Below, piece after piece: positions 1 to 64,000 of a DNA stretch of 64,000 nt (position 1 is the stretch's first letter; each line of letters starts with the position of its first letter). Where the stretch lies: the NCBI GenBank assembly GCA_965248435.1, contig OZ252100.1, positions 4,000,001-4,064,000 on the forward strand. Reading direction: 5' to 3'. A model generated the notes under the pieces. The model saw only the letters and a list, made by a program, of their open reading frames with translations. It was not told where the DNA came from and made no database searches. Source of the DNA: Candidatus Latescibacterota bacterium (lineage in GTDB: Bacteria > Latescibacterota > UBA2968 > GCA-2709665). The position numbers and the translations under genes are program-made.

Positions 1-1689
1 GGGACGCTGCCAGGAATCGGTATGATCGGCAGTATGTTCTCGTCGATCGCAAGCCCGGCCTATTTTTCCACCCAGGAAGACCGGTTCTGGGAGGTCGCGG
101 GTCCTTACTTTCCTATGCATTTGTTTTTCGAGCAGGGGAGTCCGGTCATCGAACAGTACTACCTTGGGCTGAGGCCAGGAGAGGCGATGCCCTGGCAGCC
201 GTGGGTCGGGCGGATTTTCTGGTGGTTTACCGCTACAGCGGCTATGGTGATGGCGGGGTTCTTCGCCAGTGTGTTGTTCTACAGGCAGTGGTCCGAAAAG
301 GAACGATTGAACTTTCCTCTGTCCACCTTCCCGACAGAACTACTCCAGGAGTCCGAAGGCAGTCGGGTTCCGGACGCCTTCAAAAAGCCGATCTTCTGGG
401 TGGGATTTGCGTGCACAGCCGGGGTGATCTTCTGGAACATCGCGGGATACTTCATCCTCACGCTGCCGGCGATCACGCTCTACTACCATCCCATGTTCAA
501 GAACATCGATCTCGGTCGGTACTTCCCTCCTTTCAATGTGAGGGTGCATCCGCTGTATATGGGCCTGGCCTACCATTGTCCGCTCAACATCCTGTTCAGT
601 TTCTGGGTCTTTTATGTATTGAGGATCTTCAAGACTGGAATGATGAACCGAATTGGATTTACCGTCGGTCTTGCGGGACAGACGGCCGAACCCAGAGAGA
701 TTCTGATGCTGGAGGCCCACGGTGCAATGGTCTTCCTGGTGGCCTGGTCACTCTGGGTGGCCCGGAACCACCTGAAGGAGACCTTCCGAAAGGCCTTTCG
801 AGAGACCCACAGAGATGACGGCCTGCCGGTCAGATACCGCATCGCCTGGCTCGGATTTCTGTGGTCGACGTTGTTCTTGACCGGCTGGTTAATTGCCGCG
901 GGCTTCAGCCTGCACGTTGCGCTCCTTCAACTCGCCCTCTACTTTGTCATGTATTTGGGGATGGCCAAGTATACAGCCGCGAGCGGGTTTGTTTTCCTGC
1001 AGGTTCGGGGTCGAACGGGCGGACCGATTCTGAAGTCGATTCTGGGGACCCGGGGGTTTTCGCCCCGCAACCTCGTAGGAATCTTGATCGGGGATTTTAG
1101 CGGGCTTGCGGGGGGCTATTCCAGGCCGCTCGCGGTCCCGGCAATCGTTCACTTTTTCCGACTGATCGGAAACGCCTTTCGGCGAGTTCCGCTGGTCTGG
1201 GGTGCGTTGCCCGCAGCCCTGCTTGTGGGCTACATTGCCCAAAGCTGGGCGCACATGGATCTCAACTATGCCGAGGGAGCCATGAATACCGGGTTCGGAG
1301 GTGTCGGACGTCACCTGCGTGGGCTCGTATCCGACATCGAGGCGACCAGTCCGTCCGTCTTCGATCCCCAGCGGCTGGGGGTCTGGATGATTGGAGGGGT
1401 AGAGGCAGGTCTGTTGAGCCTCCTCGGGTCCCGATTTACCGGGTGGCCGCTCCACCCGATCGCGCTGGCCTTTCCCACCGGCTACGGATTCAGCATATTC
1501 TTGATCTGGCTGCCCAAGTACCTCATCCTCAGGTTCGGCGGCGTGTCCCTGTATCGCCGCTCCGTACCGTTCTGGTATGGCGTTGTTGTCGGCTATCTGG
1601 TCGGGCTGATGGTTTCGACCGCGGTGGATGTCATCTGGTTTCCGACCTTGCGGGGCTACGGGACGATGCACATGCTGCATTCGAAGTAA
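1..1689 (+). CDS. DUF6785/DUF6784-like polytopic membrane protein, putative transporter, paralogue 1 (5' truncated by window edge)
   Basis: Frame open from base 1 (GTLPGIGM aligns with GAIPGIGM of paralogue 2). Many hydrophobic helices; motifs RQWxExERLxFPL and WPLHPI. Confidence 0.75.
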   Translation, partial: GTLPGIGMIGSMFSSIASPAYFSTQEDRFWEVAGPYFPMHLFFEQGSPVIEQYYLGLRPGEAMPWQPWVGRIFWWFTATAAMVMAGFFASVLFYRQWSEKERLNFPLSTFPTELLQESEGSRVPDAFKKPIFWVGFACTAGVIFWNIAGYFILTLPAITLYYHPMFKNIDLGRYFPPFNVRVHPLYMGLAYHCPLNILFSFWVFYVLRIFKTGMMNRIGFTVGLAGQTAEPREILMLEAHGAMVFLVAWSLWVARNHLKETFRKAFRETHRDDGLPVRYRIAWLGFLWSTLFLTGWLIAAGFSLHVALLQLALYFVMYLGMAKYTAASGFVFLQVRGRTGGPILKSILGTRGFSPRNLVGILIGDFSGLAGGYSRPLAVPAIVHFFRLIGNAFRRVPLVWGALPAALLVGYIAQSWAHMDLNYAEGAMNTGFGGVGRHLRGLVSDIEATSPSVFDPQRLGVWMIGGVEAGLLSLLGSRFTGWPLHPIALAFPTGYGFSIFLIWLPKYLILRFGGVSLYRRSVPFWYGVVVGYLVGLMVSTAVDVIWFPTLRGYGTMHMLHSK

Positions 1690-1765
1690 ATGGCCCTCAC
1701 CCTGCCTCGCTTCCGCTCGGCATCCCTCTCCCATAAATGGGAGAGGGGCCGGGGGTGAGGGCCTG
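1690..1765. repeat. Palindromic REP-like element (CCCTCACCC...CTCTCCC/GGGAGAGGG...GGGTGAGGG type)
   Basis: GGCCCTCACCC ... CCCTCTCCCATAAATGGGAGAGGG ... GGGTGAGGGCC nested inverted repeats. Confidence 0.85.
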
Positions 1766-1781
1766 TCTTCAGTGAGGTAAT

Positions 1782-3767
1782 GTGGAATCCAGCGTCGCAT
1801 ATAAACGGATAGATGCCGAGACGGGGATCGACGCAGCGCGTCCGCCTGAACGTCTGACCGTGCGCGCTTTCGTGCTCGGCCTGATCACGATCGCGGCCAT
1901 GTGCGTGTTCGCTGAGAATTACGGTCGAGGGTTGGTCAGGACGTTCATGCCGGTCACGGCTCTGCTCGCGCTGATGCTCTGGAGCGGAATCAACATCCTT
2001 CTGAGGCTGACGGTCCCCCGCCTGGCCCTGTCGCGCCTCGAGGTGATGACGATCTTCGGTCTGACCTGGCTGATCGGCGCGATTCCAGGTATCGGCATGG
2101 TCGGCTACATGTTCTGGGACATAGCGGGCCCGGCCTCCTTTTCCTCTCCCGAAGACCGGTTCTGGGAGGTCGCAGGACCCTACTTCCCGGATTTCCTCTA
2201 CCTCCAGCCGGGAAGTCGGGCCGCGGAGCAGTATATGCTGGGCCTGATGGCGGGAGAGTCCATCGTTTGGTTGGAATGGCTCAGGCCGCTGTTCTGGTGG
2301 TTTGCGGGAACGGCGGGGCTGATCTTTGCCGGCTTCTTTGCAAGCGTCCTGTTCTACCGGCAGTGGGCGGAGCGGGAGCGCCTCACGTTCCCCCTGGCGA
2401 CGTTTCCTCTGGACCTTATGCGAGAGTCGGGCAGCAGCCCGATTCCCGAGGCCTTCAAGAAACCGGTATTCTGGCTCGGATTCGCCTGCACCTTTGGCGT
2501 GATTGGTTGGAACATCGTGGGCTACTTCGTCCTGACACTGCCCGAGATCACACTGTATTACCATCCGATGTTCAAGAACATCGACCTCGGGCCCCACTTC
2601 CCGTCCTTTAACGTGAGGGTGCATCCGCTCTACATGGGGTTGGCGTATCACTGTCCGCTGAACATTCTTTTTAGTTTCTGGGTCTTCTACTGTCTGAACA
2701 TCCTGAAGATGGGGCTGATGAACCGGACGGGTTTCGTCGTCGGACTGGAGGGACAGCCTGCGACGCCCGGGGTCGCGATGGCTCTGGAGGCGCACGGTGC
2801 GATGGTCTTCCTGGTGGTCTGGTCGATCTGGGTCGCCCGGCGTCACATTAAGGAGACCCTGCAAAAGGCGTTCTCCGGACCCCGTTCGTATGACGACGGG
2901 CTGCCGGTGACCTACAGGACGGCCTGGATCGGATTTTTCGTGTGTACGATCTTCCTGATGGGCTGGTTCAGGTCGGTCGGCTTCGGCGTGGGCGCGACGC
3001 TGCTTCAGCTTTCGCTCCTATTTGTCGCCTACTTCGCCGTTTCAAAGTATGCCGCCGCGACAGGGTTCGTGTCTCTGGTCCCTCCGGGCCGAAAAGGCTG
3101 GCTGATCATGAAATCGATCGTGGGAACAGTGAACTTTTCGCCGAGGGACCTGACCGGCATACAGGTCGTTCACGGCTGGGGATTCAACGGGGGGACCAAC
3201 CGGATGGTTGCGATTCCGGCCATTGCACACTTCTTCCGATTGATCGGAGACGCCTTACGACGCCATCCCCTGGTGGTCGGGGCGCTGCCTGCCGCGCTGG
3301 TGACTGGGTACGTGGTACAGTGCTGGGCGCACCTGGATCTCAACCATACGGAGGGCGGGTTGAACATAGGCTGGCCGGGGTTCAGCGGGAGGTTGAGAAC
3401 CCTCGTTGCGGACATCGAAGCGACAAATCCGTCGGTGTTCGACCCGAAAAAATTGGCTGTCTGGATCCTCGGAGCCGCAGAGGCAGGTTTTCTGATGTTC
3501 CTCGGAAGTCGGTTCATGTCCTGGCCGATTCACCCGGTCGGGCTGGCCTTCCCACACGGGTACGGTTTCAGCATGATGATCCTCTGGCTGTTCAAGACCA
3601 TCATACTCAGGCTGGGCGGCGTGAGCCTGTACGAGCGCTCGAAACCGTTCTGGTACGGTGTCATCATCGGATATCTGTTTGGACTTGCGATCTCCACGGT
3701 CGTGGATGTCATCTGGTTTCCGACCTTGCGGGGCTACGGGACGATGCACATGGTTCATTCGAAGTAA
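1782..3767 (+). CDS. DUF6785/DUF6784-like membrane protein, paralogue 2
   Basis: 661 aa, GTG start after GAGG RBS, same motifs as its neighbours. Confidence 0.78.
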   Translation: MESSVAYKRIDAETGIDAARPPERLTVRAFVLGLITIAAMCVFAENYGRGLVRTFMPVTALLALMLWSGINILLRLTVPRLALSRLEVMTIFGLTWLIGAIPGIGMVGYMFWDIAGPASFSSPEDRFWEVAGPYFPDFLYLQPGSRAAEQYMLGLMAGESIVWLEWLRPLFWWFAGTAGLIFAGFFASVLFYRQWAERERLTFPLATFPLDLMRESGSSPIPEAFKKPVFWLGFACTFGVIGWNIVGYFVLTLPEITLYYHPMFKNIDLGPHFPSFNVRVHPLYMGLAYHCPLNILFSFWVFYCLNILKMGLMNRTGFVVGLEGQPATPGVAMALEAHGAMVFLVVWSIWVARRHIKETLQKAFSGPRSYDDGLPVTYRTAWIGFFVCTIFLMGWFRSVGFGVGATLLQLSLLFVAYFAVSKYAAATGFVSLVPPGRKGWLIMKSIVGTVNFSPRDLTGIQVVHGWGFNGGTNRMVAIPAIAHFFRLIGDALRRHPLVVGALPAALVTGYVVQCWAHLDLNHTEGGLNIGWPGFSGRLRTLVADIEATNPSVFDPKKLAVWILGAAEAGFLMFLGSRFMSWPIHPVGLAFPHGYGFSMMILWLFKTIILRLGGVSLYERSKPFWYGVIIGYLFGLAISTVVDVIWFPTLRGYGTMHMVHSK

Positions 3768-3877
3768 ATGGCCCTCACCCTGCCTCGCTTCCCTCTCCCA
3801 TAAATGGGAGAGGGAAGAAGCGTCTTGATTTTCTCCCCTCTCCCACGTGTGGGAGAGGGGCCGGGGGTGAGGGCCTG
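3768..3877. repeat. Second copy of the palindromic element, carrying an extra internal hairpin
   Basis: Same ends as 1690-1765, plus CCCCTCTCCCACGTGTGGGAGAGGGG. Confidence 0.85.
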
Positions 3878-3893
3878 TCTTCAGTGAGGTAAC

Positions 3894-5873
3894 GTGGAAT
3901 CAAGCGTCGCATATAGACGAATAGAGCCGGAGGTTGACGCAACGCGTCCGCCTGAAAGGCTGACGGTGCGCGCGTTCGTGCTCGGCCTGATCACGATCGC
4001 GGCGATGTGCGTGTTCGCGGAGAATTACGGGCGCGGGCTGGTCCGCACCTTCATGCCTGTCACGGCGCTGCTCGCGCTGATGCTCTGGAGCGGCATCAAC
4101 ATCCTGCTGAGGCTGACGATCCCCCGCCTGGCCCTGTCACGCACCGAGGTGATGACGATCTTCGGTCTGACCTGGCTGATCGGTCAGATTCCCGGGATCG
4201 GCATGGTCGGCTACATGTTCTGGGACATGACGGGCCCGGCCTACTTTTCCTCTCCCGAAGACCGGTTCTGGGAGGTCGCTGGACCCTACATTCCGGATTT
4301 CCTCTACCTCCAGCAGGGAAGTCGGGCCGCGGACCAGTATATGCTGGGACTGAAGCCGGGGGAGTCCGTCCTATGGTTGGAATGGCTCAGGCCGCTGTTC
4401 TGGTGGTTTGCGGGAACGGCGGGGTTGATCTTTGCGGGTTTCTTTGCCAGCGTCCTGTTCTACCGACAGTGGGCTGAACGGGAGCGTCTGAATTTCCCCC
4501 TGGCGGCATTTCCGCTGGACCTTATGCGAGAGTCGGGCAGCAGCCCGATTCCCGAGGCCTTCAAGAAACCGGTTTTTTGGCTCGGATTCGCCTGCACGTT
4601 TGGCGTGATCGGCTGGAACATCGTGGGTTACTTCGTCCTCACGCTGCCCAAGATCACGCTCTATTACCATCCGATGTTCAAGGACATCGACCTCGGGCCC
4701 TACTTCCCGCCCTACAACGTGAGGGTGCATCCGCTCTTCATGGGGCTTGCCTACCATTGTCCCCTGAACATCCTGTTCAGTTTCTGGGTCTTTTATGTTC
4801 TGAACATCGTGAAAGAGGGATTCATGAACCGGACGGGATTCGTTCTCGGGCTGGAGGGACAGCCTGCGACGCCCAGGGACGCGATGGCTCTGGAGGCACA
4901 CGGTGCGATGGTCTTCCTGGTGGTCTGGTCCCTCTGGGTGGCCCGGCGTCACCTGATGGAGACCTTTCAAAAGGCGTTTTCAGGACTCCGATCGAATGAC
5001 GACGGGCTGCCGGTGACTTACAGGACGGCCTGGATCGGATTTTTCGTGTGTACGATCTTCCTGATGGGCTGGTTCAAATCAGTCGGATTCGGACTGTCAG
5101 CGACGCTGCTCCAGCTCACTCTGCTGTTTATTGCCTACTTCGCAGTCTCAAAGTATGCTGCGGCGACAGGGTTCGTGTTTCTGGTTCCTCCGGGCCGCAA
5201 GGGCTGGATGATCATGAAATCGATTTTTGGCACAGCAAGCTATACGCCACGGGACCTCACCGGTATACAGGTCGTACACGGGTCGGGATTCAACGGGGGG
5301 ACCTCCCGGATGGTGGCGATTCCGGCCATTGCACACTTCTTCCGATTGATCGGAGATGCCTTACGACGCCATCCCCTGGTGGTCGGAGCGCTGCCCGCCG
5401 CGCTGGTGACCGGCTACGTGGTACAGTGCTGGACGCACCTGGATCTCAACCTTACAGAGGGCGGGATGAACGTGGGCTGGCCGGGGTTCAGCGGGAGGTT
5501 AGTGACCCTCGTTACGGACATAGAAGCGACAGATCCATCGGTCTTCGACCCACAAAAGCTTCTTGTCTGGCTTATCGGTGCGGCGGAGGGGGGTCTGCTG
5601 ATGTTCCTGGGGAGTCGATTCACTTCCTGGCCGATTCACCCCGTCGGGCTGGCGTTCCCACACCGGTTCGGTTTCAGTATGATGCTCCTCTGGCTGTTCA
5701 AGACGATCGTCCTCAGGTTGGGCGGCGTGCGCCTGTATGAGCGCTCGAAGCCGTTCTGGTACGGTGTGATCATCGGATATCTGGTGGGGCTTGCTGTCTC
5801 CACGATTGTAGATGTCATCTGGTTTCCTTACCTCCGGGGCTACGGGACGATGCACGGCGTTCACTCGAAATGA
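3894..5873 (+). CDS. DUF6785/DUF6784-like membrane protein, paralogue 3
   Basis: 659 aa, highly similar to paralogue 2 along its whole length. Confidence 0.78.
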   Translation: MESSVAYRRIEPEVDATRPPERLTVRAFVLGLITIAAMCVFAENYGRGLVRTFMPVTALLALMLWSGINILLRLTIPRLALSRTEVMTIFGLTWLIGQIPGIGMVGYMFWDMTGPAYFSSPEDRFWEVAGPYIPDFLYLQQGSRAADQYMLGLKPGESVLWLEWLRPLFWWFAGTAGLIFAGFFASVLFYRQWAERERLNFPLAAFPLDLMRESGSSPIPEAFKKPVFWLGFACTFGVIGWNIVGYFVLTLPKITLYYHPMFKDIDLGPYFPPYNVRVHPLFMGLAYHCPLNILFSFWVFYVLNIVKEGFMNRTGFVLGLEGQPATPRDAMALEAHGAMVFLVVWSLWVARRHLMETFQKAFSGLRSNDDGLPVTYRTAWIGFFVCTIFLMGWFKSVGFGLSATLLQLTLLFIAYFAVSKYAAATGFVFLVPPGRKGWMIMKSIFGTASYTPRDLTGIQVVHGSGFNGGTSRMVAIPAIAHFFRLIGDALRRHPLVVGALPAALVTGYVVQCWTHLDLNLTEGGMNVGWPGFSGRLVTLVTDIEATDPSVFDPQKLLVWLIGAAEGGLLMFLGSRFTSWPIHPVGLAFPHRFGFSMMLLWLFKTIVLRLGGVRLYERSKPFWYGVIIGYLVGLAVSTIVDVIWFPYLRGYGTMHGVHSK

Positions 5874-5935
5874 CCGTGTACCGGGAAACCAAAATACGGG
5901 TACCGTAGAACAGTGGATCGTGGTTCGTGGATCGT
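5874..5935. repeat. GGTACC-core repeat plus GTGGATC-type heptamer run
   Basis: CCGTGTACCGGGAAACCAAAATACGGGTACCGT followed by GTGGATCGTGGTTCGTGGATCGT. Related copies at 11424, 45905, 48711. Confidence 0.75.
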
Positions 5936-6024
5936 AAATAGCTGGGTCACGAGTAGACACAAAGGATCATCACGAAAGGACAAACATTCGGAAGCATATG
6001 GATAGCGTCTACCGTGCTCCACCT

Positions 6025-6174
6025 TGTCATTCCGAGCGTCAGCGAGGAATCTCAACAGCCGTTACATCAAGACTTGATTCAGTGAGTACCTCACTCTTGA
6101 GATCCCTCGTCGGCTGGATGCTCTGAATTTTATCGAAACATTCGTAATGACTTGAAGGGCTCCTCGGGATGACA
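6025..6174. repeat. Palindromic element with TGTCATTCCGAG / CTCGGGATGACA termini
   Basis: Terminal inverted repeats plus inner pair CGAGGAATCTC / GAGATCCCTCG. Confidence 0.75.
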
Positions 6175-6336
6175 AATTTTGGCTGTTGAATACGTTATGC
6201 ATTGTTAGAACCCGTGGATCGTCGTTCGTGGCTCGAATCACCCAACTAATCGGGGTCCCGATCGGTCGACTGGGTCTTGGGGGCGGTCCGCAGTGAACTA
6301 TGGATGGGGAAACTCATAAAACTGGGGTAGATCATC

Positions 6337-7704
6337 ATGAGTGATTCAAGGCGGCCGAACATCGTGCTTATCATGACGGATCACTTCAGACGTGATGCCG
6401 TCGGCCCCAGCACGCCGAACCTGCGGCGCCTCGCCGAGCGCGGTACGCAATTCTTGAATGCCTACTGCTCGGCCCCTCTGTGCCAGCCTTCCCGGACCTC
6501 CCTCATCACAGGGCTGTATCCCTCGCAGAACGACATTTGCGGGAATATGTCCGGTCCGCTTCGTCCTGAACTGCGGGATGATACCTTCATGCATCACCTG
6601 CAATCGGCCGGGTATCACACGGCGATGATCGGCAAGCATCACTACATCGACTGTTACGGCCTTAACGTGGATGTGACTGACAATGATGACGAGATCAAGC
6701 GCTACGGTTTCGACACCGTGTTTCAGGTGGCGGACGCCGATGAGAACCTGCACAATGACGATGAGTACACGCATGACTTGAGGAAAAAGGGAAAGCTGGA
6801 TGAGTATCGCAAGATCCAGGCAAAGCACGCCGAGGCGTGCGGCCCCTATCCCTTCGGCGAAGAGGAATGCGAAGACGGCTTTATCGGGCGCCGGGGCTGT
6901 GAGTTCGTGGACGGCTATCGGGAAGATCGGCCGTTCTACCTGAATCTCTCCTTTATTGGACCGCATCCCCCATACTGGCACCCTGGGGATCTGCAGCACG
7001 AGCCAGAAGACATGCCCGAGCCGATCGGAGTGCCCGACAGCGACCGGACCCGGGTGCTGCGGGCACACTACATGGACAAATGCAGTATTATCGATCGTGC
7101 CGTCGGTCGCCTGGTCGAATCCCTCGAGGAGAGAGGGATTCTGGAAGATACGGTGATCGTCTTTATCTCTGACCACGGGGACATGCTGGGCGATTTCGGG
7201 CTGTGGGACAAACGGTTCTTCTACGAGGCGAGCGTGGGTGTGCCGTTCATTGTGTGCGGCCCCGGCATCCCGACAGGAAGTCGACTCGTGCCCGGCGTCA
7301 GCCAGGCCCTGGTTTCACTCCTGGACCTGTATCCGACCCTCCTCAACCTCGCGGGCGTCGATCCCGCGCCCCTGATGGAGCGCCGTGACGGAAGGGACAT
7401 TCTCTCGATTGTGGAGGGACGGAGGGGGTCCGTGCGTGCGGCGATCTTCGCAGAACTCGCCACGGCCGCCATGATCCGAACCGGGAACTGGAAACTCGTG
7501 TTCGACCCGGAACAGGGGGGAGTAGAACAGCTCTTCAACCTCGCCAGAGATCCCCGAGAACTCGAAAACCTCGCAGGTGTGGCAGGCTATGAACAGGTGT
7601 CGAGTGAGCTGGTTCAGAAGATGCTTGCCCATCGCATTCGGCTGACTCAGACCACCCAGGCCAAAGAGGAGCAGCGGCTTCAGAGGGTGCGGGTCGGAGG
7701 CTAG
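6337..7704 (+). CDS. Cys-type formylglycine-dependent sulfatase
   Basis: RPNIVLIMTD, signature CQPSRTSLITG, GKHH, SDHGDMLG. Confidence 0.92.
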   Translation: MSDSRRPNIVLIMTDHFRRDAVGPSTPNLRRLAERGTQFLNAYCSAPLCQPSRTSLITGLYPSQNDICGNMSGPLRPELRDDTFMHHLQSAGYHTAMIGKHHYIDCYGLNVDVTDNDDEIKRYGFDTVFQVADADENLHNDDEYTHDLRKKGKLDEYRKIQAKHAEACGPYPFGEEECEDGFIGRRGCEFVDGYREDRPFYLNLSFIGPHPPYWHPGDLQHEPEDMPEPIGVPDSDRTRVLRAHYMDKCSIIDRAVGRLVESLEERGILEDTVIVFISDHGDMLGDFGLWDKRFFYEASVGVPFIVCGPGIPTGSRLVPGVSQALVSLLDLYPTLLNLAGVDPAPLMERRDGRDILSIVEGRRGSVRAAIFAELATAAMIRTGNWKLVFDPEQGGVEQLFNLARDPRELENLAGVAGYEQVSSELVQKMLAHRIRLTQTTQAKEEQRLQRVRVGG

Positions 7705-7798
7705 TGGAGTGATGGTGGTTTCAGACGTCCCGTCACTTTGTGCATGGATGGTAGCAGATCGTGGAACTCAGTAGATCGAGAGAAAGGAGTCTGGGAGC

Positions 7799-9211
7799 GT
7801 GATTGACATCGGCAGCCGACTGGAGTTACTCGTGGACGATTTTTTGATCGATCGCGTGTCCGGAGTTTCCTCACGGCTCCACAGACCCACACCTCGGGAG
7901 ATTGTCCTGGAGCATCAGGAGCCGTGGGAGGGAAATGCCAGTATCTACGACACCGTTTTCCAGGACGACGGCCTTTACAGGCTCTACTACGCCGGCAACC
8001 AGGTGGACGAAGAGACCGGCGAGGAGCCTCATCCGGAGTTCGCCTGCTATGCTGAAAGCCAGGACGGCATCCACTGGACCAAACCGCGGCTTGAGCTTGT
8101 AGCCTTCAACGGCAGCAGGGACAATAACATCATCATCGAGGGAATCGGAACCCACTGCTTTACTCCATTCAAGGACACGAACCCGGATTGTGAGCCAGAC
8201 GCGCGATACAAAGGTCTGGGCAGGGGCATCGGCGAGCAAAGACTCACTTTGTTCGCGTTCAAATCTCCTGACGCCATTCACTGGTCACTGATGAGCGACG
8301 CGCCGGTGATTACGGATGGCTACTTCGATTCCCAGAACCTGGCCTTCTGGGACGACCTCCGCGGAGAATATCGCGCCTACTTCCGGGACTTCAAGGAAGG
8401 AATCCGCGATATAAAGACAGGCACTTCAAAAGACTTCCTGAACTGGACTCCAGGCGCGTGGCTGGAATACCCGGGTGCTCCCGTGGAACATCTCTACACG
8501 AACCAGGTGATTCCCTACTATCGCGCACCTCACATTTTTCTGGGATTCCCTTCGCGCTACGTTCACGACCGAGGTGTACTGACGGATTTCAACCGGATGC
8601 TGGCTGAGAAACAGACGCGGCGCACCGGTACGAGTTATACCGACGGGCTGTTCATGAGCAGCCGAGACGCCCACAGCTTCCGGCGCTGGGACGAGGCCTT
8701 CATCCGACCCGGACCACAGGGCATCGGACGCTGGGTCTACGGGGACAATTTCCAGAACTGGGGGCTGGTCGAAACGGCGTCTGACATCTCCGGTGCACCG
8801 AACGACCTCTCGATCTACGTCAGCGAAGGCTATCGCCGGGGAAGGGGCAGCAAGCTGCGCCGACATACGCTCAGGATCGACGGCTTCGTCTCCGTGCAGG
8901 CGCCTTTGAGCGGAGGTGAGATGGTAACGAAGCCGTTCACGTTTCAAGGGCGCCAGCTGGCCATCAACTTCTCCACCTCCGCCGCAGGGGGAATTAGGGT
9001 GGAGGTCCAATCCGGTGACGGCAAACCCATAACAGGATATACCGAGAAGGATTGCGACGACATCTTCGGAGACCAGATCGAGCGAGTGATCAGTTGGTCG
9101 GGCGAGACAGATATGTCCAGACTTGCGGGCGAACCGGTTCGGCTCCGGTTCGTGATGAAGGATGCTGACCTATATGCCTTCCAGTTTCGACCTGAAACAG
9201 GTGGAGACTGA
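7799..9211 (+). CDS. Putative beta-propeller glycosidase-like protein (GH32/43/130-like fold, function unknown)
   Basis: Repeated SxDGIHW motifs, DSQNLAFWD, C-terminal VRLRFVMKDADLYAFQF domain. Confidence 0.65.
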   Translation: MIDIGSRLELLVDDFLIDRVSGVSSRLHRPTPREIVLEHQEPWEGNASIYDTVFQDDGLYRLYYAGNQVDEETGEEPHPEFACYAESQDGIHWTKPRLELVAFNGSRDNNIIIEGIGTHCFTPFKDTNPDCEPDARYKGLGRGIGEQRLTLFAFKSPDAIHWSLMSDAPVITDGYFDSQNLAFWDDLRGEYRAYFRDFKEGIRDIKTGTSKDFLNWTPGAWLEYPGAPVEHLYTNQVIPYYRAPHIFLGFPSRYVHDRGVLTDFNRMLAEKQTRRTGTSYTDGLFMSSRDAHSFRRWDEAFIRPGPQGIGRWVYGDNFQNWGLVETASDISGAPNDLSIYVSEGYRRGRGSKLRRHTLRIDGFVSVQAPLSGGEMVTKPFTFQGRQLAINFSTSAAGGIRVEVQSGDGKPITGYTEKDCDDIFGDQIERVISWSGETDMSRLAGEPVRLRFVMKDADLYAFQFRPETGGD

Positions 9212-10611
9212 TGTCAAAACAGCTGATCCACAAGTTGGCCGTGGACGAACACTGGGTGGAGCGGATGTCCGGCGTCTGGCGAACGCTGAACCACCCCACG
9301 AAGCATCCCGGAAACCCGATCCTGAAGGCTGACCGGCCGTGGGAAGGATATCTCGCGATGCAGCCGGGCACGGTCATCTATGACGAAGATGACCGGCTTT
9401 TCAAGATGTGGTACAATGCGCAGCCCTCGACCGAAAAGCCTGATGTCGATAATTATCTCTGCTATGCCGTCTCGGAGGATGGAACCACGTGGGGAAAACC
9501 GGAGCTCGGAATCCACGACCACAATGGATCGACCGCGAACAACATTGTCCTGAGGGGCGTGGACTGGACGCACAGCGTGATCAAGGATGATGAAGCGGGT
9601 CCACAGCGCTACAAGCTCGCATACTGGTCGCGAAAAGGAGATTTGGAGGGAGTATATGTCGCCTTCTCCGCCGACGGCATTCACTGGGTGGATCACGGAC
9701 AGGTCCCGGTCGTTCCCGCATGGGCCAGCGGCGACACGTTCAGTGTGATGCGAGATCCGAGCTCAGGATCGTATCTTCTATATCACAAGACGCCGGGACA
9801 ATCGATTCGCACGGTGTCACGGGCGATCAGCGAGGATTTCGTCGAATGGCGGGAGAGCCGGCTGGTGCTCGCCCCAGACGTGAACGACGGCCCGGACACC
9901 CAGTTTTACGGGATGTCGGCCTTTCCATACGCCGGGCTCTATCTGGGTCTGATCTGGGTCTATCACACCTACCCGCAGACCGTCGATATACAGCTCGCCT
10001 ACAGCCACGACGGGCTGAACTGGCACAGGGCGTGCGAGCGCAGGCTGTTCATGCACCTTGTTCCCACGAACCGCTACTTCGGTTCGAGCTTCGACAGCAT
10101 GATGGTCTATCCGGCCTCTTCACCAGTAGAGAAGGACGGATTGCTTTGGTTCTACTACTCCGGGTTCAGCGTTCCTCACAACGCACTTCCCGAGGCACAC
10201 GACGGCCAGATCGGTGTCGCCTGCGTCCCGCGTGACGCGTTCTGCAGGCTGGATGCGACGGGTGAGGGGGTTGTGGTTTCCCGGCCGTTCCAGGTGCGTG
10301 GCTCAAAACTCATCGTGAACGGGGCCGTCCGTGGCCCAGACGAGGCCGACGAAACATTGCCGGCCTGGAGCGGCTTGTTCGACGGATGTCCGTCCGGTCG
10401 CGGAAGCATCGTGGCAGAGGTGCAGGACGAGAATGAAAATCCAATATCCGGATACCTGGCTGAAGATTGTCGAGCGTTTACGGGCTCCGGATCGGATACA
10501 GAGATCCGCTGGAAGGAAGGGTCCGATCTGTCGTCTTTGGAGGGTCGACGCGTACGTCTCAGATTCCTGATGCGAAACGCGAGTCTTTATTCATGGTGCG
10601 TACAAGCGTAG
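9211..10611 (+). CDS. Putative beta-propeller glycosidase-like protein, distant paralogue of upstream gene
   Basis: KHPGNPIL..DRPWE, SEDGTTW/SADGIHW/SHDGLNW repeats, same C-terminal VRLRFLM domain; TGATG coupling with upstream gene. Confidence 0.65.
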   Translation: MSKQLIHKLAVDEHWVERMSGVWRTLNHPTKHPGNPILKADRPWEGYLAMQPGTVIYDEDDRLFKMWYNAQPSTEKPDVDNYLCYAVSEDGTTWGKPELGIHDHNGSTANNIVLRGVDWTHSVIKDDEAGPQRYKLAYWSRKGDLEGVYVAFSADGIHWVDHGQVPVVPAWASGDTFSVMRDPSSGSYLLYHKTPGQSIRTVSRAISEDFVEWRESRLVLAPDVNDGPDTQFYGMSAFPYAGLYLGLIWVYHTYPQTVDIQLAYSHDGLNWHRACERRLFMHLVPTNRYFGSSFDSMMVYPASSPVEKDGLLWFYYSGFSVPHNALPEAHDGQIGVACVPRDAFCRLDATGEGVVVSRPFQVRGSKLIVNGAVRGPDEADETLPAWSGLFDGCPSGRGSIVAEVQDENENPISGYLAEDCRAFTGSGSDTEIRWKEGSDLSSLEGRRVRLRFLMRNASLYSWCVQA

Positions 10612-10639
10612 GCGTAAGCCCGTGCGGGGAGTTAGTCAA

Positions 10640-11419
10640 ATGAGGGACCTCAGCTATCTGATTATCGTGTGCCTGGTCTTCGCAGGCGCTTGGCCGGGGA
10701 CGACCATCGCGCGCGACAGGAATCCGCCTGCGGCAGGGTTCAACCTCGCAGAGTCGGATGCAAGGGCGATCGAGATTGCGGATGCCGTGATGGAGAAGAT
10801 GGGCGGGCGGCAGAACTGGGACCTAACGCGCTACATCAGCTGGAGATTTTTTGGGCGGAGGCTGCACGTGTGGGACAAATGGACGGGGAATATCCGATTC
10901 GAAGAGAAGGACCGAGTCACGTTGATGAACATCCACGCCCGGAAGGGTCGTGTCTGGCACAACGGTCTGGAAGTGACAGAACCGGATTCGTTGCAGAAAT
11001 ACCTGGATCGAGGCTACCGTGCCTGGATCAATGATTCGTACTGGCTGGTGATGCCGTATAAGCTTAAAGACTCAGGAGTTACGCTGAAATACAAGGGTGA
11101 GGGAATGATGGAGAACGGCAGGGCCGCACACATCTTGACCCTCACCTTCCTGGATGTGGGTGTGACCCCTGAGAACAGGTATGACGTTTATGTAGATAAA
11201 GAGAGGATGCAGGTGGAAGAGTGGTCATTTTATCGGAACGCATCCGACGTTGAGCCACGATTCCATACGCCCTGGGCCGTCTGGAAGCGCTGTGGGAAGA
11301 TCATGCTCTCGGCCGACCGCGGCAAGAGGAGTCATACTGAAGTTGCAGTTTTCGAGGATCTGCCGTCCTGGGTGTTTGACAATCCCGAGCCAGTGAATAT
11401 CATGGAGCTAGGAAGGTAG
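10640..11419 (+). CDS. Secreted hypothetical protein
   Basis: ATG 10640, signal-peptide-like N-terminus, beta-rich body (KMGG..NW, WINDSYWLVMPYKL). Confidence 0.7.
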   Translation: MRDLSYLIIVCLVFAGAWPGTTIARDRNPPAAGFNLAESDARAIEIADAVMEKMGGRQNWDLTRYISWRFFGRRLHVWDKWTGNIRFEEKDRVTLMNIHARKGRVWHNGLEVTEPDSLQKYLDRGYRAWINDSYWLVMPYKLKDSGVTLKYKGEGMMENGRAAHILTLTFLDVGVTPENRYDVYVDKERMQVEEWSFYRNASDVEPRFHTPWAVWKRCGKIMLSADRGKRSHTEVAVFEDLPSWVFDNPEPVNIMELGR

Positions 11420-11423
11420 AAGG

Positions 11424-11497
11424 CCGGGTACCGGGAAGGCAAAACGGTACTGTGTACCGTGGATAATTGCGGATTGCGGATTTAGGATTGTGGAATG
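11424..11497. repeat. GGTACC-core repeat plus TTGCGGA heptamer run
   Basis: CCGGGTACCGGGAAGGCAAAACGGTACTGTGTACCGT then TTGCGGATTGCGGATTTAGGATTGTGGAAT. Confidence 0.75.
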
Positions 11498-11555
11498 AAA
11501 GACCAAGCTCACCGCAGATCGGGTCGAGAACTTAATTTGGGGGAGAGGTTATAAG

Positions 11556-12518
11556 ATGAGCGCCAGACGGATCGTTGCAACCGCACCGATAGACCAGATC
11601 GCGATCGATATCCTTGAAGAGGCCGCACCGGTCCAGATTTCGCCCGCGACTGACGAGGAGACGATGATGGGGTTGCTGGAGGGCACGATTGGCATCGTTG
11701 TCCGTGGGGAGGGAAAAGCGACCGCCAGGATGATCGAATCGGCCGCGGACCTGGCGGTGCTCGGCAGACCCGGCGTCGGATATGATTCCGTCGACGTAGA
11801 GGCCGCGACGGCCAGGAAGATTCCTCTCGTCTACGCACCGATTGGAGGGTTCGCGGTGGCAGAGGGGGCGCTCGCCTTCCTGTTGACCCTGGTCAAGAAG
11901 CTTCCCCTATGCGACGAGATCGTGAAAAGCGGCGAGTGGCAGAGGCGCTACGACGTGAAGACCGGAGATATGGCGGACCATACGCTGGGCATCATCGGGC
12001 TGGGCAGGATCGGAAGGCAGCTCGCTCGACTCGCTTCTCCGTTCGGGATGAAGATCCTGGGATCCGATCCATACGTGGAGCCGGGTGCGCTGGATGAAGA
12101 AGGGATCGAGGTGGTGTCGCTCGACGAGCTATTGAAACGAAGCGACTACATCTCCACACATACCCCTCTCACTGACGAGACGCGTGGACTCATCAACCGA
12201 GACTTCGTCACCAAAATGAAACGCGGAGCGATCCTGATCAACACTTCACGGGGAGACGTGGTGGAAAACCTCGATATCCTGGCCGACGCGCTTGAGGAGG
12301 GACAACTGAGCGGGCTGGGGCTGGATGTGTTTCCCGCTGAACCTCCGGATTCAAACCATCGCATCTTCAGAGACCCGCGCTGCGTCTGCGCGCCGCACCT
12401 GGTGGGGATGAGCGAAGTCTCTATGGACCGGATATTTCGCTCCATGGCGAAGGATATGGTCGCCGTGCTGCAGGGAAGGCGTCCCGAGTTTTGTGTGAAT
12501 ACCGAAGTGCTGGAATAG
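11556..12518 (+). CDS. D-isomer-specific 2-hydroxyacid dehydrogenase (SerA-like)
   Basis: GVGYDSVD, GLGRIG, INTSRG, LDVF..EP, APHL. Confidence 0.9.
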   Translation: MSARRIVATAPIDQIAIDILEEAAPVQISPATDEETMMGLLEGTIGIVVRGEGKATARMIESAADLAVLGRPGVGYDSVDVEAATARKIPLVYAPIGGFAVAEGALAFLLTLVKKLPLCDEIVKSGEWQRRYDVKTGDMADHTLGIIGLGRIGRQLARLASPFGMKILGSDPYVEPGALDEEGIEVVSLDELLKRSDYISTHTPLTDETRGLINRDFVTKMKRGAILINTSRGDVVENLDILADALEEGQLSGLGLDVFPAEPPDSNHRIFRDPRCVCAPHLVGMSEVSMDRIFRSMAKDMVAVLQGRRPEFCVNTEVLE

Positions 12519-12550
12519 CAGTGTGAATCCGTTCTAGAAGGATCATCACA

Positions 12551-13726
12551 ATGTCAAAACAGGAAATCAGTCTCCGATACGGATGTAATCCGCATCAATC
12601 CCCCGCAAGGGCTTACAGGAAGGAAGGCGACCTTCCGTTCGAGGTCCTGAACGGGGATCCAGGATATATCAACCTGTTGGACGCGCTGAATTCGTGGCAG
12701 CTCGTCAAGGAGCTGCGCCAGGTCCTGGACCTTCCCGCAGCCGCCTCGTTTAAACACGTGAGTCCGGCCGGGGCCGCCGTCTCCGTTCCATTGAATGACG
12801 CGATCAGAGAGGCCTACTTCGTCGGGGACGTGGAGCTGTCTCCCCTCGCCGTGGCCTATGCCCGCGCTCGCGGAGCAGACCGCCTTTCCTCTTTCGGAGA
12901 TTGGGCGGCGCTGAGCGATCCCGTGGATGTTTCCACAGCCCGCCTGCTGAGCCGGGAAGTGTCTGACGGCGTGATCGCTCCCGACTATGATCCCGAAGCC
13001 CTGGACATCCTCAAGAAGAAGAAAAAAGGAAGCTACCCTATCCTCCAGATGGACGCTGGGTATGAACCTGACGAGACGGAGTCCCGGGAGGTCTTCGGCA
13101 TTACCCTGGTGCAAAAGAGGAACGACCGAATCATCGGTCGTGAACTTCTCGAGAACGTGGTTACGGAGCGGAAGGGGATTCCGGCAGAGGCGAAGCGGGA
13201 TCTTCTTGTGGCCACAGTTTCGCTGAAATACACGCAGTCCAATTCGGTCTGTTTCGCCATCGATGGACAGGTGATCGGTCTAGGAGCAGGCCAGCAGAAT
13301 CGCGTTGCCTGCGTTCACCTGGCTGCGACGAAGGCGGAAGCATGGCATCTTCGCCAACATCCGGCCGCGCTTGAACTGAAGTTCCGCAAGGGGTTGAAGC
13401 GCCCCGCGAAGATCAACGCGATCGAGCTTTTTCTGAGGGGGGAGATGACAGCAGTGGAGCGTGAGGCGTGGGAGGGAGCGTTCGAAACCGTCCCGGAAGA
13501 CATGGCAGCCCAGACGAGGCAGGACTGGATCGGGGGTCTGACCGGAGTCTCCCTGAGCTCGGACGCGTTCTTCCCGTTCCGGGACAACATCGACCGGGCT
13601 GCACGGAGCGGGGCGGAATACGTCGTCCAGGCGGGTGGGTCAATAGGGGATGAAAGCGTGATTTCTGCTGCAAACGAGTATAATATGGTCATGGTGCACT
13701 CGGGCCTGCGTCTTTTCCATCATTAG
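12551..13726 (+). CDS. purH: AICAR transformylase (stand-alone, no IMP cyclohydrolase domain)
   Basis: [37 protein letters not shown]-terminal RLFHH; only 391 aa. Confidence 0.9.
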
Positions 13727-13779
13727 TATAGTTGTATATGCAATTGTTTTATTGGTTGTTATGACGATTACTCCATAAA

Positions 13780-13836
13780 ACTTTAACGTAACGTTAAAGT
13801 TTTGGCTTGACTTTGACGTTACGTAAAGTATATTGT
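13780..13836 (+). promoter_or_regulatory. Tandem MerR-type operators overlapping a sigma-70 promoter
   Basis: Perfect palindrome ACTTTAACGT-A-ACGTTAAAGT (13780-13800). Imperfect copy ACTTTGACGT-T-ACGTAAAGT (13810-13829) between TTGACT (13807) and TATATT/TATTGT. Confidence 0.75.
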
Positions 13837-13883
13837 GGGAAGAACCAAGGGAGCAGGTCCCTCAACTCACCAAGGACTATCGT

Positions 13884-14348
13884 ATGATGCATATCGGCAG
13901 CTTGGCGCAACAGGCCGGGACGACAACTCGAACGGTCCGCTACTACGAAGAAATGGGGTTGATCAAACCCGAATGTCGGACCCCGGGGGGATTTCGGTGT
14001 TACTGTCAGGACCAGCTGAGCAGGCTGCACACGATTCTTAGTTTGAAGGAGATGGGGTTCGATTTGGAGCGAATCAAGGTTATTCTGGACAAGAGGAATC
14101 ACAATGGCACTGGAGGCGAACTGGCTGAGTCTATGCTAGACGACCTGAGTCATCGTCTCGAGGAAGTCACGGGTCAAATAAGGCATTATCAGCAGCTCGA
14201 GTCAAAACTCAGACGGGTCATAGACAGCGTTTGCAGATGTAGGCCTTGCGAGTTGAGACTGGAAGAGAGGTTCTGTCCAGACTGCCACGTGTTAAACGAT
14301 GAACCGAAGGAGCCGATTCCCTTTTTTCATTCCATCCCTCAGAATTGA
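13884..14348 (+). CDS. MerR family regulator with Cys-rich C-terminus
   Basis: IGSLA..AGTTTRTVRYYEEMGLI HTH; AAGGA RBS before ATG 13884; CRCRPC...CPDC tail. Confidence 0.9.
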   Translation: MMHIGSLAQQAGTTTRTVRYYEEMGLIKPECRTPGGFRCYCQDQLSRLHTILSLKEMGFDLERIKVILDKRNHNGTGGELAESMLDDLSHRLEEVTGQIRHYQQLESKLRRVIDSVCRCRPCELRLEERFCPDCHVLNDEPKEPIPFFHSIPQN

Positions 14349-14368
14349 TCTGTCCTCGATTCTGAAAT

Positions 14369-14475
14369 AAAAAAACCGCCGGTTCCGAACCTCCTACAGC
14401 GCGAAAACCGACGGTCAGTCGGAAGAGGTATCCCTCAAGTAGACAAAGAGGAGACACAGCTTCCCTTTCCAATTT
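14369..14475 (-). ncRNA. Candidate small RNA (about 105 nt)
   Basis: Downstream of TTGACA-17-TATATT on the minus strand; ends in a 10-bp hairpin plus 7 T; no credible ORF. Confidence 0.5.
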
Positions 14476-14480
14476 GAGAA

Positions 14481-14509
14481 AATATAACTGAGAGCTGCGG
14501 GGTTGTCAA
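14481..14509 (-). promoter_or_regulatory. Sigma-70 promoter, minus strand
   Basis: TTGACA (14509-14504), 17-bp spacer, TATATT (14486-14481). Confidence 0.7.
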
Positions 14510-14530
14510 CCGCATCGAGGTAGGTCAAAA

Positions 14531-15379
14531 ATGGGTAAGCGAAGCAAGACAGGTGGAGAAAAGCTCAGGCTTGAATCGGCCGATCTCTACTTGAAGGATA
14601 TTCGAAAGTACACGCCCCTGAGCCGGGAGCAAGAGGGCAAGGTGCTCAGGGCCGCGCGGAAGGGAGATCAAAACGCGCTGAATCGCCTGATTACCGCAAA
14701 CCTAAGGTTTGTGGTCAGAGTGGCGGGTGAGTATACTGGGCGAGGGTTGTCGCTTTCGGACTTGATAGCAGAAGGAAACGTCGGGCTTATTCGGGCGACG
14801 GAGACGTTCGATGTGAGCCGAGGACTGAAGTTCATTACCTATGCCGTGTGGTGGATCAGGCAGGCCATTCTGTCGGCCCTCAATCGTCAGACTCGCATGG
14901 TGGCTTTCCCCGTCAATCAGATCGACGACTCCGACAGACTGAATCGTGCGAGGAGTCGATTGTCTCACAAACTGGGTCGGCCGCCGCATATGGATGAACT
15001 TATCAAGACGACCGACATGAATCCCCGGAGGCTCAGGCGGGCTCTGGAGGCGAACCAATCCACGTTATCTCTTGACAGTCCTGTTTATGACGACGGGAAT
15101 GTAGAATATGGTGATACGCTTCCTGACTCGGATCCCGGACCCGATGAGCTACTAGATGAGGCCCGGCAACGACGCCTGCTGCGGGAGAGCCTGAACCACC
15201 TTCCTGAGAGAGAAGCCAAGATTTTGAACCTCTATTACGGGTTGGATACGGATGAGCCGGAATCACTCGAGGAGGTGGGTAAGCGGTTTCACATCAGTCG
15301 TGAACGTGTCAGACAGATCAAGGACCGCGCCCTGCACAGACTCCGGGAAAGGATGGCACCTGAGAAGTTTCTGAACTAG
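14531..15379 (+). CDS. RNA polymerase sigma factor, RpoD/SigA family (lacks region 1.1)
   Basis: LITANLRFVV, DLIAEGNVGL, KFITYAVWWIRQAI, ISRERVRQI. Confidence 0.92.
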   Translation: MGKRSKTGGEKLRLESADLYLKDIRKYTPLSREQEGKVLRAARKGDQNALNRLITANLRFVVRVAGEYTGRGLSLSDLIAEGNVGLIRATETFDVSRGLKFITYAVWWIRQAILSALNRQTRMVAFPVNQIDDSDRLNRARSRLSHKLGRPPHMDELIKTTDMNPRRLRRALEANQSTLSLDSPVYDDGNVEYGDTLPDSDPGPDELLDEARQRRLLRESLNHLPEREAKILNLYYGLDTDEPESLEEVGKRFHISRERVRQIKDRALHRLRERMAPEKFLN

Positions 15380-15400
15380 GGTTTCAGGAGGCAGGAGACA

Positions 15401-15439
15401 AAAAGAAGCGGGGAGCGATCGTTCACTCCCCGCTTTTCT
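15401..15439. terminator. Bidirectional intrinsic terminator
   Basis: AAGCGGGGAG / CTCCCCGCTT flanked by A and T runs, between convergent genes. Confidence 0.8.
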
Positions 15440-15452
15440 GTGGCTGTTCATT

Positions 15453-15479
15453 GAGACGCCCCACCGGGACGTCTCTACA
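15453..15479. repeat. REP-like palindrome (GTAG-type)
   Basis: GAGACGCCCCACCGGGACGTCTCTACA; related copies at 23950 and 24786. Confidence 0.75.
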
Positions 15480-15496
15480 GACATAGTTGGAAGAAA

Positions 15497-16219
15497 CTAT
15501 TTGCTGAATCCGATGCTGACCCCGCCCCAGACTTCGCTGTTGTCGTTGTTCACACTGTCGTCCGCATAGCTGTATCCGAATGTAGGGCTGATCGTCCACA
15601 TCCCCTGACTGAAACCGATACTCGCGGTGAGGGTGACATCGTTGAATCCGAAATCACGGGTGGCATCGCTTAGCCCGACGCTCGCCCCGAGTCCAAGACT
15701 GGCCTTGCCTTCGCTGTCCAGCGGAAACTCGGGTCCGATGCCGAATGAGATGTACCAGGCGTTGGCCAGACCGAAGTCGTAATAGGCGGTCAGACTCGGC
15801 GCTGCCGCGTTGTCGAGACTGATTCCGCCGTAGAACTCCTCCGAATGCGTACCGCTGTCTACGCTTGGAAAGGTATACTGAATGTAGCCGACGGAGATTC
15901 CGACGCCACTCTCTTCGCTGAGGGTACGGTCGTAGCTGAGGGTAAAATCGAGCTCGTCCGCACCGTCGAGGTTGGCCGGGGCGCCGCGATCCTGCATCGC
16001 TGCGGACCCCCAAATGTTGAAGGCGACCCCGCTTTCACCCAGACCCAATGTAAGGCTGGGCTGTATCGAGACTTTGTCTGCCAAATTGTAACCGCGCCAA
16101 ATGTACTGGGAGTAGGCATCGACGGACCCATCGACGGAGATCTGCATATCCTGGGCGGCCACGTTTCCCGAAAGCGCGAGTGTCAAGCCGGTTACTAAAA
16201 TGTAATAGGCGTTCCGCAT
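15497..16219 (-). CDS. TorF-like putative outer-membrane porin, paralogue 2
   Basis: Signal peptide, YSQYIWRG, ELDFTLSY, C-terminal aromatic beta-strand (GVSIGFSK). Confidence 0.75.
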   Translation of the reverse strand: MRNAYYILVTGLTLALSGNVAAQDMQISVDGSVDAYSQYIWRGYNLADKVSIQPSLTLGLGESGVAFNIWGSAAMQDRGAPANLDGADELDFTLSYDRTLSEESGVGISVGYIQYTFPSVDSGTHSEEFYGGISLDNAAAPSLTAYYDFGLANAWYISFGIGPEFPLDSEGKASLGLGASVGLSDATRDFGFNDVTLTASIGFSQGMWTISPTFGYSYADDSVNNDNSEVWGGVSIGFSK

Positions 16220-16270
16220 GGTCCCTCCTTGGGTTTGCTGGCCAACTGACTCAATCCTGTCTGATCGCAG

Positions 16271-16299
16271 AAATTACACTCACCCGAAGCGGGTGTCAA
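16271..16299 (-). promoter_or_regulatory. Sigma-70 promoter for porin paralogue 2, with palindrome in spacer
   Basis: TTGACA-17-TAATTT on the minus strand; CACCCG-AAG-CGGGTG overlaps spacer and -35. Confidence 0.55.
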
Positions 16300-16320
16300 C
16301 AACATTGAACCGTAAGAATA

Positions 16321-16357
16321 GAAGCCGCCGGTGCCCATGATGGCCGCCGGCGGCTTC
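16321..16357 (-). terminator. Hairpin or terminator between the porin paralogues
   Basis: GAAGCCGCCGG / CCGGCGGCTTC inverted repeat. Confidence 0.6.
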
Positions 16358-16384
16358 AGTGTTAAAGAGCGAATCCAGCCCAGC

Positions 16385-17110
16385 CTACTTGCTGAAGCTG
16401 ATGCTCAGTCCTCCCCACGCCTCCGAGTTCTCAGGATTTACGTCCTTGTCTGCGTAGCTGTATCCCAAAACAGGACTGATGGTGAAGGCCCCTGCGGTGA
16501 TCCCGAGACTCGCAGAGACGGTGACATCATTAAACGCCATAGATCCTGTTCCATCGCTCATGCCGACACTCGCACCGATTCCTAGACTCGTGTTTCCTTC
16601 TGGGCCTAAAGCGAACTCGGGTCCGATACCGAACGTGACATACCAGGCGTCGGCCAGGCCAAAGTCGTAGTAGGCTGTCAGGCTGGGCGCGGCGGCGTTG
16701 TCCAGACTGAGCCCGGCGTAGAACTCCTCGGAATGCGTGCCGCTGTCTAAACTGGGAAAAGTATATTGAATATAGCCGAGGGAGAGCCCCACGCCACTCT
16801 CCTCACTGAGGGTTCTGTCATAGCTGAGAGTAAAGTCAAGCTCGTCGAAGTCTTTCAGATTGTCGGGTTCACTTCTGTCTACTACGGACGCCGAGCCCCA
16901 TATGTTCAGACTCATGCCGGTTTCCCCGAACCCGAGCGTCAGGCTGGGCTGCATCGCGACTTTGTTCCCGAGGTTGAAACCGCGCCAGATATACTGGGAG
17001 TAAGTGTCGATTGAGCCATCAACAGAGATGTTCATCTCCTCTTGTGCCCTTGCAGTGCTCGAGGTGAAAAGGACAGCAGCTGCCAATAGAACTCCGAAGA
17101 TCCTCAACAT
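16385..17110 (-). CDS. TorF-like putative outer-membrane porin, paralogue 1
   Basis: 241 aa, long identical stretches with 15497-16219; AGGAGG RBS. Confidence 0.75.
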   Translation of the reverse strand: MLRIFGVLLAAAVLFTSSTARAQEEMNISVDGSIDTYSQYIWRGFNLGNKVAMQPSLTLGFGETGMSLNIWGSASVVDRSEPDNLKDFDELDFTLSYDRTLSEESGVGLSLGYIQYTFPSLDSGTHSEEFYAGLSLDNAAAPSLTAYYDFGLADAWYVTFGIGPEFALGPEGNTSLGIGASVGMSDGTGSMAFNDVTVSASLGITAGAFTISPVLGYSYADKDVNPENSEAWGGLSISFSK

Positions 17111-17185
17111 GCTTCCTCCTTTATGGTGTAGTGTCTACGGTCAGGACCCGAGGAAACCCTCGGGCCTTCCTGACCCCCTTCGATT

Positions 17186-18586
17186 CTAGCTCTGACCTTG
17201 CTTACTCAATTTCTCTATTTCTTCGTAGGGCACGGCCACCACGTGACCCGACAGCCCGCTTCCAGGCGAGGATGACGTCATGACGAAATTGGCATAGGCC
17301 GTGACGCCGTGTTCGAAGATGTCGAGACCCGCTTCTTCCTCTTCTTCGCTGACTCTCAATCCCACCGTATGCTTGATCGCCGTGAAGAGAATCAGGGACG
17401 CGGCGAAGGTAAAGCCGAAGACCGCCGCGATTCCAGAGAGCTGGGTTAGATAGCTCCCAGCCTCTCCGGGTCGGCAGAAGAAGGGGATGGCGCAAGCAAA
17501 CGTGCCCCAAGCCCCGGCGACGCCGTGCACGGAAATCGCACCCACGGGATCGTCCACTCGGATCTTATCGAAGAAGATAACGGAGAAGACCACCAGTAGA
17601 CCGGCGACGGCCCCCGTGAGAATGGCGCCTAAAGGGGTCATTGTGTAGCAGCCGGCGGTGATGCCGACCAACCCTGCGAGCGCGCCGTTCAAGGTCATAG
17701 CGATATCGGGCTTGCCGAACTTCGCCCAGCTGGTGAACATCGCCACCAGGGCCCCTGCAGCCGCAGCAAGGTTCGTCACGACGGCGATGCGGGCGAAGGA
17801 ACCACCGTCCATGGAAGTCGTGGAACCCGCGTTAAATCCGAACCAGCCCAACCAGAGGATGAAGACCCCGAGGGCGGCCAACGGCATGCTGTGTCCGACC
17901 AGGGCGTTCATCGAGCCGTCGGCATTGTACTTGTTCCTTCTGGGCCCCAGGACCAGGGCGCCTGCCAGGGCTGCCCAGCCGCCGACGCTGTGAACGACCG
18001 TGGAACCTGCAAAATCGACGAAGCCTTTTCCTTCCAGCCATCCACCGCCGTGCCAGAGCCCGCCCCAGGCCCACGAGCCCGTGATCGGATAGATGACAGC
18101 GGTGATCACCACGCTGTAGATGAGGTAGGAAGAAAACTTCGTTCGTTCGGCCATCGCGCCCGACACGATCGTGGCTGCCGTGGCGGCGAAGACCGTCTGG
18201 AAGATGATGAACGAATACATCCAGTTTGGATCCTCCCCGAAGGCGTCCACGTCCGGGTTCGGAAACCACTCAAAGACGACCCCACTGAACATGATGGCGA
18301 ACCCGATCGCCCAGAATGCGATGGCGCCGATAGAGAAGTCGCAGATGTTCTTCATCAGGATGTTGACGGCGTTCTTGGCCCGAGTGAAGCCTGATTCTAC
18401 AAGAGCAAAACCTGCCTGCATAAAGAAGACGAGAAAGGCCGCTACGCAGGTCCAGAACCAGTCGACCTGACTCGAGAGGTCGGAAAGCTGTTTCGGCAGT
18501 GGAATGTCTTCTTGGGCCGCTGCAGATGTGGGGAGCAATAGGATTCCCAAAAGATAGGGAACCATCCGCTTCCAACGATCGGGCAT
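17186..18586 (-). CDS. amtB: Ammonium transporter
   Basis: FFMQAGFA, DFAGSTVVH, WFGFNAGS, DDPVGAISVHG (twin His present); ATG 18586 with GGAGG RBS. Confidence 0.95.
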   Translation of the reverse strand: MPDRWKRMVPYLLGILLLPTSAAAQEDIPLPKQLSDLSSQVDWFWTCVAAFLVFFMQAGFALVESGFTRAKNAVNILMKNICDFSIGAIAFWAIGFAIMFSGVVFEWFPNPDVDAFGEDPNWMYSFIIFQTVFAATAATIVSGAMAERTKFSSYLIYSVVITAVIYPITGSWAWGGLWHGGGWLEGKGFVDFAGSTVVHSVGGWAALAGALVLGPRRNKYNADGSMNALVGHSMPLAALGVFILWLGWFGFNAGSTTSMDGGSFARIAVVTNLAAAAGALVAMFTSWAKFGKPDIAMTLNGALAGLVGITAGCYTMTPLGAILTGAVAGLLVVFSVIFFDKIRVDDPVGAISVHGVAGAWGTFACAIPFFCRPGEAGSYLTQLSGIAAVFGFTFAASLILFTAIKHTVGLRVSEEEEEAGLDIFEHGVTAYANFVMTSSSPGSGLSGHVVAVPYEEIEKLSKQGQS

Positions 18587-18912
18587 GTCTTTCCTCCGTA
18601 AGAAGGGGTTGAAGTAAAGGGAGGAGTCTACTCTTGACAGATAAAAAGATAGGATAAACATATTTCACCTAGATTTCGCCCAAGTGAAATGATGATGAAG
18701 AGTTTGTTAAAATTGTGTGAACTGAGTAGGGGTTTCGTATGTGCAAAAAGGAAGGGTGGGGAGGAGTAACGGCCCTAGGTAGCAGGTATTTAACGCAATG
18801 GAAGGATTCGGTGCCCGGGCTGGGCAGATTGTCGGAGGGGTCTCATGTTTCGAAAAGATGAACGGATTGTAAAGTTGAGGTGGAGGCGATACACTTTCTG
18901 TTCTGAAACGGA

Positions 18913-18945
18913 AAAGGGGAGTCGGCCATTCTCCGACTCCCCTTT
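18913..18945 (-). terminator. Intrinsic terminator after the HtrA-like gene
   Basis: AAAGGGGAGTCGG / CCGACTCCCCTTT. Confidence 0.8.
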
Positions 18946-18966
18946 GAAGCATGATCGAGCGCTTTG

Positions 18967-20118
18967 TTATTGCTTCTGAAGCTGAAGGCGCAGCGCCGAC
19001 ATCTCCTTTTCCAGCTTCTGCATTCTGTTGAAAAGGACCTCCCTGTTCTGATCGATCGAGAGGGCCTCAGGTGGTTCGCTTTGGAGAACGGCCACGTTTG
19101 CCAGGCGGCCCACCTCAACCCGAGGCGTGATCGGCTTCGTCCCTCGTCGGACCCTCATTCGAACCGATGTGCCAGGTTGAGTTGAAAGCACAAGGCTCTT
19201 CAGGTGCTCGCCACTCCTGATGTTGGTGCTTTGATAGGAAACGATCAGGTCGCCCGGCTGAAGGCCGGTTTCCTGTGCAGGTCCGTCGGATTCAACGTTC
19301 GTCACAGAGAATCCCTTCCCTGGTTCGAACTCTCCTTCGATCCCCAGCCAACCGTAACCCGTCTCGTGCTCCGCGATCAGCCTCCGCGCCGTGTGAATCG
19401 CCCGATTGATCGGAATGACAAACACCGATCTGGGAAAGTCCTGCACAAAGGGGACTTTCTTCTCATCACTTCCGGCCGTTTGAGGCGAACCCCAGGCGTC
19501 CGTCGCACTCCAGACGACGCCAATGACGTCCCCCGTGCTGCAAAAAACGGGTGCGCCGCCATACCCCGGGTGCACCCGCGAGACGATCTGGAACAAGCTT
19601 CCGTCGGGATTTATGTTGTGGGTCGATCCAAATGAAGGGGTGAGGTTTCCAAAGGTGTTTCCGAGGATAAATGTATAATGGCCGACTTTTACCCGGTCAG
19701 AATTCCCGGGCGTAATCGGATGGAGGTTGTTTCTCTCAACCCGAATGACGGCCACCTCAGAAGCCGGATCAGAAGCAATGAAACGGGCAAGGAGTTGCTC
19801 TCCTGTAGCCAGGGTCACGCGAATTTCTTCCGCCATCCGCACGGCTTTGTCTACGGTGAGGATATGTCCATCTGAGTCTATGAAGAAGCCTGTTCCGTGT
19901 ACAAATCCCTTTCCGTACTGCAGTCCCTGATCACTACCAGGATTTTTGTAAAGTGAATGAATGCGGACGACACCATCCCGGTTCTCCTCGAGGATGGAAG
20001 CAATTTCGTTCTCGATCATGTTCAGGATGGATTCGTCTCCTGTCCATCCCGGTCCAACCCAGGCGAGGAGGCAGACCAAGGTCAAGCTGAGGGAGCGCTT
20101 GATTCCATTACCGTTCAT
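18967..20118 (-). CDS. HtrA/DegP-like trypsin-fold plus PDZ protein, catalytic triad apparently lost
   Basis: Signal peptide, GTGFFID..GHILT, GNSD.VKVG, PDZ (GWLGI...GLQPGDLI). TVDKAV, SEVAV and PGYGG replace TNNHV, TDLAV and PGNSGG. Confidence 0.85.
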   Translation of the reverse strand: MNGNGIKRSLSLTLVCLLAWVGPGWTGDESILNMIENEIASILEENRDGVVRIHSLYKNPGSDQGLQYGKGFVHGTGFFIDSDGHILTVDKAVRMAEEIRVTLATGEQLLARFIASDPASEVAVIRVERNNLHPITPGNSDRVKVGHYTFILGNTFGNLTPSFGSTHNINPDGSLFQIVSRVHPGYGGAPVFCSTGDVIGVVWSATDAWGSPQTAGSDEKKVPFVQDFPRSVFVIPINRAIHTARRLIAEHETGYGWLGIEGEFEPGKGFSVTNVESDGPAQETGLQPGDLIVSYQSTNIRSGEHLKSLVLSTQPGTSVRMRVRRGTKPITPRVEVGRLANVAVLQSEPPEALSIDQNREVLFNRMQKLEKEMSALRLQLQKQ

Positions 20119-20146
20119 CGTTCGTTACGTCCTCTCTCTCCCAAGA

Positions 20147-20710
20147 TCAGAATCGGACCATCACCCGGCGAACAGGGGGGGCCTGCCTGGCGGGACGAAC
20201 AGGTTGTTTTGCAGCGGGCTGCAAACTGTCTCCCTGACCAAGATAGAACTTGCTGGAAATTGTGTAGGATTCCTCGTGGGAAAGCGTTTTCAGAGCACCC
20301 TGATCGGTTGCAGCAGGGTTGGATTGGGCAATTTCCGGCGCCTGCTTTCCAACCCACTCGGACTGCTGCCTCCACCCCAGGGTGATGCCCAGCGCAAGGA
20401 GGACGATCGCGGCGGCGGACATGAAGGCCCTGGGTAGGGTGGGAAACAGAAGAAGCTGAACCTTCCTGCCCAGATGCTCTTCTTTTGTCATTTCGAGGAG
20501 CAGGCGGCTCCGAAGGGCAAAGTCGAATCCAGCGGTTGGCTGCATTTGGGGCAGTTGGGAAAGCTGCTGCGTGAGGTCCTGAAGATCCTTCAGGACCTTC
20601 GCACACGACGGACAGTCTGAGGCATGTCGTTTCACCAGACTGTGCGCTTGCTCCCCAAGTTCGCCGTCGATGTAATCAGAAACCCTTTTGGAAAAATCGT
20701 TGCAATTCAT
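20147..20710 (-). CDS. Zinc-binding anti-sigma factor (zf-HC2) with one TM helix
   Basis: C...SDYIDGEL...HASDCPSC (HxxxCxxC); TM segment AAAIVLLALGITLGW; directly downstream of the ECF sigma. Confidence 0.88.
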   Translation of the reverse strand: MNCNDFSKRVSDYIDGELGEQAHSLVKRHASDCPSCAKVLKDLQDLTQQLSQLPQMQPTAGFDFALRSRLLLEMTKEEHLGRKVQLLLFPTLPRAFMSAAAIVLLALGITLGWRQQSEWVGKQAPEIAQSNPAATDQGALKTLSHEESYTISSKFYLGQGDSLQPAAKQPVRPARQAPPVRRVMVRF

Positions 20711-20761
20711 CGATTTGTTTCTCCTATTCCTGAAAGCTGCTGAATGAGTCTCCCGATTTCG

Positions 20762-21373
20762 TCAGATCTCAAGGCCCACATCACGGCCTTCGTTTCTGAG
20801 TTTCTGCTGCAGTTTCAGCCGTGCCCGGCTTACTCTTGATTTCACGGTGCCGACTGGACAATTCACGACCTCCGAGATTTCCTGATAAGAGAGTCCTTCA
20901 ACGTCGCGCAACAGAACGACCTGGCGATAGTTGTCGGACAGCGAGCCGATGGCTCGTTGAATCTGCACATCTGTGATGGACGACTCTGTCATCTTGTCTG
21001 GCCGGAAAGTCTCATCGGGCAGATCCAATCCTGTGTCGGATTCCTCGTCGCGGTCGAGTGAGAACAGACGCCAGCGTTTGCGCCGACGCAGCTCGCTCTT
21101 GGCCAGATTGCCCGCGATGGTGAAGAGCCATGTCGAAAAGTTCGCGATGGCCTTATAATCTTCACGCTTTCGGAAGGCCCGAAGAAAGGTCTCCTGAACG
21201 ATGTCCTCCGCCGTCTCAGGCTCTCCGACGAATCGAAAAACAAAGTTGTAGAGTCGCCCCCTGTATCGATGGACCAGTTTCCCGTAAGCTTCGATGTCCC
21301 CGCCAGCAACATCGGACAGGATTTCACTGTCCGACACCCCGCCTGCTGTAGAGGTAGAATCGACCATAACCAT
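20762..21373 (-). CDS. ECF sigma factor (RpoE/SigW-like)
   Basis: AEDIVQETF, FSTWLFTIA.N, GLSYQEI..VGTVKSRVSRAR. Confidence 0.93.
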   Translation of the reverse strand: MVMVDSTSTAGGVSDSEILSDVAGGDIEAYGKLVHRYRGRLYNFVFRFVGEPETAEDIVQETFLRAFRKREDYKAIANFSTWLFTIAGNLAKSELRRRKRWRLFSLDRDEESDTGLDLPDETFRPDKMTESSITDVQIQRAIGSLSDNYRQVVLLRDVEGLSYQEISEVVNCPVGTVKSRVSRARLKLQQKLRNEGRDVGLEI

Positions 21374-21549
21374 TCGAGCTCCTCCCCATCATCTTCCGTC
21401 CGGAGCGCTTGGCCGGACGCGTGGAACCATAATTCTAGATGCTGCTCGCTGGCCGACTGCGGTTACTGCTACAATATGTTGTGCTTCTAGTTCTCTCCGA
21501 AGCCGTATGTAGACCGGCTCGCGGATCTAGCACGTTGGGTGTCATCACT

Positions 21550-21577
21550 TTAGACCCTCTACTGCTTCCAGGGTTCC
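21550..21577 (-). promoter_or_regulatory. Sigma-E-type promoter upstream of the ECF sigma (probable autoregulation)
   Basis: Minus strand GGAACCC-16 nt-TCTAA, matching sigma-E spacing. Confidence 0.7.
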
Positions 21578-21655
21578 CAAAAATAGCGTAAATCCCCCAC
21601 TAATTATAACAAAAAGCGGGTCCCCTGGAACCAAAATCCGGCCAACTTTCTCTGC

Positions 21656-21684
21656 TTGACAGGTTTTTACGCTTGTGTTAATCT
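21656..21684 (+). promoter_or_regulatory. Sigma-70 promoter of acs
   Basis: TTGACA-17-TAATCT with TG extension. Confidence 0.65.
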
Positions 21685-21830
21685 GTATGCTGAAAGTGAT
21701 CGATATATTAATGAATCTTCAAGTATTTCGCGACAATCAGTAGATGTATTTGGTGCTATGACTTCGGGCGTGCCCCCGCTGTCACCCACCGGTCCAGCGG
21801 GCACTGAACGAGAGGAAAGAAGGTGACATC

Positions 21831-23861
21831 ATGAGCGAAAAAGAGGCTCTGGAAGTAAGCGAAGCGGAAATCGCCGTTCACTGGCGGGAAGAGGACTATT
21901 ATCCGCCATCCCCGAAATTCATCGCCCAGGCGAACATGACCGATGCCGACATCTATCAGCGCCTCGGGCTGGACAATTTTCCAGATTGCTTCAAAGAGTA
22001 CGCCGATCTCCTAACCTGGTACAAGTACTGGGACACGACGCTGGACACAAGCGACGCTCCCTGCTGGAAGTGGTTCGTCGGCGGAAAGATAAATGCCTGC
22101 TACAACTGTGTCGATCGCCACCTCGAGCAGTTCAAGAACAAGGCGGCCATCATATATGTGCCCGAGCCAGAGGATGAAGACCACATCGTAATCACCTATC
22201 AGGAGCTTTATGTAAGGGTAAACGAACTGGCAGCGCTTCTCCAGGGGTTCGCCGGACTCAAGGCCGGAGATCGTGTCACCCTTCATATGCCGATGGTTCC
22301 GGAACTTCCGATTACGATGCTGGCCTGTGCAAGGCTGGGCGTCGTCCACTCTGAGGTGTATGGTGGTTTCAGCGGCCGAGCGTGCGGGGACAGGATATGG
22401 GACTCCGGGAGTAACGTTTTGATCACCAGCGATAGTTATTACCGGTCCGGCACCCTGCTCGATCACAAGGTCAAAGCAGACGAGGCGGTGGAAGTGGCCG
22501 AACAGGCAGGCCAGAAAGTCGACAAGGTTCTGGTTTGGAGGCGCTACCGTGGGAAGTTTGGTTCGGAAACACCCATGGTCGAAGGCCGAGATTATTTCGT
22601 AGATGAAGTGCTCAAGGATTTCAAGGGTAGCCGGGTGGCGCCTGTTCAACTGCCTGCGGAGGACCCGCTCTTTATTATGTATACGAGCGGGACGACCGGG
22701 AGGCCCAAGGGCTGTCAGCACGGCACAGGCGGTTACATGTCTTACGTTGCGGGCACATCAAAGTTTGTGCAGGACATTCACCCCGAAGATGTCTACTGGT
22801 GCATGGCTGATATCGGATGGATCACTGGACACTCCTACATTGTCTACGGCCCACTGTCCCTGGCCGCGACGAGCGTGATCTACGAAGGTGTGCCGACTTT
22901 TCCAGACGCGGGTCGCCCGTGGCGGATCGCTCAGCAGCTCGACGTGAATATTTTCCACACGGCCCCCACCGCCGTTCGCATGCTGAGGAAGGCCGGACCG
23001 GATGAGCCGGAAAAGTACGACTATCACTTCAAACACATGACGACCGTGGGAGAACCGATAGAGCCGGAAGTGTGGAAATGGTACTACCACGCAGTAGGCA
23101 AGGGCGAGGCCGCGATTGTGGACACGTGGTGGCAGACCGAGACGGGCGGGTTTCTCTGCAGCACGATGCCGGCACTTCATCCGATGAAGCCAGGGAGCGC
23201 CGGCCCGAGCATGCCGGGTATTCACCCGATCATCTATGATGAGGAAGGGAACGAAATTGAAGGAGGATCCGGGAAGGCGGGCAACATATGCATCACGAAC
23301 CCGTGGCCTGGAGGGTTTCAAACCATATGGGGAGATCGGGATCGATACGTTTCACAGTACTATGAAAAGTACTGTAAGGACAAGGACAGCAAGGACTGGC
23401 GCGACTGGCCCTACTTTACGGGTGACGCTGCCGTGCAGGCAGAGGATGGCTATTACCGGATCCTGGGAAGGGTCGACGACGTCATCAACGTTGCAGGACA
23501 TCGGTTGGGCACCAAGGAGCTCGAGTCGGCGTGCCTGATCGTTGAAGAGATTGCAGAGGCATCCGTTGTCCCTCTTTCGGATGAGATCAAGGGTAAGGTG
23601 CCAGATATTTATGTCTCTCTCAAATCAGGCTATGACGCGACCCAGGTACCGGACAAGGTTATCAAGGCTATCGAGTCGGAAATCGGCAAGATCGCCAGGC
23701 CGAAGCACGTCTACGTCGTACCTGACATGCCGAAGACGCGTTCAGGGAAGATCATGCGCCGCGTTCTCGCAGCCATATCGAACGGGTCTGACGTTGGTGA
23801 TGTAACGACCCTGGCGAACCCGGATGTCGTAGACGAGATTCAAAAGATGGTTCAGGGCTAA
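21831..23861 (+). CDS. acs: Acetyl-CoA synthetase
   Basis: YTSGTTGRPKG, ADIGWITGHSY, DTWWQTETG, PKTRSGKIMRR. Confidence 0.95.
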   Translation: MSEKEALEVSEAEIAVHWREEDYYPPSPKFIAQANMTDADIYQRLGLDNFPDCFKEYADLLTWYKYWDTTLDTSDAPCWKWFVGGKINACYNCVDRHLEQFKNKAAIIYVPEPEDEDHIVITYQELYVRVNELAALLQGFAGLKAGDRVTLHMPMVPELPITMLACARLGVVHSEVYGGFSGRACGDRIWDSGSNVLITSDSYYRSGTLLDHKVKADEAVEVAEQAGQKVDKVLVWRRYRGKFGSETPMVEGRDYFVDEVLKDFKGSRVAPVQLPAEDPLFIMYTSGTTGRPKGCQHGTGGYMSYVAGTSKFVQDIHPEDVYWCMADIGWITGHSYIVYGPLSLAATSVIYEGVPTFPDAGRPWRIAQQLDVNIFHTAPTAVRMLRKAGPDEPEKYDYHFKHMTTVGEPIEPEVWKWYYHAVGKGEAAIVDTWWQTETGGFLCSTMPALHPMKPGSAGPSMPGIHPIIYDEEGNEIEGGSGKAGNICITNPWPGGFQTIWGDRDRYVSQYYEKYCKDKDSKDWRDWPYFTGDAAVQAEDGYYRILGRVDDVINVAGHRLGTKELESACLIVEEIAEASVVPLSDEIKGKVPDIYVSLKSGYDATQVPDKVIKAIESEIGKIARPKHVYVVPDMPKTRSGKIMRRVLAAISNGSDVGDVTTLANPDVVDEIQKMVQG

Positions 23862-23894
23862 GCCTCTTTATCGAAGAACCCGATTCAGGGTGCG

Positions 23895-23928
23895 GAGGGA
23901 GCCGCTGTCAGGCTCCCTCATTTATTTT
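23895..23928 (+). terminator. Intrinsic terminator
   Basis: GAGGGAGCC / GGCTCCCTC followed by ATTTATTTT. Confidence 0.75.
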
Positions 23929-23949
23929 GTGAGATGTTATCCTGGGGAT

Positions 23950-23976
23950 GAGACGCCCCACCGGGGCGTCTCTACA
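23950..23976. repeat. REP-like palindrome (GTAG-type)
   Basis: GAGACGCCCCACCGGGGCGTCTCTACA. Confidence 0.8.
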
Positions 23977-23986
23977 GGGATTCGAG

Positions 23987-24670
23987 ATGTCTGACGTAGA
24001 AAAAGCGTTGTTAGTCTTTTCGGGCGGGATGGATTCCGCGACCCTCTTGTGGTGGATGGGCGCTGAAGGCATTCCAGAGATTCATACCGTATCCATCGAT
24101 TATGGTCAGCGGCATTCTGTGGAGCTTGGTTGCGCCGCTACGCTCTCCAAACTGTCGGGCGTTCGCTCACACCGGTGCCTGAAACTGGACCTGGGACAGA
24201 TCGGGGGAAACCCCCTGACGGATCTGAAGGTGGAGATGCCCACCGCTGCAGAAGGGGAGCAAATTCGCACGGTCGTTCCCTATAGAAACATGCTTTTCGT
24301 AACGATGACAGCCGCCCTGGCTGAGACCGAGGAGATTGAGGATATCTTCATCTCTCCTGTGCGGGACGACCATCGCGCCTATCGGGACTGCCGCCGCGAA
24401 TTCTATGATGCGCTCGAGAAGGCGCTTCTACTTGGATCTACCCGCGAAGGGGACCTTACCATTCATACGCCTTTTGTGGACAAGTGGAAAAGAGAGGTTG
24501 TTCAGATCGGACTGGAGTTGGGCGTGCCGTATGAGCAAACGCACACCTGTTATGAAGGATCCCGACCCGCCTGTGGGGTGTGCGATGCGTGCGCGGAACG
24601 AATCGAGGCATTTCAGGCGAACCGAGCTCGGGATCCACTGAGCTACGTTCGGGAAGTTGACTGGGTGTGA
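23987..24670 (+). CDS. queC: 7-cyano-7-deazaguanine synthase
   Basis: FSGGMDS, DYGQRH, VPYRNMLF, YRDCR, CY...CGVCDAC. Confidence 0.93.
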   Translation: MSDVEKALLVFSGGMDSATLLWWMGAEGIPEIHTVSIDYGQRHSVELGCAATLSKLSGVRSHRCLKLDLGQIGGNPLTDLKVEMPTAAEGEQIRTVVPYRNMLFVTMTAALAETEEIEDIFISPVRDDHRAYRDCRREFYDALEKALLLGSTREGDLTIHTPFVDKWKREVVQIGLELGVPYEQTHTCYEGSRPACGVCDACAERIEAFQANRARDPLSYVREVDWV

Positions 24671-24730
24671 TTCGTATCGGGTGGGGGAGACAGCCCCACC
24701 GGGAAGGGTTATGGGTCGGACGAAGACGCA

Positions 24731-24762
24731 AAGAGGCCCCTGGTCGAAACCGGGGGCCTCTT
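24731..24762. terminator. Bidirectional hairpin terminator
   Basis: AAGAGGCCCC / GGGGCCTCTT between convergent genes. Confidence 0.7.
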
Positions 24763-24785
24763 GTCTTGCTTATTAGTGATTGATG

Positions 24786-24813
24786 GAGACGCCCCGCCGG
24801 GGTCGTCTATACA
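24786..24813. repeat. Degenerate REP-like palindrome
   Basis: GAGACGCCCCGCCGGGGTCGTCTATACA. Confidence 0.65.
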
Positions 24814-24834
24814 GTGATGGGTCGGGGTGAGAAT

Positions 24835-25512
24835 CTATGGGTTTTTCAGGGAAGCAACGGCGTCGATCAGACGTCGGTCGGCCTTGTGTCTCAGATCAAG
24901 CATCTGCTCAACGCCTTTAAGATCCCCATTTTCCGCACGGATTCGATAGACATCGATCCGATCGGCGAGGGCGTTCATGACCGCATCCAGGACGATGACG
25001 TCGGTTACGTCATCCTGCACCATGCATTCCTCGGCAAGCACCTTTCTGATGTCTTTCAGGCGCTCCCGAAGCTCCTCTGCATCGATTTCGGGTGGCGGGA
25101 TGGTCGAACGCAAAGGGACTGCGAGGGAGGCCAGGAAACCTTCCGAGAGGATTTTGCGTGCCGTATCTTCATTCCAGGGTTTCGAGAGGACTTTCGAAAT
25201 ACTGTCTTCCTGACGCGCTGGTTGAGAGGATCGGCGGGGTGCGCGCCGGCCGTAACGAGAACCGCTCCCAGTTGAGGACTGCGATTTGGGAGCTGCCTCT
25301 GGTTGCGTCGCGCCTTCTGAAACGGGTTCATCTGCTTTGGGAGGCTTGGGAGGAGTATGGGACGTCCGCCTCCTCTTCGCTGGGGGTCGGGAGACGACCT
25401 TTCGCTCAAGCGTCTGTTTCCTAGTCGTTGTCTTCGCCGGCTTCCTCTCTGTGGCGGCTCGCCTCGAACTCATTGTGGCTTTGGGAGTTGTATCGGTTGC
25501 GGCTTTGGCCAT
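24835..25512 (-). CDS. Hypothetical protein: basic low-complexity N-terminus plus helical C-terminal domain
   Basis: ATG 25512 after GGGGTG; K/R/T/P-rich first half, amphipathic helices in the second half. Confidence 0.65.
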   Translation of the reverse strand: MAKAATDTTPKATMSSRRAATERKPAKTTTRKQTLERKVVSRPPAKRRRTSHTPPKPPKADEPVSEGATQPEAAPKSQSSTGSGSRYGRRAPRRSSQPARQEDSISKVLSKPWNEDTARKILSEGFLASLAVPLRSTIPPPEIDAEELRERLKDIRKVLAEECMVQDDVTDVIVLDAVMNALADRIDVYRIRAENGDLKGVEQMLDLRHKADRRLIDAVASLKNP

Positions 25513-25710
25513 TTGATCACCCTGGGGTTGAAATCGCTGCTTGCTCCCTCCGTGCCGCGTCGCGTTGTGCGGACGTGCACTTGAAACCAAATATAGAACA
25601 ATCGGTGTTAGAATTCAAGGAAACGATTTTGTTCATTGTCTGTGTGCATCAAAGAATAAGGGGCCACCCCGAAGGGCAGCCCCCATTTTTTTGCGTCATT
25701 CAGAGTGAGA

Positions 25711-27366
25711 CTAGAAATGGCTGTGACCGTGGCCGTGTCCGTGACCGTGGTGGTCGTGGCCCGCCGCCTCTTTCTCTTCTTCCTGGGGCTTCTCGGTGAT
25801 CAGCGCCTCGGTGGTCAACAGAAGGCCGGCGATGCTGCTGGCGTTTTCGATGGCCGTCCGAACGACCTTGGTCGGGTCTATTACGCCGGCCTTTTCCAGA
25901 TCTTCGTAGGTTTCGGTCTGAGCGTTGAAACCGAAGCTGCCGCTGTTCTCCAGCACCTCCTGTACGACCAGACTGCCTTCGATTCCGGCGTTGTTGGCGA
26001 TCTGCCGCAAAGGTTCTTCCAGGCTGCGCCTGATGATGTCGACCCCAGTCTTCTGATCGCTGCCGCGCAGCTGACTCCGGGCCTTGTCGAGGGCGCCAAT
26101 GCATCTCAGGAGGGCCACCCCTCCTCCCGGCACGATGCCCTCTTCAACGGCCGCGCGGGTCGCGTGCAGCGCATCCTCGACGCGGGCCTTCTTTTCCTTC
26201 ATTTCGGTCTCTGTCGCTGCCCCGACGTCGATCACGGCCACGCCGCCTGCCAGCTTGGCGAGCCGCTCCTGGAGTTTCTCACGGTCGTAGTCTGAGGTGG
26301 TTTCCTCAATCTGAAGCCGGATCTGGTTGACTCGCCCCTGGATGTCGCTCGCGGATCCGCCGCCTTCCACGATCGTGGTGTTGTCTTTATCGATGACAAT
26401 CCGCTTGGCGTGCCCCAAATCTTCGAGCTGAACATTTTCCAGTTTGATCCCCAGGTCTTCGCTCTGGACGCGGGCGCCGGTGAGGATCGCAATGTCTTCG
26501 AGCATCTCCTTGCGCCGGTCTCCGTAGCCCGGGGCTTTTACGGCGGCTATCTTGAGGGTCCCTCGCACTTTGTTGACGACGAATGTCGCCAACGCCTCAC
26601 CCTCCACGTCTTCAGCGATCACGAGCAGCGGTTTGCCTGTTTGAGCAACCTTCTCGAGGATCGGAAGCATATCCTTCATGTTGGAAAGTTTCGTTTCGTG
26701 GATCAATATAGAGACGTCTTCCAGGACCGCTTCCATGTTGTCGGGATCGGTTACAAAGTAAGGGGACAGATAACCCCGGTCGAACTGCATGCCTTCCACG
26801 ACGTCCAGGGTGGTCTCGATGCTTTTGGCTTCTTCTACGGTGATGGTTCCATCCTTGCCCACTCTTTCCATTGCATCTGCGATAATCTCGCCGATGCTGG
26901 GATCGTTGTTGGCCGAGATGGTCCCTATCTGAGAGATCTCTTTGCGCCCCTTCACTTCCCGGCTCAGCTTTTTCAGTTCACCCACAACGCCCAGCACGGC
27001 ATAGTCGATGCCCCGCTTGATGTCCATTGGACTGGCTCCGGCGGTCACGTTTTTGAGCCCTTCTCTGTAGATCGACTCTGCCAGGAGCGTTGCCGTCGTG
27101 GTTCCGTCACCTGCGACGTCAGAGGTCTTCGAGGCCACCTCCTTGACCATCTGGGCCCCCATGTTCTCATAGGGATCTTTCAACTCGATCTCCTTCGCCA
27201 CTGTGACGCCGTCTTTCGTGACGGTGGGGGATCCCCACTTCTTGCCCAGCACGACGTTACGACCCCGCGGTCCGAGCGTGGCTTTTACGGCCTTGCTGAG
27301 CAAGGTTACGCCGTCCAGAATCTTATCGCGCGCATCGACTCCATAGGCCAGCTGTTTTGCCGCCAT
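25711..27366 (-). CDS. groEL: Chaperonin GroEL with His-rich C-terminal tail
   Basis: [31 protein letters not shown]. Confidence 0.98.
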
Positions 27367-27392
27367 TTTTCAATCCTCCTCTCGGTTTCCTC

Positions 27393-27680
27393 TTATTCCA
27401 GTATGCCCATGACATCGTCTTCGTGAACGATCGCGTATTCTTCTCCATCGATTTCCACTTCAGTGCCCGCATACTTTCCGATGAGGACACGGTTGCCGAC
27501 TTTCACACTCAGCGGGATCTGTTTGCTCCCGTCATTCGCTTTTCCCGGGCCGACGGCGATGACTTCGGCTTCCAAAGGTTTCTCTTTTGCCGTATCCGGA
27601 ATGATGATGCCGCCTCTTACCTGCTCTTCGACATCGATCCGTTTAAGCAGAATACGGTCCGCCAAAGGCCGGATCTTCAT
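27393..27680 (-). CDS. groES: Co-chaperonin GroES
   Basis: [22 protein letters not shown]; GGAGG RBS before ATG 27680. Confidence 0.97.
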
Positions 27681-27721
27681 AGACTTCCTCCAGAGAATGG
27701 GGTGTCGTCGGTCGGGGAATG

Positions 27722-27748
27722 TTAGCACTCTCACCTATAGAGTGCTAA
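27722..27748. promoter_or_regulatory. CIRCE element (HrcA operator)
   Basis: Perfect TTAGCACTC-N9-GAGTGCTAA upstream of groES. Confidence 0.97.
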
Positions 27749-27810
27749 AATCAGCCTAATATAAGCCCTTTTCCTGGGAGCTGCAAGGAGATTCTTCAAG
27801 ATTCGGGAGG

Positions 27811-28302
27811 TTACGAGGATCTCTTCTGTTCTCGAAGTCGGGACTGTTTTCGTGCTAACACCTGCTTGAGGTGTTCGATTTCCTTTTCCAGGAGATCCGG
27901 GTCCGAGGGCGCATCCTCCTCTTCCGGAGGCGGAGGTTTAGCAGTGGGCAACCCAGCCTCTTCCCAGTCATCATATCCGCCATCCATTGAGATCACGCGT
28001 TCGTAGCCCAGCTCCTTCAGAGATTCCCCAGCGAGGAGAGATCTAATGCCCCCGGCACAGTAGACGACGACCTCTCTGGACTTGTCGGGGATTTTGGACT
28101 CCGCCTGTTCCTCCAAGTGCCCGCGGGGGACATGAATCGCCCCATCCAGATGGCCGCGTTCCCACTCGTCGAGACCCCTCACATCGAGGAGTACAGGATC
28201 CTCACCTTTCTCGAGGTAATCGTGGACCTCGTGAATGGACATCTCCTTGACCGTCTGTCTGGCCTCTTTCAGCAGATCATCTCGGGATTTCATGTGTGCC
28301 AT
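27811..28302 (-). CDS. Rhodanese-like domain protein with C-terminal coiled coil
   Basis: LLDVRG..EW..GHL.GA, YCAGGIRS, GGYDDW; start 28302 or 28293. Confidence 0.88.
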   Translation of the reverse strand: MAHMKSRDDLLKEARQTVKEMSIHEVHDYLEKGEDPVLLDVRGLDEWERGHLDGAIHVPRGHLEEQAESKIPDKSREVVVYCAGGIRSLLAGESLKELGYERVISMDGGYDDWEEAGLPTAKPPPPEEEDAPSDPDLLEKEIEHLKQVLARKQSRLREQKRSS

Positions 28303-28339
28303 CCTGTCAGGTGTTATGCCTTGAACCGTATCACACGCG

Positions 28340-31300
28340 TTATCCTCGTCCGTGACATTTCTTGTACTTCTTACCGCTACCACACGGGCAGGGGTCATTT
28401 CGACCCACCTTGGGCCCCTGCCTCTTTACCGGCGCACGCACCGGGGCGTCGCCTTCCGATGTGTTCGCGAACACCTCCCCCTGAGCCTGAGGTTCGGGAG
28501 CGCCGGCAAAACCCATGCCCATCGCGTCTTGATGGACCAGGGCCAACCGTTCGGGTCGCCGTCCCCTGCCCCTTATCGGCACCTCATCGATCGGAATTCG
28601 ATAGAGGGTCTTTACGGTCTCCCGGTTGATCTCGTCCAGAAGATCTACGAACATCTCGAACCCCTCACGTTTGTATTCTACGAGCGGGTCCTTCTGGCCG
28701 TAGCCCCTCAGCCCGATGCCCTCCTTGAGATCGTCCATCTCCCTCAAGTGCTCTTTCCACTTTTCATCGATGATTCCAAGGTAGACCATTCGCTCGATTT
28801 CTCTCAGCCGATCCTGACCGATCAGCGCTTCCCGTCGAAGATAGGTATCACTGATCCTATCCAGGATCTGATCGCGCAACCCCTCTCGCCTGAGCGAAGG
28901 AAGATCGTCCACCGGGATCTCGGGAACCTGCAGGAATATGTTCCGCAGATCTGCCGTGAGGCCCTCGAAGTTCCAGTCCTCGGGATGCCCCTCTTCAGGA
29001 ATATGGGCGTCAAAGACGGCGTCTATCGTGTCTTCCGTGATCTCCCGGATTTGATCCGAGATGTCTTTCTGTTCCAGGGCGTGTCGGCGCCGGTCATAAA
29101 CGACTTCCCGCTGTTGATTCATCACATCGTCGTACTCCAGCAAGTGCTTCCTGATCTCGAAGTTTCGATCCTCGACACGCTTCTGGGCGCGTTCGATAGA
29201 CTTTGTGACCATTCGGTGCTCGATGACCTCACCCTCTTCGGCGCCGAGTTTGTCCATAATCCGCGCGATCCGTTCTGATCCGAAAAGCCGCATCAGGTCG
29301 TCTTCAAGAGAGGTAAAGAACCTGGAGCTTCCCGGGTCCCCCTGCCTGCCGGATCGTCCGCGGAGCTGGCGATCGATTCGACGGGCCTCGTGCCGCTCGG
29401 TGCCGATGATGTGGAGCCCGCAAGGCACGTCAGCACGACAGTTGTATTCCTCCAAATGGGGACAGAGCGGTCGGGGATCCTGGGCATTGACGAGGAGGGC
29501 ACAGCAATGGCCTTCGGGTGCCTTTACGACGTCCGGACCCAGCTTTATATCTGTGCCCCGTCCTGCCATGTTGGTGGCGATCGTCACGGCTCCGGGTTGA
29601 CCGGCCTGTGTCACGACCTGCGCCTCCTGCTGATGATGTCTGGCGTTGAGCACTCGGTGTTTGATGCCCCTGCGGCCGAGCATTCGAGCGAGGAGTTCTG
29701 ACACTTCCACACTGATCGTTCCGACGAGTACGGGCAGCTGCTTTTCATTCAACCGGGCAACTTCGTCGATTATGGCGTTGTATTTCTCTCGTTTCGTCCG
29801 AAAGATCTGATCTTCGAAGTCGGGACGGCGCACGGGTTCGTTCGTAGGGATGACGATCACATCCAGCTGGTAGATCTGAAACAGCTCTGAGCTTTCGGTT
29901 TCCGCCGTACCGGTCATTCCGGCGAGTTTATGGTAGAGCCTGAAATAGTTCTGGAGGGTTATCGTCGCAACCGTCTGAGTGTCTCGTTCCACTCTGACGC
30001 GTTCCTTGGCTTCCAATGCCTGATGGAGGCCGTCTGAAAATCTCCTGCCCGGCTGTGGCCTACCCGTGAACTCGTCGACGATAATCACCCTGCCTTCAGC
30101 CACCATGTACTGCACGTCTTTCTCGTAAAGTGTGTAGGCTTTGAGGAGCTGCTGCACACTGTGGATGGCCTCGCTCCTTTTCGCGTAATTCTGATAGGCC
30201 TCGTCCTGTGCCTTCGCCTTTTCCTGATCGGAGAGGGCACTGTCTCCCTCGATGCGGAGGAGCAGGGCATCGAGGTCGGAGAGGACAAAATCGTCCGGAT
30301 TCTGACTGATCTCCGACCGACCCTTTTCGAGAAGATCCATCACGTGACTCTTCTCATCTATGCTGAAGAAGAGGTCCTCGTCGATTTCGCCGAGGCGCTT
30401 ATCTCGCATGTAGTCCGCCTCAACGCGATTGACCAGCTTTTTCATGCCCTCTTCCTGAATCAATTTCATGAAGCGCTTGTTCTTGGGCGCGCTCCTCTGG
30501 ACCTGGAGCAGCTTGATGCCGGCATCGTACTCTTCATCCTCATTCAAGAGGCGTTCGGCTTGACTCAGTATTTCGTTGCTCAGACGCGTTTGCAGCTTTA
30601 CCAGGCGTTCGACCATGGGTCTCATTTCGTCGAACCGCTGGGTATCCGCTTCAGGAACGGGGCCAGAGATGATGAGGGGTGTCCTTGCTTCATCGATCAA
30701 GATGCTGTCGGCCTCATCGATGATCGCAAAGTGATGCTCGCGCTGCATCAAGTCATCCGGGCGAACCGCCATGTTGTCATACAGATGATCGAAGCCGAAT
30801 TGGTCTTTGGTCCCGTAGATAATGTCCGCACTATAGGCTTCGCCGTGATCACACTCCTTGAGCCTGTAGCCTCCCTGGTCGTCCTCTTCGATCAGGTAGG
30901 CCTCAGACCCCAGCGCGCGGTCCTGTATGATCCCGATGGTCAAACCCAGGTAGAGGTAGAGGGGACCCTGCCACATGGCATCTCGTTTGGCGAGGTAGGA
31001 GTTGACCGTTACGAGATGCGCGGACCGACCGGTTAGACCGTTGAGGTAGAGGGGCATTCCCGCAGTAAGCGTCTTTCCCTCTCCCGTCGCCATTTCAGCG
31101 ATCTTACCCTGATGCAGGACGATCGCGCCGATAAGCTGTACATCGTAAGGGACCATATCCCACGTGATCTGCTCACCCGCGCGATCCCAGCTCCGGCCCT
31201 CTTTTGCCCACCGTCTGCACAGTTCCTTGAAGGTCGCGTAGGCCTCGGGCAGGATTTCGTTCAGGACGTCAGACTCGATTTCAAGAATCTCGGACTGCAG

Positions 31301-31567
31301 GTCGGCGATTTCGTCCAGGAGATCTTGCCGACTTTCCCCGCTCTGCAGCGATTCGAGCTCACTGGTGCGAGCCTGCAGTGTCTCTCGAACTTCCTTTGTG
31401 GCTTCCTGGAGGCGGTCGCGGAACTTCGCGGTCTGACCTCTTAACGCTTCATCAGAAAGGTCTTCATACGAGACACAGAAGCGATTGATTTCATCCACGA
31501 GCGGTTGAATCTGCTTTATGTCTCGACCGTGTTTGGTTCCGAAGATTTTAGTTACGAATTTAAGCAT
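28340..31567 (-). CDS. secA: Preprotein translocase ATPase SecA
   Basis: [60 protein letters not shown]. Confidence 0.98.
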
Positions 31568-31614
31568 TGTGCATTTCCGTAGGTCTCGGTTGGGTGGTCA
31601 CGTGAAGACGGTTT

Positions 31615-32367
31615 TCAGCTGCCGTAGGAGAGCCTTTCTGCGAGGAAATCGGGCAGAAGCGCCTTGCGAATTTTGGCCTGTGCAGCGGCCACATCATATG
31701 CCACGCGACAGAGCTCGAGCTCAGAGGCTTCCTGATCCCACACTACGAAGGCTGCACGGGCATCTCCGTCCCTCGGCTGACCCACGCTGCCTACGTTGAC
31801 CAGGTAGCGTTCCGAGGGTTTGATCTTCAGCCGTCCTTCGTTCACAGTGGACTTACCATTCTTCTCGCGGAAGATAAAGGCCCTGTGGGTATGGCCAACA
31901 AACACGACGTCAGAGTCGGTGTAGGAAAGGCCCTCCCTCGCGTCCTCCGCCGTAGATATATAGTGCCAAGCATCGGGTTGGTAGGGGGAGGCGTGCACGA
32001 AGAGCGCCCCGTCTGCCTGATTGGAGATCGGGCACGATTTGAGATAATCCACGTGTCGGGAGGTCAGCTGAGAACCGGTCCACTGGATGGCCTCAAGGGC
32101 CACCTGATTGAAAAAACTGGAGTCTTCAAGGCCGACTGCGGCCCAATCGTGATTTCCCGCGATGACGATGTCTGAGAATTGTCGGACCTTCTTGATACAC
32201 GCATTGGGATCCGCACCATATCCGACGACGTCACCGAGACAAATCACCCGGTCGATATTTTCACTCTCACACCGTTGGAGGACGGCCTCGAGCGCCTCCA
32301 GGTTCCCGTGGACGTCCGAGAAGATGACCAGCCGCACGTCAAGGCTCCGCGTGCCCGACGTTGTCAA
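31615..32367 (-). CDS. Metallophosphoesterase family protein
   Basis: SDVHGN, LGDVVGYG, GNHD, GHTH, NVGSVGQPRD. Confidence 0.92.
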   Translation of the reverse strand: MTTSGTRSLDVRLVIFSDVHGNLEALEAVLQRCESENIDRVICLGDVVGYGADPNACIKKVRQFSDIVIAGNHDWAAVGLEDSSFFNQVALEAIQWTGSQLTSRHVDYLKSCPISNQADGALFVHASPYQPDAWHYISTAEDAREGLSYTDSDVVFVGHTHRAFIFREKNGKSTVNEGRLKIKPSERYLVNVGSVGQPRDGDARAAFVVWDQEASELELCRVAYDVAAAQAKIRKALLPDFLAERLSYGS

Positions 32368-32776
32368 GCTTCTCTTCCCGCTTCACGAGGGCATCCAGGA
32401 TACCGTTGATGAAGCCGGGCGCCTTTTCGACGCTATAGCGCTTTGCCAGCTCTATGGCTTCGTCGATCGAGACCTTTGTGGGGATATCTTCAAACGCCGC
32501 GATCTCGGTGAGCGCCATCCAAAGAAGAATTCTGTCTATACGAGAGATGCGCTCGAGAGACCAGTTCTGGGAGACGCTTTCGATCTGCGGGTCCAGTTCG
32601 GCCCTACGAGCCCAGGTCTCCAGGCCCAGGTCCGTCGCGAACTTCGAGACCTCGGACGAAAGGTCGAGGCGCAGGGACATCGTGTGGAGTGTCTGTTTCA
32701 CCGGGTCGCCTGAACTCTGCGACCAGTAGAGAGCCTGCAGCACCGCCTCTCGGGCTTTTCGGCGAGATCGTGTCAT
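32339..32776 (-). CDS. nusB: Transcription antitermination factor NusB
   Basis: RRKAREAVLQALY, WSLERI, IDEAIELAKRY, FINGILD. Confidence 0.95.
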   Translation of the reverse strand: MTRSRRKAREAVLQALYWSQSSGDPVKQTLHTMSLRLDLSSEVSKFATDLGLETWARRAELDPQIESVSQNWSLERISRIDRILLWMALTEIAAFEDIPTKVSIDEAIELAKRYSVEKAPGFINGILDALVKREEKLDNVGHAEP

Positions 32777-32805
32777 GTTTGTCTTCGTCGCTTCCGAAGG
32801 TGGCT

Positions 32806-34077
32806 TTATGTTCCGGTTTCTTCAGACTCGGAGTCCGAGGAAAGCTTCAGGTCTGCATCCGAGAAGATGTGACCCATCTTCTCCTGCTTGGTACGGAGGT
32901 ACTTGATGTTCCAGGGGGTGGGCTTGATTCTCACGGGGATCCGCTCCACGATCTCTATTCCGTAGGCCTCGAGTCCAACCCGCTTGGCGGGGTTGTTGGT
33001 GATCAATCGGGCTTTTCGAATTCCCAGATCGAGGAGGATCTGCGCCCCGATCCCGAAGTCCCGTTCGTCCATCTTAAACCCGAGCTTGAGATTCGCCTCT
33101 ACGGTATCGTAGCCCTCTTCCTGAAGTTTATAGGCCCTGATCTTCTGCTGGAGACCGATACCCCTGCCTTCCTGTCGCATGTAGACAATGGCTCCGCAAC
33201 CCTCGCGCTCGATCATCTCGACCGCGGCGTGGAGGTTCGTGTCACAATCACATCGCAGCGATCCGAAGACGTCGCCAGTGAGGCATTCTGAATGCATCCG
33301 AACAAGGATGGGTTCGTCTGAGTCGAGGTCCCCTTTGACGAGCGCGATGTGAGGACGTTTGTCCACTTCACTCTCGTAGAGCTTTAGTTGGAACTCTCCG
33401 AATCGCGTGGGCAGATGGATGGATTCTACACAGCGAACCAGTTTTTCAGAACGGTGGCGGTATGCGATCAGGTCTCGGATTGTGATGATTTTCAAGCCGT
33501 ACTTCTTGGCGAGCTGCACCAGTTCAGGCAGCCTCGCCATGGTGCCGTCCTCATTCAAGATTTCGCAGAGCACACCTGCGGGAAAGAGTCCGGCGAGGCG
33601 TGCAAGGTCGACGGTTGCCTCGGTGTGGCCGGCGCGGCGCAGCACGCCGCCCGGCATGGCCTTGAGTGGAAAGATGTGGCCGGGTCGGGCGAAATCGAGT
33701 GGCCGGGAATCCGGGTCGACGAAGCGCTGGATGGTCACCGCGCGATCGCTCGCAGAGATGCCGGTCGTGGTCCCCTCCACGGCGTCGATGCACACGGTAA
33801 AGGGTGTGCCGTGGAGCGCCGTGTTGTGGTCTACCATCAAGTCCAGGTCGAGCTCCTTTAGGCGCTCCTGCGTTGCCGGTAGACAGACCAGCCCGCGGGC
33901 GTGGGTGATCATGAAGTTGATGGCCTCGGGGGTGACCTTTTCGGCCGCCATCACGAAGTCGCCTTCGTTTTCACGGTCCTCATCGTCGATCACGATCACC
34001 ATGTTGCCCGCCCGGATCTCGTCCAGGGCCTCTTCGGCGGTCACGATCTCAACGGGCTTTTTCGTTTCGGATATCAC
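32806..34077 (-). CDS. ribBA: Bifunctional DHBP synthase / GTP cyclohydrolase II
   Basis: [25 protein letters not shown]...[13 protein letters not shown]. Confidence 0.96.
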
Positions 34078-34098
34078 GCTAATCCTCGATTCGGATGG

Positions 34099-34728
34099 TC
34101 ACCCGGACGACTGGGTCGAGTTATCCCCTTCTGGCACGCGACCTGTGTTCAAAAGGCGCTCGACGTATCGCGCCAGCATGTCGACCTCTAGGTTGACGGG
34201 GTCTCCGGGTTTACGCTCAGATAGGGTTGTGACGCTCAAGGTGTGCGGGATCACTGTGACCGTGAAGTCGCTGTCTGACACCGAGACGACGGTGAGACTG
34301 ATCCCATCCACGGCGACTGAACCCTTCTTCGCAAGATAGGGCGCGAGTTCGGCCGGCATTTCGATTCTGAGGAGCACGTTGTCGGGAGATTCCACTCGGT
34401 CCAGCACGCGGCCGATGCCGTCAACGTGACCCGCAACCATGTGTCCACTTATTCGCTGACCGACCTGAAACGATCGCTCGAGGTTGACGCGATGGTCGGG
34501 TTGGAGTCTACCGAGCGTGGTCAGCTGGAGGGTCTCTTCGACCGATTCGACGACGAAGCCGATCTCATCGTGTTCTACCACGGTGTGGCAGGTCCCGTCG
34601 ATGCTGATGCTGTCTCCGGTCTGGATGTCATGCAGGACGCGAACGGCGTCAATGGTCGTACGTTGATACCCCTTCCGCTTCTGGATCGATCTAACGCTGC
34701 CTGTCTCTTCGATGATGCCCGTGAACAT
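34099..34728 (-). CDS. ribE: Riboflavin synthase
   Basis: MFTGIIEE start at 34728, GHMVAGHVD, KGSVAVDGISLTV. Confidence 0.95.
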   Translation of the reverse strand: MFTGIIEETGSVRSIQKRKGYQRTTIDAVRVLHDIQTGDSISIDGTCHTVVEHDEIGFVVESVEETLQLTTLGRLQPDHRVNLERSFQVGQRISGHMVAGHVDGIGRVLDRVESPDNVLLRIEMPAELAPYLAKKGSVAVDGISLTVVSVSDSDFTVTVIPHTLSVTTLSERKPGDPVNLEVDMLARYVERLLNTGRVPEGDNSTQSSG

Positions 34729-34772
34729 ATGATGGATTGACGTTTCTGTGTTAAATTTGATCGCCCGGGAAC

Positions 34773-35852
34773 TTAAGTCTTTTTCACTCTGGCCGTGTAG
34801 AGCAAATCGTCTCCGATTCGTTCGACGGCGGTATCTTCGAGACAAACGGCATCAGAGAGCCTATCGATTCCGAGATCGGCTACCGAGTGCACACCTGAAC
34901 CGAGGAGTTTGGGCGCAATAAAGATGGCCAGGCGATCTACGAGTCCCTCGCGAAGGGCAGAGGCTGCGACTTCGCCCCCGCCTTCGATCAGAACGTGAGT
35001 CAGATCTTCTGACCCGGCGCGTTTGAGGACCCCGGCGAGCAACGGCCGACCTGCGTCCAGGGGTGTCTCCCATACGTGAGCGCCCGCGTCTTCCACGGCC
35101 TGTTTCCTCTCGCGGGACACGCCTTCAGCCGCCGCCAGGACGAGGCGCGCTCCCCGGAAGATCTGCGCGTCCTCGGAGACCTCCAGTCTGCTATCGAGCA
35201 CGATCTTTACAGGATCATCTCCGGGAACGTGTCTGACAGACAAACGAGGATCGTCCGCTTTTACCGTACGGCCTCCGACGATCACTGCGTCGACATCGGC
35301 TCGCATCCGATGAGCCGCCTTCCTTGATTCCTCGGATGTGATCCACCTGGAATCCCCTGCGACGGTTGCGATCCGGCCATCCAGGGTCTGGGCAAGCTTG
35401 AGTGTGACGAAGGGCAAACCGGTGGTCCGGTGCTTGACGTAGACCTCGTTGAGACGCCTCGCTTCCTCTTCCATGAGTCCGACTTCGACCTGGATGTTTT
35501 CCTCGCGAAGCCTGTCGATGCCCCGGCCGGAAACCCTTTGGTCCGGGTCGACCATCGCGCAGACCGCGCGCGAGACCCGCTTTTTGATCAGAAGGTCGAC
35601 GCACGGGGGGGTGCGGCCGGTGTGAACGCAGGGCTCGAGCGTGACGTAAAGTGTGACATCGCGGTCGCCGTCGGATACCGGATCGAGGGCGACGACCTCC
35701 GCGTGCGGTCTCCCCGGACCTGCGTGATACCCTTCGCCCAGGATTTGTTCTCCCCGGACGGCGACGGCCCCCACCATCGGGTTTGGCCTCGCGGTGGACC
35801 GGCCCCGCTCGGCCAGACCGAGTGCGATCTTCATGTAGTCGACATCAGTCAT
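34773..35852 (-). CDS. ribD: Riboflavin biosynthesis deaminase/reductase
   Basis: PNPMVG, HAE, TLEPCVHTGRTPPC, TLDGRIA, IEGG. Confidence 0.96.
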   Translation of the reverse strand: MTDVDYMKIALGLAERGRSTARPNPMVGAVAVRGEQILGEGYHAGPGRPHAEVVALDPVSDGDRDVTLYVTLEPCVHTGRTPPCVDLLIKKRVSRAVCAMVDPDQRVSGRGIDRLREENIQVEVGLMEEEARRLNEVYVKHRTTGLPFVTLKLAQTLDGRIATVAGDSRWITSEESRKAAHRMRADVDAVIVGGRTVKADDPRLSVRHVPGDDPVKIVLDSRLEVSEDAQIFRGARLVLAAAEGVSRERKQAVEDAGAHVWETPLDAGRPLLAGVLKRAGSEDLTHVLIEGGGEVAASALREGLVDRLAIFIAPKLLGSGVHSVADLGIDRLSDAVCLEDTAVERIGDDLLYTARVKKT

Positions 35853-35857
35853 CTGTC

Positions 35858-37966
35858 TTACTTGACCTCGAATACTGCCTTGCCGACCCCAACATTGCCG
35901 AGCGCGTCTGCGCCACGAACCACCAGGGTATATTCACCCGGATCGAGGTGATCGAGCGTAAACTGAAGCATCTCGCTTCGCGAATCGAATATCTGGTCCG
36001 CCGGGAAGACCACCTTCCAGGTTCCGGAATTGAGAGAATAGCTGGCCTCCCGGATCGGGCTGATTGCGTCTTCAACCGCCGTCTCCACGGAGACGAGGCC
36101 TGGACCGGCCTGTCGGACCGATGATAGACGCACATGAGGAGGCGTATGGTCGATGTCGAACGGCTCACTCACCTTTTCAGAGGAGAGGGCCTGGGTTTCC
36201 GGATTGCTCAATCGATCGGAGGCGACCACTCTTAGCTGCATTGTGCCTTCGGGAGCGGATTCGACCTTCCAGAGATAGTTGGGCGAGGTGAGGTCTTTCT
36301 CCAGCAGCTTCCAATCTTTTTCCTCACGACCCCGGAAGTAGAGGTCGTAAATCAACTGGTCGCTGTTCACGTCGGCGGCAGACCAGGAGATCTTCCATAC
36401 GCCTTTCTCCTGGTCCTGGGGCTGGGGGCGGGCCTGGCGTTTTTCACCGTCCGACCCTGCGTTCCCGGAGGGACTGTTTCGACGTGCGGGGGATGTGATC
36501 TGAAGATCCAGGATCTGAGGCTCAAGGTTTTCCTGGAGGCCGGCCATCGTGACTTCCCGCAGTTTGGGCGTAGCACTTCCTGTCTTTGAGGTCATCACCG
36601 CTCGATACTGCAGGAATCTGGCCGGAGGGCTCAGGATCTGGCCGCCCTTCGAGGGTTCAGACCAGGGACTCCACGTATCGTCTGGGACCTCGCCGTTGCC
36701 CGACCGGGTCTGGAACGAGATGGAAGTGCCCTCCGTCTCCTCGGCTTTCCAGGCCAACTTCCCCCACTTGGACACGATTGTGAAATCTCTGGGTTCGGAG
36801 GTCAGCGTGCCCTTTTTCGAGTAGGATCGCTCCAACCGATGGACCGTCCCGGCCCCTGCGGCCCCGATCCAAAACCGGGCGTCTCGGGAAGGGCAAATTG
36901 CCCACGGTTGGAGATCCTCCATTCGAAGGATCAGGGTAGAGGTGCCATCATTTTTCACACGGTAGACAGATCCAGGGTCTCCGGTGAGGGCGGTAAGCTC
37001 ACCGCCTGCGTCAACGTGCAGCGACAGGAGGATCGGCTCTGGGGTCTGCCACAGTTTGATTGCTGCGCCAGATGGACGTATGGCATAAATCACAGAGGCT
37101 TCGCTGGCCGCCTCCTTCCCAGGTTGGGGAGGGGTCTTAGGCGGGGCCGCGTTTCCTCCGCTGAGCCTCGAACTTCCCGTCATCGCTCCGGCATAGAGCA
37201 TCCCGTCGGGTCCGAATGCCAGGGCGTGGACTTCCTTTTGAGATGCGTCGAAGAGGACTTGCACTTTACCGCTCTGGTCGACCTTGTAAACGAGCCCATT
37301 CTGATCAGTACCGGCGTAAAGGTTTCCATTCGGCGCCTGAATCAGCGAAACGATGTTGGGATCCGGGCTCTTGTAAATCTCTTTCGGTTTACCCTTCGAA
37401 GAGATCCGAAGGATGCGCCCGTTACTGCCGCCCGTGGCGGCGTAGAGATCGCCTCCGGGCTGCGGGACGAGCGCCCAGACGTGACTGTCGCCGGTCCGAC
37501 AAAAGGTGATCGGGTTCTTGCCGGGATCGATCCGATAGATGTTTCCGTCGGGTGAAGAGCCCGCGTAGAGGGTCCCATTCGGTCCGACCGCGAGGCTAAA
37601 GATTGCCACTTCAGGGGAATCAAACAGGAGTTCAGATACTCCCTTTCCTTCATCGTAGGCAAAGATCTTACCGCTGTTCCCCGTAGCGATGTAGAGCCGC
37701 CCCTTCTTACCCTCTGCCAGTGCCCATACGAATTCCTCGTCCGTATCCACAACCTGTTTGAGGCTGGGGCCGAGGGTTACGACCCCATCGCGGGTGATGG
37801 AGACATCCTCGGCCTCGCCCTTGATAAAGGACGCGCGGCTGTCCTCGCGCCAGATCGTCGGCACGACGGCATCTGCCGGTAGCTGAAGAAGACCCAGCAG
37901 ACATACGAACAGGGGCCAGGCCTGGCGAGCTTTAGTTCTTGTCTCGACTGGGCCCGGCCTTCTCAT
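35858..37966 (-). CDS. Secreted beta-propeller plus Ig/FN3-like domain protein
   Basis: Signal peptide, repeated G.LYAGT..G.IY blades, DTWSPWS, C-terminal DALGN beta-sandwich; start uncertain (37999, 37981 or 37966). Confidence 0.75.
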   Translation of the reverse strand: MRRPGPVETRTKARQAWPLFVCLLGLLQLPADAVVPTIWREDSRASFIKGEAEDVSITRDGVVTLGPSLKQVVDTDEEFVWALAEGKKGRLYIATGNSGKIFAYDEGKGVSELLFDSPEVAIFSLAVGPNGTLYAGSSPDGNIYRIDPGKNPITFCRTGDSHVWALVPQPGGDLYAATGGSNGRILRISSKGKPKEIYKSPDPNIVSLIQAPNGNLYAGTDQNGLVYKVDQSGKVQVLFDASQKEVHALAFGPDGMLYAGAMTGSSRLSGGNAAPPKTPPQPGKEAASEASVIYAIRPSGAAIKLWQTPEPILLSLHVDAGGELTALTGDPGSVYRVKNDGTSTLILRMEDLQPWAICPSRDARFWIGAAGAGTVHRLERSYSKKGTLTSEPRDFTIVSKWGKLAWKAEETEGTSISFQTRSGNGEVPDDTWSPWSEPSKGGQILSPPARFLQYRAVMTSKTGSATPKLREVTMAGLQENLEPQILDLQITSPARRNSPSGNAGSDGEKRQARPQPQDQEKGVWKISWSAADVNSDQLIYDLYFRGREEKDWKLLEKDLTSPNYLWKVESAPEGTMQLRVVASDRLSNPETQALSSEKVSEPFDIDHTPPHVRLSSVRQAGPGLVSVETAVEDAISPIREASYSLNSGTWKVVFPADQIFDSRSEMLQFTLDHLDPGEYTLVVRGADALGNVGVGKAVFEVK

Positions 37967-39896
37967 CAAATACGACACCATCTTTCTCCCTATCGACATA
38001 GATCAGTGCGGTCTGACTGCCAGAGAGTACATACTCTGTGTTTACGTGTTTTCGATACAGCACGGTTTGCCTGACGCGTTTGACATCTCCGGAATGCCCG
38101 GAGAAACGAAGTGCAGACAGGACCGAGGGCGGAAGGGAGGCAACTTCTCTCCCTTCGACTGTGACCCCCCGTTTGGAGGACAGGAGATCGATGATCAGTT
38201 CATCGTTCTTGTCCTCCTCGCCGATGAGGCGGATGAGGTGTTCGAAGTCCCGCGGCGCGTGTTCTCCCGGGGCACGTTTGGTCTCCAAAATGCGATGCGT
38301 TCGCGCGCTCGCGGCCCTCAGGGTCAATCTTCCACCCCGCGCTTCCGCAGGGATCGTCAGCTCGGTTTCGATGGTTTCGGGTGTGCCGAGGTAAGGATGG
38401 AGCACAACCGTAAGATGCACCTTGTCCCCCGGCTGGAAGCGGGCCTTCCTGAGGCGAATGGACTCGACGTGAGCGGCACGGATCGTTTCTTCGACTTCGA
38501 GATCGAAAACCACTTCCTCCAGGCGTACGGGTTCGAAGGGGTTTCGGATCAGGCGGCCCAGTTGAGAGGTCACACCCAGGACAGCCTCACCCAGGGCTCT
38601 TGGACCTGAAAAGATGTTGCTGAGTTCCAGGGGAGGATGTTCCGCCAGATGAATGCGCGATGTCGCTCGTATGGTGGCCTGCCCGAGGAGTTTTTCGGAT
38701 GAGATCAGGGCGTTTGTGACTGCCGCCCGCATCAGGAGGGGTGTGAAGTCTCGGTTTCGCAGAATCTCCATCTGAAAAGACTTGGTGCCCGCCGGAGAAC
38801 GAACCTCCACGCGCGTTGGAATCATTTCCGCCTCTTGGCCGACGATTCCAGCTATCCCTGGCGCCCTGTCCTGGAGGATGACGCCCATCGGCTTGGCGGC
38901 TGCTCCCAGTTTGAACGACAGCATCTGACTGGGAAGCACCTCGTGGATGAAGGCCGACGTCATCGGCATGGAGGTATTGCCCCCGAACAGCATCGGGTGC
39001 CCGAACCCGATAACACGGTCGCCCTCCCGGTAGGTCAGCGTACCGATGCCGGTGACACTCCAGTCGCCACGGACCAACTGGACGCCGAGCGCGGCCCCAG
39101 GCTCGAAGGGACCCGAGGCCAGTGTGGAGTCGGCTGTTCCGCCGCCCTGGACAGGAAGCAGTCCCATTCGGAGGAATTCCTGGCGCAGGTCAGAGACGAC
39201 CCGGGGCGAAAATCCGGACATGGCCAGCGGGGTGGCAACAGGTTTAAGACCGCCCGGTTCAGGCAGCGATAGATCCGTCAGATCTGGATTCGAATCCTCT
39301 TCCGAAATCATCCATGTATCCGGGCCTCCCACGGCGCTTGTCGCATCCGATGGGCGTTCGAGCACCGCTTTCATTTCAGCAATCGGCGTGATGCCGGCGA
39401 TCGGCTCCTTCGAAAAGGCGCCGAAGCTGTAGGCGACGGCCCCGATCAACTTGCCGTCGATGTAGACCGGACTGCCACTCATTCCGGCGATGACGCCTGT
39501 GTGTTCCAGGGGACCCCCGGAGAGTCGGGCCAGGATAATGTCCCTGCCTGGGCCGAAGACATTGTGCAGGACGCCGAGGACCTCCGCTCCGAAAGTGTCG
39601 ATTCGGGAACCCTGGAAGACGGTTCGCCCCACGCCGACCAATCCACGCCGAAGCTGGTCGACCGGCATGTGTGCATCCGGTTCCAGATCGGATGCCTGAG
39701 CAGGGGACACGAGGAGCCCCAGGCAAAGGAGGATCACTGAGATTCTGTGGATCGTGGATCGTGGATCGTGGATCGTCGTTCGATTTCGGATTGCGGATTG
39801 CGGATTGCGGATTGAAAGGCATTGCTCGCAGCAGAGCCGTTTGGAAAACCCGTGAATCGTCATATTCATCCCGGAGACCGGATTCGTTGCTGGCAT
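37932..39896 (-). CDS. SpoIVB-like peptidase S55 family protein, secreted
   Basis: AGMSGSPVYIDGKLIGAV and GIGTLTY...GFGHP motifs; start uncertain because repeats lie in the 5' end. Confidence 0.85.
   Translation of the reverse strand: MPATNPVSGMNMTIHGFSKRLCCEQCLSIRNPQSAIRNRTTIHDPRSTIHRISVILLCLGLLVSPAQASDLEPDAHMPVDQLRRGLVGVGRTVFQGSRIDTFGAEVLGVLHNVFGPGRDIILARLSGGPLEHTGVIAGMSGSPVYIDGKLIGAVAYSFGAFSKEPIAGITPIAEMKAVLERPSDATSAVGGPDTWMISEEDSNPDLTDLSLPEPGGLKPVATPLAMSGFSPRVVSDLRQEFLRMGLLPVQGGGTADSTLASGPFEPGAALGVQLVRGDWSVTGIGTLTYREGDRVIGFGHPMLFGGNTSMPMTSAFIHEVLPSQMLSFKLGAAAKPMGVILQDRAPGIAGIVGQEAEMIPTRVEVRSPAGTKSFQMEILRNRDFTPLLMRAAVTNALISSEKLLGQATIRATSRIHLAEHPPLELSNIFSGPRALGEAVLGVTSQLGRLIRNPFEPVRLEEVVFDLEVEETIRAAHVESIRLRKARFQPGDKVHLTVVLHPYLGTPETIETELTIPAEARGGRLTLRAASARTHRILETKRAPGEHAPRDFEHLIRLIGEEDKNDELIIDLLSSKRGVTVEGREVASLPPSVLSALRFSGHSGDVKRVRQTVLYRKHVNTEYVLSGSQTALIYVDREKDGVVFDEKAGPSRDKN
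39746..39813. repeat. Heptamer tandem repeats (GTGGATC x4, TTGCGGA x3) inside the 5' end of the S55 gene
   Basis: Direct reading; translates as IRNPQSAIRN...IHDPRSTIH. Confidence 0.85.
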
Positions 39897-40033
39897 CTCT
39901 TGATCTTCTATTCGGAGGTGAGTCCCAGCCTTATTTTTGAGGTATCTCCCTTTAAGTACACCTTATTATACCGGTTTTTATAATCCCGAACAAGACCCTT
40001 GTATACGGCATCTTTACTCATTATACTGCACAG

Positions 40034-40504
40034 ATGCGGATCACCCTGCTCACTGTCGGCCGGTGCCGGACCGCCTACCTGGAAGAGGGTGCTGCCGACT
40101 ATGCGAGGCGAATCGGGAGATATGCCACACTGGAGCAGGTGGTCGTGAAGGAGGAACGTGGGCAGAAGGGCAGGCTGAGCGAGGATATCACTCGGAAGGA
40201 GGGAACGCGTCTGCTGGATGCCGTTCATGGAAACGCGTTCCTTGTCGCGCTGGATCGCTCGGGCCAGGCATGCACCTCGGATGATCTGGCGGCGCGGATC
40301 TCTGAGCTGGGTTTAGCCGGACGGAGTCGGATGGCGTTTGTGATCGGAGGCGCGTTCGGCCTTGCCCAGGAGGTCTTGAAGCGCGCGGATTGGCGTCTCT
40401 CAATTTCATCCATGACGTATACGCACGAGATGACCCGATTGGTGATCCTCGAACAAATCTACCGGGCATTCACTATTCTGAGGGGGGAGCCTTACCACAA
40501 ATAG
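40034..40504 (+). CDS. rlmH: 23S rRNA (pseudouridine1915-N3)-methyltransferase
   Basis: FVIGGAFG, TYTHEMTRLVILEQIYRAFTILRGEPYHK. Confidence 0.95.
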   Translation: MRITLLTVGRCRTAYLEEGAADYARRIGRYATLEQVVVKEERGQKGRLSEDITRKEGTRLLDAVHGNAFLVALDRSGQACTSDDLAARISELGLAGRSRMAFVIGGAFGLAQEVLKRADWRLSISSMTYTHEMTRLVILEQIYRAFTILRGEPYHK

Positions 40505-40558
40505 GTTTTCTACGCCGGAGGCGAAACTTCCTGCCCGGTACTGAGTTCAATCCGAAGC

Positions 40559-40901
40559 AAAAATAGCCCGGGGGAGAGGACGTCGAACAGCCGGGGAGAG
40601 ATGATTCCTTAGCCAGGAATCCGGCTGCTCGGGCCTGTCAGCCCCCGGGCTTTGCCACGGGCGGAATCAAACAGAGGAAACCACGACCTGAAGACTCTGG
40701 TGGGAAAGAAGATTTATGAAACCGGCACTTCTGTCGATTTGGCCTCCAAAAGGGCCAGACCAACGATCCAGCGGGGAAGAGAAACGGAGCAACTGAGGGA
40801 AGGGAGATTCCAGGCGCCACGGTCGATCGCCTGACTCATCCCAGGGGTCGGGATGATTGTCAGAGATACTGACACGGCGCAACGAGGGGATCCTCGCAAG
40901 C
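40559..40901 (-). ncRNA. Candidate structured non-coding RNA (about 340 nt), family not recognised
   Basis: Own sigma-70 promoter, four adjacent 5' hairpins, 87-nt terminal stem-loop followed by a U tract, no credible ORF. Confidence 0.55.
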
Positions 40902-40907
40902 AGGATT

Positions 40908-40936
40908 AAGATAAGCCACTGTTTTTGTTGAGTCAA
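40908..40936 (-). promoter_or_regulatory. Sigma-70 promoter, minus strand
   Basis: TTGACT (40936-40931), 17 bp, TATCTT (40913-40908). Confidence 0.65.
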
Positions 40937-41021
40937 GAGGAAAACCCGTGGATCGTCTCAGTTTTAGCCGGAGCCCGGATTCAGGTTTATATTATCTTCG
41001 GATATCTATCATATAAAGGAG

Positions 41022-42110
41022 TTGGCCCCACAAACTCTGCAACACGAGGCTGAATTGGTGGACCACAAGCTGAGAGTCGGGATTGTTGGCGTCGGCGGCA
41101 TCGCCCGCACACATCTCCCCGGATGGGAAGCTTCAGAGCACGCTGAAGTGGTGTCGGGGTGCGATATCGACGTGTCTGTGATCAACGCGTGGGGAAAACG
41201 GCACGAGATCGCAAAGGTGACGACCGACCCGGACGCCCTTTTCAGCGACTCGAAGGTCGATCTGATCGATATCTGCACGCCGAACGTATCCCACGCCGAT
41301 CTCGTGATCGCAGCGCTGGAAGCTGGAAAACACGTGCTTTGCGAGAAGCCTCTGGCACCGACGCCGGAGGCCATCCGGAGGATCATGGATGCAGAGGAGA
41401 GATCCGCGGGGAAGCTGATGACGGCTCAGCATTATCGATTCGAGGGGACGTCGAAGGCCCTGAAAACGGAGATCGAAACGGGTGTCCTGGGTGACATCTA
41501 CCACGCAAGGAGCTGGCTGCTGCGTCGCGCGTCCATGATCACGAGGCCTGGTTTCACGCAGAAGGAACTGAGCGGCGGGGGCGCCTGCATCGACATCGGG
41601 GTGCACGTGCTGGACCTTACGCTCTGGTTTATGGGCTTTCCGAAGGCGACCTGCGTGACCGGTGTCGCACGGTCCGAACTTTCCAAGCAGGAGGGTGCTT
41701 TCCTCAACAATAAGGTTGTGATCCCTCCGGGAATGGACGTGGAAGAGTTCGCGGCCGCCTTCGTCCGGTTCGAGAACGGCGCCACCCTGATCCTGGAGGT
41801 CAGCTGGCTGCTCCACCACGACGTGCCAGGCGAAGACCCTCAGATCTGGCTCTACGGGAGCCGGGGGGGATGCCACTGGCCGCGATGCGAGATGTATGAA
41901 TCCAACACCGCTGCCCGGCAACATTACAACCGTAGCCTCAAATTGACGAATGAGAAGCTGGAGGCGCACGCCCTGGAGTGCGTTGAATTCGCGCAGGCCA
42001 TCGTGGACGGCGCGCCGTCTCCTGTTCCTGCATCGCAGTCGCTTCAGGTTTTGAAGATCCTCGACGGGGTCTACCGAAGCCAGGAGAGTGGCCATGAGGT
42101 GAAGATCTAA
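41022..42110 (+). CDS. Gfo/Idh/MocA family oxidoreductase
   Basis: VGIVGVGGIA, ICTPN..H, HVLCEKP, GGACIDIGVH; alternative GTG start at 41058. Confidence 0.93.
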   Translation: MAPQTLQHEAELVDHKLRVGIVGVGGIARTHLPGWEASEHAEVVSGCDIDVSVINAWGKRHEIAKVTTDPDALFSDSKVDLIDICTPNVSHADLVIAALEAGKHVLCEKPLAPTPEAIRRIMDAEERSAGKLMTAQHYRFEGTSKALKTEIETGVLGDIYHARSWLLRRASMITRPGFTQKELSGGGACIDIGVHVLDLTLWFMGFPKATCVTGVARSELSKQEGAFLNNKVVIPPGMDVEEFAAAFVRFENGATLILEVSWLLHHDVPGEDPQIWLYGSRGGCHWPRCEMYESNTAARQHYNRSLKLTNEKLEAHALECVEFAQAIVDGAPSPVPASQSLQVLKILDGVYRSQESGHEVKI

Positions 42111-42124
42111 GAATCAGTAAGAGC

Positions 42125-42189
42125 TGGAGTAATGGAGTAATGGAGCAATGGACCCCAATACTCCAACACTCCAGTACCGCAATACTCCA
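42125..42189. repeat. Inverted octamer tandem repeats
   Basis: (TGGAGTAA)n facing (ATACTCCA)n. Confidence 0.75.
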
Positions 42190-42223
42190 GGATCGCTGAA
42201 AAGTTCGAGTAACGGAGAAGTGA

Positions 42224-43576
42224 TTGCCTAATACTCTGAACATCACCGAAGCAACAAAAGAGATCCGTGAGGGTCGCCTGTCTCCGGTCGACCTCGTTCA
42301 GGCCTGTCTGCGCAGGATCGATGCCCTGGAGGAACGGGTGCGTGCCTGGGTGACCGTCGACCGGGAGGGGGCGGAAGCACAGGCCCGCCACCTGGAGGAG
42401 GAGCTGGCACACGGGCGCTGGTACGGTCCCCTGCACGGGATTCCTGTCGGGATCAAAGATATTATGTATACAAAGGGGCTCCGAACCAGCGCCGGCTCGA
42501 AGTTCCTTGCGGATTTCGTACCTGACTACGACGCGACGGTGGTCGCAAGGCTGCGCAGCGCCGGGGCGATCATCCTCGGAAAGACCGTGACGACAGAGTT
42601 CGCCTGCTTCGATCCGGCGGAAACGCGAAACCCCTGGAACCTGGCGCATACGCCGGGGGGCTCAAGCAGCGGATCGGCAGCGGCCGTCGCCAGCCGGATG
42701 TGCCCCGCGGCGCTTGGATCACAAACGGGCGGATCGATCAGTCGACCCGCAGCCTACTGCGGGATCACCGGGATCAAGCCCACGCACGGACGAGTGAGCG
42801 TCTACGGCGTTCTTCCCGTGAGCTTTCATCTCGACCACGTGGGGCCGCTTTGTCGATCGGTGGCGGACGGCGCCATCCTGCTCGAGGCGATCGCGGGCGC
42901 GGATTCGAAAGATCCATTCTGCTCGGACGCTCCCGAAACCTATTTCGGTGCTTCCCTCGAAAAGGGCGCGGAACATCCTCCTCGGATCGGGCTGGTCCGT
43001 CCCTACTTCGGACAGAAGGCCGATGCTGTGATCCGTGAGGCCATCAACAAGGCCGTCTCGCTTTTTGGCGAGGGAGGGGCGAAGGTGAGTGAGGTCGGTC
43101 TGCCGGACTCCTTTGGCGAGGTTCATCGAATGCATAAGGTCATCATGTCTACAGATGCCGCCGACGTCCACGCCAAGCGGTTCCATCAGGCGGCGGACGG
43201 GTTCGGTCCTTCGATCCGAGCCATGATTCAGGAGGGGCTTCAAATCTCCGGCGTGGCTTATGCGGAAGCCCTGAGACATCAGCTGAAGTTCCGAAGGGAG
43301 ATTCGGTCGGTGTTCTCGGACGTGGACTGCCTGCTCACGCCTGCCACGCCTGCTCCAGCTCCCGAGGGGCTCGAGTCTACGGGTGATCCCTCGTTCAATT
43401 CTCCCTGGAGCTACTGTGGTCACCCTACGGTGGTCCTTCCCGTCTCTGAATCCGATCAGGGTTTACCTGCAGCCGTTCAACTGACCGGTCGGCCTTATGA
43501 CGAGGCCGGCCTGCTGGCCGCTTCGCGCTGGTGTGAGCAGCTCCTCGGATGGCAGTCCTCTCCTGAACTTTTTTAG
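42224..43576 (+). CDS. Amidase signature family enzyme
   Basis: GPLHGIPVGIKD, PGGSSSGSAAAV, GSQTGGSISRPA. Confidence 0.93.
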   Translation: MPNTLNITEATKEIREGRLSPVDLVQACLRRIDALEERVRAWVTVDREGAEAQARHLEEELAHGRWYGPLHGIPVGIKDIMYTKGLRTSAGSKFLADFVPDYDATVVARLRSAGAIILGKTVTTEFACFDPAETRNPWNLAHTPGGSSSGSAAAVASRMCPAALGSQTGGSISRPAAYCGITGIKPTHGRVSVYGVLPVSFHLDHVGPLCRSVADGAILLEAIAGADSKDPFCSDAPETYFGASLEKGAEHPPRIGLVRPYFGQKADAVIREAINKAVSLFGEGGAKVSEVGLPDSFGEVHRMHKVIMSTDAADVHAKRFHQAADGFGPSIRAMIQEGLQISGVAYAEALRHQLKFRREIRSVFSDVDCLLTPATPAPAPEGLESTGDPSFNSPWSYCGHPTVVLPVSESDQGLPAAVQLTGRPYDEAGLLAASRWCEQLLGWQSSPELF

Positions 43577-43591
43577 GAATTCCCATTCGGT

Positions 43592-44788
43592 ATGACCGTG
43601 CGTGTCGTCGTTTCGTGCGTCTTCCTTCTCGTTCACGCCTCCAGGACAGAAGGAAACCCGGGCAGAAGGCTGGCCTCACTCGACGGCCTAGAGCGTATCC
43701 ATAACGAGGAATTCTCTCGAGCCCACGCGATCTACGATTCTCTGATCGCGGCCGATCCTGATCGTCCAGAGGGATACCTCGGGAAGGCCCTCGCGTACTG
43801 GGACGAAGGCCTGATCCTTGAGGATGGCGAGCGGTTCGACCGGGAGACCCACCGCTTCCTCGAAGAGATGATCCGGGTTTCGGAGAAAGATGTGGAGAGG
43901 CGGGGCGAGAGTGCCGAGATGATGTTCTGGCTGGGGAGTGCCTACGGCCTTCGCTCTACCCTGGCGATGGTTCGGGGTCGGGTGCTGGAAGGGGTCACGG
44001 ACGGCCTGAAGAGTCGAGCATTCCTCCGGAGGTCCGTTGAGCTCGATCCTGACCTGGTTGACGCCCATTTCGGGCTGGGCCTGATGGACTACGTGGTATC
44101 CAGGAAGCCGAGGATTCTGAGGTTTGTTTCACGGCTCCTTTCTTTGCCCGAGGGGGACCGGGAGGCGGGCCTCGCAGCGATTGGAAGGGCGGCGAAGGAG
44201 GGAACGTATTGCAGGAGCCACGCGATTTCCAGCCGGGCGTTCATCGAGCTTTATTATGAGAAGGATCCCGCGGAGGCGCTGCTCCGATTCGCCCAGCTTC
44301 TTGAGCGATATCCGAACAGCCTGGACTTTCGAATTCGTTACCTGGACGCGGCATTCTCGCTCGCACAGAGAGGTCGGACGAGAACCCGGCACGGCCTGAT
44401 CGACTCGGCGCGATCGGTGAGGAAGATTGCGAACGAACGTGGATGGACACTGGAACGATGGACCCGGACCAAGCTGATTTTCATCGAAGGGTTCGGGCAC
44501 TACTCAAACGCGGCGTTCGAACCGGCGAAGGAATTCATGAAGCGCTATGTACAGGAAGCGGATGACAAGAGCTGGCTGTTGGGCCCGGCCCAGCTGATTC
44601 TGGGCAAGCTGTCGGACATTGAGGGTGACCGACCGGCTGCAATCGAGCGATATCAACGCGCCCTGAAGCGAGAAAACGTGTGGGGAACCCACGCGGAGGC
44701 CAGGATCTACATGAAGCGGCCGTATACCGGAAGAGAGACGTTCTCGAGACCGCACGACCTTGTCCGGCGGTATCCTGAACGGCCGTGA
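43592..44788 (+). CDS. Secreted TPR-like helical repeat protein
   Basis: Signal-like N-terminus; TPR-like segments (VELDPDLVDAHFGLG, LLERYPNS). Confidence 0.7.
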   Translation: MTVRVVVSCVFLLVHASRTEGNPGRRLASLDGLERIHNEEFSRAHAIYDSLIAADPDRPEGYLGKALAYWDEGLILEDGERFDRETHRFLEEMIRVSEKDVERRGESAEMMFWLGSAYGLRSTLAMVRGRVLEGVTDGLKSRAFLRRSVELDPDLVDAHFGLGLMDYVVSRKPRILRFVSRLLSLPEGDREAGLAAIGRAAKEGTYCRSHAISSRAFIELYYEKDPAEALLRFAQLLERYPNSLDFRIRYLDAAFSLAQRGRTRTRHGLIDSARSVRKIANERGWTLERWTRTKLIFIEGFGHYSNAAFEPAKEFMKRYVQEADDKSWLLGPAQLILGKLSDIEGDRPAAIERYQRALKRENVWGTHAEARIYMKRPYTGRETFSRPHDLVRRYPERP

Positions 44789-44806
44789 GACTCTGCAACA
44801 AGACCA

Positions 44807-45832
44807 CTAGTCTTCAGGTGCCCGGTCCAGACTCCCACCCCTGTAGATGATATCTTTGAGGTCGTCCTCTTCATCGAGCACGACCGTGAGCGCGAAGGGC
44901 GTTCGGTCGAAGAATTCCGGATTGTGGTCGAGTGCGAGCCTGGCTGCCCAGTTGCCGAGCCAGCCGAGTCCTACGGGCTGAACGACGAACTGAAGGTCTT
45001 GAATCACCAGCGTCGTCAGGCCATCGACCGCGGATGCCTCGAAGACCGGGAACCGCGCGAACCACCGGTAGATCCTGCCCGCTTTTGTCTTCCAAAGGGC
45101 GTCCAGGCGGGCATCTGACAGGGCGGAGGTGTAGACGAGCTCGTCATCCTGCACGTAACCCGAGGCAGAGAGCGGCAAATACCAGACGCGATCGCCGCTC
45201 GTGACGAGGGCGCGCCGATGAAGGGGCGAGAAGGGCGTCGGCATGATTGCGACCCTGTCGGGCAGGATGCTGTGGTTCTCGAACCAGCGGTGGATGTGAT
45301 GATAGCTCAGGAGGCTGACAGCGACGTTAAGAAACAGATAACAGCCGAAGACGGCCGCACCCAGACGATAACCGAAGCCGAGCTTCCGCCAGTTCACCCA
45401 TCCGAGGAGGAGTCCGCCGATCACGATGATGTCCAGGTAGGGATCGATGATGAAGAGGATGTCGAAAGAGACACGGAGGTTCGAGAAGGGATGGAAGATC
45501 ATCGTGCCGTAGGACGTGGCGAGGTCGAAGAGGATGTGGATCAAAAGGCCGAAGAGTCCCACCGCGTAGACCTTTGGGAATGAGAATTTTCGAAGTCCCG
45601 CGCGTCGCGCGACCCAGGCCAGCGCAAGCGCCCCGATCGCCACACCGAAGAACGAGTGTGTGATCCCCCGATGGGTCTCCAGCCGATCCAGCGCGTCTCC
45701 GGGGAAAAAGACGTCCAGATCGGGCAGGACGCTGGCGATGGTCACGAGGTTGACGAGGGCGCGGCTCTGCTGTTCGGGCCAGACGGCGCGCGCGATCAAT
45801 CTGCCGATGAGTGCGTGAGTCGGTGTATCCAT
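44807..45832 (-). CDS. Membrane-bound metal-dependent hydrolase (YdjM-like)
   Basis: MDTPTHAL, LPDLD, HRGITHS, HILFD.ATSYGT, FIIDP. Confidence 0.9.
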   Translation of the reverse strand: MDTPTHALIGRLIARAVWPEQQSRALVNLVTIASVLPDLDVFFPGDALDRLETHRGITHSFFGVAIGALALAWVARRAGLRKFSFPKVYAVGLFGLLIHILFDLATSYGTMIFHPFSNLRVSFDILFIIDPYLDIIVIGGLLLGWVNWRKLGFGYRLGAAVFGCYLFLNVAVSLLSYHHIHRWFENHSILPDRVAIMPTPFSPLHRRALVTSGDRVWYLPLSASGYVQDDELVYTSALSDARLDALWKTKAGRIYRWFARFPVFEASAVDGLTTLVIQDLQFVVQPVGLGWLGNWAARLALDHNPEFFDRTPFALTVVLDEEDDLKDIIYRGGSLDRAPED

Positions 45833-46055
45833 TTTCGTCGTTCGTTGATCGTCGCTCGAAAAAGCAAACCCTCAGCGCAGAGGCGCTGAGGTCGCAGAGA
45901 AAAACCGGGTACCGGGGAATCAAAACACGGGTACCGGGAAATCAAAACACGGGTACCGGGGAACCGAAACACGGGTACCGGGTACCGTAAACCGTTGTTC
46001 GTTGATCGTCGTTCGAAAGCACGATCTGTGATTCGTGAATCGTGGATCGTGCGAT
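45833..46055. repeat. Composite repeat region: 3.5 tandem 22-bp GGTACC units plus heptamer runs
   Basis: CGGGTACCGGG(G/A)AA(T/C)C(A/G)AAACA at 45906, 45928, 45950; flanked by CGTTGATCGTCG and CGTGGAT runs. Confidence 0.85.
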
Positions 46056-46169
46056 TGAAAGGAGGTCAAAATATATCCAAAGGTGAGCAGGACGCAAGGC
46101 TCCTGAAGCCTAATGTCCATCTTCAATGCCGAAGGGCACGGAATCGGGAAACTTTAGAAGGGGAAGGCT

Positions 46170-47669
46170 ATGCCGAACGCGATTGAGATGCGCCGGATTA
46201 CCAAGCGCTACGGCGCGCTCGTGGCGAACGATGAGATCGATCTCACTATTACCAGGGGAGAGATCCACGCGATCGTTGGCGAGAACGGGGCAGGAAAGAC
46301 TACGCTGATGCACGTGCTTTCAGGCCTGGTGCGCCCCGAAGAAGGGGAAGTGCGGGTGAACGGAGCCCCCATGCGTCTCGGGAATCCAGGCGCGTCCTCG
46401 GCGGCGGGCGTGGGGCTGGTCGCTCAGCATTTCTCGCTGGTCGCACCTTTCACGGCCTGGGAAAACGTGGTGTTGGGCGCAGAACCGGGTGGATGGGTCG
46501 GGCTGGACCGGGCTCGCGCGGTCGCGGAAACGGAGGCCCTGGCAGAGGAACTCGGGGTCGCTTTTCCGGTGGATCAGGCGGTGGAGGACCTTCCTGTCGG
46601 CGTGCGTCAGACGATCGAAATCATGAAGGCCCTTTACCGAGGGGCGAAGATCCTTGTTCTGGATGAGCCAACCTCCACACTCTCGCCCCCCGAGGCGGAA
46701 CGGCTTTTTGCCCTTATTCACAAACTGCGGGAGAGGGGGACTACGATCCTTCTGGTTACGCATCGGATCCAGGAAGTCCTGGATCATGCGATGAAGGCCA
46801 CAGTCCTGCGCGACGGCCGCGTCGCCCAGTGCTTCGACGGAGAAGAGATCGACTCAGAGATGCTGGTCGAGGCGATTCTGGGCGGGAGAGGAGTCCCGTT
46901 CGAGCAGGGTCGAGATCCCGTTAGATCGGACGAAACGCTCCTCGAAGTGGAGGGACTCACAACATCGTCGTCGGGACAGGTCAGACTGGAGGAACTCGAG
47001 CTCACCGTCAGACGCGGTGAGATTCTGGGGATCGCCGGGGTCGCGGGAAACGGCCAGCGCGCCCTCGCTGGCGCGATTGCCGGGACGCTACCGATCGAGT
47101 CGGGACAGATCAGGTTGGCCGGAAAAGAGATCACGCGAGCCTCGGTGGGTTCTCGCAGGATGGCCGGCCTGGCCTACATCCCGGAAGACAGACACACCGA
47201 CGGCATTATCGCAGATTTCACGGTCGCGGACAATCTGGTTCTCGGGCGCCAGAGGCAGTTTTTGCAAGTCTGGGGTCTGGACCGGGTCTCGATGGAGACC
47301 TACGCCCGCTCGCTGGTGGAGCGGTTCGATATTCGGTCGCAGGGCCTGCAGCAGCAGGCTCGGGATCTTTCGGGGGGAAACCAGCAGAAACTGGTCGTGG
47401 CCAGGGAGCTGGGGAGTGATCCTCTGTTTGTCGTGGCGGCCGACCCGACTCGAGGTTTGGACTTTGAATCTACGGCGTTTGTTCATCGAGCGTTGAAGTC
47501 GGTTCGGGATCAGGGGAGCAGTGCGCTCGTTTTTTCTTCCGATCTGGAAGAGCTGCTTTCTCTCTCGGACCGGGTCGCTGTGATCTATCGCGGACGGATC
47601 GTCGGCGTTCAGTCTCGGGAGGCCTTCGATGCCCCGGCGCTGGGGAGGCTCATGACGGGTGCGACATAA
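46170..47669 (+). CDS. ABC transporter ATP-binding protein (nucleoside/sugar CUT2 type)
   Basis: GENGAGKT, LVLDEPT, YIPEDR, LSGGNQQK. Confidence 0.93.
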   Translation: MPNAIEMRRITKRYGALVANDEIDLTITRGEIHAIVGENGAGKTTLMHVLSGLVRPEEGEVRVNGAPMRLGNPGASSAAGVGLVAQHFSLVAPFTAWENVVLGAEPGGWVGLDRARAVAETEALAEELGVAFPVDQAVEDLPVGVRQTIEIMKALYRGAKILVLDEPTSTLSPPEAERLFALIHKLRERGTTILLVTHRIQEVLDHAMKATVLRDGRVAQCFDGEEIDSEMLVEAILGGRGVPFEQGRDPVRSDETLLEVEGLTTSSSGQVRLEELELTVRRGEILGIAGVAGNGQRALAGAIAGTLPIESGQIRLAGKEITRASVGSRRMAGLAYIPEDRHTDGIIADFTVADNLVLGRQRQFLQVWGLDRVSMETYARSLVERFDIRSQGLQQQARDLSGGNQQKLVVARELGSDPLFVVAADPTRGLDFESTAFVHRALKSVRDQGSSALVFSSDLEELLSLSDRVAVIYRGRIVGVQSREAFDAPALGRLMTGAT

Positions 47670-48707
47670 ATGACAGCGGCTCTGAACTTGCGAGGGGTTC
47701 TGCATTCGGTCCAGGCGATTGCGATCGCCGTTGGCCTGGGGCTGGGTATCGTGCTCTTGTCGGGCGGAGATCCGCTTGCGGTTCTGAGCGCCCTGTTTTA
47801 TGGCGCCGTTGGGACGCGGTCGAACCTCGCCAGCACGCTGGTGAAGAGCGTGCCGCTTCTGCTCACAGGGCTGTCCGTTGCCCTTGCGTTCAGGGCCGGA
47901 CTTTTTAACATTGGGGGTGAAGGACAGCTGTATGCCGGTGGCCTGGCGGCTGCGTGGTTAGGCGGTCTGCAGCTGGGGATCCCGGCTCCTTTGTATGTCC
48001 CACTCGCGTTGCTGGGTGCGGTCGTGGCCGGCGGAATCTGGGGGGCCATCCCGGGTTGGCTGAAGGCGAGACGGGGTGTACACGAAGTGATCAACACGAT
48101 TATGATGAACCATATCGCCATCCAGGCATCGAGCTATCTGGTTGGCGGACCCCTCAGAGACGGAGAGTACGCCATACGAACGAAGGAAATCGCATCGGAG
48201 GCGGCGCTGCCGCTGTTGTGGAGCGTACCGCCTATCGAGGTCAGCTGGGGCATCGTTCTGGCCCTCCTGCTCTGCGTCCTGACCACACAGATCCTCTTCA
48301 GGACTGCGACCGGATATGAAATTCGGGCCGTTGGAAAGGGGGCCGCGGCCGCGACAGCCTCCGGGATCGCCACGGGGAGGACGCTCGTGATGAGCATGGG
48401 GCTGGCCGGCGGTCTGGCGGGCCTTGCGGGGGGTCTGGAGATCTGCGGTCTACACCACACCTTCTATGCTCAGTTCTCTCCCGGATACGGATTTGACGGC
48501 ATCGCCGTGGCACTTCTCGCCCGGAACCACCCGCTGGGCGTGATTCCGGCGGCGCTGCTGTTCGGCGCCCTGCGCACGGCGGACCGCTGGCTTCAACTTT
48601 CGGCAGGCGTCGCGCGCGATCTCGTGATTATCATACAGGCGCTGGCCATCCTCGCCGTGGGCACACGGGGAATCCGTGGTTCGTGGTTCGTGGATCGTCG
48701 TTCGTAA
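47670..48707 (+). CDS. ABC transporter permease (nucleoside type)
   Basis: GLFNIGGEGQ, HEVINTIMMN, GYGFDGIAVALL. Confidence 0.92.
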   Translation: MTAALNLRGVLHSVQAIAIAVGLGLGIVLLSGGDPLAVLSALFYGAVGTRSNLASTLVKSVPLLLTGLSVALAFRAGLFNIGGEGQLYAGGLAAAWLGGLQLGIPAPLYVPLALLGAVVAGGIWGAIPGWLKARRGVHEVINTIMMNHIAIQASSYLVGGPLRDGEYAIRTKEIASEAALPLLWSVPPIEVSWGIVLALLLCVLTTQILFRTATGYEIRAVGKGAAAATASGIATGRTLVMSMGLAGGLAGLAGGLEICGLHHTFYAQFSPGYGFDGIAVALLARNHPLGVIPAALLFGALRTADRWLQLSAGVARDLVIIIQALAILAVGTRGIRGSWFVDRRS

Positions 48708-48837
48708 AAACCGGGTACCGGGATAGGTAGATAGGTTACAGAGACCTGACGGTTTGGGGGCGACGCCTGCGTCGCCCCGAGAAATCAAAACACGGGTACC
48801 GCGACCATTTTGGATTGCGGATTTGGGATTGCGGATT
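48675..48837. repeat. Composite repeat: heptamers, interrupted GGTACC unit, palindrome
   Basis: CGTGGTT/CGTGGAT run; CCGGGTACCGGGA [insert with GGGGCGACGCCTGCGTCGCCCC] GAAATCAAAACACGGGTACCG; TTGCGGA run. Confidence 0.8.
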
Positions 48838-48868
48838 AAAAGGCGGCGTTCGCAAAGGCTACCTAAGG

Positions 48869-49489
48869 ATGATATTCAAATCGCTCGTGGTGGGGCCGCT
48901 TCAAGTCAACTGCTTCGTCCTGGGGTGTGACAAGAGTCGCGAGGGGATCGTCGTGGACCCCGGGGAGGACGCTCACGCGATCATGGAGGTGATTCGTGAA
49001 GCGGAGATAGAGGTCGTGGAGGTCGTGGCGACGCACGGACACTTCGATCATATCGGCCGGGCCGGGTCGATCGTCTCAGAGACGCGGGCACCCTTTACGA
49101 TCCATCGCGCGGACCTTCCGATGGTGGAGGGGCTGATGGAAATCGCCCGGGCTTTCGGGCTGGGAGCCGACCCTCCGCCTCAGGTCGACCGATTCCTGGA
49201 GGAGGGTGACACTGTAACGTTCGGAGAGGAGTCACTTCGGGTGCTGCATACGCCAGGCCACGCTCCGGGGAATGTCTCCCTGATCTGGCCGGGACGCGCG
49301 ATTGTGGGGGACACGCTCTTTGCCGGGTCGATTGGAAGGACAGACCTGGAGGGCGGCGATGTTGAGGTCTTACTGGCCTCGATTCGTGAGAAGCTGCTGC
49401 CGCTCGGAGATGAGACCCACGTATACGCCGGACACGGGCCGTTCACGACGATTGGGGAAGAGCGAAGACATAACCCGTTCTTACAATAA
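48869..49489 (+). CDS. MBL-fold metallo-hydrolase (glyoxalase II-like)
   Basis: THGHFDH, TPGHAPG, GDTLFAGSIGRTD, GHG..TTIG.E. Confidence 0.93.
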   Translation: MIFKSLVVGPLQVNCFVLGCDKSREGIVVDPGEDAHAIMEVIREAEIEVVEVVATHGHFDHIGRAGSIVSETRAPFTIHRADLPMVEGLMEIARAFGLGADPPPQVDRFLEEGDTVTFGEESLRVLHTPGHAPGNVSLIWPGRAIVGDTLFAGSIGRTDLEGGDVEVLLASIREKLLPLGDETHVYAGHGPFTTIGEERRHNPFLQ

Positions 49490-49511
49490 AATCCAAATAT
49501 CCGATTATCTA

Positions 49512-49623
49512 ATTGCGGATTGCGGATTGGGGATTGCGGAATAAGAAGCAGAATGCGCTGATTAGCCGTGGTATGGAGCTGGGTGAATTTTCAATCCGCA
49601 TTCCGAAATCTGAAATCCGCAAT
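49512..49623. repeat. Inverted TTGCGGA / TCCGCAA heptamer runs
   Basis: ATTGCGGATTGCGGATTGGGGATTGCGGAAT ... AATCCGCATTCCGAAATCTGAAATCCGCAAT. Confidence 0.8.
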
Positions 49624-49637
49624 TGAAGGAGCGTTTG

Positions 49638-51143
49638 ATGGACATATCTGTTACGATCGGTAATATCCTGGAAACGGAAGCGGACGGGATCGTTCTGAAC
49701 CTGTTTGATGGCGTAGAGGAACCGGACGGTGCGACAGGGGCTGCGGACACGGCACTCAACGGCGCGATTCGGGAACTGATCTCGGGCGGGGATTTCAGGG
49801 GAAAGTTCAAGACGACGTCTGTGCTCTACCCGCAATCCGGCGTGACGGCCAAGCGCGTGATCCTGGTCGGCCTCGGAAAGGAGGCGGATTTCACGCTGGA
49901 CCGGGCGAGGCAGACGGCGGCCGTTGCCGCCAAGACCGCGAAGGGGCTGGGGGTGAGACATCTGGCCACGATCGTTCACGGCGGAGGAGTAGGGGGGTTG
50001 GACCCGGGGGACGCGGCACAGGCCGTTGTGGAAGGGAGCGTCCTGGGGACCTATAAGTTCTCTGTCTACAAGACGGGCGGTGAGGACGAAGACAAGAAGG
50101 AACTGGAGCGCCTGACTGTCGTGGAGTTCGACGCCGCAAAGCAGAGCGACGTGGAGGAAGGGACGCGTGTCGGAGAGATCGTTTCAGAGGGCGTCACCCT
50201 GGCCCGGGACCTGGCCAACCATCCCGGGAACGAGATGACGCCCTCCGTCCTGGCGGAGCGGTCGAGAGAGATGGCGGAGGCCGTCGGGCTTCGGTGCGAG
50301 GTACTGGACGAGGAGGCGATGGAGAAAGAAGGGATGGGCGCACTCCTCGCCGTGGCCCGCGGGAGTGATCAGCCTCCAAGATTTATCGTGATGGAGCACG
50401 AGGGGAATCGATCGAAGGACCAACCCATCGTCCTGGTCGGAAAGGGGATCACGTTCGACACGGGAGGAATCTCCATCAAGCGGTCCAGCGGGATGTGGGA
50501 CATGAAGTTCGACATGTGCGGTGCGGCCGCGGTGATCGGGGCGATGCAGGCGATCGCGCGGCTGGATCTCCCGGTGCGGACGATCGGCATCGTGGCCGCA
50601 TCCGAAAACATGCCGAGCAGCCAGGCGCTTAAACCGGGGGACATCATCCGCTCTATGCTCGGAAAGACGATCGAGATCAGAAGTACGGACGCCGAGGGGC
50701 GGCTTGTCCTCGCGGACGCGGTCGCGTACGCTGCACGCTACAAACCGGCCGCACTGGTGGATCTGGCGACGCTGACCGGGGCGTGCGTAACTGCGCTGGG
50801 TCACGAGGCATCCGGAATGATGGCCAACGACGACGCACTCGCGGAAAGGGTCAGCCGATCCGGGGAGCGTACGGGTGAGATCGCCTGGCGTCTGCCCATC
50901 TTCGAGGAACATCGCGAGCAGATCAAGGGCGACACTGCAGACCTCAAGAACAGCGGCGGACCTGCCGGCGCGATTGCGGGCGGGGCGTTCATCGAGGCCT
51001 TCGTTCAGGACTTCCCCTGGGCCCACCTCGACATCGCTGGAACGGCGTGGTCGGATGGTAAGAAGCCTTATATCTCTAAAGGGGGAACGGGATTCGGGGT
51101 GCGGCTGCTGGTGGATATGATAAGGCGGACCGCAGACGACTGA
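49638..51143 (+). CDS. pepA: Leucyl aminopeptidase (M17)
   Basis: VGKGITFDTGG, MKFDM, TDAEGRLVLAD, DLATLTGA, AHLDIAG. Confidence 0.95.
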   Translation: MDISVTIGNILETEADGIVLNLFDGVEEPDGATGAADTALNGAIRELISGGDFRGKFKTTSVLYPQSGVTAKRVILVGLGKEADFTLDRARQTAAVAAKTAKGLGVRHLATIVHGGGVGGLDPGDAAQAVVEGSVLGTYKFSVYKTGGEDEDKKELERLTVVEFDAAKQSDVEEGTRVGEIVSEGVTLARDLANHPGNEMTPSVLAERSREMAEAVGLRCEVLDEEAMEKEGMGALLAVARGSDQPPRFIVMEHEGNRSKDQPIVLVGKGITFDTGGISIKRSSGMWDMKFDMCGAAAVIGAMQAIARLDLPVRTIGIVAASENMPSSQALKPGDIIRSMLGKTIEIRSTDAEGRLVLADAVAYAARYKPAALVDLATLTGACVTALGHEASGMMANDDALAERVSRSGERTGEIAWRLPIFEEHREQIKGDTADLKNSGGPAGAIAGGAFIEAFVQDFPWAHLDIAGTAWSDGKKPYISKGGTGFGVRLLVDMIRRTADD

Positions 51144-51304
51144 CCGCAGACCGCGGAATAGAACCTCTTGCTGCCTCGCCGGCGCTCGGCATCCCGGCGG
51201 CGAAATGGTCGAACTGCAGCCGTCACACTTGGATATCGGTTATTGGATGTTAGACACTGGGTACTGAAAAAGCTTCTGGCGCGGGAAAGCCAGCTTTCAA
51301 CAGA

Positions 51305-51384
51305 AAACCACCGACTGGTCGAAGCCGGTGGTTTCCCAATTCATTCCCTTTACCCAATTGTGGGAGAGGGTCAGGGGTGAGGGC
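51305..51384. repeat. Two palindromic REP-like remnants
   Basis: AAACCACCGAC...GCCGGTGGTTT, and a degenerate GGGAGAGGGTCAGGGGTGAGGGCC copy. Confidence 0.6.
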
Positions 51385-51387
51385 CGT

Positions 51388-51912
51388 TCACTCCACTTCG
51401 TCTCCCAGGATGCCGAACTGAATGCCGACGTGAACGCCCCAGACGTCCTCCTCGTTCTCTCCACTTCCGCTAACCGCACGCGAGTAGCGGGACTGGACGA
51501 AGAAGCCAGCCTTATCGCTCAGAGCGAAGGAGATCCCTCCCCCGGCCGCGCCCATCGCCTTCGTTCCTGAACCGTCGAAGCCTGTTATCGGATCTTCCGG
51601 CAGGCCATCGACGATCATGACGCCAAGGCCGACGCCAAAATAGATCGTCCCACCGAACTCACCGAAGGGGGCCTTGTAAAGCAGCGATGCCCCTATGGGC
51701 ATGCGAGTTCCGTCTTTGCTGTAATACTCGACAAAGGGCGCGGCGTAGGTCGAGTACTCTTCACTCAGCGGAATCTCGATCGAAGCGTGTCCGCCTCCTC
51801 CGGTCGGGTTGATCATGACCCCGCCGCCGAATTTGAAGGTTACACCTTCCGAATCGGCCGCCGTCGACACCAGGAGAGCTGCCACCCAACCGGCCAGGAT
51901 CTTCTTCCTCAT
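51388..51912 (-). CDS. Small outer-membrane beta-barrel protein (putative)
   Basis: Signal peptide; alternating strands YFGVGLG, GGGISF, VHVGIQF. Confidence 0.7.
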   Translation of the reverse strand: MRKKILAGWVAALLVSTAADSEGVTFKFGGGVMINPTGGGGHASIEIPLSEEYSTYAAPFVEYYSKDGTRMPIGASLLYKAPFGEFGGTIYFGVGLGVMIVDGLPEDPITGFDGSGTKAMGAAGGGISFALSDKAGFFVQSRYSRAVSGSGENEEDVWGVHVGIQFGILGDEVE

Positions 51913-52077
51913 CGCGTCCTCTACTTTCTGAGGGGCATGCTTGATATGGACAAAGACTTAGTGCACGGTAATGAATATTCAAGAAAAGGACAATAAAAAG
52001 CAAACGGAAAAGGTCCGAAGTCGCGGTTGATGAAGTGGGAACCAGGGGCTATATTACCGCGCACAAGGAGATTCAAA

Positions 52078-52719
52078 TTGGCAACCGATCTACTTATGAC
52101 CTGTCACGGGCGATCGGCACGGGACCAGGGTGGACATGTCCTCGGCTGGTGGGCCGATGTATCGCTGTCTCGCGAGGGCTGCCGACAGGCGATCAGGCTG
52201 GGAGGGCGGCTTCTGGAAACGTATGATGTCGAGGCCATCTATGCGAGTCCCATGCGTCGCGCGCGCGAGACCGCCGAAATCTTATCCCAGATGGTGAAGG
52301 TGGTCCCTACCGAGGAGGGCGACCTCAGAGAGCTCGACAGTGGTGTTCTGTCGTCCCTCACTTTCGATGAGGCCAAAAGCCGATATCCTGACCTGATGCG
52401 ACACGATGGGCTGCCCGGAGACTGCCCAATCCCGCGAGGGGAGTCCTACGCCGAGCTTCACGGGCGCGTGGAGCAGGTCGTCAATCGGATCGTCGGGAGA
52501 CATCCTGAGGAGCAAGTGGTGGTCATCACACACGGCGGTCCGATTGGGGCTTACCTGAATGCTTTCCTGGGGTATACTGGAGCGACGCACGGGTCGCCCC
52601 GCTTTTCCTGCGATGCCGCCTCGCTGCATCATTTGCGATTCAGCGAACGAGAGAGGACAGTGGTGAGATTGAACGATACGGCGCATCTGATGGACTTGCC
52701 CGTCGAGTCGGCGGCGTGA
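52078..52719 (+). CDS. Histidine phosphatase family protein
   Basis: CHG (variant of RHG), SPMRRARETA, LRELDSG, GES, ITHGG, LNDTAHL; TTG start after AAGGAG. Confidence 0.88.
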   Translation: MATDLLMTCHGRSARDQGGHVLGWWADVSLSREGCRQAIRLGGRLLETYDVEAIYASPMRRARETAEILSQMVKVVPTEEGDLRELDSGVLSSLTFDEAKSRYPDLMRHDGLPGDCPIPRGESYAELHGRVEQVVNRIVGRHPEEQVVVITHGGPIGAYLNAFLGYTGATHGSPRFSCDAASLHHLRFSERERTVVRLNDTAHLMDLPVESAA

Positions 52720-54002
52720 AGGTCCAGAATCCCAATCCCTATCCTTCACGGTGCCGTCGAACCCGGTGCATCTCCGATCTCAGCGAAGGGGAACGGGCGA
52801 CACTGGCGGGTCGGATTGTCGGGTTCAGATCTGGATGGCTCCTGTCCGATGAAACGGGGGAGGCCCAAGTCACCCTGGTCGATGGCTCGGACTCGCTTCA
52901 CGTCGGGGATATCGTCGAGATGGACGGGGTCTGGCGTGCCGCACGATTCGAGGCATCAGAGGTTCGGATGCTTGCTCGCGCACTGCGGGCGCCGAAATCA
53001 CTTTCCCCTAACGTGGGCGAAAATCTGAAGGTCCGGGCACGGGCCCTTTCTCGGATCCGCAGCTTTTTCGAAACGGGGGGATTCGTGGAGGTGGAGACTC
53101 CGACGCTGGTCCCCTGTCCGGGCATGGAGCCGCATCTGACGGCCTTCGAGACGGCCTACGGAGATCGAGGTCAGGAGCGGCGCCTCTTTCTGCATACCTC
53201 TCCCGAATATGGAATGAAACGGTTACTGGGCGCGGGGTTCGAACGGATATTTCAGATTTGCAAAGCCTTTCGCCACGAGGCAGCGGGCGCGATGCACAAT
53301 CCCGAGTTCACGATCCTGGAATGGTACCGCGCCTATGCTGACTATGAGGCGATCATGGCCGATTCGGAGGCCCTCGTCTACGAGCTGGCGATGGAAATCA
53401 ACGAGACTCCGCACGTTCGCTACAAGGGTCGGACGGTGGACGTGACGCCCCCTTGGGAGCGGCTCAGCCTGGGTGAGGCCTTCGCTCGCTATGCGGGCAT
53501 TGAGATCGATCCGGGCGGAGATCCGGAGCGGTTCGTGGGCTCAGCGCGCGAGAACGGTCACGTCTCGGTCACCTGCGATGACGGATACGAGTCGGCTTTT
53601 TTCAAGGTTTTCCTGGATCGTGTGGAAGGTCAACTGGGCCGGGAAAAACCGACGATTCTTACCGATTATCCTGCTGATATGGCCGCGCTTGCGAAGCTGA
53701 AGCCAGGGCGGCCCGATCTGGCGGAGCGGTTCGAGATCTACATCGCGGGTGTCGAGCTGGCAAACGGGTTCACGGAGCTGAACGATCCTGCCGAACAACG
53801 GGTTCGATTCGAGACGGAGGCGCTCGAGCGTCGGTCCAACGGGTCTTCCGTGTATCCGGTGGATGAAGCGTTCCTCGAGGCGATGGAGGCGGGGATCCCC
53901 CCAGCGGGTGGGATCGCCATGGGCGTAGACCGGCTCGTTATGCTTCTTACGGGGGCGAAGACGATCGGTGAGGTTATTGCTTTTCCATTCTGTGAACAAT
54001 AG
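52716..54002 (+). CDS. epmA: EF-P lysine aminoacylase (EpmA/GenX) with N-terminal OB-fold-like extension
   Basis: LHTSPEYGMKRLL, HNPEFTILEWY, ERFEIY..GVELANGF.EL, GIAMGVDRL. Confidence 0.88.
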   Translation: MKVQNPNPYPSRCRRTRCISDLSEGERATLAGRIVGFRSGWLLSDETGEAQVTLVDGSDSLHVGDIVEMDGVWRAARFEASEVRMLARALRAPKSLSPNVGENLKVRARALSRIRSFFETGGFVEVETPTLVPCPGMEPHLTAFETAYGDRGQERRLFLHTSPEYGMKRLLGAGFERIFQICKAFRHEAAGAMHNPEFTILEWYRAYADYEAIMADSEALVYELAMEINETPHVRYKGRTVDVTPPWERLSLGEAFARYAGIEIDPGGDPERFVGSARENGHVSVTCDDGYESAFFKVFLDRVEGQLGREKPTILTDYPADMAALAKLKPGRPDLAERFEIYIAGVELANGFTELNDPAEQRVRFETEALERRSNGSSVYPVDEAFLEAMEAGIPPAGGIAMGVDRLVMLLTGAKTIGEVIAFPFCEQ

Positions 54003-54010
54003 CGTAGAAG

Positions 54011-54122
54011 CGTATCTCGTATTTCGTATCTCGTGGCCCTCACCCACAACCCCGCTCCCTCGTTTCAGTGCTCGCATAACTGTTTCATCAGTATGTACTC
54101 TCACCCACACGTGGGAGAGGGG
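54011..54122. repeat. Heptamer run plus degenerate CCCTCACCC / GGGAGAGGGG element
   Basis: CGTATCTCGTATTTCGTATCTCG; GGCCCTCACCC...CACACGTGGGAGAGGGG. Confidence 0.65.
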
Positions 54123-54168
54123 AGAAAACCTCTAACGCACTAGAAGTAAATAAACTGAGGAGAATTCT

Positions 54169-54912
54169 ATGGGTAAACTAGAAGGTAAGGTCGCGCTCGT
54201 TACGGGCGGCGGGACAGGGATCGGGCGGGCCACTGCGCTGGCCTTTGCCAGGGAAGGGATCGATGTCGCGGTCAACTACTCTCGATCGAAGGCGGAGGCG
54301 GAGGCGACCGCGGCAGAGATCGAAGGGCTTGATCGGAAAGCCCTGGCGGTGTGCGCGGACGTATCGGACGACGCAGCCGTGAGGCAGATGGTGGACGGGG
54401 TGGCCTCCGAGCTGGGTCGGCTGGACATCCTGTTCAACAACGCGGGATGGACCAAATTCGTACCGCTCGAGGATCTCGAAGGCCTGAACGACGATGCCTG
54501 GGATCGATGCTTCGACGTGAATGCGAAAGGGACCTTCTACTGTTCTCGGGCCGCAGTGCCGAAAATGAAGGCGAACGGGGCGGGACAGATTGTGAATACC
54601 GCCTCGATCGCCGGGCTGATCGGGCGTGGGAGTTCGATGGCGTATGCCGCCTCCAAGGCGGCCGTGATTTCCCTGACGAAGTCGCTCGCAATCGTGCTGG
54701 CCCCGGAGATCCGCGTGAACGCCATCTTGCCCGGCGTCGTAGACACGCGGTGGATGGTCGGTATGGAGTCGTTCATGGAGGCCAATGTGCAGGCGACACC
54801 GTTGAAGAAAGGGGCTCAACCGGAGGATGTCGCGGAGGTGGTGATGGCGGTGGTCCGCAGCGACATGATGACCGGGCAGAATCTGGTTGTGGATGGTGGG
54901 CGGACACTTTGA
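54169..54912 (+). CDS. SDR family oxidoreductase
   Basis: [24 protein letters not shown]. Confidence 0.95.
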
Positions 54913-54956
54913 GGGGAAGATTTTTCCATAATGGGAAATTCTGTCCCAAATCGGGC

Positions 54957-54985
54957 TTGATTTCATCTTCCGCCCGACCTATATT
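54957..54985 (+). promoter_or_regulatory. Sigma-70 promoter of the signalling operon
   Basis: TTGATT-17-TATATT. Confidence 0.55.
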
Positions 54986-55088
54986 AAGTTGTGAATGGAC
55001 AGTAAGTTAGTTAATCCCCCGACAGCATGGTTTCTCGTTTGCTCAACTGCTAAGCGTCTCCATCCTCCCGCCTCACTACAGGACTCCC

Positions 55089-55637
55089 TTGGCCGGCGAA
55101 TCCCTCCTTATTGTTGAGGACGACCCCTTTATGCGGGAACTCCTATCTGAGTCTTTGAGTGAGGCGGGTTATCAAACCAAGACGGCCGAGAATGGGGCGG
55201 AGACCCGATCTCTTCTTCCCCGAAATGAGTTTGACGTTGCCCTGATCGATCTGAGTCTCCCCGACGCGGACGGTATGCAACTTGTCGATGATATCTCCGA
55301 GGCCTCCTCTGAAGTCCAGATCATTATTCTCACCGGATACCCCAGCATTGAATCCGCGATCGAAGCCCTCCGCAGAGGTGCACAGGATTACCTTGTCAAG
55401 CCTTTCAAGATCCCCGAAGTCCAGGCCGCCATCGCGCGCGCCCTCAAGAATCAAAAACTGCAAACCGAAGTTCGGGGTCTCCGACGACAGGTCCGCGACC
55501 TGGAGCAAGAGGTGAGCAGGCTTACGGCAGGTGGGGCGCAACCTACGAACCCACGCCCAGTTCAGCTGCCCGGGGCCTACGGCGGTGCGACCCCTCCGCG
55601 CGTTCCAGGCACACAACCGGGAGGGACCCCAGAGTGA
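55089..55637 (+). CDS. Response regulator (receiver, coiled coil, Pro-rich tail; no DNA-binding domain)
   Basis: LIVEDD, IDLSLPD, ILTG, YLVKP. Confidence 0.9.
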   Translation: MAGESLLIVEDDPFMRELLSESLSEAGYQTKTAENGAETRSLLPRNEFDVALIDLSLPDADGMQLVDDISEASSEVQIIILTGYPSIESAIEALRRGAQDYLVKPFKIPEVQAAIARALKNQKLQTEVRGLRRQVRDLEQEVSRLTAGGAQPTNPRPVQLPGAYGGATPPRVPGTQPGGTPE

Positions 55638-56014
55638 ACCCGGCTGAGACCCTTAAAGAGCTTCGTTTGATGATCCATCAGGCCTCCGGGCTCGGAGAAG
55701 AGGTTTGCGCGATGCTCCAGGCAGGGGCCTCGCCCTCACGTTTCGTCCCCCTTCTGAAACAACAGATGCAGTATATCGATCGACTGCGCGGCAGGCTTCA
55801 CGAGTTCTCTTCGGAGGGATCGTCTGAGTTTCCAGACAGATTCCGCGGAGAGGTTGCAGGCCTAAGGGAGGGCATCGAGGGCCTCCTCGAGACGACCGAC
55901 GAGAATTACCAAGTCGCATCCCGGAAAGGGGTGCGACTGCAGGCATTCGGCGGGGGTCATTCCGCGCCGGACTACAGTGCCCGGACTACGGAGGGAAAAC
56001 GGGCCGATGTCTAA
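55634..56014 (+). CDS. Small helical hypothetical protein
   Basis: GTGA overlap with the upstream gene and 8-bp overlap with the downstream kinase. Confidence 0.7.
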   Translation: MNPAETLKELRLMIHQASGLGEEVCAMLQAGASPSRFVPLLKQQMQYIDRLRGRLHEFSSEGSSEFPDRFRGEVAGLREGIEGLLETTDENYQVASRKGVRLQAFGGGHSAPDYSARTTEGKRADV

Positions 56015-57278
56015 TCTCCAGGGAAGAGAACAGAAAGCGCTTACGGAGGCAGAAGTCGAGGCCTTTCTGGAGTCTTATTCCCTGTTTAACGACACCCTTT
56101 GCAGGTTGGAGCATTCCTACCGCGTCCTGGAAGGGCGGTTCGACTCGCTGAACCAGGAGCTGGAGGAGACCAATCGCCGACTTCAGGAAAGCCTGTCGGA
56201 GAAGGGGCGCATCAATCGTTATCTCACGGACATTCTGGAGAGCCTGGGTGGCGGTGTGGTGGCAGTGGATTCGGAGGGATTCATCACGCTTTTCAGTCGA
56301 GCAGCGTCCGAAATCCTTGGATTGAATGCCTCAGACGTTGTCGGACACCCATATAGCGAGGTTGTCGGTGACTGCGCTTCAGATATTCTGCATACCCTGG
56401 CCACTGGAGAATCGGCGCGGAGTGAGGAGAAGGTCCTCACCCGGTCGGACGGGCGACAGGTTCCGGTTCGATTCAATACCGCTCGCGTTCAGGGCGACGA
56501 TGGGGAAGTGGAAGGGGCGGTGGAAACCTTCGAGGATATTTCCAAGCTCAAAGAGCTTACCCGGCAGGTCAGCCGTGTAAGTACGCTTACCGCACTGGGG
56601 GAGATGGCCGCGACGGTCGCTCACGAAATTCGGAATCCGCTGGGCGGCATCGGAGGCTTTGCCGGGCTGCTCGAGCGCGACCTGTCGTTCGACGACCCGC
56701 GTCGTCGGCTGGTGAAAAAGGTGATCGAGGGCGTAGAGAGTTTGAACCGGATGGTGACCAATCTTCTGAACTATACTCGGCCGCTGCAGCTGAACAAGCG
56801 GCCGGTGGATCTCGTGCAGGTGGTTGAGGATTCGATCGGATTTTTCGAAATCGATGCCGGAAATCGACTGGAAAACGTTGAACTCGTGCGCAAGTATTCA
56901 GACTCAGAGGTTTCGTGCAACGTCGACCCGGAGCAGATCCAGCAAATCATGCTCAACCTGCTTCATAACGCCGTTCAAGTCATGCCGAGTGGGGGGTGTG
57001 TGAAAATCGGGCTTTCGGAGGTCGAAGGATCGATCGATTCCCGGACGTCACTCGACACGCAGTGCGTTTCGTTGAGCGTTTCTGACTCAGGTATCGGAAT
57101 GACAGAAGAGGTCAAAACCAAACTTTTCATGCCATTCTTCACGACGAAGGAGGACGGCAACGGACTTGGACTTGCAACAGCGAAGAAGGTTATCGAAGCC
57201 CACGGAGGCGAAATTCAGGTGGAAAGCGAACTCGATCGAGCGTCGGTCTTTACCATCTTTATCCCGAAGTCTCACTAA
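56007..57278 (+). CDS. Cytoplasmic PAS sensor histidine kinase (FlgS/FleS-like)
   Basis: Coiled coil, PAS, AHEIRNPL, NLLHNA, DSGIG, PFFTTK, GLGL; no TM helix. Confidence 0.92.
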   Translation: MSNLQGREQKALTEAEVEAFLESYSLFNDTLCRLEHSYRVLEGRFDSLNQELEETNRRLQESLSEKGRINRYLTDILESLGGGVVAVDSEGFITLFSRAASEILGLNASDVVGHPYSEVVGDCASDILHTLATGESARSEEKVLTRSDGRQVPVRFNTARVQGDDGEVEGAVETFEDISKLKELTRQVSRVSTLTALGEMAATVAHEIRNPLGGIGGFAGLLERDLSFDDPRRRLVKKVIEGVESLNRMVTNLLNYTRPLQLNKRPVDLVQVVEDSIGFFEIDAGNRLENVELVRKYSDSEVSCNVDPEQIQQIMLNLLHNAVQVMPSGGCVKIGLSEVEGSIDSRTSLDTQCVSLSVSDSGIGMTEEVKTKLFMPFFTTKEDGNGLGLATAKKVIEAHGGEIQVESELDRASVFTIFIPKSH

Positions 57279-57290
57279 AAGGTGAGGAAT

Positions 57291-58691
57291 ATGTCAGCGA
57301 AACAGATCCTGGTTGTGGATGATGATCCCCTGTTCCGTGATTTTCTGAGAGAGGCCCTCGCTTGGAGATCACATACGGTGGATGTGGTTGAAAGCGGTGA
57401 GGAAGCCCTTCGCCAGATGAAGGAAGTGGACTACGATCTCGTGCTTACGGACATCCGTATGCCGGGCATGAATGGGATCCAGGTGCTCGAAAAGGCCGGG
57501 AACCTGCAGCCTGATGCGAAGGTCGTTATGGTCACGGCCCACGCGACGGTGGCGAATGCCGTAGAGGCCATGCACAAGGGGGCGTTCGACTACATCGAGA
57601 AGGGGTGCTCGCTGGAGGAGATCGAGATCCGCGTGGACCGGGCGCTCGAAAACCAGCAGCTCAAGCAGGAGAACGTGCGACTTCGATCCGAGCTTCAAGA
57701 ACGCTACAGCTTCGGGAACATGGTGGGTAAGAGCCAGAAGATGGAGGATGTGTTCGAGCTGATCCAGATCGTATCCAAGAGCCGCTCGACCGTTCTGATC
57801 ACGGGCGAGAGTGGGACGGGAAAAGAACTCGTCGCGCGCGCGATCCATTACAGCAGCCCTCGACGGAACGGACCCTTCATCAAGCTCAACTGCGCCGCGC
57901 TGCCTCAGGACTTGATCGAGAGCGAACTGTTCGGTCACGAGAAGGGCGCATTTACGGGCGCTGTGAAACAGACGAAGGGACGGTTCGAGCTGGCGGACGG
58001 CGGCACGCTCCTGCTGGATGAAGTGAGCGAGATCAAGCCGCCGCTGCAGGCCAAGTTGCTCAGAGTGCTACAGGAAAGGGAATTCGAACGCGTAGGGAGC
58101 GGGACGCCGATGCAGGTCGACGTTCGAATCGTCGCCACGACGAACCGAAATCTCCGTGAGTGGATCGACCAGGGGGCATTCCGGGAGGACCTTTACTATC
58201 GTCTGAACGTCATCCCCCTCGGTCTGGCTTCGCTGCGCGAACGGAAAGACGACATTCCCCACCTCGTCAACCACTTCCTGGATAAATACAACAAAGAAAA
58301 CGAAAAGAACATTCTGGGTGTCACCGACGGGGGTATGGAGCGTCTAATGGCCTACGACTGGCCGGGAAACATCCGAGAATTGGAGAACTATATCGAGCGG
58401 GCCGTCGTGATCTGTCAGCAAGACCAGATCGGAGACGAACAGCTGCCGCTGGACGAACTGAACGGCAGATCGCAGGCGAAGCGAATCGAGGAAGGCCTGC
58501 AGGTGGGCTGGAGCGTTCGGGATATGGAGAAAAAATTGATTCTTAAGACGCTGGAGGCGTGCACGGGGAACCGGACTACCGCGGCGGACATGCTGGGGAT
58601 CAGTTCCAGGACCCTGCGAAACAAGCTTCACGAATACGGAATGGCCGGCGTCTTCCGGGGGGGCATCAGCCTGGAAGATGTAGCTCAATAG
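57291..58691 (+). CDS. Sigma-54-dependent response regulator (FlgR/FleR-like NtrC family)
   Basis: Receiver, GESGTGKE, GAFTGA, WPGNIREL, Fis HTH GISSRTLRNKL. Confidence 0.95.
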   Translation: MSAKQILVVDDDPLFRDFLREALAWRSHTVDVVESGEEALRQMKEVDYDLVLTDIRMPGMNGIQVLEKAGNLQPDAKVVMVTAHATVANAVEAMHKGAFDYIEKGCSLEEIEIRVDRALENQQLKQENVRLRSELQERYSFGNMVGKSQKMEDVFELIQIVSKSRSTVLITGESGTGKELVARAIHYSSPRRNGPFIKLNCAALPQDLIESELFGHEKGAFTGAVKQTKGRFELADGGTLLLDEVSEIKPPLQAKLLRVLQEREFERVGSGTPMQVDVRIVATTNRNLREWIDQGAFREDLYYRLNVIPLGLASLRERKDDIPHLVNHFLDKYNKENEKNILGVTDGGMERLMAYDWPGNIRELENYIERAVVICQQDQIGDEQLPLDELNGRSQAKRIEEGLQVGWSVRDMEKKLILKTLEACTGNRTTAADMLGISSRTLRNKLHEYGMAGVFRGGISLEDVAQ

Positions 58692-58710
58692 AAGGCGAAA
58701 TGTTTTGCGA

Positions 58711-58744
58711 AAAGGGGGACACCAGAAGGTGTCCCCCTTTTTTT
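58711..58744. terminator. Bidirectional intrinsic terminator
   Basis: AAAGGGGGACACC-AGAA-GGTGTCCCCCTTT followed by TTTT. Confidence 0.88.
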
Positions 58745-58899
58745 ATATCACGGAAACTATGGGAGAATCGGCGAAGACACGGAAAGATTCGAGCGAGGTG
58801 CAAAGACTGTGAGATAGCGCTGGATCAGAAAGAGACCTTAAGCCGCGCGGAGGGCCACGGCACGGAGAAAAACAAAATGGATCGGGTACATGGAAACGT

Positions 58900-58921
58900 G
58901 TAGGGGCATGCCGTGCCCTAC
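58900..58921. repeat. GTAG...CTAC REP-like palindrome
   Basis: GTAGGGGCATGCCGTGCCCTAC. Confidence 0.65.
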
Positions 58922-58943
58922 GGCTATCTTTCGTTGCGAATTC

Positions 58944-61900
58944 TTAAGCCATGGATCGCGAAAAGGCAGCGGAGGTGATGCGGCGAAGGGCGATCCGGAG
59001 ATCATCGACGTAGGTGTAGAACAGGGGTACGACGAACAGGGTGAAGCAGGCCGAGGTGAAGAGCCCGCCTATCATGGCCCTTCCCATGGGTGAATATGGG
59101 ATTCCGATCATCGTGCTCGCGCCGATGGCCATGGGCATCAGCCCGAAGATGGTCGTGAAGGTGGTCATGAGGATGGGGCGGAATCGGTTCGCGGCCGCTT
59201 CCATGAGCGCTTCGTCCCGGCCCAACCCGTCGGCACGGAGGCGATTGACCCTGTCCACGAGCACGATGGCGTTGTTGACGACGACCCCGATGAGCATGAT
59301 CAGACCGATCTGAGCCATGATGTCCATCGCGGTGTTGGTGAGGTAGAGGGTCCAGTAGACACCCAGGAAGGCGAAGGGGATGGAGAAGATGACGACGAAG
59401 GGCAGGAGAAGGGATTCGAACAACACGCCCATCAGGAGGAAGACACAGGTGATGGCCATGAACGATGCAAAGCTCATGGTGTTCTGAGATTCGATGAACT
59501 TCGAGTAGCGCTCTCCCTTGTCCCATTGGTAGCCGCGCTGCATCTTGAACCCTTCCATCGCCTGGTCTATTTCTTCGTAGAGTCCTTCCAGGTCTTCCTT
59601 TGTCGTAAAGACCCTCAGACGGTAACGCATCTTTCCGTTATCCCGGAAAATGCCTCCGGTTCCCTTGGCTACGTTGAACGAGGCGAAGGCCGACAAGGGC
59701 ACCGCTTCGCCCGTTCTAGATGGAAAGGTAAAGTTCCTGAGCTGCTTGAGCGTCTGCCTGTCCGCACTGTTCAAGTAGAGTCGGACTTCGAGCTCCCGTT
59801 CTCCGGATTGGAAGCGCGGGAGGCTGATTCCTCCGAGTTGGTAGAAGAGGCTGCGCCCGACCAGGCGTGATGAGATTCCATATTTTTCGATTCGTTCTCG
59901 GTCGATCCGAACCTGAATCTCACGATCAGCGCGCTCCTTGTCGTCATCGACGTTGATGACAGACGGGATTTCTCGCAGGCGCCGGAGCGCATCGTCTGCA
60001 TACTTGCGGAGCACCTCGAGATCCTCCCCGTACAGGAAGACTGATGTCTGGGGCGCCTTGGAACTCTCCCTGGATTTGATCGCCACATCGAACCCCACGA
60101 GGCGGGGGATGTTTTTCTCCAGATCTTCCATCACGGCATCGCGATCCATTCCTTTGTCCACCGGGGAGCCCACGGCATTTCGAATCCCCCGGTAGACCTG
60201 ATACCACCACTGCGTATTCGGATTCTCCTTAAGAAAGATCTGAAAGTCGATGTTTCCGGGCCTCGAATAGGTGTTCCGGATCGTCCGAATATTGTAGATC
60301 TCGCGGTGCGATTCGAGGAAGTCCTCTATCTTGACCGCCAGATCCCCCAACTCTCTCAACGAGAAGAAGGGTGGCCCGTTGTAAGCGATCCTCACATCGT
60401 TCAGGTTTCCGCGCCTGTCGTCCGTTTTCTTCATGTTTTCGAACGGGTAGAGGGTTGTTGCAAAAATCGCGAGCGCGATGAGGAGGGTATCCCTCTTGTG
60501 ATGAAGGGTCCAGCTCAGGGTCTGAGCGTATCGCTTCCGGATCCAGCCGATGGCTTTGGGCTCGGCTTTGACCCCGCTGTCTCCGAACCGCTCTGCGGCC
60601 AGAGGAATGAAGATCAAGGCAACGAACAGCGAGCCGAGCAGGGCGATCACAACCGGGATTCCGATTCTGGCGAGGTAGAACGAGAGGTCCACGTCGCCGC
60701 TCATCACGATGAGGGGCAGGAAGACGACGATGGTTGTCAGAGTGGCCATGGTGATGGCCAGACCGACTTCGCTCGCCCCGTAGATCGAGGCGCGCCGTGG
60801 CGATTCCCCATTCGCGCGCAGCCGATAGATGTTCTCGACGATCACGATAGCGTTGTCCACGACCATCCCTATGGCCACCATCAATCCCATCATGGTCATC
60901 AGGTTCAGGGTCCATCCGATGAAGTAGAGCACCGTGATCGAAATCATGATACAGAGCGGGATGGCGAGCGTGATGAGCGCGGTCATCCGAACGGCCCGAA
61001 GAAAAAAGAACAGGACCAGCGCAGCAAAAAGGCCACCCCAGAGCCCTGTTTCCTGAAGGCTCTCCATAGATTCGCGAATGAGCTTGCCTTGATCGAAAAA
61101 GGCGTCGAAACGGAAACCGGTGTCGCCCTCGATCCGCTGAAGCTCGGCGTGGATGCGGTTACGAATCTCCACGATGTTGGCGTCGGACTCCCGGAGGATG
61201 CCGAGCGAAACTGCCCGGCGGCCGTCTATGCGCTGGCGCCAGGCCCGTGCCGGGAAACCGAGTTCTATATCGGCGACGTCCTTGAGCCTTACGTCTCCGT
61301 TTTGCGTAGAGACCGGGACCTTTTCCACCTCCCGGAGGCTTCGATAGCGCGCCACAGATCTGACGTAAAACCGTTTTTGCCCCTCTTCCAGGAATCCTCC
61401 GCCCAGAGAGAAGTTGTCCCCCTCGAGCCCCTGGACCAACTCGTAGGCGCTGACCCCGAGCGACTGAAGCCGCTCCTGGTCGATGACGATGAAGACTTCC
61501 TTTGGCTCGGAGCCCCATATCCTGACCCTGGCGACACCCTCGATCCGCTCGAGCGGTCGCATCACGTGCGTTTCCAACGTGTAATGCGGGTCTTCCAGGT
61601 CGGACGGTACGGAGACGCCGACCCAGAGGATTTCGTCGTCTAACTCCGGGTTGTATTTCCAGATTCGGACGTTGTCTCTGACCTCTTCAGGAAGCTCCAG
61701 CTTGGCGCGTTCCACCCTGTCGGCGACCTGGTTGTAGGCGAGTGAAAGGTCGGCATCCCGGCGGAAGTCCAGACGGATCCAGGACCCCCACCGGACGTTG
61801 TTGTGGGTCCGGATCCTCTTCAGGCCCTTAACGGTCCGAAGGCGCGCCTCCAGGGGCCGGCAGATCTGCTGATCCCGCTCCCGCGGAGAGGAATTAGGTT

Positions 61901-62069
61901 CTTGCACGCCAACCCAAAAGGACCTGAACTCTCTGCCTGAAGGGAGGGCCTGTACGCCAAGACGTGTGTAGGCGATCGTTCCGACCGCGAGCAGGGCCAC
62001 CAGGCACATGGTGACGGTGACCGGGCGGTTCACGGAGATACGGGCCAGAAGGTTAGTTTTATCGCTCAT
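58944..62069 (-). CDS. RND efflux transporter permease (AcrB/AcrD/AcrF family)
   Basis: 1041 aa; SVNRPV, GMVVDNAIVIVENI, GVVVNNAIVLVD, RFRPILMTT. Confidence 0.93.
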   Translation of the reverse strand: MSDKTNLLARISVNRPVTVTMCLVALLAVGTIAYTRLGVQALPSGREFRSFWVGVQEPNSSPRERDQQICRPLEARLRTVKGLKRIRTHNNVRWGSWIRLDFRRDADLSLAYNQVADRVERAKLELPEEVRDNVRIWKYNPELDDEILWVGVSVPSDLEDPHYTLETHVMRPLERIEGVARVRIWGSEPKEVFIVIDQERLQSLGVSAYELVQGLEGDNFSLGGGFLEEGQKRFYVRSVARYRSLREVEKVPVSTQNGDVRLKDVADIELGFPARAWRQRIDGRRAVSLGILRESDANIVEIRNRIHAELQRIEGDTGFRFDAFFDQGKLIRESMESLQETGLWGGLFAALVLFFFLRAVRMTALITLAIPLCIMISITVLYFIGWTLNLMTMMGLMVAIGMVVDNAIVIVENIYRLRANGESPRRASIYGASEVGLAITMATLTTIVVFLPLIVMSGDVDLSFYLARIGIPVVIALLGSLFVALIFIPLAAERFGDSGVKAEPKAIGWIRKRYAQTLSWTLHHKRDTLLIALAIFATTLYPFENMKKTDDRRGNLNDVRIAYNGPPFFSLRELGDLAVKIEDFLESHREIYNIRTIRNTYSRPGNIDFQIFLKENPNTQWWYQVYRGIRNAVGSPVDKGMDRDAVMEDLEKNIPRLVGFDVAIKSRESSKAPQTSVFLYGEDLEVLRKYADDALRRLREIPSVINVDDDKERADREIQVRIDRERIEKYGISSRLVGRSLFYQLGGISLPRFQSGERELEVRLYLNSADRQTLKQLRNFTFPSRTGEAVPLSAFASFNVAKGTGGIFRDNGKMRYRLRVFTTKEDLEGLYEEIDQAMEGFKMQRGYQWDKGERYSKFIESQNTMSFASFMAITCVFLLMGVLFESLLLPFVVIFSIPFAFLGVYWTLYLTNTAMDIMAQIGLIMLIGVVVNNAIVLVDRVNRLRADGLGRDEALMEAAANRFRPILMTTFTTIFGLMPMAIGASTMIGIPYSPMGRAMIGGLFTSACFTLFVVPLFYTYVDDLRIALRRITSAAFSRSMA

Positions 62070-62154
62070 TCAGTCTTTACGTTCTTGATGTGGGGCTGCG
62101 CTCGTTGTCGACCCATCACCTTTCTGAAAATCATTGCTAAAAGATACTCAAAAT

Positions 62155-62722
62155 ATTGCGGATTGGGGATTGCGGAATGAAAGGCGGGACCGGTAGATCA
62201 CGAAAGGTACTAAGGTGCACGAAAAGGAACGGAGGCTGGATCACGGAGGCCAGGCGGAGAATCGGCAAATCCACGGAGAAAGTCGAGCGAGGTGGTGAAG
62301 ACGAGATACGGCGCTGGACGGGGAAGGAGGTTGCGGGGCGCGGAGGGCACGGAATGTATAAACAAAGCGAGAGGTTCCCCCTTTGAAAAAGGGGGGTAGG
62401 GGGGATTTGAATTTCGCGAAGAGCACGTGGCCAGCGAATCAGGTTTGCTGGATCGAGGATCTAAAAACGCGTAGGGGCACGGGCTGTCCCCTGCGGAAAC
62501 GCATCCCGCAACAAGATTGCAGTAGGCCTGCCCCGGGCTTGACCCGGGGGGCAACCCTCCGTGGTTGCCCGTCTCACGCGCGGGAATGAATTCCCGCGCT
62601 GGGAACAAAAAAAAGTCCGCCTGCGGCGGACTCGGGAGATGTCAGCGCTTGTGTGGGGTGGACATTCCCACAGGGCCTTCGTGTTTTCTATGCGGGCAGG
62701 CACGGGGGCCTGCCCCTACGGT
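62155..62722. repeat. Cluster of unrelated palindromic and tandem mini-repeats
   Basis: TTGCGGA run, CACGAAA/CACGGAG units, CCCCCTTTGAAAAAGGGGG, CCCCGGGCTTGACCCGGGG, GCGCGGGAATGAATTCCCGCGC, GGGCAGGCACGGGGGCCTGCCCCTAC. Confidence 0.8.
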
Positions 62723-62741
62723 TAGGGATAGGGCGACAGAT

Positions 62742-63638
62742 TTACTTCGCGACGGTTACACGCTCAAGACCCAGTGCCGCGAGGCGCTCAGCCAGCTCGC
62801 GTTTCCTTTCGGGCGGCAGCGCGTAGATCGGGGGACGCGGGTCGCCGCAGTCGATGCCGAGACGTTCGCTGAGGACGGCCTTGGTCCCGGCCTGGGTTTC
62901 GTATTCGCGGACGAGGAGGGCGAATTCGATGGCCCTGTCCTGGGCCGCTTCGGCGCGCGCCAGGTCTCCTTCATTGTAGGCGTTCAGGATCTCGATCCAG
63001 AGTTCAGGGGCGGCATTGGGCGGTCCGTCCACGCAGCCTGTGGCCCCGAGCGTGAGGGCGGGGAGCAGGAGAGAACTGTTCCCGATCAGACAGGAGAGGC
63101 CCATCTTGGTGTAGTCCCGCACGTAGGACATCAACGGCGCCGAGTGCTTCAGGCCGACGAGCTGAGGGACGCGGTCCTGGATCTTCTTCATCAAGTCGGG
63201 GACGATCTCGATCTGGGTGAACTGCGGCAGGTTGTAGACGAGGAAGGGCAGGTCGGCCGCAGCCGCGACCGCGCGATAGTGCTCCACGACCGCATCATCG
63301 CCGTGTCGGTAGAGGAAGGGGGGAAGGCAGCAGATGGCCTCCACGCCGGCCCTCGCGGCGTTTTCGGCCATAGCGGCCGCGCCGGGCGTGGACGCCGCGC
63401 CGACGTGCATGATGTTCGTGACCCTTCCTTTGGACTGATCGGCGGCGATCTCCGCGATTCTCCCGTTCTCTTCGTCTGTCAGAAGGATGCTCTCTCCGGT
63501 ACCGCCGGCGATCCAGAAGCCGTGCACCCCGGCCTGGATGTTGAACTCCATCACTTCCCGGAACGCGGATTCATTCAGGCTCCCGTCTGCCGTCATCGGG
63601 GTGACGATTGCCGGAAACAGGCCTCGGAACTCTGCCAT
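62742..63638 (-). CDS. DHDPS / N-acetylneuraminate lyase family protein
   Basis: PAIVTP, GGTGES, VYNLP, Schiff-base Lys in VGLKHS. Confidence 0.92.
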   Translation of the reverse strand: MAEFRGLFPAIVTPMTADGSLNESAFREVMEFNIQAGVHGFWIAGGTGESILLTDEENGRIAEIAADQSKGRVTNIMHVGAASTPGAAAMAENAARAGVEAICCLPPFLYRHGDDAVVEHYRAVAAAADLPFLVYNLPQFTQIEIVPDLMKKIQDRVPQLVGLKHSAPLMSYVRDYTKMGLSCLIGNSSLLLPALTLGATGCVDGPPNAAPELWIEILNAYNEGDLARAEAAQDRAIEFALLVREYETQAGTKAVLSERLGIDCGDPRPPIYALPPERKRELAERLAALGLERVTVAK

Positions 63639-63676
63639 GCATTGCCTCGCTTTCTCGTGGTAAGAAAGTCGTCAGA

Positions 63677-64000
63677 TTATTCTTCTTCGAGCAGCCTTTG
63701 GAGCGTTCCACCAAAGATGTTGTTCAGGTCTGACTGCGATAGGTTGAGCTCTTTCGAGAGGCAGAGTTCGCGCTCGAACATTTCCTCGGTCTGAGGCTCG
63801 CGGTTGGGAAAGTCGGTCCCGAAGATGAGCTTGTCCTTCAAGAGGGGGCGAGATCCGTTCAGGAAGGTCCCCGCGCATTTCGTGGTGAGCGCGTGGTTGA
63901 GCATACCCGCGGGATGGCTGGAGAAAGAGGTAAGTCCGGCAAAGACCTTCGGGTTGTTTTTCACGACGGCCACCGCTTCGTGTACGAAGTCGAATCCCCC
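63677..64000 (-). CDS. Amidohydrolase family protein, C-terminal part (truncated by window edge)
   Basis: Frame open to window end; GGFDFVHEA..., KLIFGTDFP, IFGGTLQRLL. Confidence 0.7.
   Translation of the reverse strand, partial: GGFDFVHEAVAVVKNNPKVFAGLTSFSSHPAGMLNHALTTKCAGTFLNGSRPLLKDKLIFGTDFPNREPQTEEMFERELCLSKELNLSQSDLNNIFGGTLQRLLEEE

Follow-up and report, generated by a model that had tools for sequence, protein, structure and literature searches.

Small RNAs that reach their targets through exposed C-rich motifs are the closest described systems for the locus reported here. An unpaired UCCC motif of RsaE prevents formation of the initiation complex, according to the cited portions of PMC2790875. 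The 6C sRNA binds mRNAs through its C-rich loops independently of a chaperone, and the cited portions of PMC6486639 describe multiple G-C pairings with mRNAs as sufficient for this. The present locus lies in the window, by which we mean the whole stretch of 64,000 nucleotides that was analysed, taken from a Candidatus Latescibacterota MAG with a genome 97.5% complete. From about position 40901 to 40559 of the minus strand, this window very probably holds a single-copy noncoding RNA gene of about 340 nt, which is real and separately transcribed. The RNA appears to belong to a family that has no Rfam counterpart and that is limited, within present sampling, to two sister families (f1 and f2) of one order of this phylum.

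A sequence-only reading of the region had listed a promoter, several hairpins, an 87-nt terminal stem and an ATTTTT end, and all of these elements were located by sequence on the minus strand between 40559 and 40936. One part of that description needed correction. The pairing segments of the four adjacent 5' hairpins it named are present, but hairpins 2 to 4 do not stand separately: both in the minimum-energy fold and in relatives they fuse into one composite hairpin (H2), with CAUCCC/GGGAUG and a CCCC loop at its tip. The features are the following.

40034..40504, plus strand: rlmH, the conserved neighbour, convergent with the RNA and outside it (ORF list)
40931..40936, minus strand: -35 box TTGACT (sequence and promoter scan)
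40908..40930, minus strand: conserved 17-nt spacer CAACAAAAACAGUGGCU and -10 box TATCTT at 40913-40908 (sequence, promoter scan and relatives)
40899..40903, minus strand: predicted transcription start at about 40901, placed by its distance from the -10 box
40883..40896, minus strand: 5' hairpin H1, CGAGG AUCC CCUCG (sequence and fold)
40811..40880, minus strand: long composite hairpin H2 (minimum-energy fold)
40874-40858, minus strand: stem UGUCAG/CUGACA (sequence)
40855-40837, minus strand: stem CAUCCC/GGGAUG with loop GACCCCU (40849-40843), the tip of H2
40833-40811, minus strand: stem CAGGCG/CGCCUG (sequence)
40766..40810, minus strand: C/U-rich linker, UCUCCCUUCCCUC ... UUCUCUUCCCC (sequence)
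40740..40757, minus strand: small hairpin UGGCC/GGCCA (sequence and fold)
40654..40739, minus strand: second C/U-rich, weakly structured stretch, with UUCUUUCCCACC at 40710-40699 and UUUCCUCUG at 40680-40672 (sequence and fold)
40565..40653, minus strand: conserved 3' domain (covariance model R1 and covariation)
40651-40565, minus strand: 87-nt terminal stem, AGCCCGGGGG/CCCCCGGGCU, CGAGCAGCCGG/CCGGCUGUUCG and AUUCCU/AGGAAU (sequence)
40651-40642 with 40574-40565, minus strand: basal stem of the 3' domain (3'-domain structure)
40631-40621 with 40594-40584, minus strand: middle stem, containing the G-U pair 40628/40587 (3'-domain structure)
40620-40616 with 40608-40604, minus strand: apical stem AUUCC/GGAAU (3'-domain structure)
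40615-40609, minus strand: variable apical loop (3'-domain structure)
40603-40595, minus strand: invariant 9-nt bulge CAUCUCUCC (3'-domain structure)
40559..40564, minus strand: terminator-like AUUUUU tail past the basal stem (sequence)

Covariance-model searches against Rfam 15 (4227 models) gave no match at the gathering score anywhere in the window. When matches with E up to 10 were admitted for the 701 nt at 40400-41100, just four appeared, all at chance level and to eukaryotic lncRNA, snoRNA or miRNA models (13.8-17 bits, against cut-offs of 40-98 bits). Neither RsaE nor 6C was one of these four; as no Rfam family matches, there is also no match to the RsaE model. The hallmarks of tmRNA, RNase P RNA and SRP RNA had been judged absent here, in agreement with our finding that all three genes lie elsewhere in the genome with scores above their cut-offs (C1:3129673, C1:1134632 and C1:771668-771937, respectively), which excludes these identities for the locus. 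Literature on Latescibacter retrieved with noncoding RNA, small RNA or Rfam contained, by its titles, nothing on such RNA regulators. The minus strand folds at -133.7 kcal/mol (z = -3.29), a stability equalled by none of 100 shuffles, while the plus strand reaches z = -2.02, equalled by 3/100. It is conservation in relatives that places the feature beyond chance, which single-sequence statistics do not show.

The covariance model R1, built on the 3' domain, was searched against 151 genomes of the phylum. It matched 47/49 genomes of f1 and f2, once per genome (the window's own genome, 18/18 in f1 and 28/30 in f2), and 0/102 genomes of twelve other families, which makes it a sharp marker of the order. 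The window's own genome carries one copy. When 185,579 species genomes were scanned for the exact pattern, 41 loci were recovered, most of them in entries titled Latescibacterota or Latescibacteria and a few in entries titled Gemmatimonadota or Gemmatimonadetes, 'bacterium' or 'uncultured bacterium'; a scan of metagenomes yielded 15 further loci. Nearly every examined genome of this one order of uncultured marine bacteria appears to carry the RNA.

A sigma-70-type promoter is predicted to drive the RNA, and conservation extends over its full sequence, including the spacer. A promoter scan of the window region returned 1 site, compared with 0.5 +/- 0.8 in shuffles, so the site is not significant by itself. 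Among relatives, the pattern TTGAC-N5-AAAAACA-NN-GGCTTAT, allowing up to 2 mismatches and including the spacer, was present in 52/53 genomes of f1 and f2 (the window's own genome, 21/21 in f1 and 30/31 in f2). Outside these families it occurred in 4/115 genomes, always with 2 mismatches, a frequency close to that of a reversed-pattern control. The spacer AAAAACA..GGCTTAT is near-invariant in 48/48 full-length members from genomes. Moreover, the promoter stands upstream of the 3' domain in all 43 distinct full-length RNAs and in 5/5 divergent genera, and promoter and spacer were found in 12/15 metagenome loci, the remaining 3 being too short upstream. Promoter and terminal hairpin are kept together in both families at a distance of 227-357 nt, and RNA length among relatives spans the same range.

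The 3' domain is the most conserved part of the predicted RNA. It is almost invariant, to a degree that seems to exceed what a terminator needs. There is essentially no variation in its apical part and 9-nt bulge, including in divergent genera whose lower helix covaries, with GCAGCCGG/CCGGCUGU exchanged for GCAGCCAG/CUGGCUGU. In an alignment of 52 distinct sequences fitted to the covariance model, 91.8% of cells were paired, against 33.5-51.7% with slid partners, and compensatory changes on both sides occurred at 17/29 pairs; none of 500 shuffles reached any of the five measures used. A model-independent MAFFT alignment gave 91.3% paired cells and changes on both sides at 10/29 pairs. The sequence-only reading had called the region an independently transcribed, structured and undescribed minus-strand RNA from about 40901 to 40559, and had proposed a search of relatives. 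Its claim is supported by the missing Rfam match together with a promoter and a 3' hairpin that are conserved across two families, the hairpin with compensatory changes.

The end of the RNA resembles a terminator in many members, with an A-run before the hairpin and a U-run after it. The hairpin itself was present throughout, and a U-run of at least 4 within 12 nt of the stem was seen in 33/48 family members; 15/48 were without one. The closest relative, from the same genus, has no U-run, and the hairpin is conserved even then. A consensus terminator scan of the window region found 0 sites under a rule that takes loops of 3-8 bases only; the basal stem and U-run described here were read directly from the sequence. 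Meanwhile, rlmH, the gene of a 23S rRNA methyltransferase, lies convergent within 150 nt of the RNA 3' end in 44/48 loci, and in two genera its stop codon falls 0-8 nt from the modelled RNA end. This proximity, together with the flanking A- and U-runs, would suit a hairpin that the RNA and rlmH share mainly as a terminator for both directions, or as an antisense element where their 3' ends overlap, the transcript upstream of it having no function of its own in trans. We regard such an explanation as very improbable, as terminators need neither an invariant loop-proximal sequence nor a 9-nt bulge, the hairpin persists in the four loci without an adjoining rlmH, and the conserved promoter 227-357 nt upstream and the intervening CCCC hairpins would be left unexplained.

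The same domain could also be the core of an RNA that works in a housekeeping ribonucleoprotein or as a global regulator. Almost every genome of the order carries the RNA in a single copy, its apical 3' domain and bulge stay essentially invariant while the lower helix covaries, the hairpin is conserved even without a U-run, and its neighbour in those 44/48 loci is a gene acting on 23S rRNA. Two forms can be envisaged. In the first, a hairpin followed by AUCUCUCC would mimic the 16S hairpin and CCUCC tail and engage ribosome-related factors or Shine-Dalgarno sites; in the second, the role would be like that of 6S RNA, for which this genome has no Rfam match. We consider this family of explanations improbable, a judgement that applies to the two forms jointly. 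The likeness to the 16S 3' tail is short, imperfect and noticed by eye, and the linkage to rlmH perhaps reflects mere shared termination. 6S RNA is, as the present RNA appears to be, a widely conserved, single-copy and probably abundant noncoding RNA with a strong conserved promoter, but it has a closing stem and a central bubble, and its Rfam model of 187 positions is shorter than the present RNA, which forms no 6S-like rod, leaves its ends unpaired and lacks a central bubble. At E up to 1, the 6S model (RF00013) had 0 matches in the genome of the window; as it scored above cut-off in 0/151 genomes of the phylum, this absence is uninformative. 6S RNA as an identity for the locus is opposed by the minimum-energy, centroid and 21-member f2 consensus folds, which consist of local hairpins with a self-contained 3' hairpin and no end-to-end stem.

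The orientation of the gene was also evaluated. The pair G40628-U40587 of the middle stem is G-U on the minus strand only, an argument for this strand that had been raised from the single sequence and that holds in relatives: the pair is kept as G-U in 47/52 distinct sequences, and minus-strand G-U cells outnumber A-C cells by 54 to 13. The conserved G-U pair and the promoter therefore place the RNA on the minus strand. Folding energy is uninformative in this respect, because the sense strand of the whole RNA is the more stable one in just 20/48 members. That figure, a plus strand that folds too (z = -2.02) and the 14 GGA in the region are what a functional plus strand could draw on, be it a CsrB-like GGA-rich RNA, the rlmH 3' UTR or the leader of the oxidoreductase gene. 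The earlier count of about 15 GGA was close to the 14 that we find on the plus strand (the minus strand has 7), but the enrichment it implied did not materialise: composition predicts 10.5 +/- 2.6 on the plus strand, and a count of 14 or more arises in 132/1000 shuffles. CsrA (PF02599) had 0 matches in this genome, which is 97.5% complete. In addition, the conserved promoter faces the opposite way, the pair kept in 47/52 sequences would become an A-C mismatch, and the gene on the oxidoreductase side differs among relatives. A functional plus strand is scarcely credible in our view, and the CsrB-like alternative suggested earlier was rejected, with GGA not enriched and PF02599 unmatched.

Even less credible is a small protein encoded in the region. 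ORFs of 60-89 codons do exist on both strands, but none of the four had a Pfam match, as expected from the earlier opinion that the local short ORFs are spurious. Furthermore, lengths of 227-357 nt with indel sizes not divisible by three, sense-strand stop-free stretches whose longest is down to 27 codons in some members, and conserved parts that change by compensatory base-pair substitution all speak against coding.

Transcription of the RNA is weakly indicated by low-depth metatranscriptome contigs. Those that cover it derive from libraries of four studies (e.g., 40635-40894 and 40628-40881) and are unstranded, with a depth of 2-5; flanking genes are covered similarly and DNA carry-over is possible. 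Neither this low depth nor the gaps in coverage of the stretch count for or against transcription. Two contigs end within the predicted RNA, at 40894 and 40881, which gives a weak hint on its start.

The body of the RNA is C-rich and G-poor. Relatives likewise start with a hairpin, the loop of which is UCCCCC in f2. In the apical hairpin of H2, core pairs form in 40-44 of the 46 distinct sequences with letters there, a count in which L001 and L002, both from the window's genus, entered as broken or gapped cells after being misplaced by the MAFFT alignment. The CCCC loop columns of this hairpin are invariant or at least 90% conserved, and its stem shows compensatory changes. In the linker region, relatives display single-stranded CUCCCC motifs, and the second C/U-rich stretch (40654-40739) differs among them in length and sequence. 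Across RNA bodies, CCCC was observed 210 times against 137 expected from dinucleotide shuffles, compared with 14 occurrences of GGGG, and its predicted unpaired probability was 0.74 versus 0.47 for the whole body. Individual bodies contain between 1 and 10 CCCC motifs, the majority of them unpaired by prediction and many located in hairpin loops; three CCCC sites are conserved in f2. The family has, on predicted pairing, the conserved unpaired C-rich motifs that define the functional class of RsaE and 6C.

Taken as a whole, the locus may best be explained as encoding a new regulatory RNA that acts in trans, its C-rich loops pairing with mRNA sites that are G-rich and resemble Shine-Dalgarno sequences. 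We put this forward tentatively, at somewhat less than an even chance, and the base-pairing mechanism alone is a touch more tentative still. The RNA would act in trans through exposed C-rich motifs, namely CCCC in the 5' hairpin loops and CUCCCC or UUCCCC in the single-stranded linkers. By pairing with G-rich Shine-Dalgarno-like stretches of mRNAs, these motifs would block translation initiation without Hfq, in the manner of RsaE and 6C. An Hfq gene was not found in this genome, at its completeness of 97.5%. The 3' end of the 16S rRNA carries CCUCC, so Shine-Dalgarno sites are G-rich; yet CCCC pairs with GGGG and not with the canonical GGAGG, which leaves the link to these sites a loose one. 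The 3' domain would act as terminator and stabiliser and, because its conservation goes past the needs of a terminator, probably also as a platform for a protein partner. A crude search of the own genome for complements of the invariant bulge gave 13 and 54 near matches, none convincing. The sole other exact 13-mer match lies inside what reads, by eye, as an antitoxin-like coding frame. The pairing model leaves unexplained the 3' domain, which is conserved more strongly than the C-rich loops.

Near C1 543,750, on the minus strand, the genome of the window has a second locus that displays a near-identical promoter, followed by a 200-260-nt leader with similar CCCC hairpins and by a secreted-protein gene. 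Similar promoter-leader loci occur in at least 5 other genomes, and one of these leaders includes a stretch that matches the H2 tip of another genus. When the DNA of the second locus was compared with relatives, the promoter alone matched. That a leader and a free RNA have CCCC motifs in common is no less compatible with protein titration than with pairing.

These observations raise the possibility of a protein decoy or sponge, in which the CCCC loops bind an RNA-binding protein that also sits on C-rich mRNA leaders and is titrated by the RNA. In its favour are the 1-10 CCCC motifs per body, predicted to be largely exposed and in many cases looped out by hairpins; the recurrence, in this genome and at least 5 others, of nearly the same promoter with a CCCC leader and a secreted-protein gene; and an invariant 3' domain suggestive of protein contact. 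The CsrB/RsmZ sponges are comparable in that a short motif is repeated in the hairpin loops of a medium-sized noncoding RNA and may also be found in mRNA leaders, here those of the second locus; but their motif is GGA and their partner CsrA, whereas the present RNA has CCCC, GGA that is not enriched on either reading, and a genome in which CsrA was not found. Against a decoy, neither CsrA nor Hfq was found, the sharing of motifs with the second locus could simply go back to a duplicated promoter and 5' module, and classical protein sponges have more motifs than the three to six seen here. Overall, we consider a decoy unlikely.

A bolder and distinctly unlikely proposal would make the RNA the hub of an undescribed post-transcriptional system. 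An abundant, order-wide RNA with C-rich loops and an invariant 3' module bearing an anti-Shine-Dalgarno-like bulge would then either titrate a C-motif protein that also controls C-rich secreted-protein leaders, in a Csr-like circuit built on a new motif and a new protein, or mimic the 16S 3' end so as to capture Shine-Dalgarno sites or ribosome factors, with the second locus as part of the circuit.

To our knowledge, Latescibacterota have no cultured member. The locus described here is a well-supported, lineage-defining noncoding RNA of this phylum, and its conserved promoter, covarying 3' domain and conserved C-rich loops make it ready for a family model and for tracing in marine metagenomes and metatranscriptomes. 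A new regulatory circuit would be revealed if a protein partner were indicated by the invariant 3' domain or by the second locus with its shared promoter.

Returning to the trans-acting RNA that we prefer, it is two to three times the length of RsaE and 6C, which are far shorter. Like RsaE/RoxS of Firmicutes, as far as the cited portions of PMC2790875 describe it, the present RNA would be encoded in trans, behind a promoter of its own, and end in a terminator-like hairpin. The same portions present UCCC as the motif of RsaE, to be compared with UCCCC/CUCCCC here, both conserved, unpaired and proposed to pair with G-rich ribosome-binding regions, and they describe RsaE as acting without Hfq, the gene of which was not found in the present genome. 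Unlike RsaE, the present RNA spans 227-357 nt, has a 3' domain of 90 nt that is invariant and contains a 9-nt bulge, and belongs to a different phylum. With 6C of Actinobacteria it shares hairpin loops made of runs of C and conservation over a large clade, following the cited portions of PMC6486639; in contrast to 6C, it comprises 5' hairpins, long C/U-rich linkers and a large 3' domain, again in a different phylum. Should its C-rich loops function like those of RsaE and 6C, G-C pairing without a chaperone would be documented in one more, distant phylum.

The 517-nt intergenic gap between rlmH and a Gfo/Idh-like oxidoreductase gene carries, on its minus strand, a real and conserved noncoding RNA that Rfam 15 does not describe. 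The promoter, the five named hairpins, the linkers and the terminal hairpin with its AUUUUU, first described from the sequence alone, are all present on that strand:

37932-39896, minus strand: 654-aa ORF beyond rlmH, on the strand of the RNA, S55-peptidase-like by eye only
40034-40504, plus strand: rlmH, on one side of the RNA locus
41022-42110, plus strand: Gfo/Idh-like oxidoreductase gene, on the other side
40936-40931, minus strand: -35 box TTGACT (sequence read and promoter scan match)
40913-40908, minus strand: -10 box TATCTT after a 17-nt spacer (sequence read and promoter scan match)
gap, minus strand: hairpins CGAGG/CCUCG, UGUCAG/CUGACA, CAUCCC/GGGAUG, CAGGCG/CGCCUG and UGGCC/GGCCA (sequence read)
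gap, minus strand: C/U-rich linkers (sequence read)
40651-40565, minus strand: 87-nt terminal hairpin (sequence read)
40564-40559, minus strand: AUUUUU after the terminal hairpin (sequence read)

The minus strand folds at -133.7 kcal/mol (z = -3.29), with 0/100 shuffles equally stable, and the plus strand of the same region has z = -2.02. The sequences of the four adjacent hairpins proposed by the sequence-only reading are present, but the second to fourth do not stand separately in the minimum-energy fold, where they join into a single long composite hairpin with the tip CAUCCC-GACCCCU-GGGAUG. The promoter scan gave a single match at the locus, not significant alone, and a simple terminator scan of the RNA region found no sites. 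Hence, the case for the RNA rests on its relatives.

An exact-pattern scan of 185,579 species genomes yielded 41 loci, in records titled mainly Candidatus Latescibacterota, with a few Gemmatimonadota/Gemmatimonadetes or just 'bacterium'; a metagenome scan gave 15 further loci. The locus is single-copy in the window's own genome. A DNA search of this genome and 60 relatives found matches in 47/61, and the matching DNA comprised two blocks only, namely the promoter and the terminal hairpin about 220-330 nt downstream. A covariance model of the 3' hairpin, built from 29 sequences, matched the window's genome, 18/18 genomes of family f1 and 28/30 of its sister family f2, the two f2 exceptions being fragmented assemblies (88-91% complete), and matched 0/102 genomes from twelve other families of the phylum. 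Within the genomes sampled, the RNA is restricted to one lineage, and the search of relatives proposed earlier as a check found promoter and 3' hairpin kept across both families.

Conservation extends over the entire promoter. At no more than two mismatches, the pattern TTGAC-N5-AAAAACA-NN-GGCTTAT is present in the window's genome, 21/21 f1 genomes and 30/31 f2 genomes; outside these families it occurs in 4/115 genomes, all at two mismatches, similar to a reversed-pattern control. It lies upstream of the 3' hairpin in 43/43 distinct full-length sequences, in five divergent genera fetched separately and in 12/15 metagenome loci, the remaining three having no upstream DNA. Taking the start 7 nt past the -10 box, the inferred RNA length is 227-357 nt across relatives.

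The hairpin of the 3' domain combines covarying pairs with an invariant core. Pairing cells amounted to 91.3% in a MAFFT alignment of 27 distinct sequences and 91.8% in a model-fitted alignment (63 matches, 52 distinct), which is biased towards the model's structure; with partners slid, these values fell to at most 53.5% and to 33.5-51.7%, respectively. Pairs changed on both sides numbered 10/29 (MAFFT) and 17/29 (model-fitted), and none of 500 shuffles attained any of five measures of the model-fitted alignment. Among the compensatory changes, one genus has replaced GGG/CCC of the basal stem by AAA/UUU and another C-G by U-A, and two divergent genera have CAGCCAG/CUGGCUG for CAGCCGG/CCGGCUG. 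Loop length ranges between about 5 and about 25 nt, while the apical helix GAUUC/GAAUC and a 9-nt bulge on the 3' side, CAUCUCUCC, are near-invariant along with flanking GCAGCC/GGCUGU, which exceeds the needs of a plain terminator.

Strand is indicated by the orientation of the promoter along the minus strand and by 54 G-U vs 13 A-C cells in the 3' domain, 8 of the latter at a single pair whose register is problematic. The pair read earlier as a G-U sign of the minus strand held up, being G-U in 47/52 distinct sequences. Folding energies of the whole RNAs are uninformative on strand: the sense strand is the stabler in just 20/48.

The covariance-model check of the whole 64-kb window against Rfam 15 gave no match at gathering scores, and around the RNA site at E up to 10 only four chance-level matches, all to eukaryotic models. 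The tmRNA, RNase P RNA and SRP RNA of this genome each lie elsewhere, above cut-off, which speaks against these identities for the locus, as had been supposed from missing motifs. The Rfam 6S model found nothing in this genome; it reaches cut-off in 0/151 genomes of the phylum, so this absence is uninformative, and any 6S RNA that the phylum may have scores below cut-off in all of them. The local short ORFs do appear spurious: none of the four matches Pfam, lengths differ among relatives by non-triplet indels, some members have no open sense-strand stretch above 27 codons, and conserved parts change by paired substitutions.

Metatranscriptome contigs from four libraries of four studies (depth 2-5, 90-99% alike) lie on the RNA, and none extends into the promoter:

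40635-40894, 40628-40881, 40568-40718 and 40576-40722, unstranded: metatranscriptome contigs

Flanking genes have similar depth. These contigs are a weak hint of transcription, with DNA carry-over as an alternative.

In 44/48 loci, rlmH is convergent and no more than 150 nt separate it from the 3' end of the RNA; two genera have the rlmH stop codon just 0-8 nt away from the modelled RNA end. At the four loci without rlmH, the hairpin is kept and the RNA directly adjoins the putative peptidase gene that usually follows rlmH, a relative of the 654-aa ORF; most loci that reach far enough have such a relative downstream, on the same strand as the RNA. The ORF in the window has odd N-terminal repeats (IHDPRSTIH, SAIRN). 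The promoter-side neighbour varies. At least four U follow the hairpin in 33/48 members, and this run is absent in a same-genus relative. The hairpin probably ends both convergent transcripts in many genomes, which leaves its sequence invariance unexplained. Transcripts of the RNA and of rlmH probably overlap each other or end at a common bidirectional terminator (40505-40653 and relatives); a cis-antisense effect on rlmH is therefore possible.

The 5' two thirds of the RNA vary in sequence and length between genera and follow a common plan: first a hairpin, then a long one (H2) with a CCCC tip loop, then C/U-rich stretches, single-stranded and containing CUCCCC or UUCCCC; a small hairpin often precedes the 3' domain. 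In the H2 loop, each CCCC column is either invariant or conserved to 90% or more (48 sequences), and the three core pairs of H2, with some compensatory changes, form in 40, 44 and 43 of 46 distinct sequences carrying letters there, counts in which two sequences of the window's genus are misaligned, their H2 being the CAUCCC/GGGAUG hairpin. There are 210 CCCC in the bodies of 48 RNAs, as opposed to 137 after dinucleotide shuffling, and 14 GGGG. At CCCC, the predicted probability of being unpaired is 0.74 vs 0.47 overall, so that conserved C-rich motifs are predicted to be exposed.

We infer that the RNA would act in trans, its C-rich motifs engaging G-rich mRNA sites. The 16S rRNA ends in CCUCC, so ribosome-binding sites are G-rich; neither an Hfq nor a CsrA gene was detected in this genome (97.5% complete). 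Against pairing, no target is at hand, CCCC differs from the exact anti-Shine-Dalgarno sequence, and the 3' domain, not the C-rich motifs, is most conserved. The main rival, a decoy that titrates a protein, draws on a second locus with a near-identical promoter copy, TTGACACAAAAAAAACAAAGGCTTATCTT:

C1 (contig of the same genome) ~543,520-543,790, site ~543,750, minus strand: second promoter locus

There, about 230 nt of noncoding C/U-rich leader with CCCC hairpins like those of the RNA precede a secreted NHL-repeat protein gene (read by eye). Like sites occur in other genera (L116-L120), with the pattern at 0-1 mismatch in at least nine other genomes; at the five whose downstream DNA was read, a C-rich leader precedes an ORF, secreted-looking by eye at 4/5, and a variant with two mismatches is conserved in one genus. 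This second locus may encode a sibling RNA, or it may be a co-regulated leader. A motif present in both an mRNA leader and a free RNA is the pattern of a titration circuit; shared ancestry of the two 5' modules would also account for it. Separately, TTGACTTTACAAATACACGGACTTAT recurs five times in one f2 genome (G029), suggesting a repeated or mobile element with a similar promoter-like sequence.

The proposed pairing of C-rich motifs with mRNAs has two precedents: an unpaired UCCC motif of RsaE blocks initiation complexes (PMC2790875), and 6C binds mRNA through C-rich loops, chaperone-free (PMC6486639). A literature search on noncoding or small RNAs of Latescibacterota, judged by titles, found nothing relevant, and the sequence-only proposal of an undescribed ncRNA is borne out by the Rfam 15 result and the conserved promoter and covarying hairpin. 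Lineage-specific new sRNAs are unsurprising in themselves; the significance of this one would rise sharply with a protein partner or ribosome-related role. Its folds show no rod like that of 6S RNA. It is closest to the C-rich-loop regulatory RNAs, yet belongs to no known family, and adds to that class an unusual invariant 3' module and a promoter common to a second locus.
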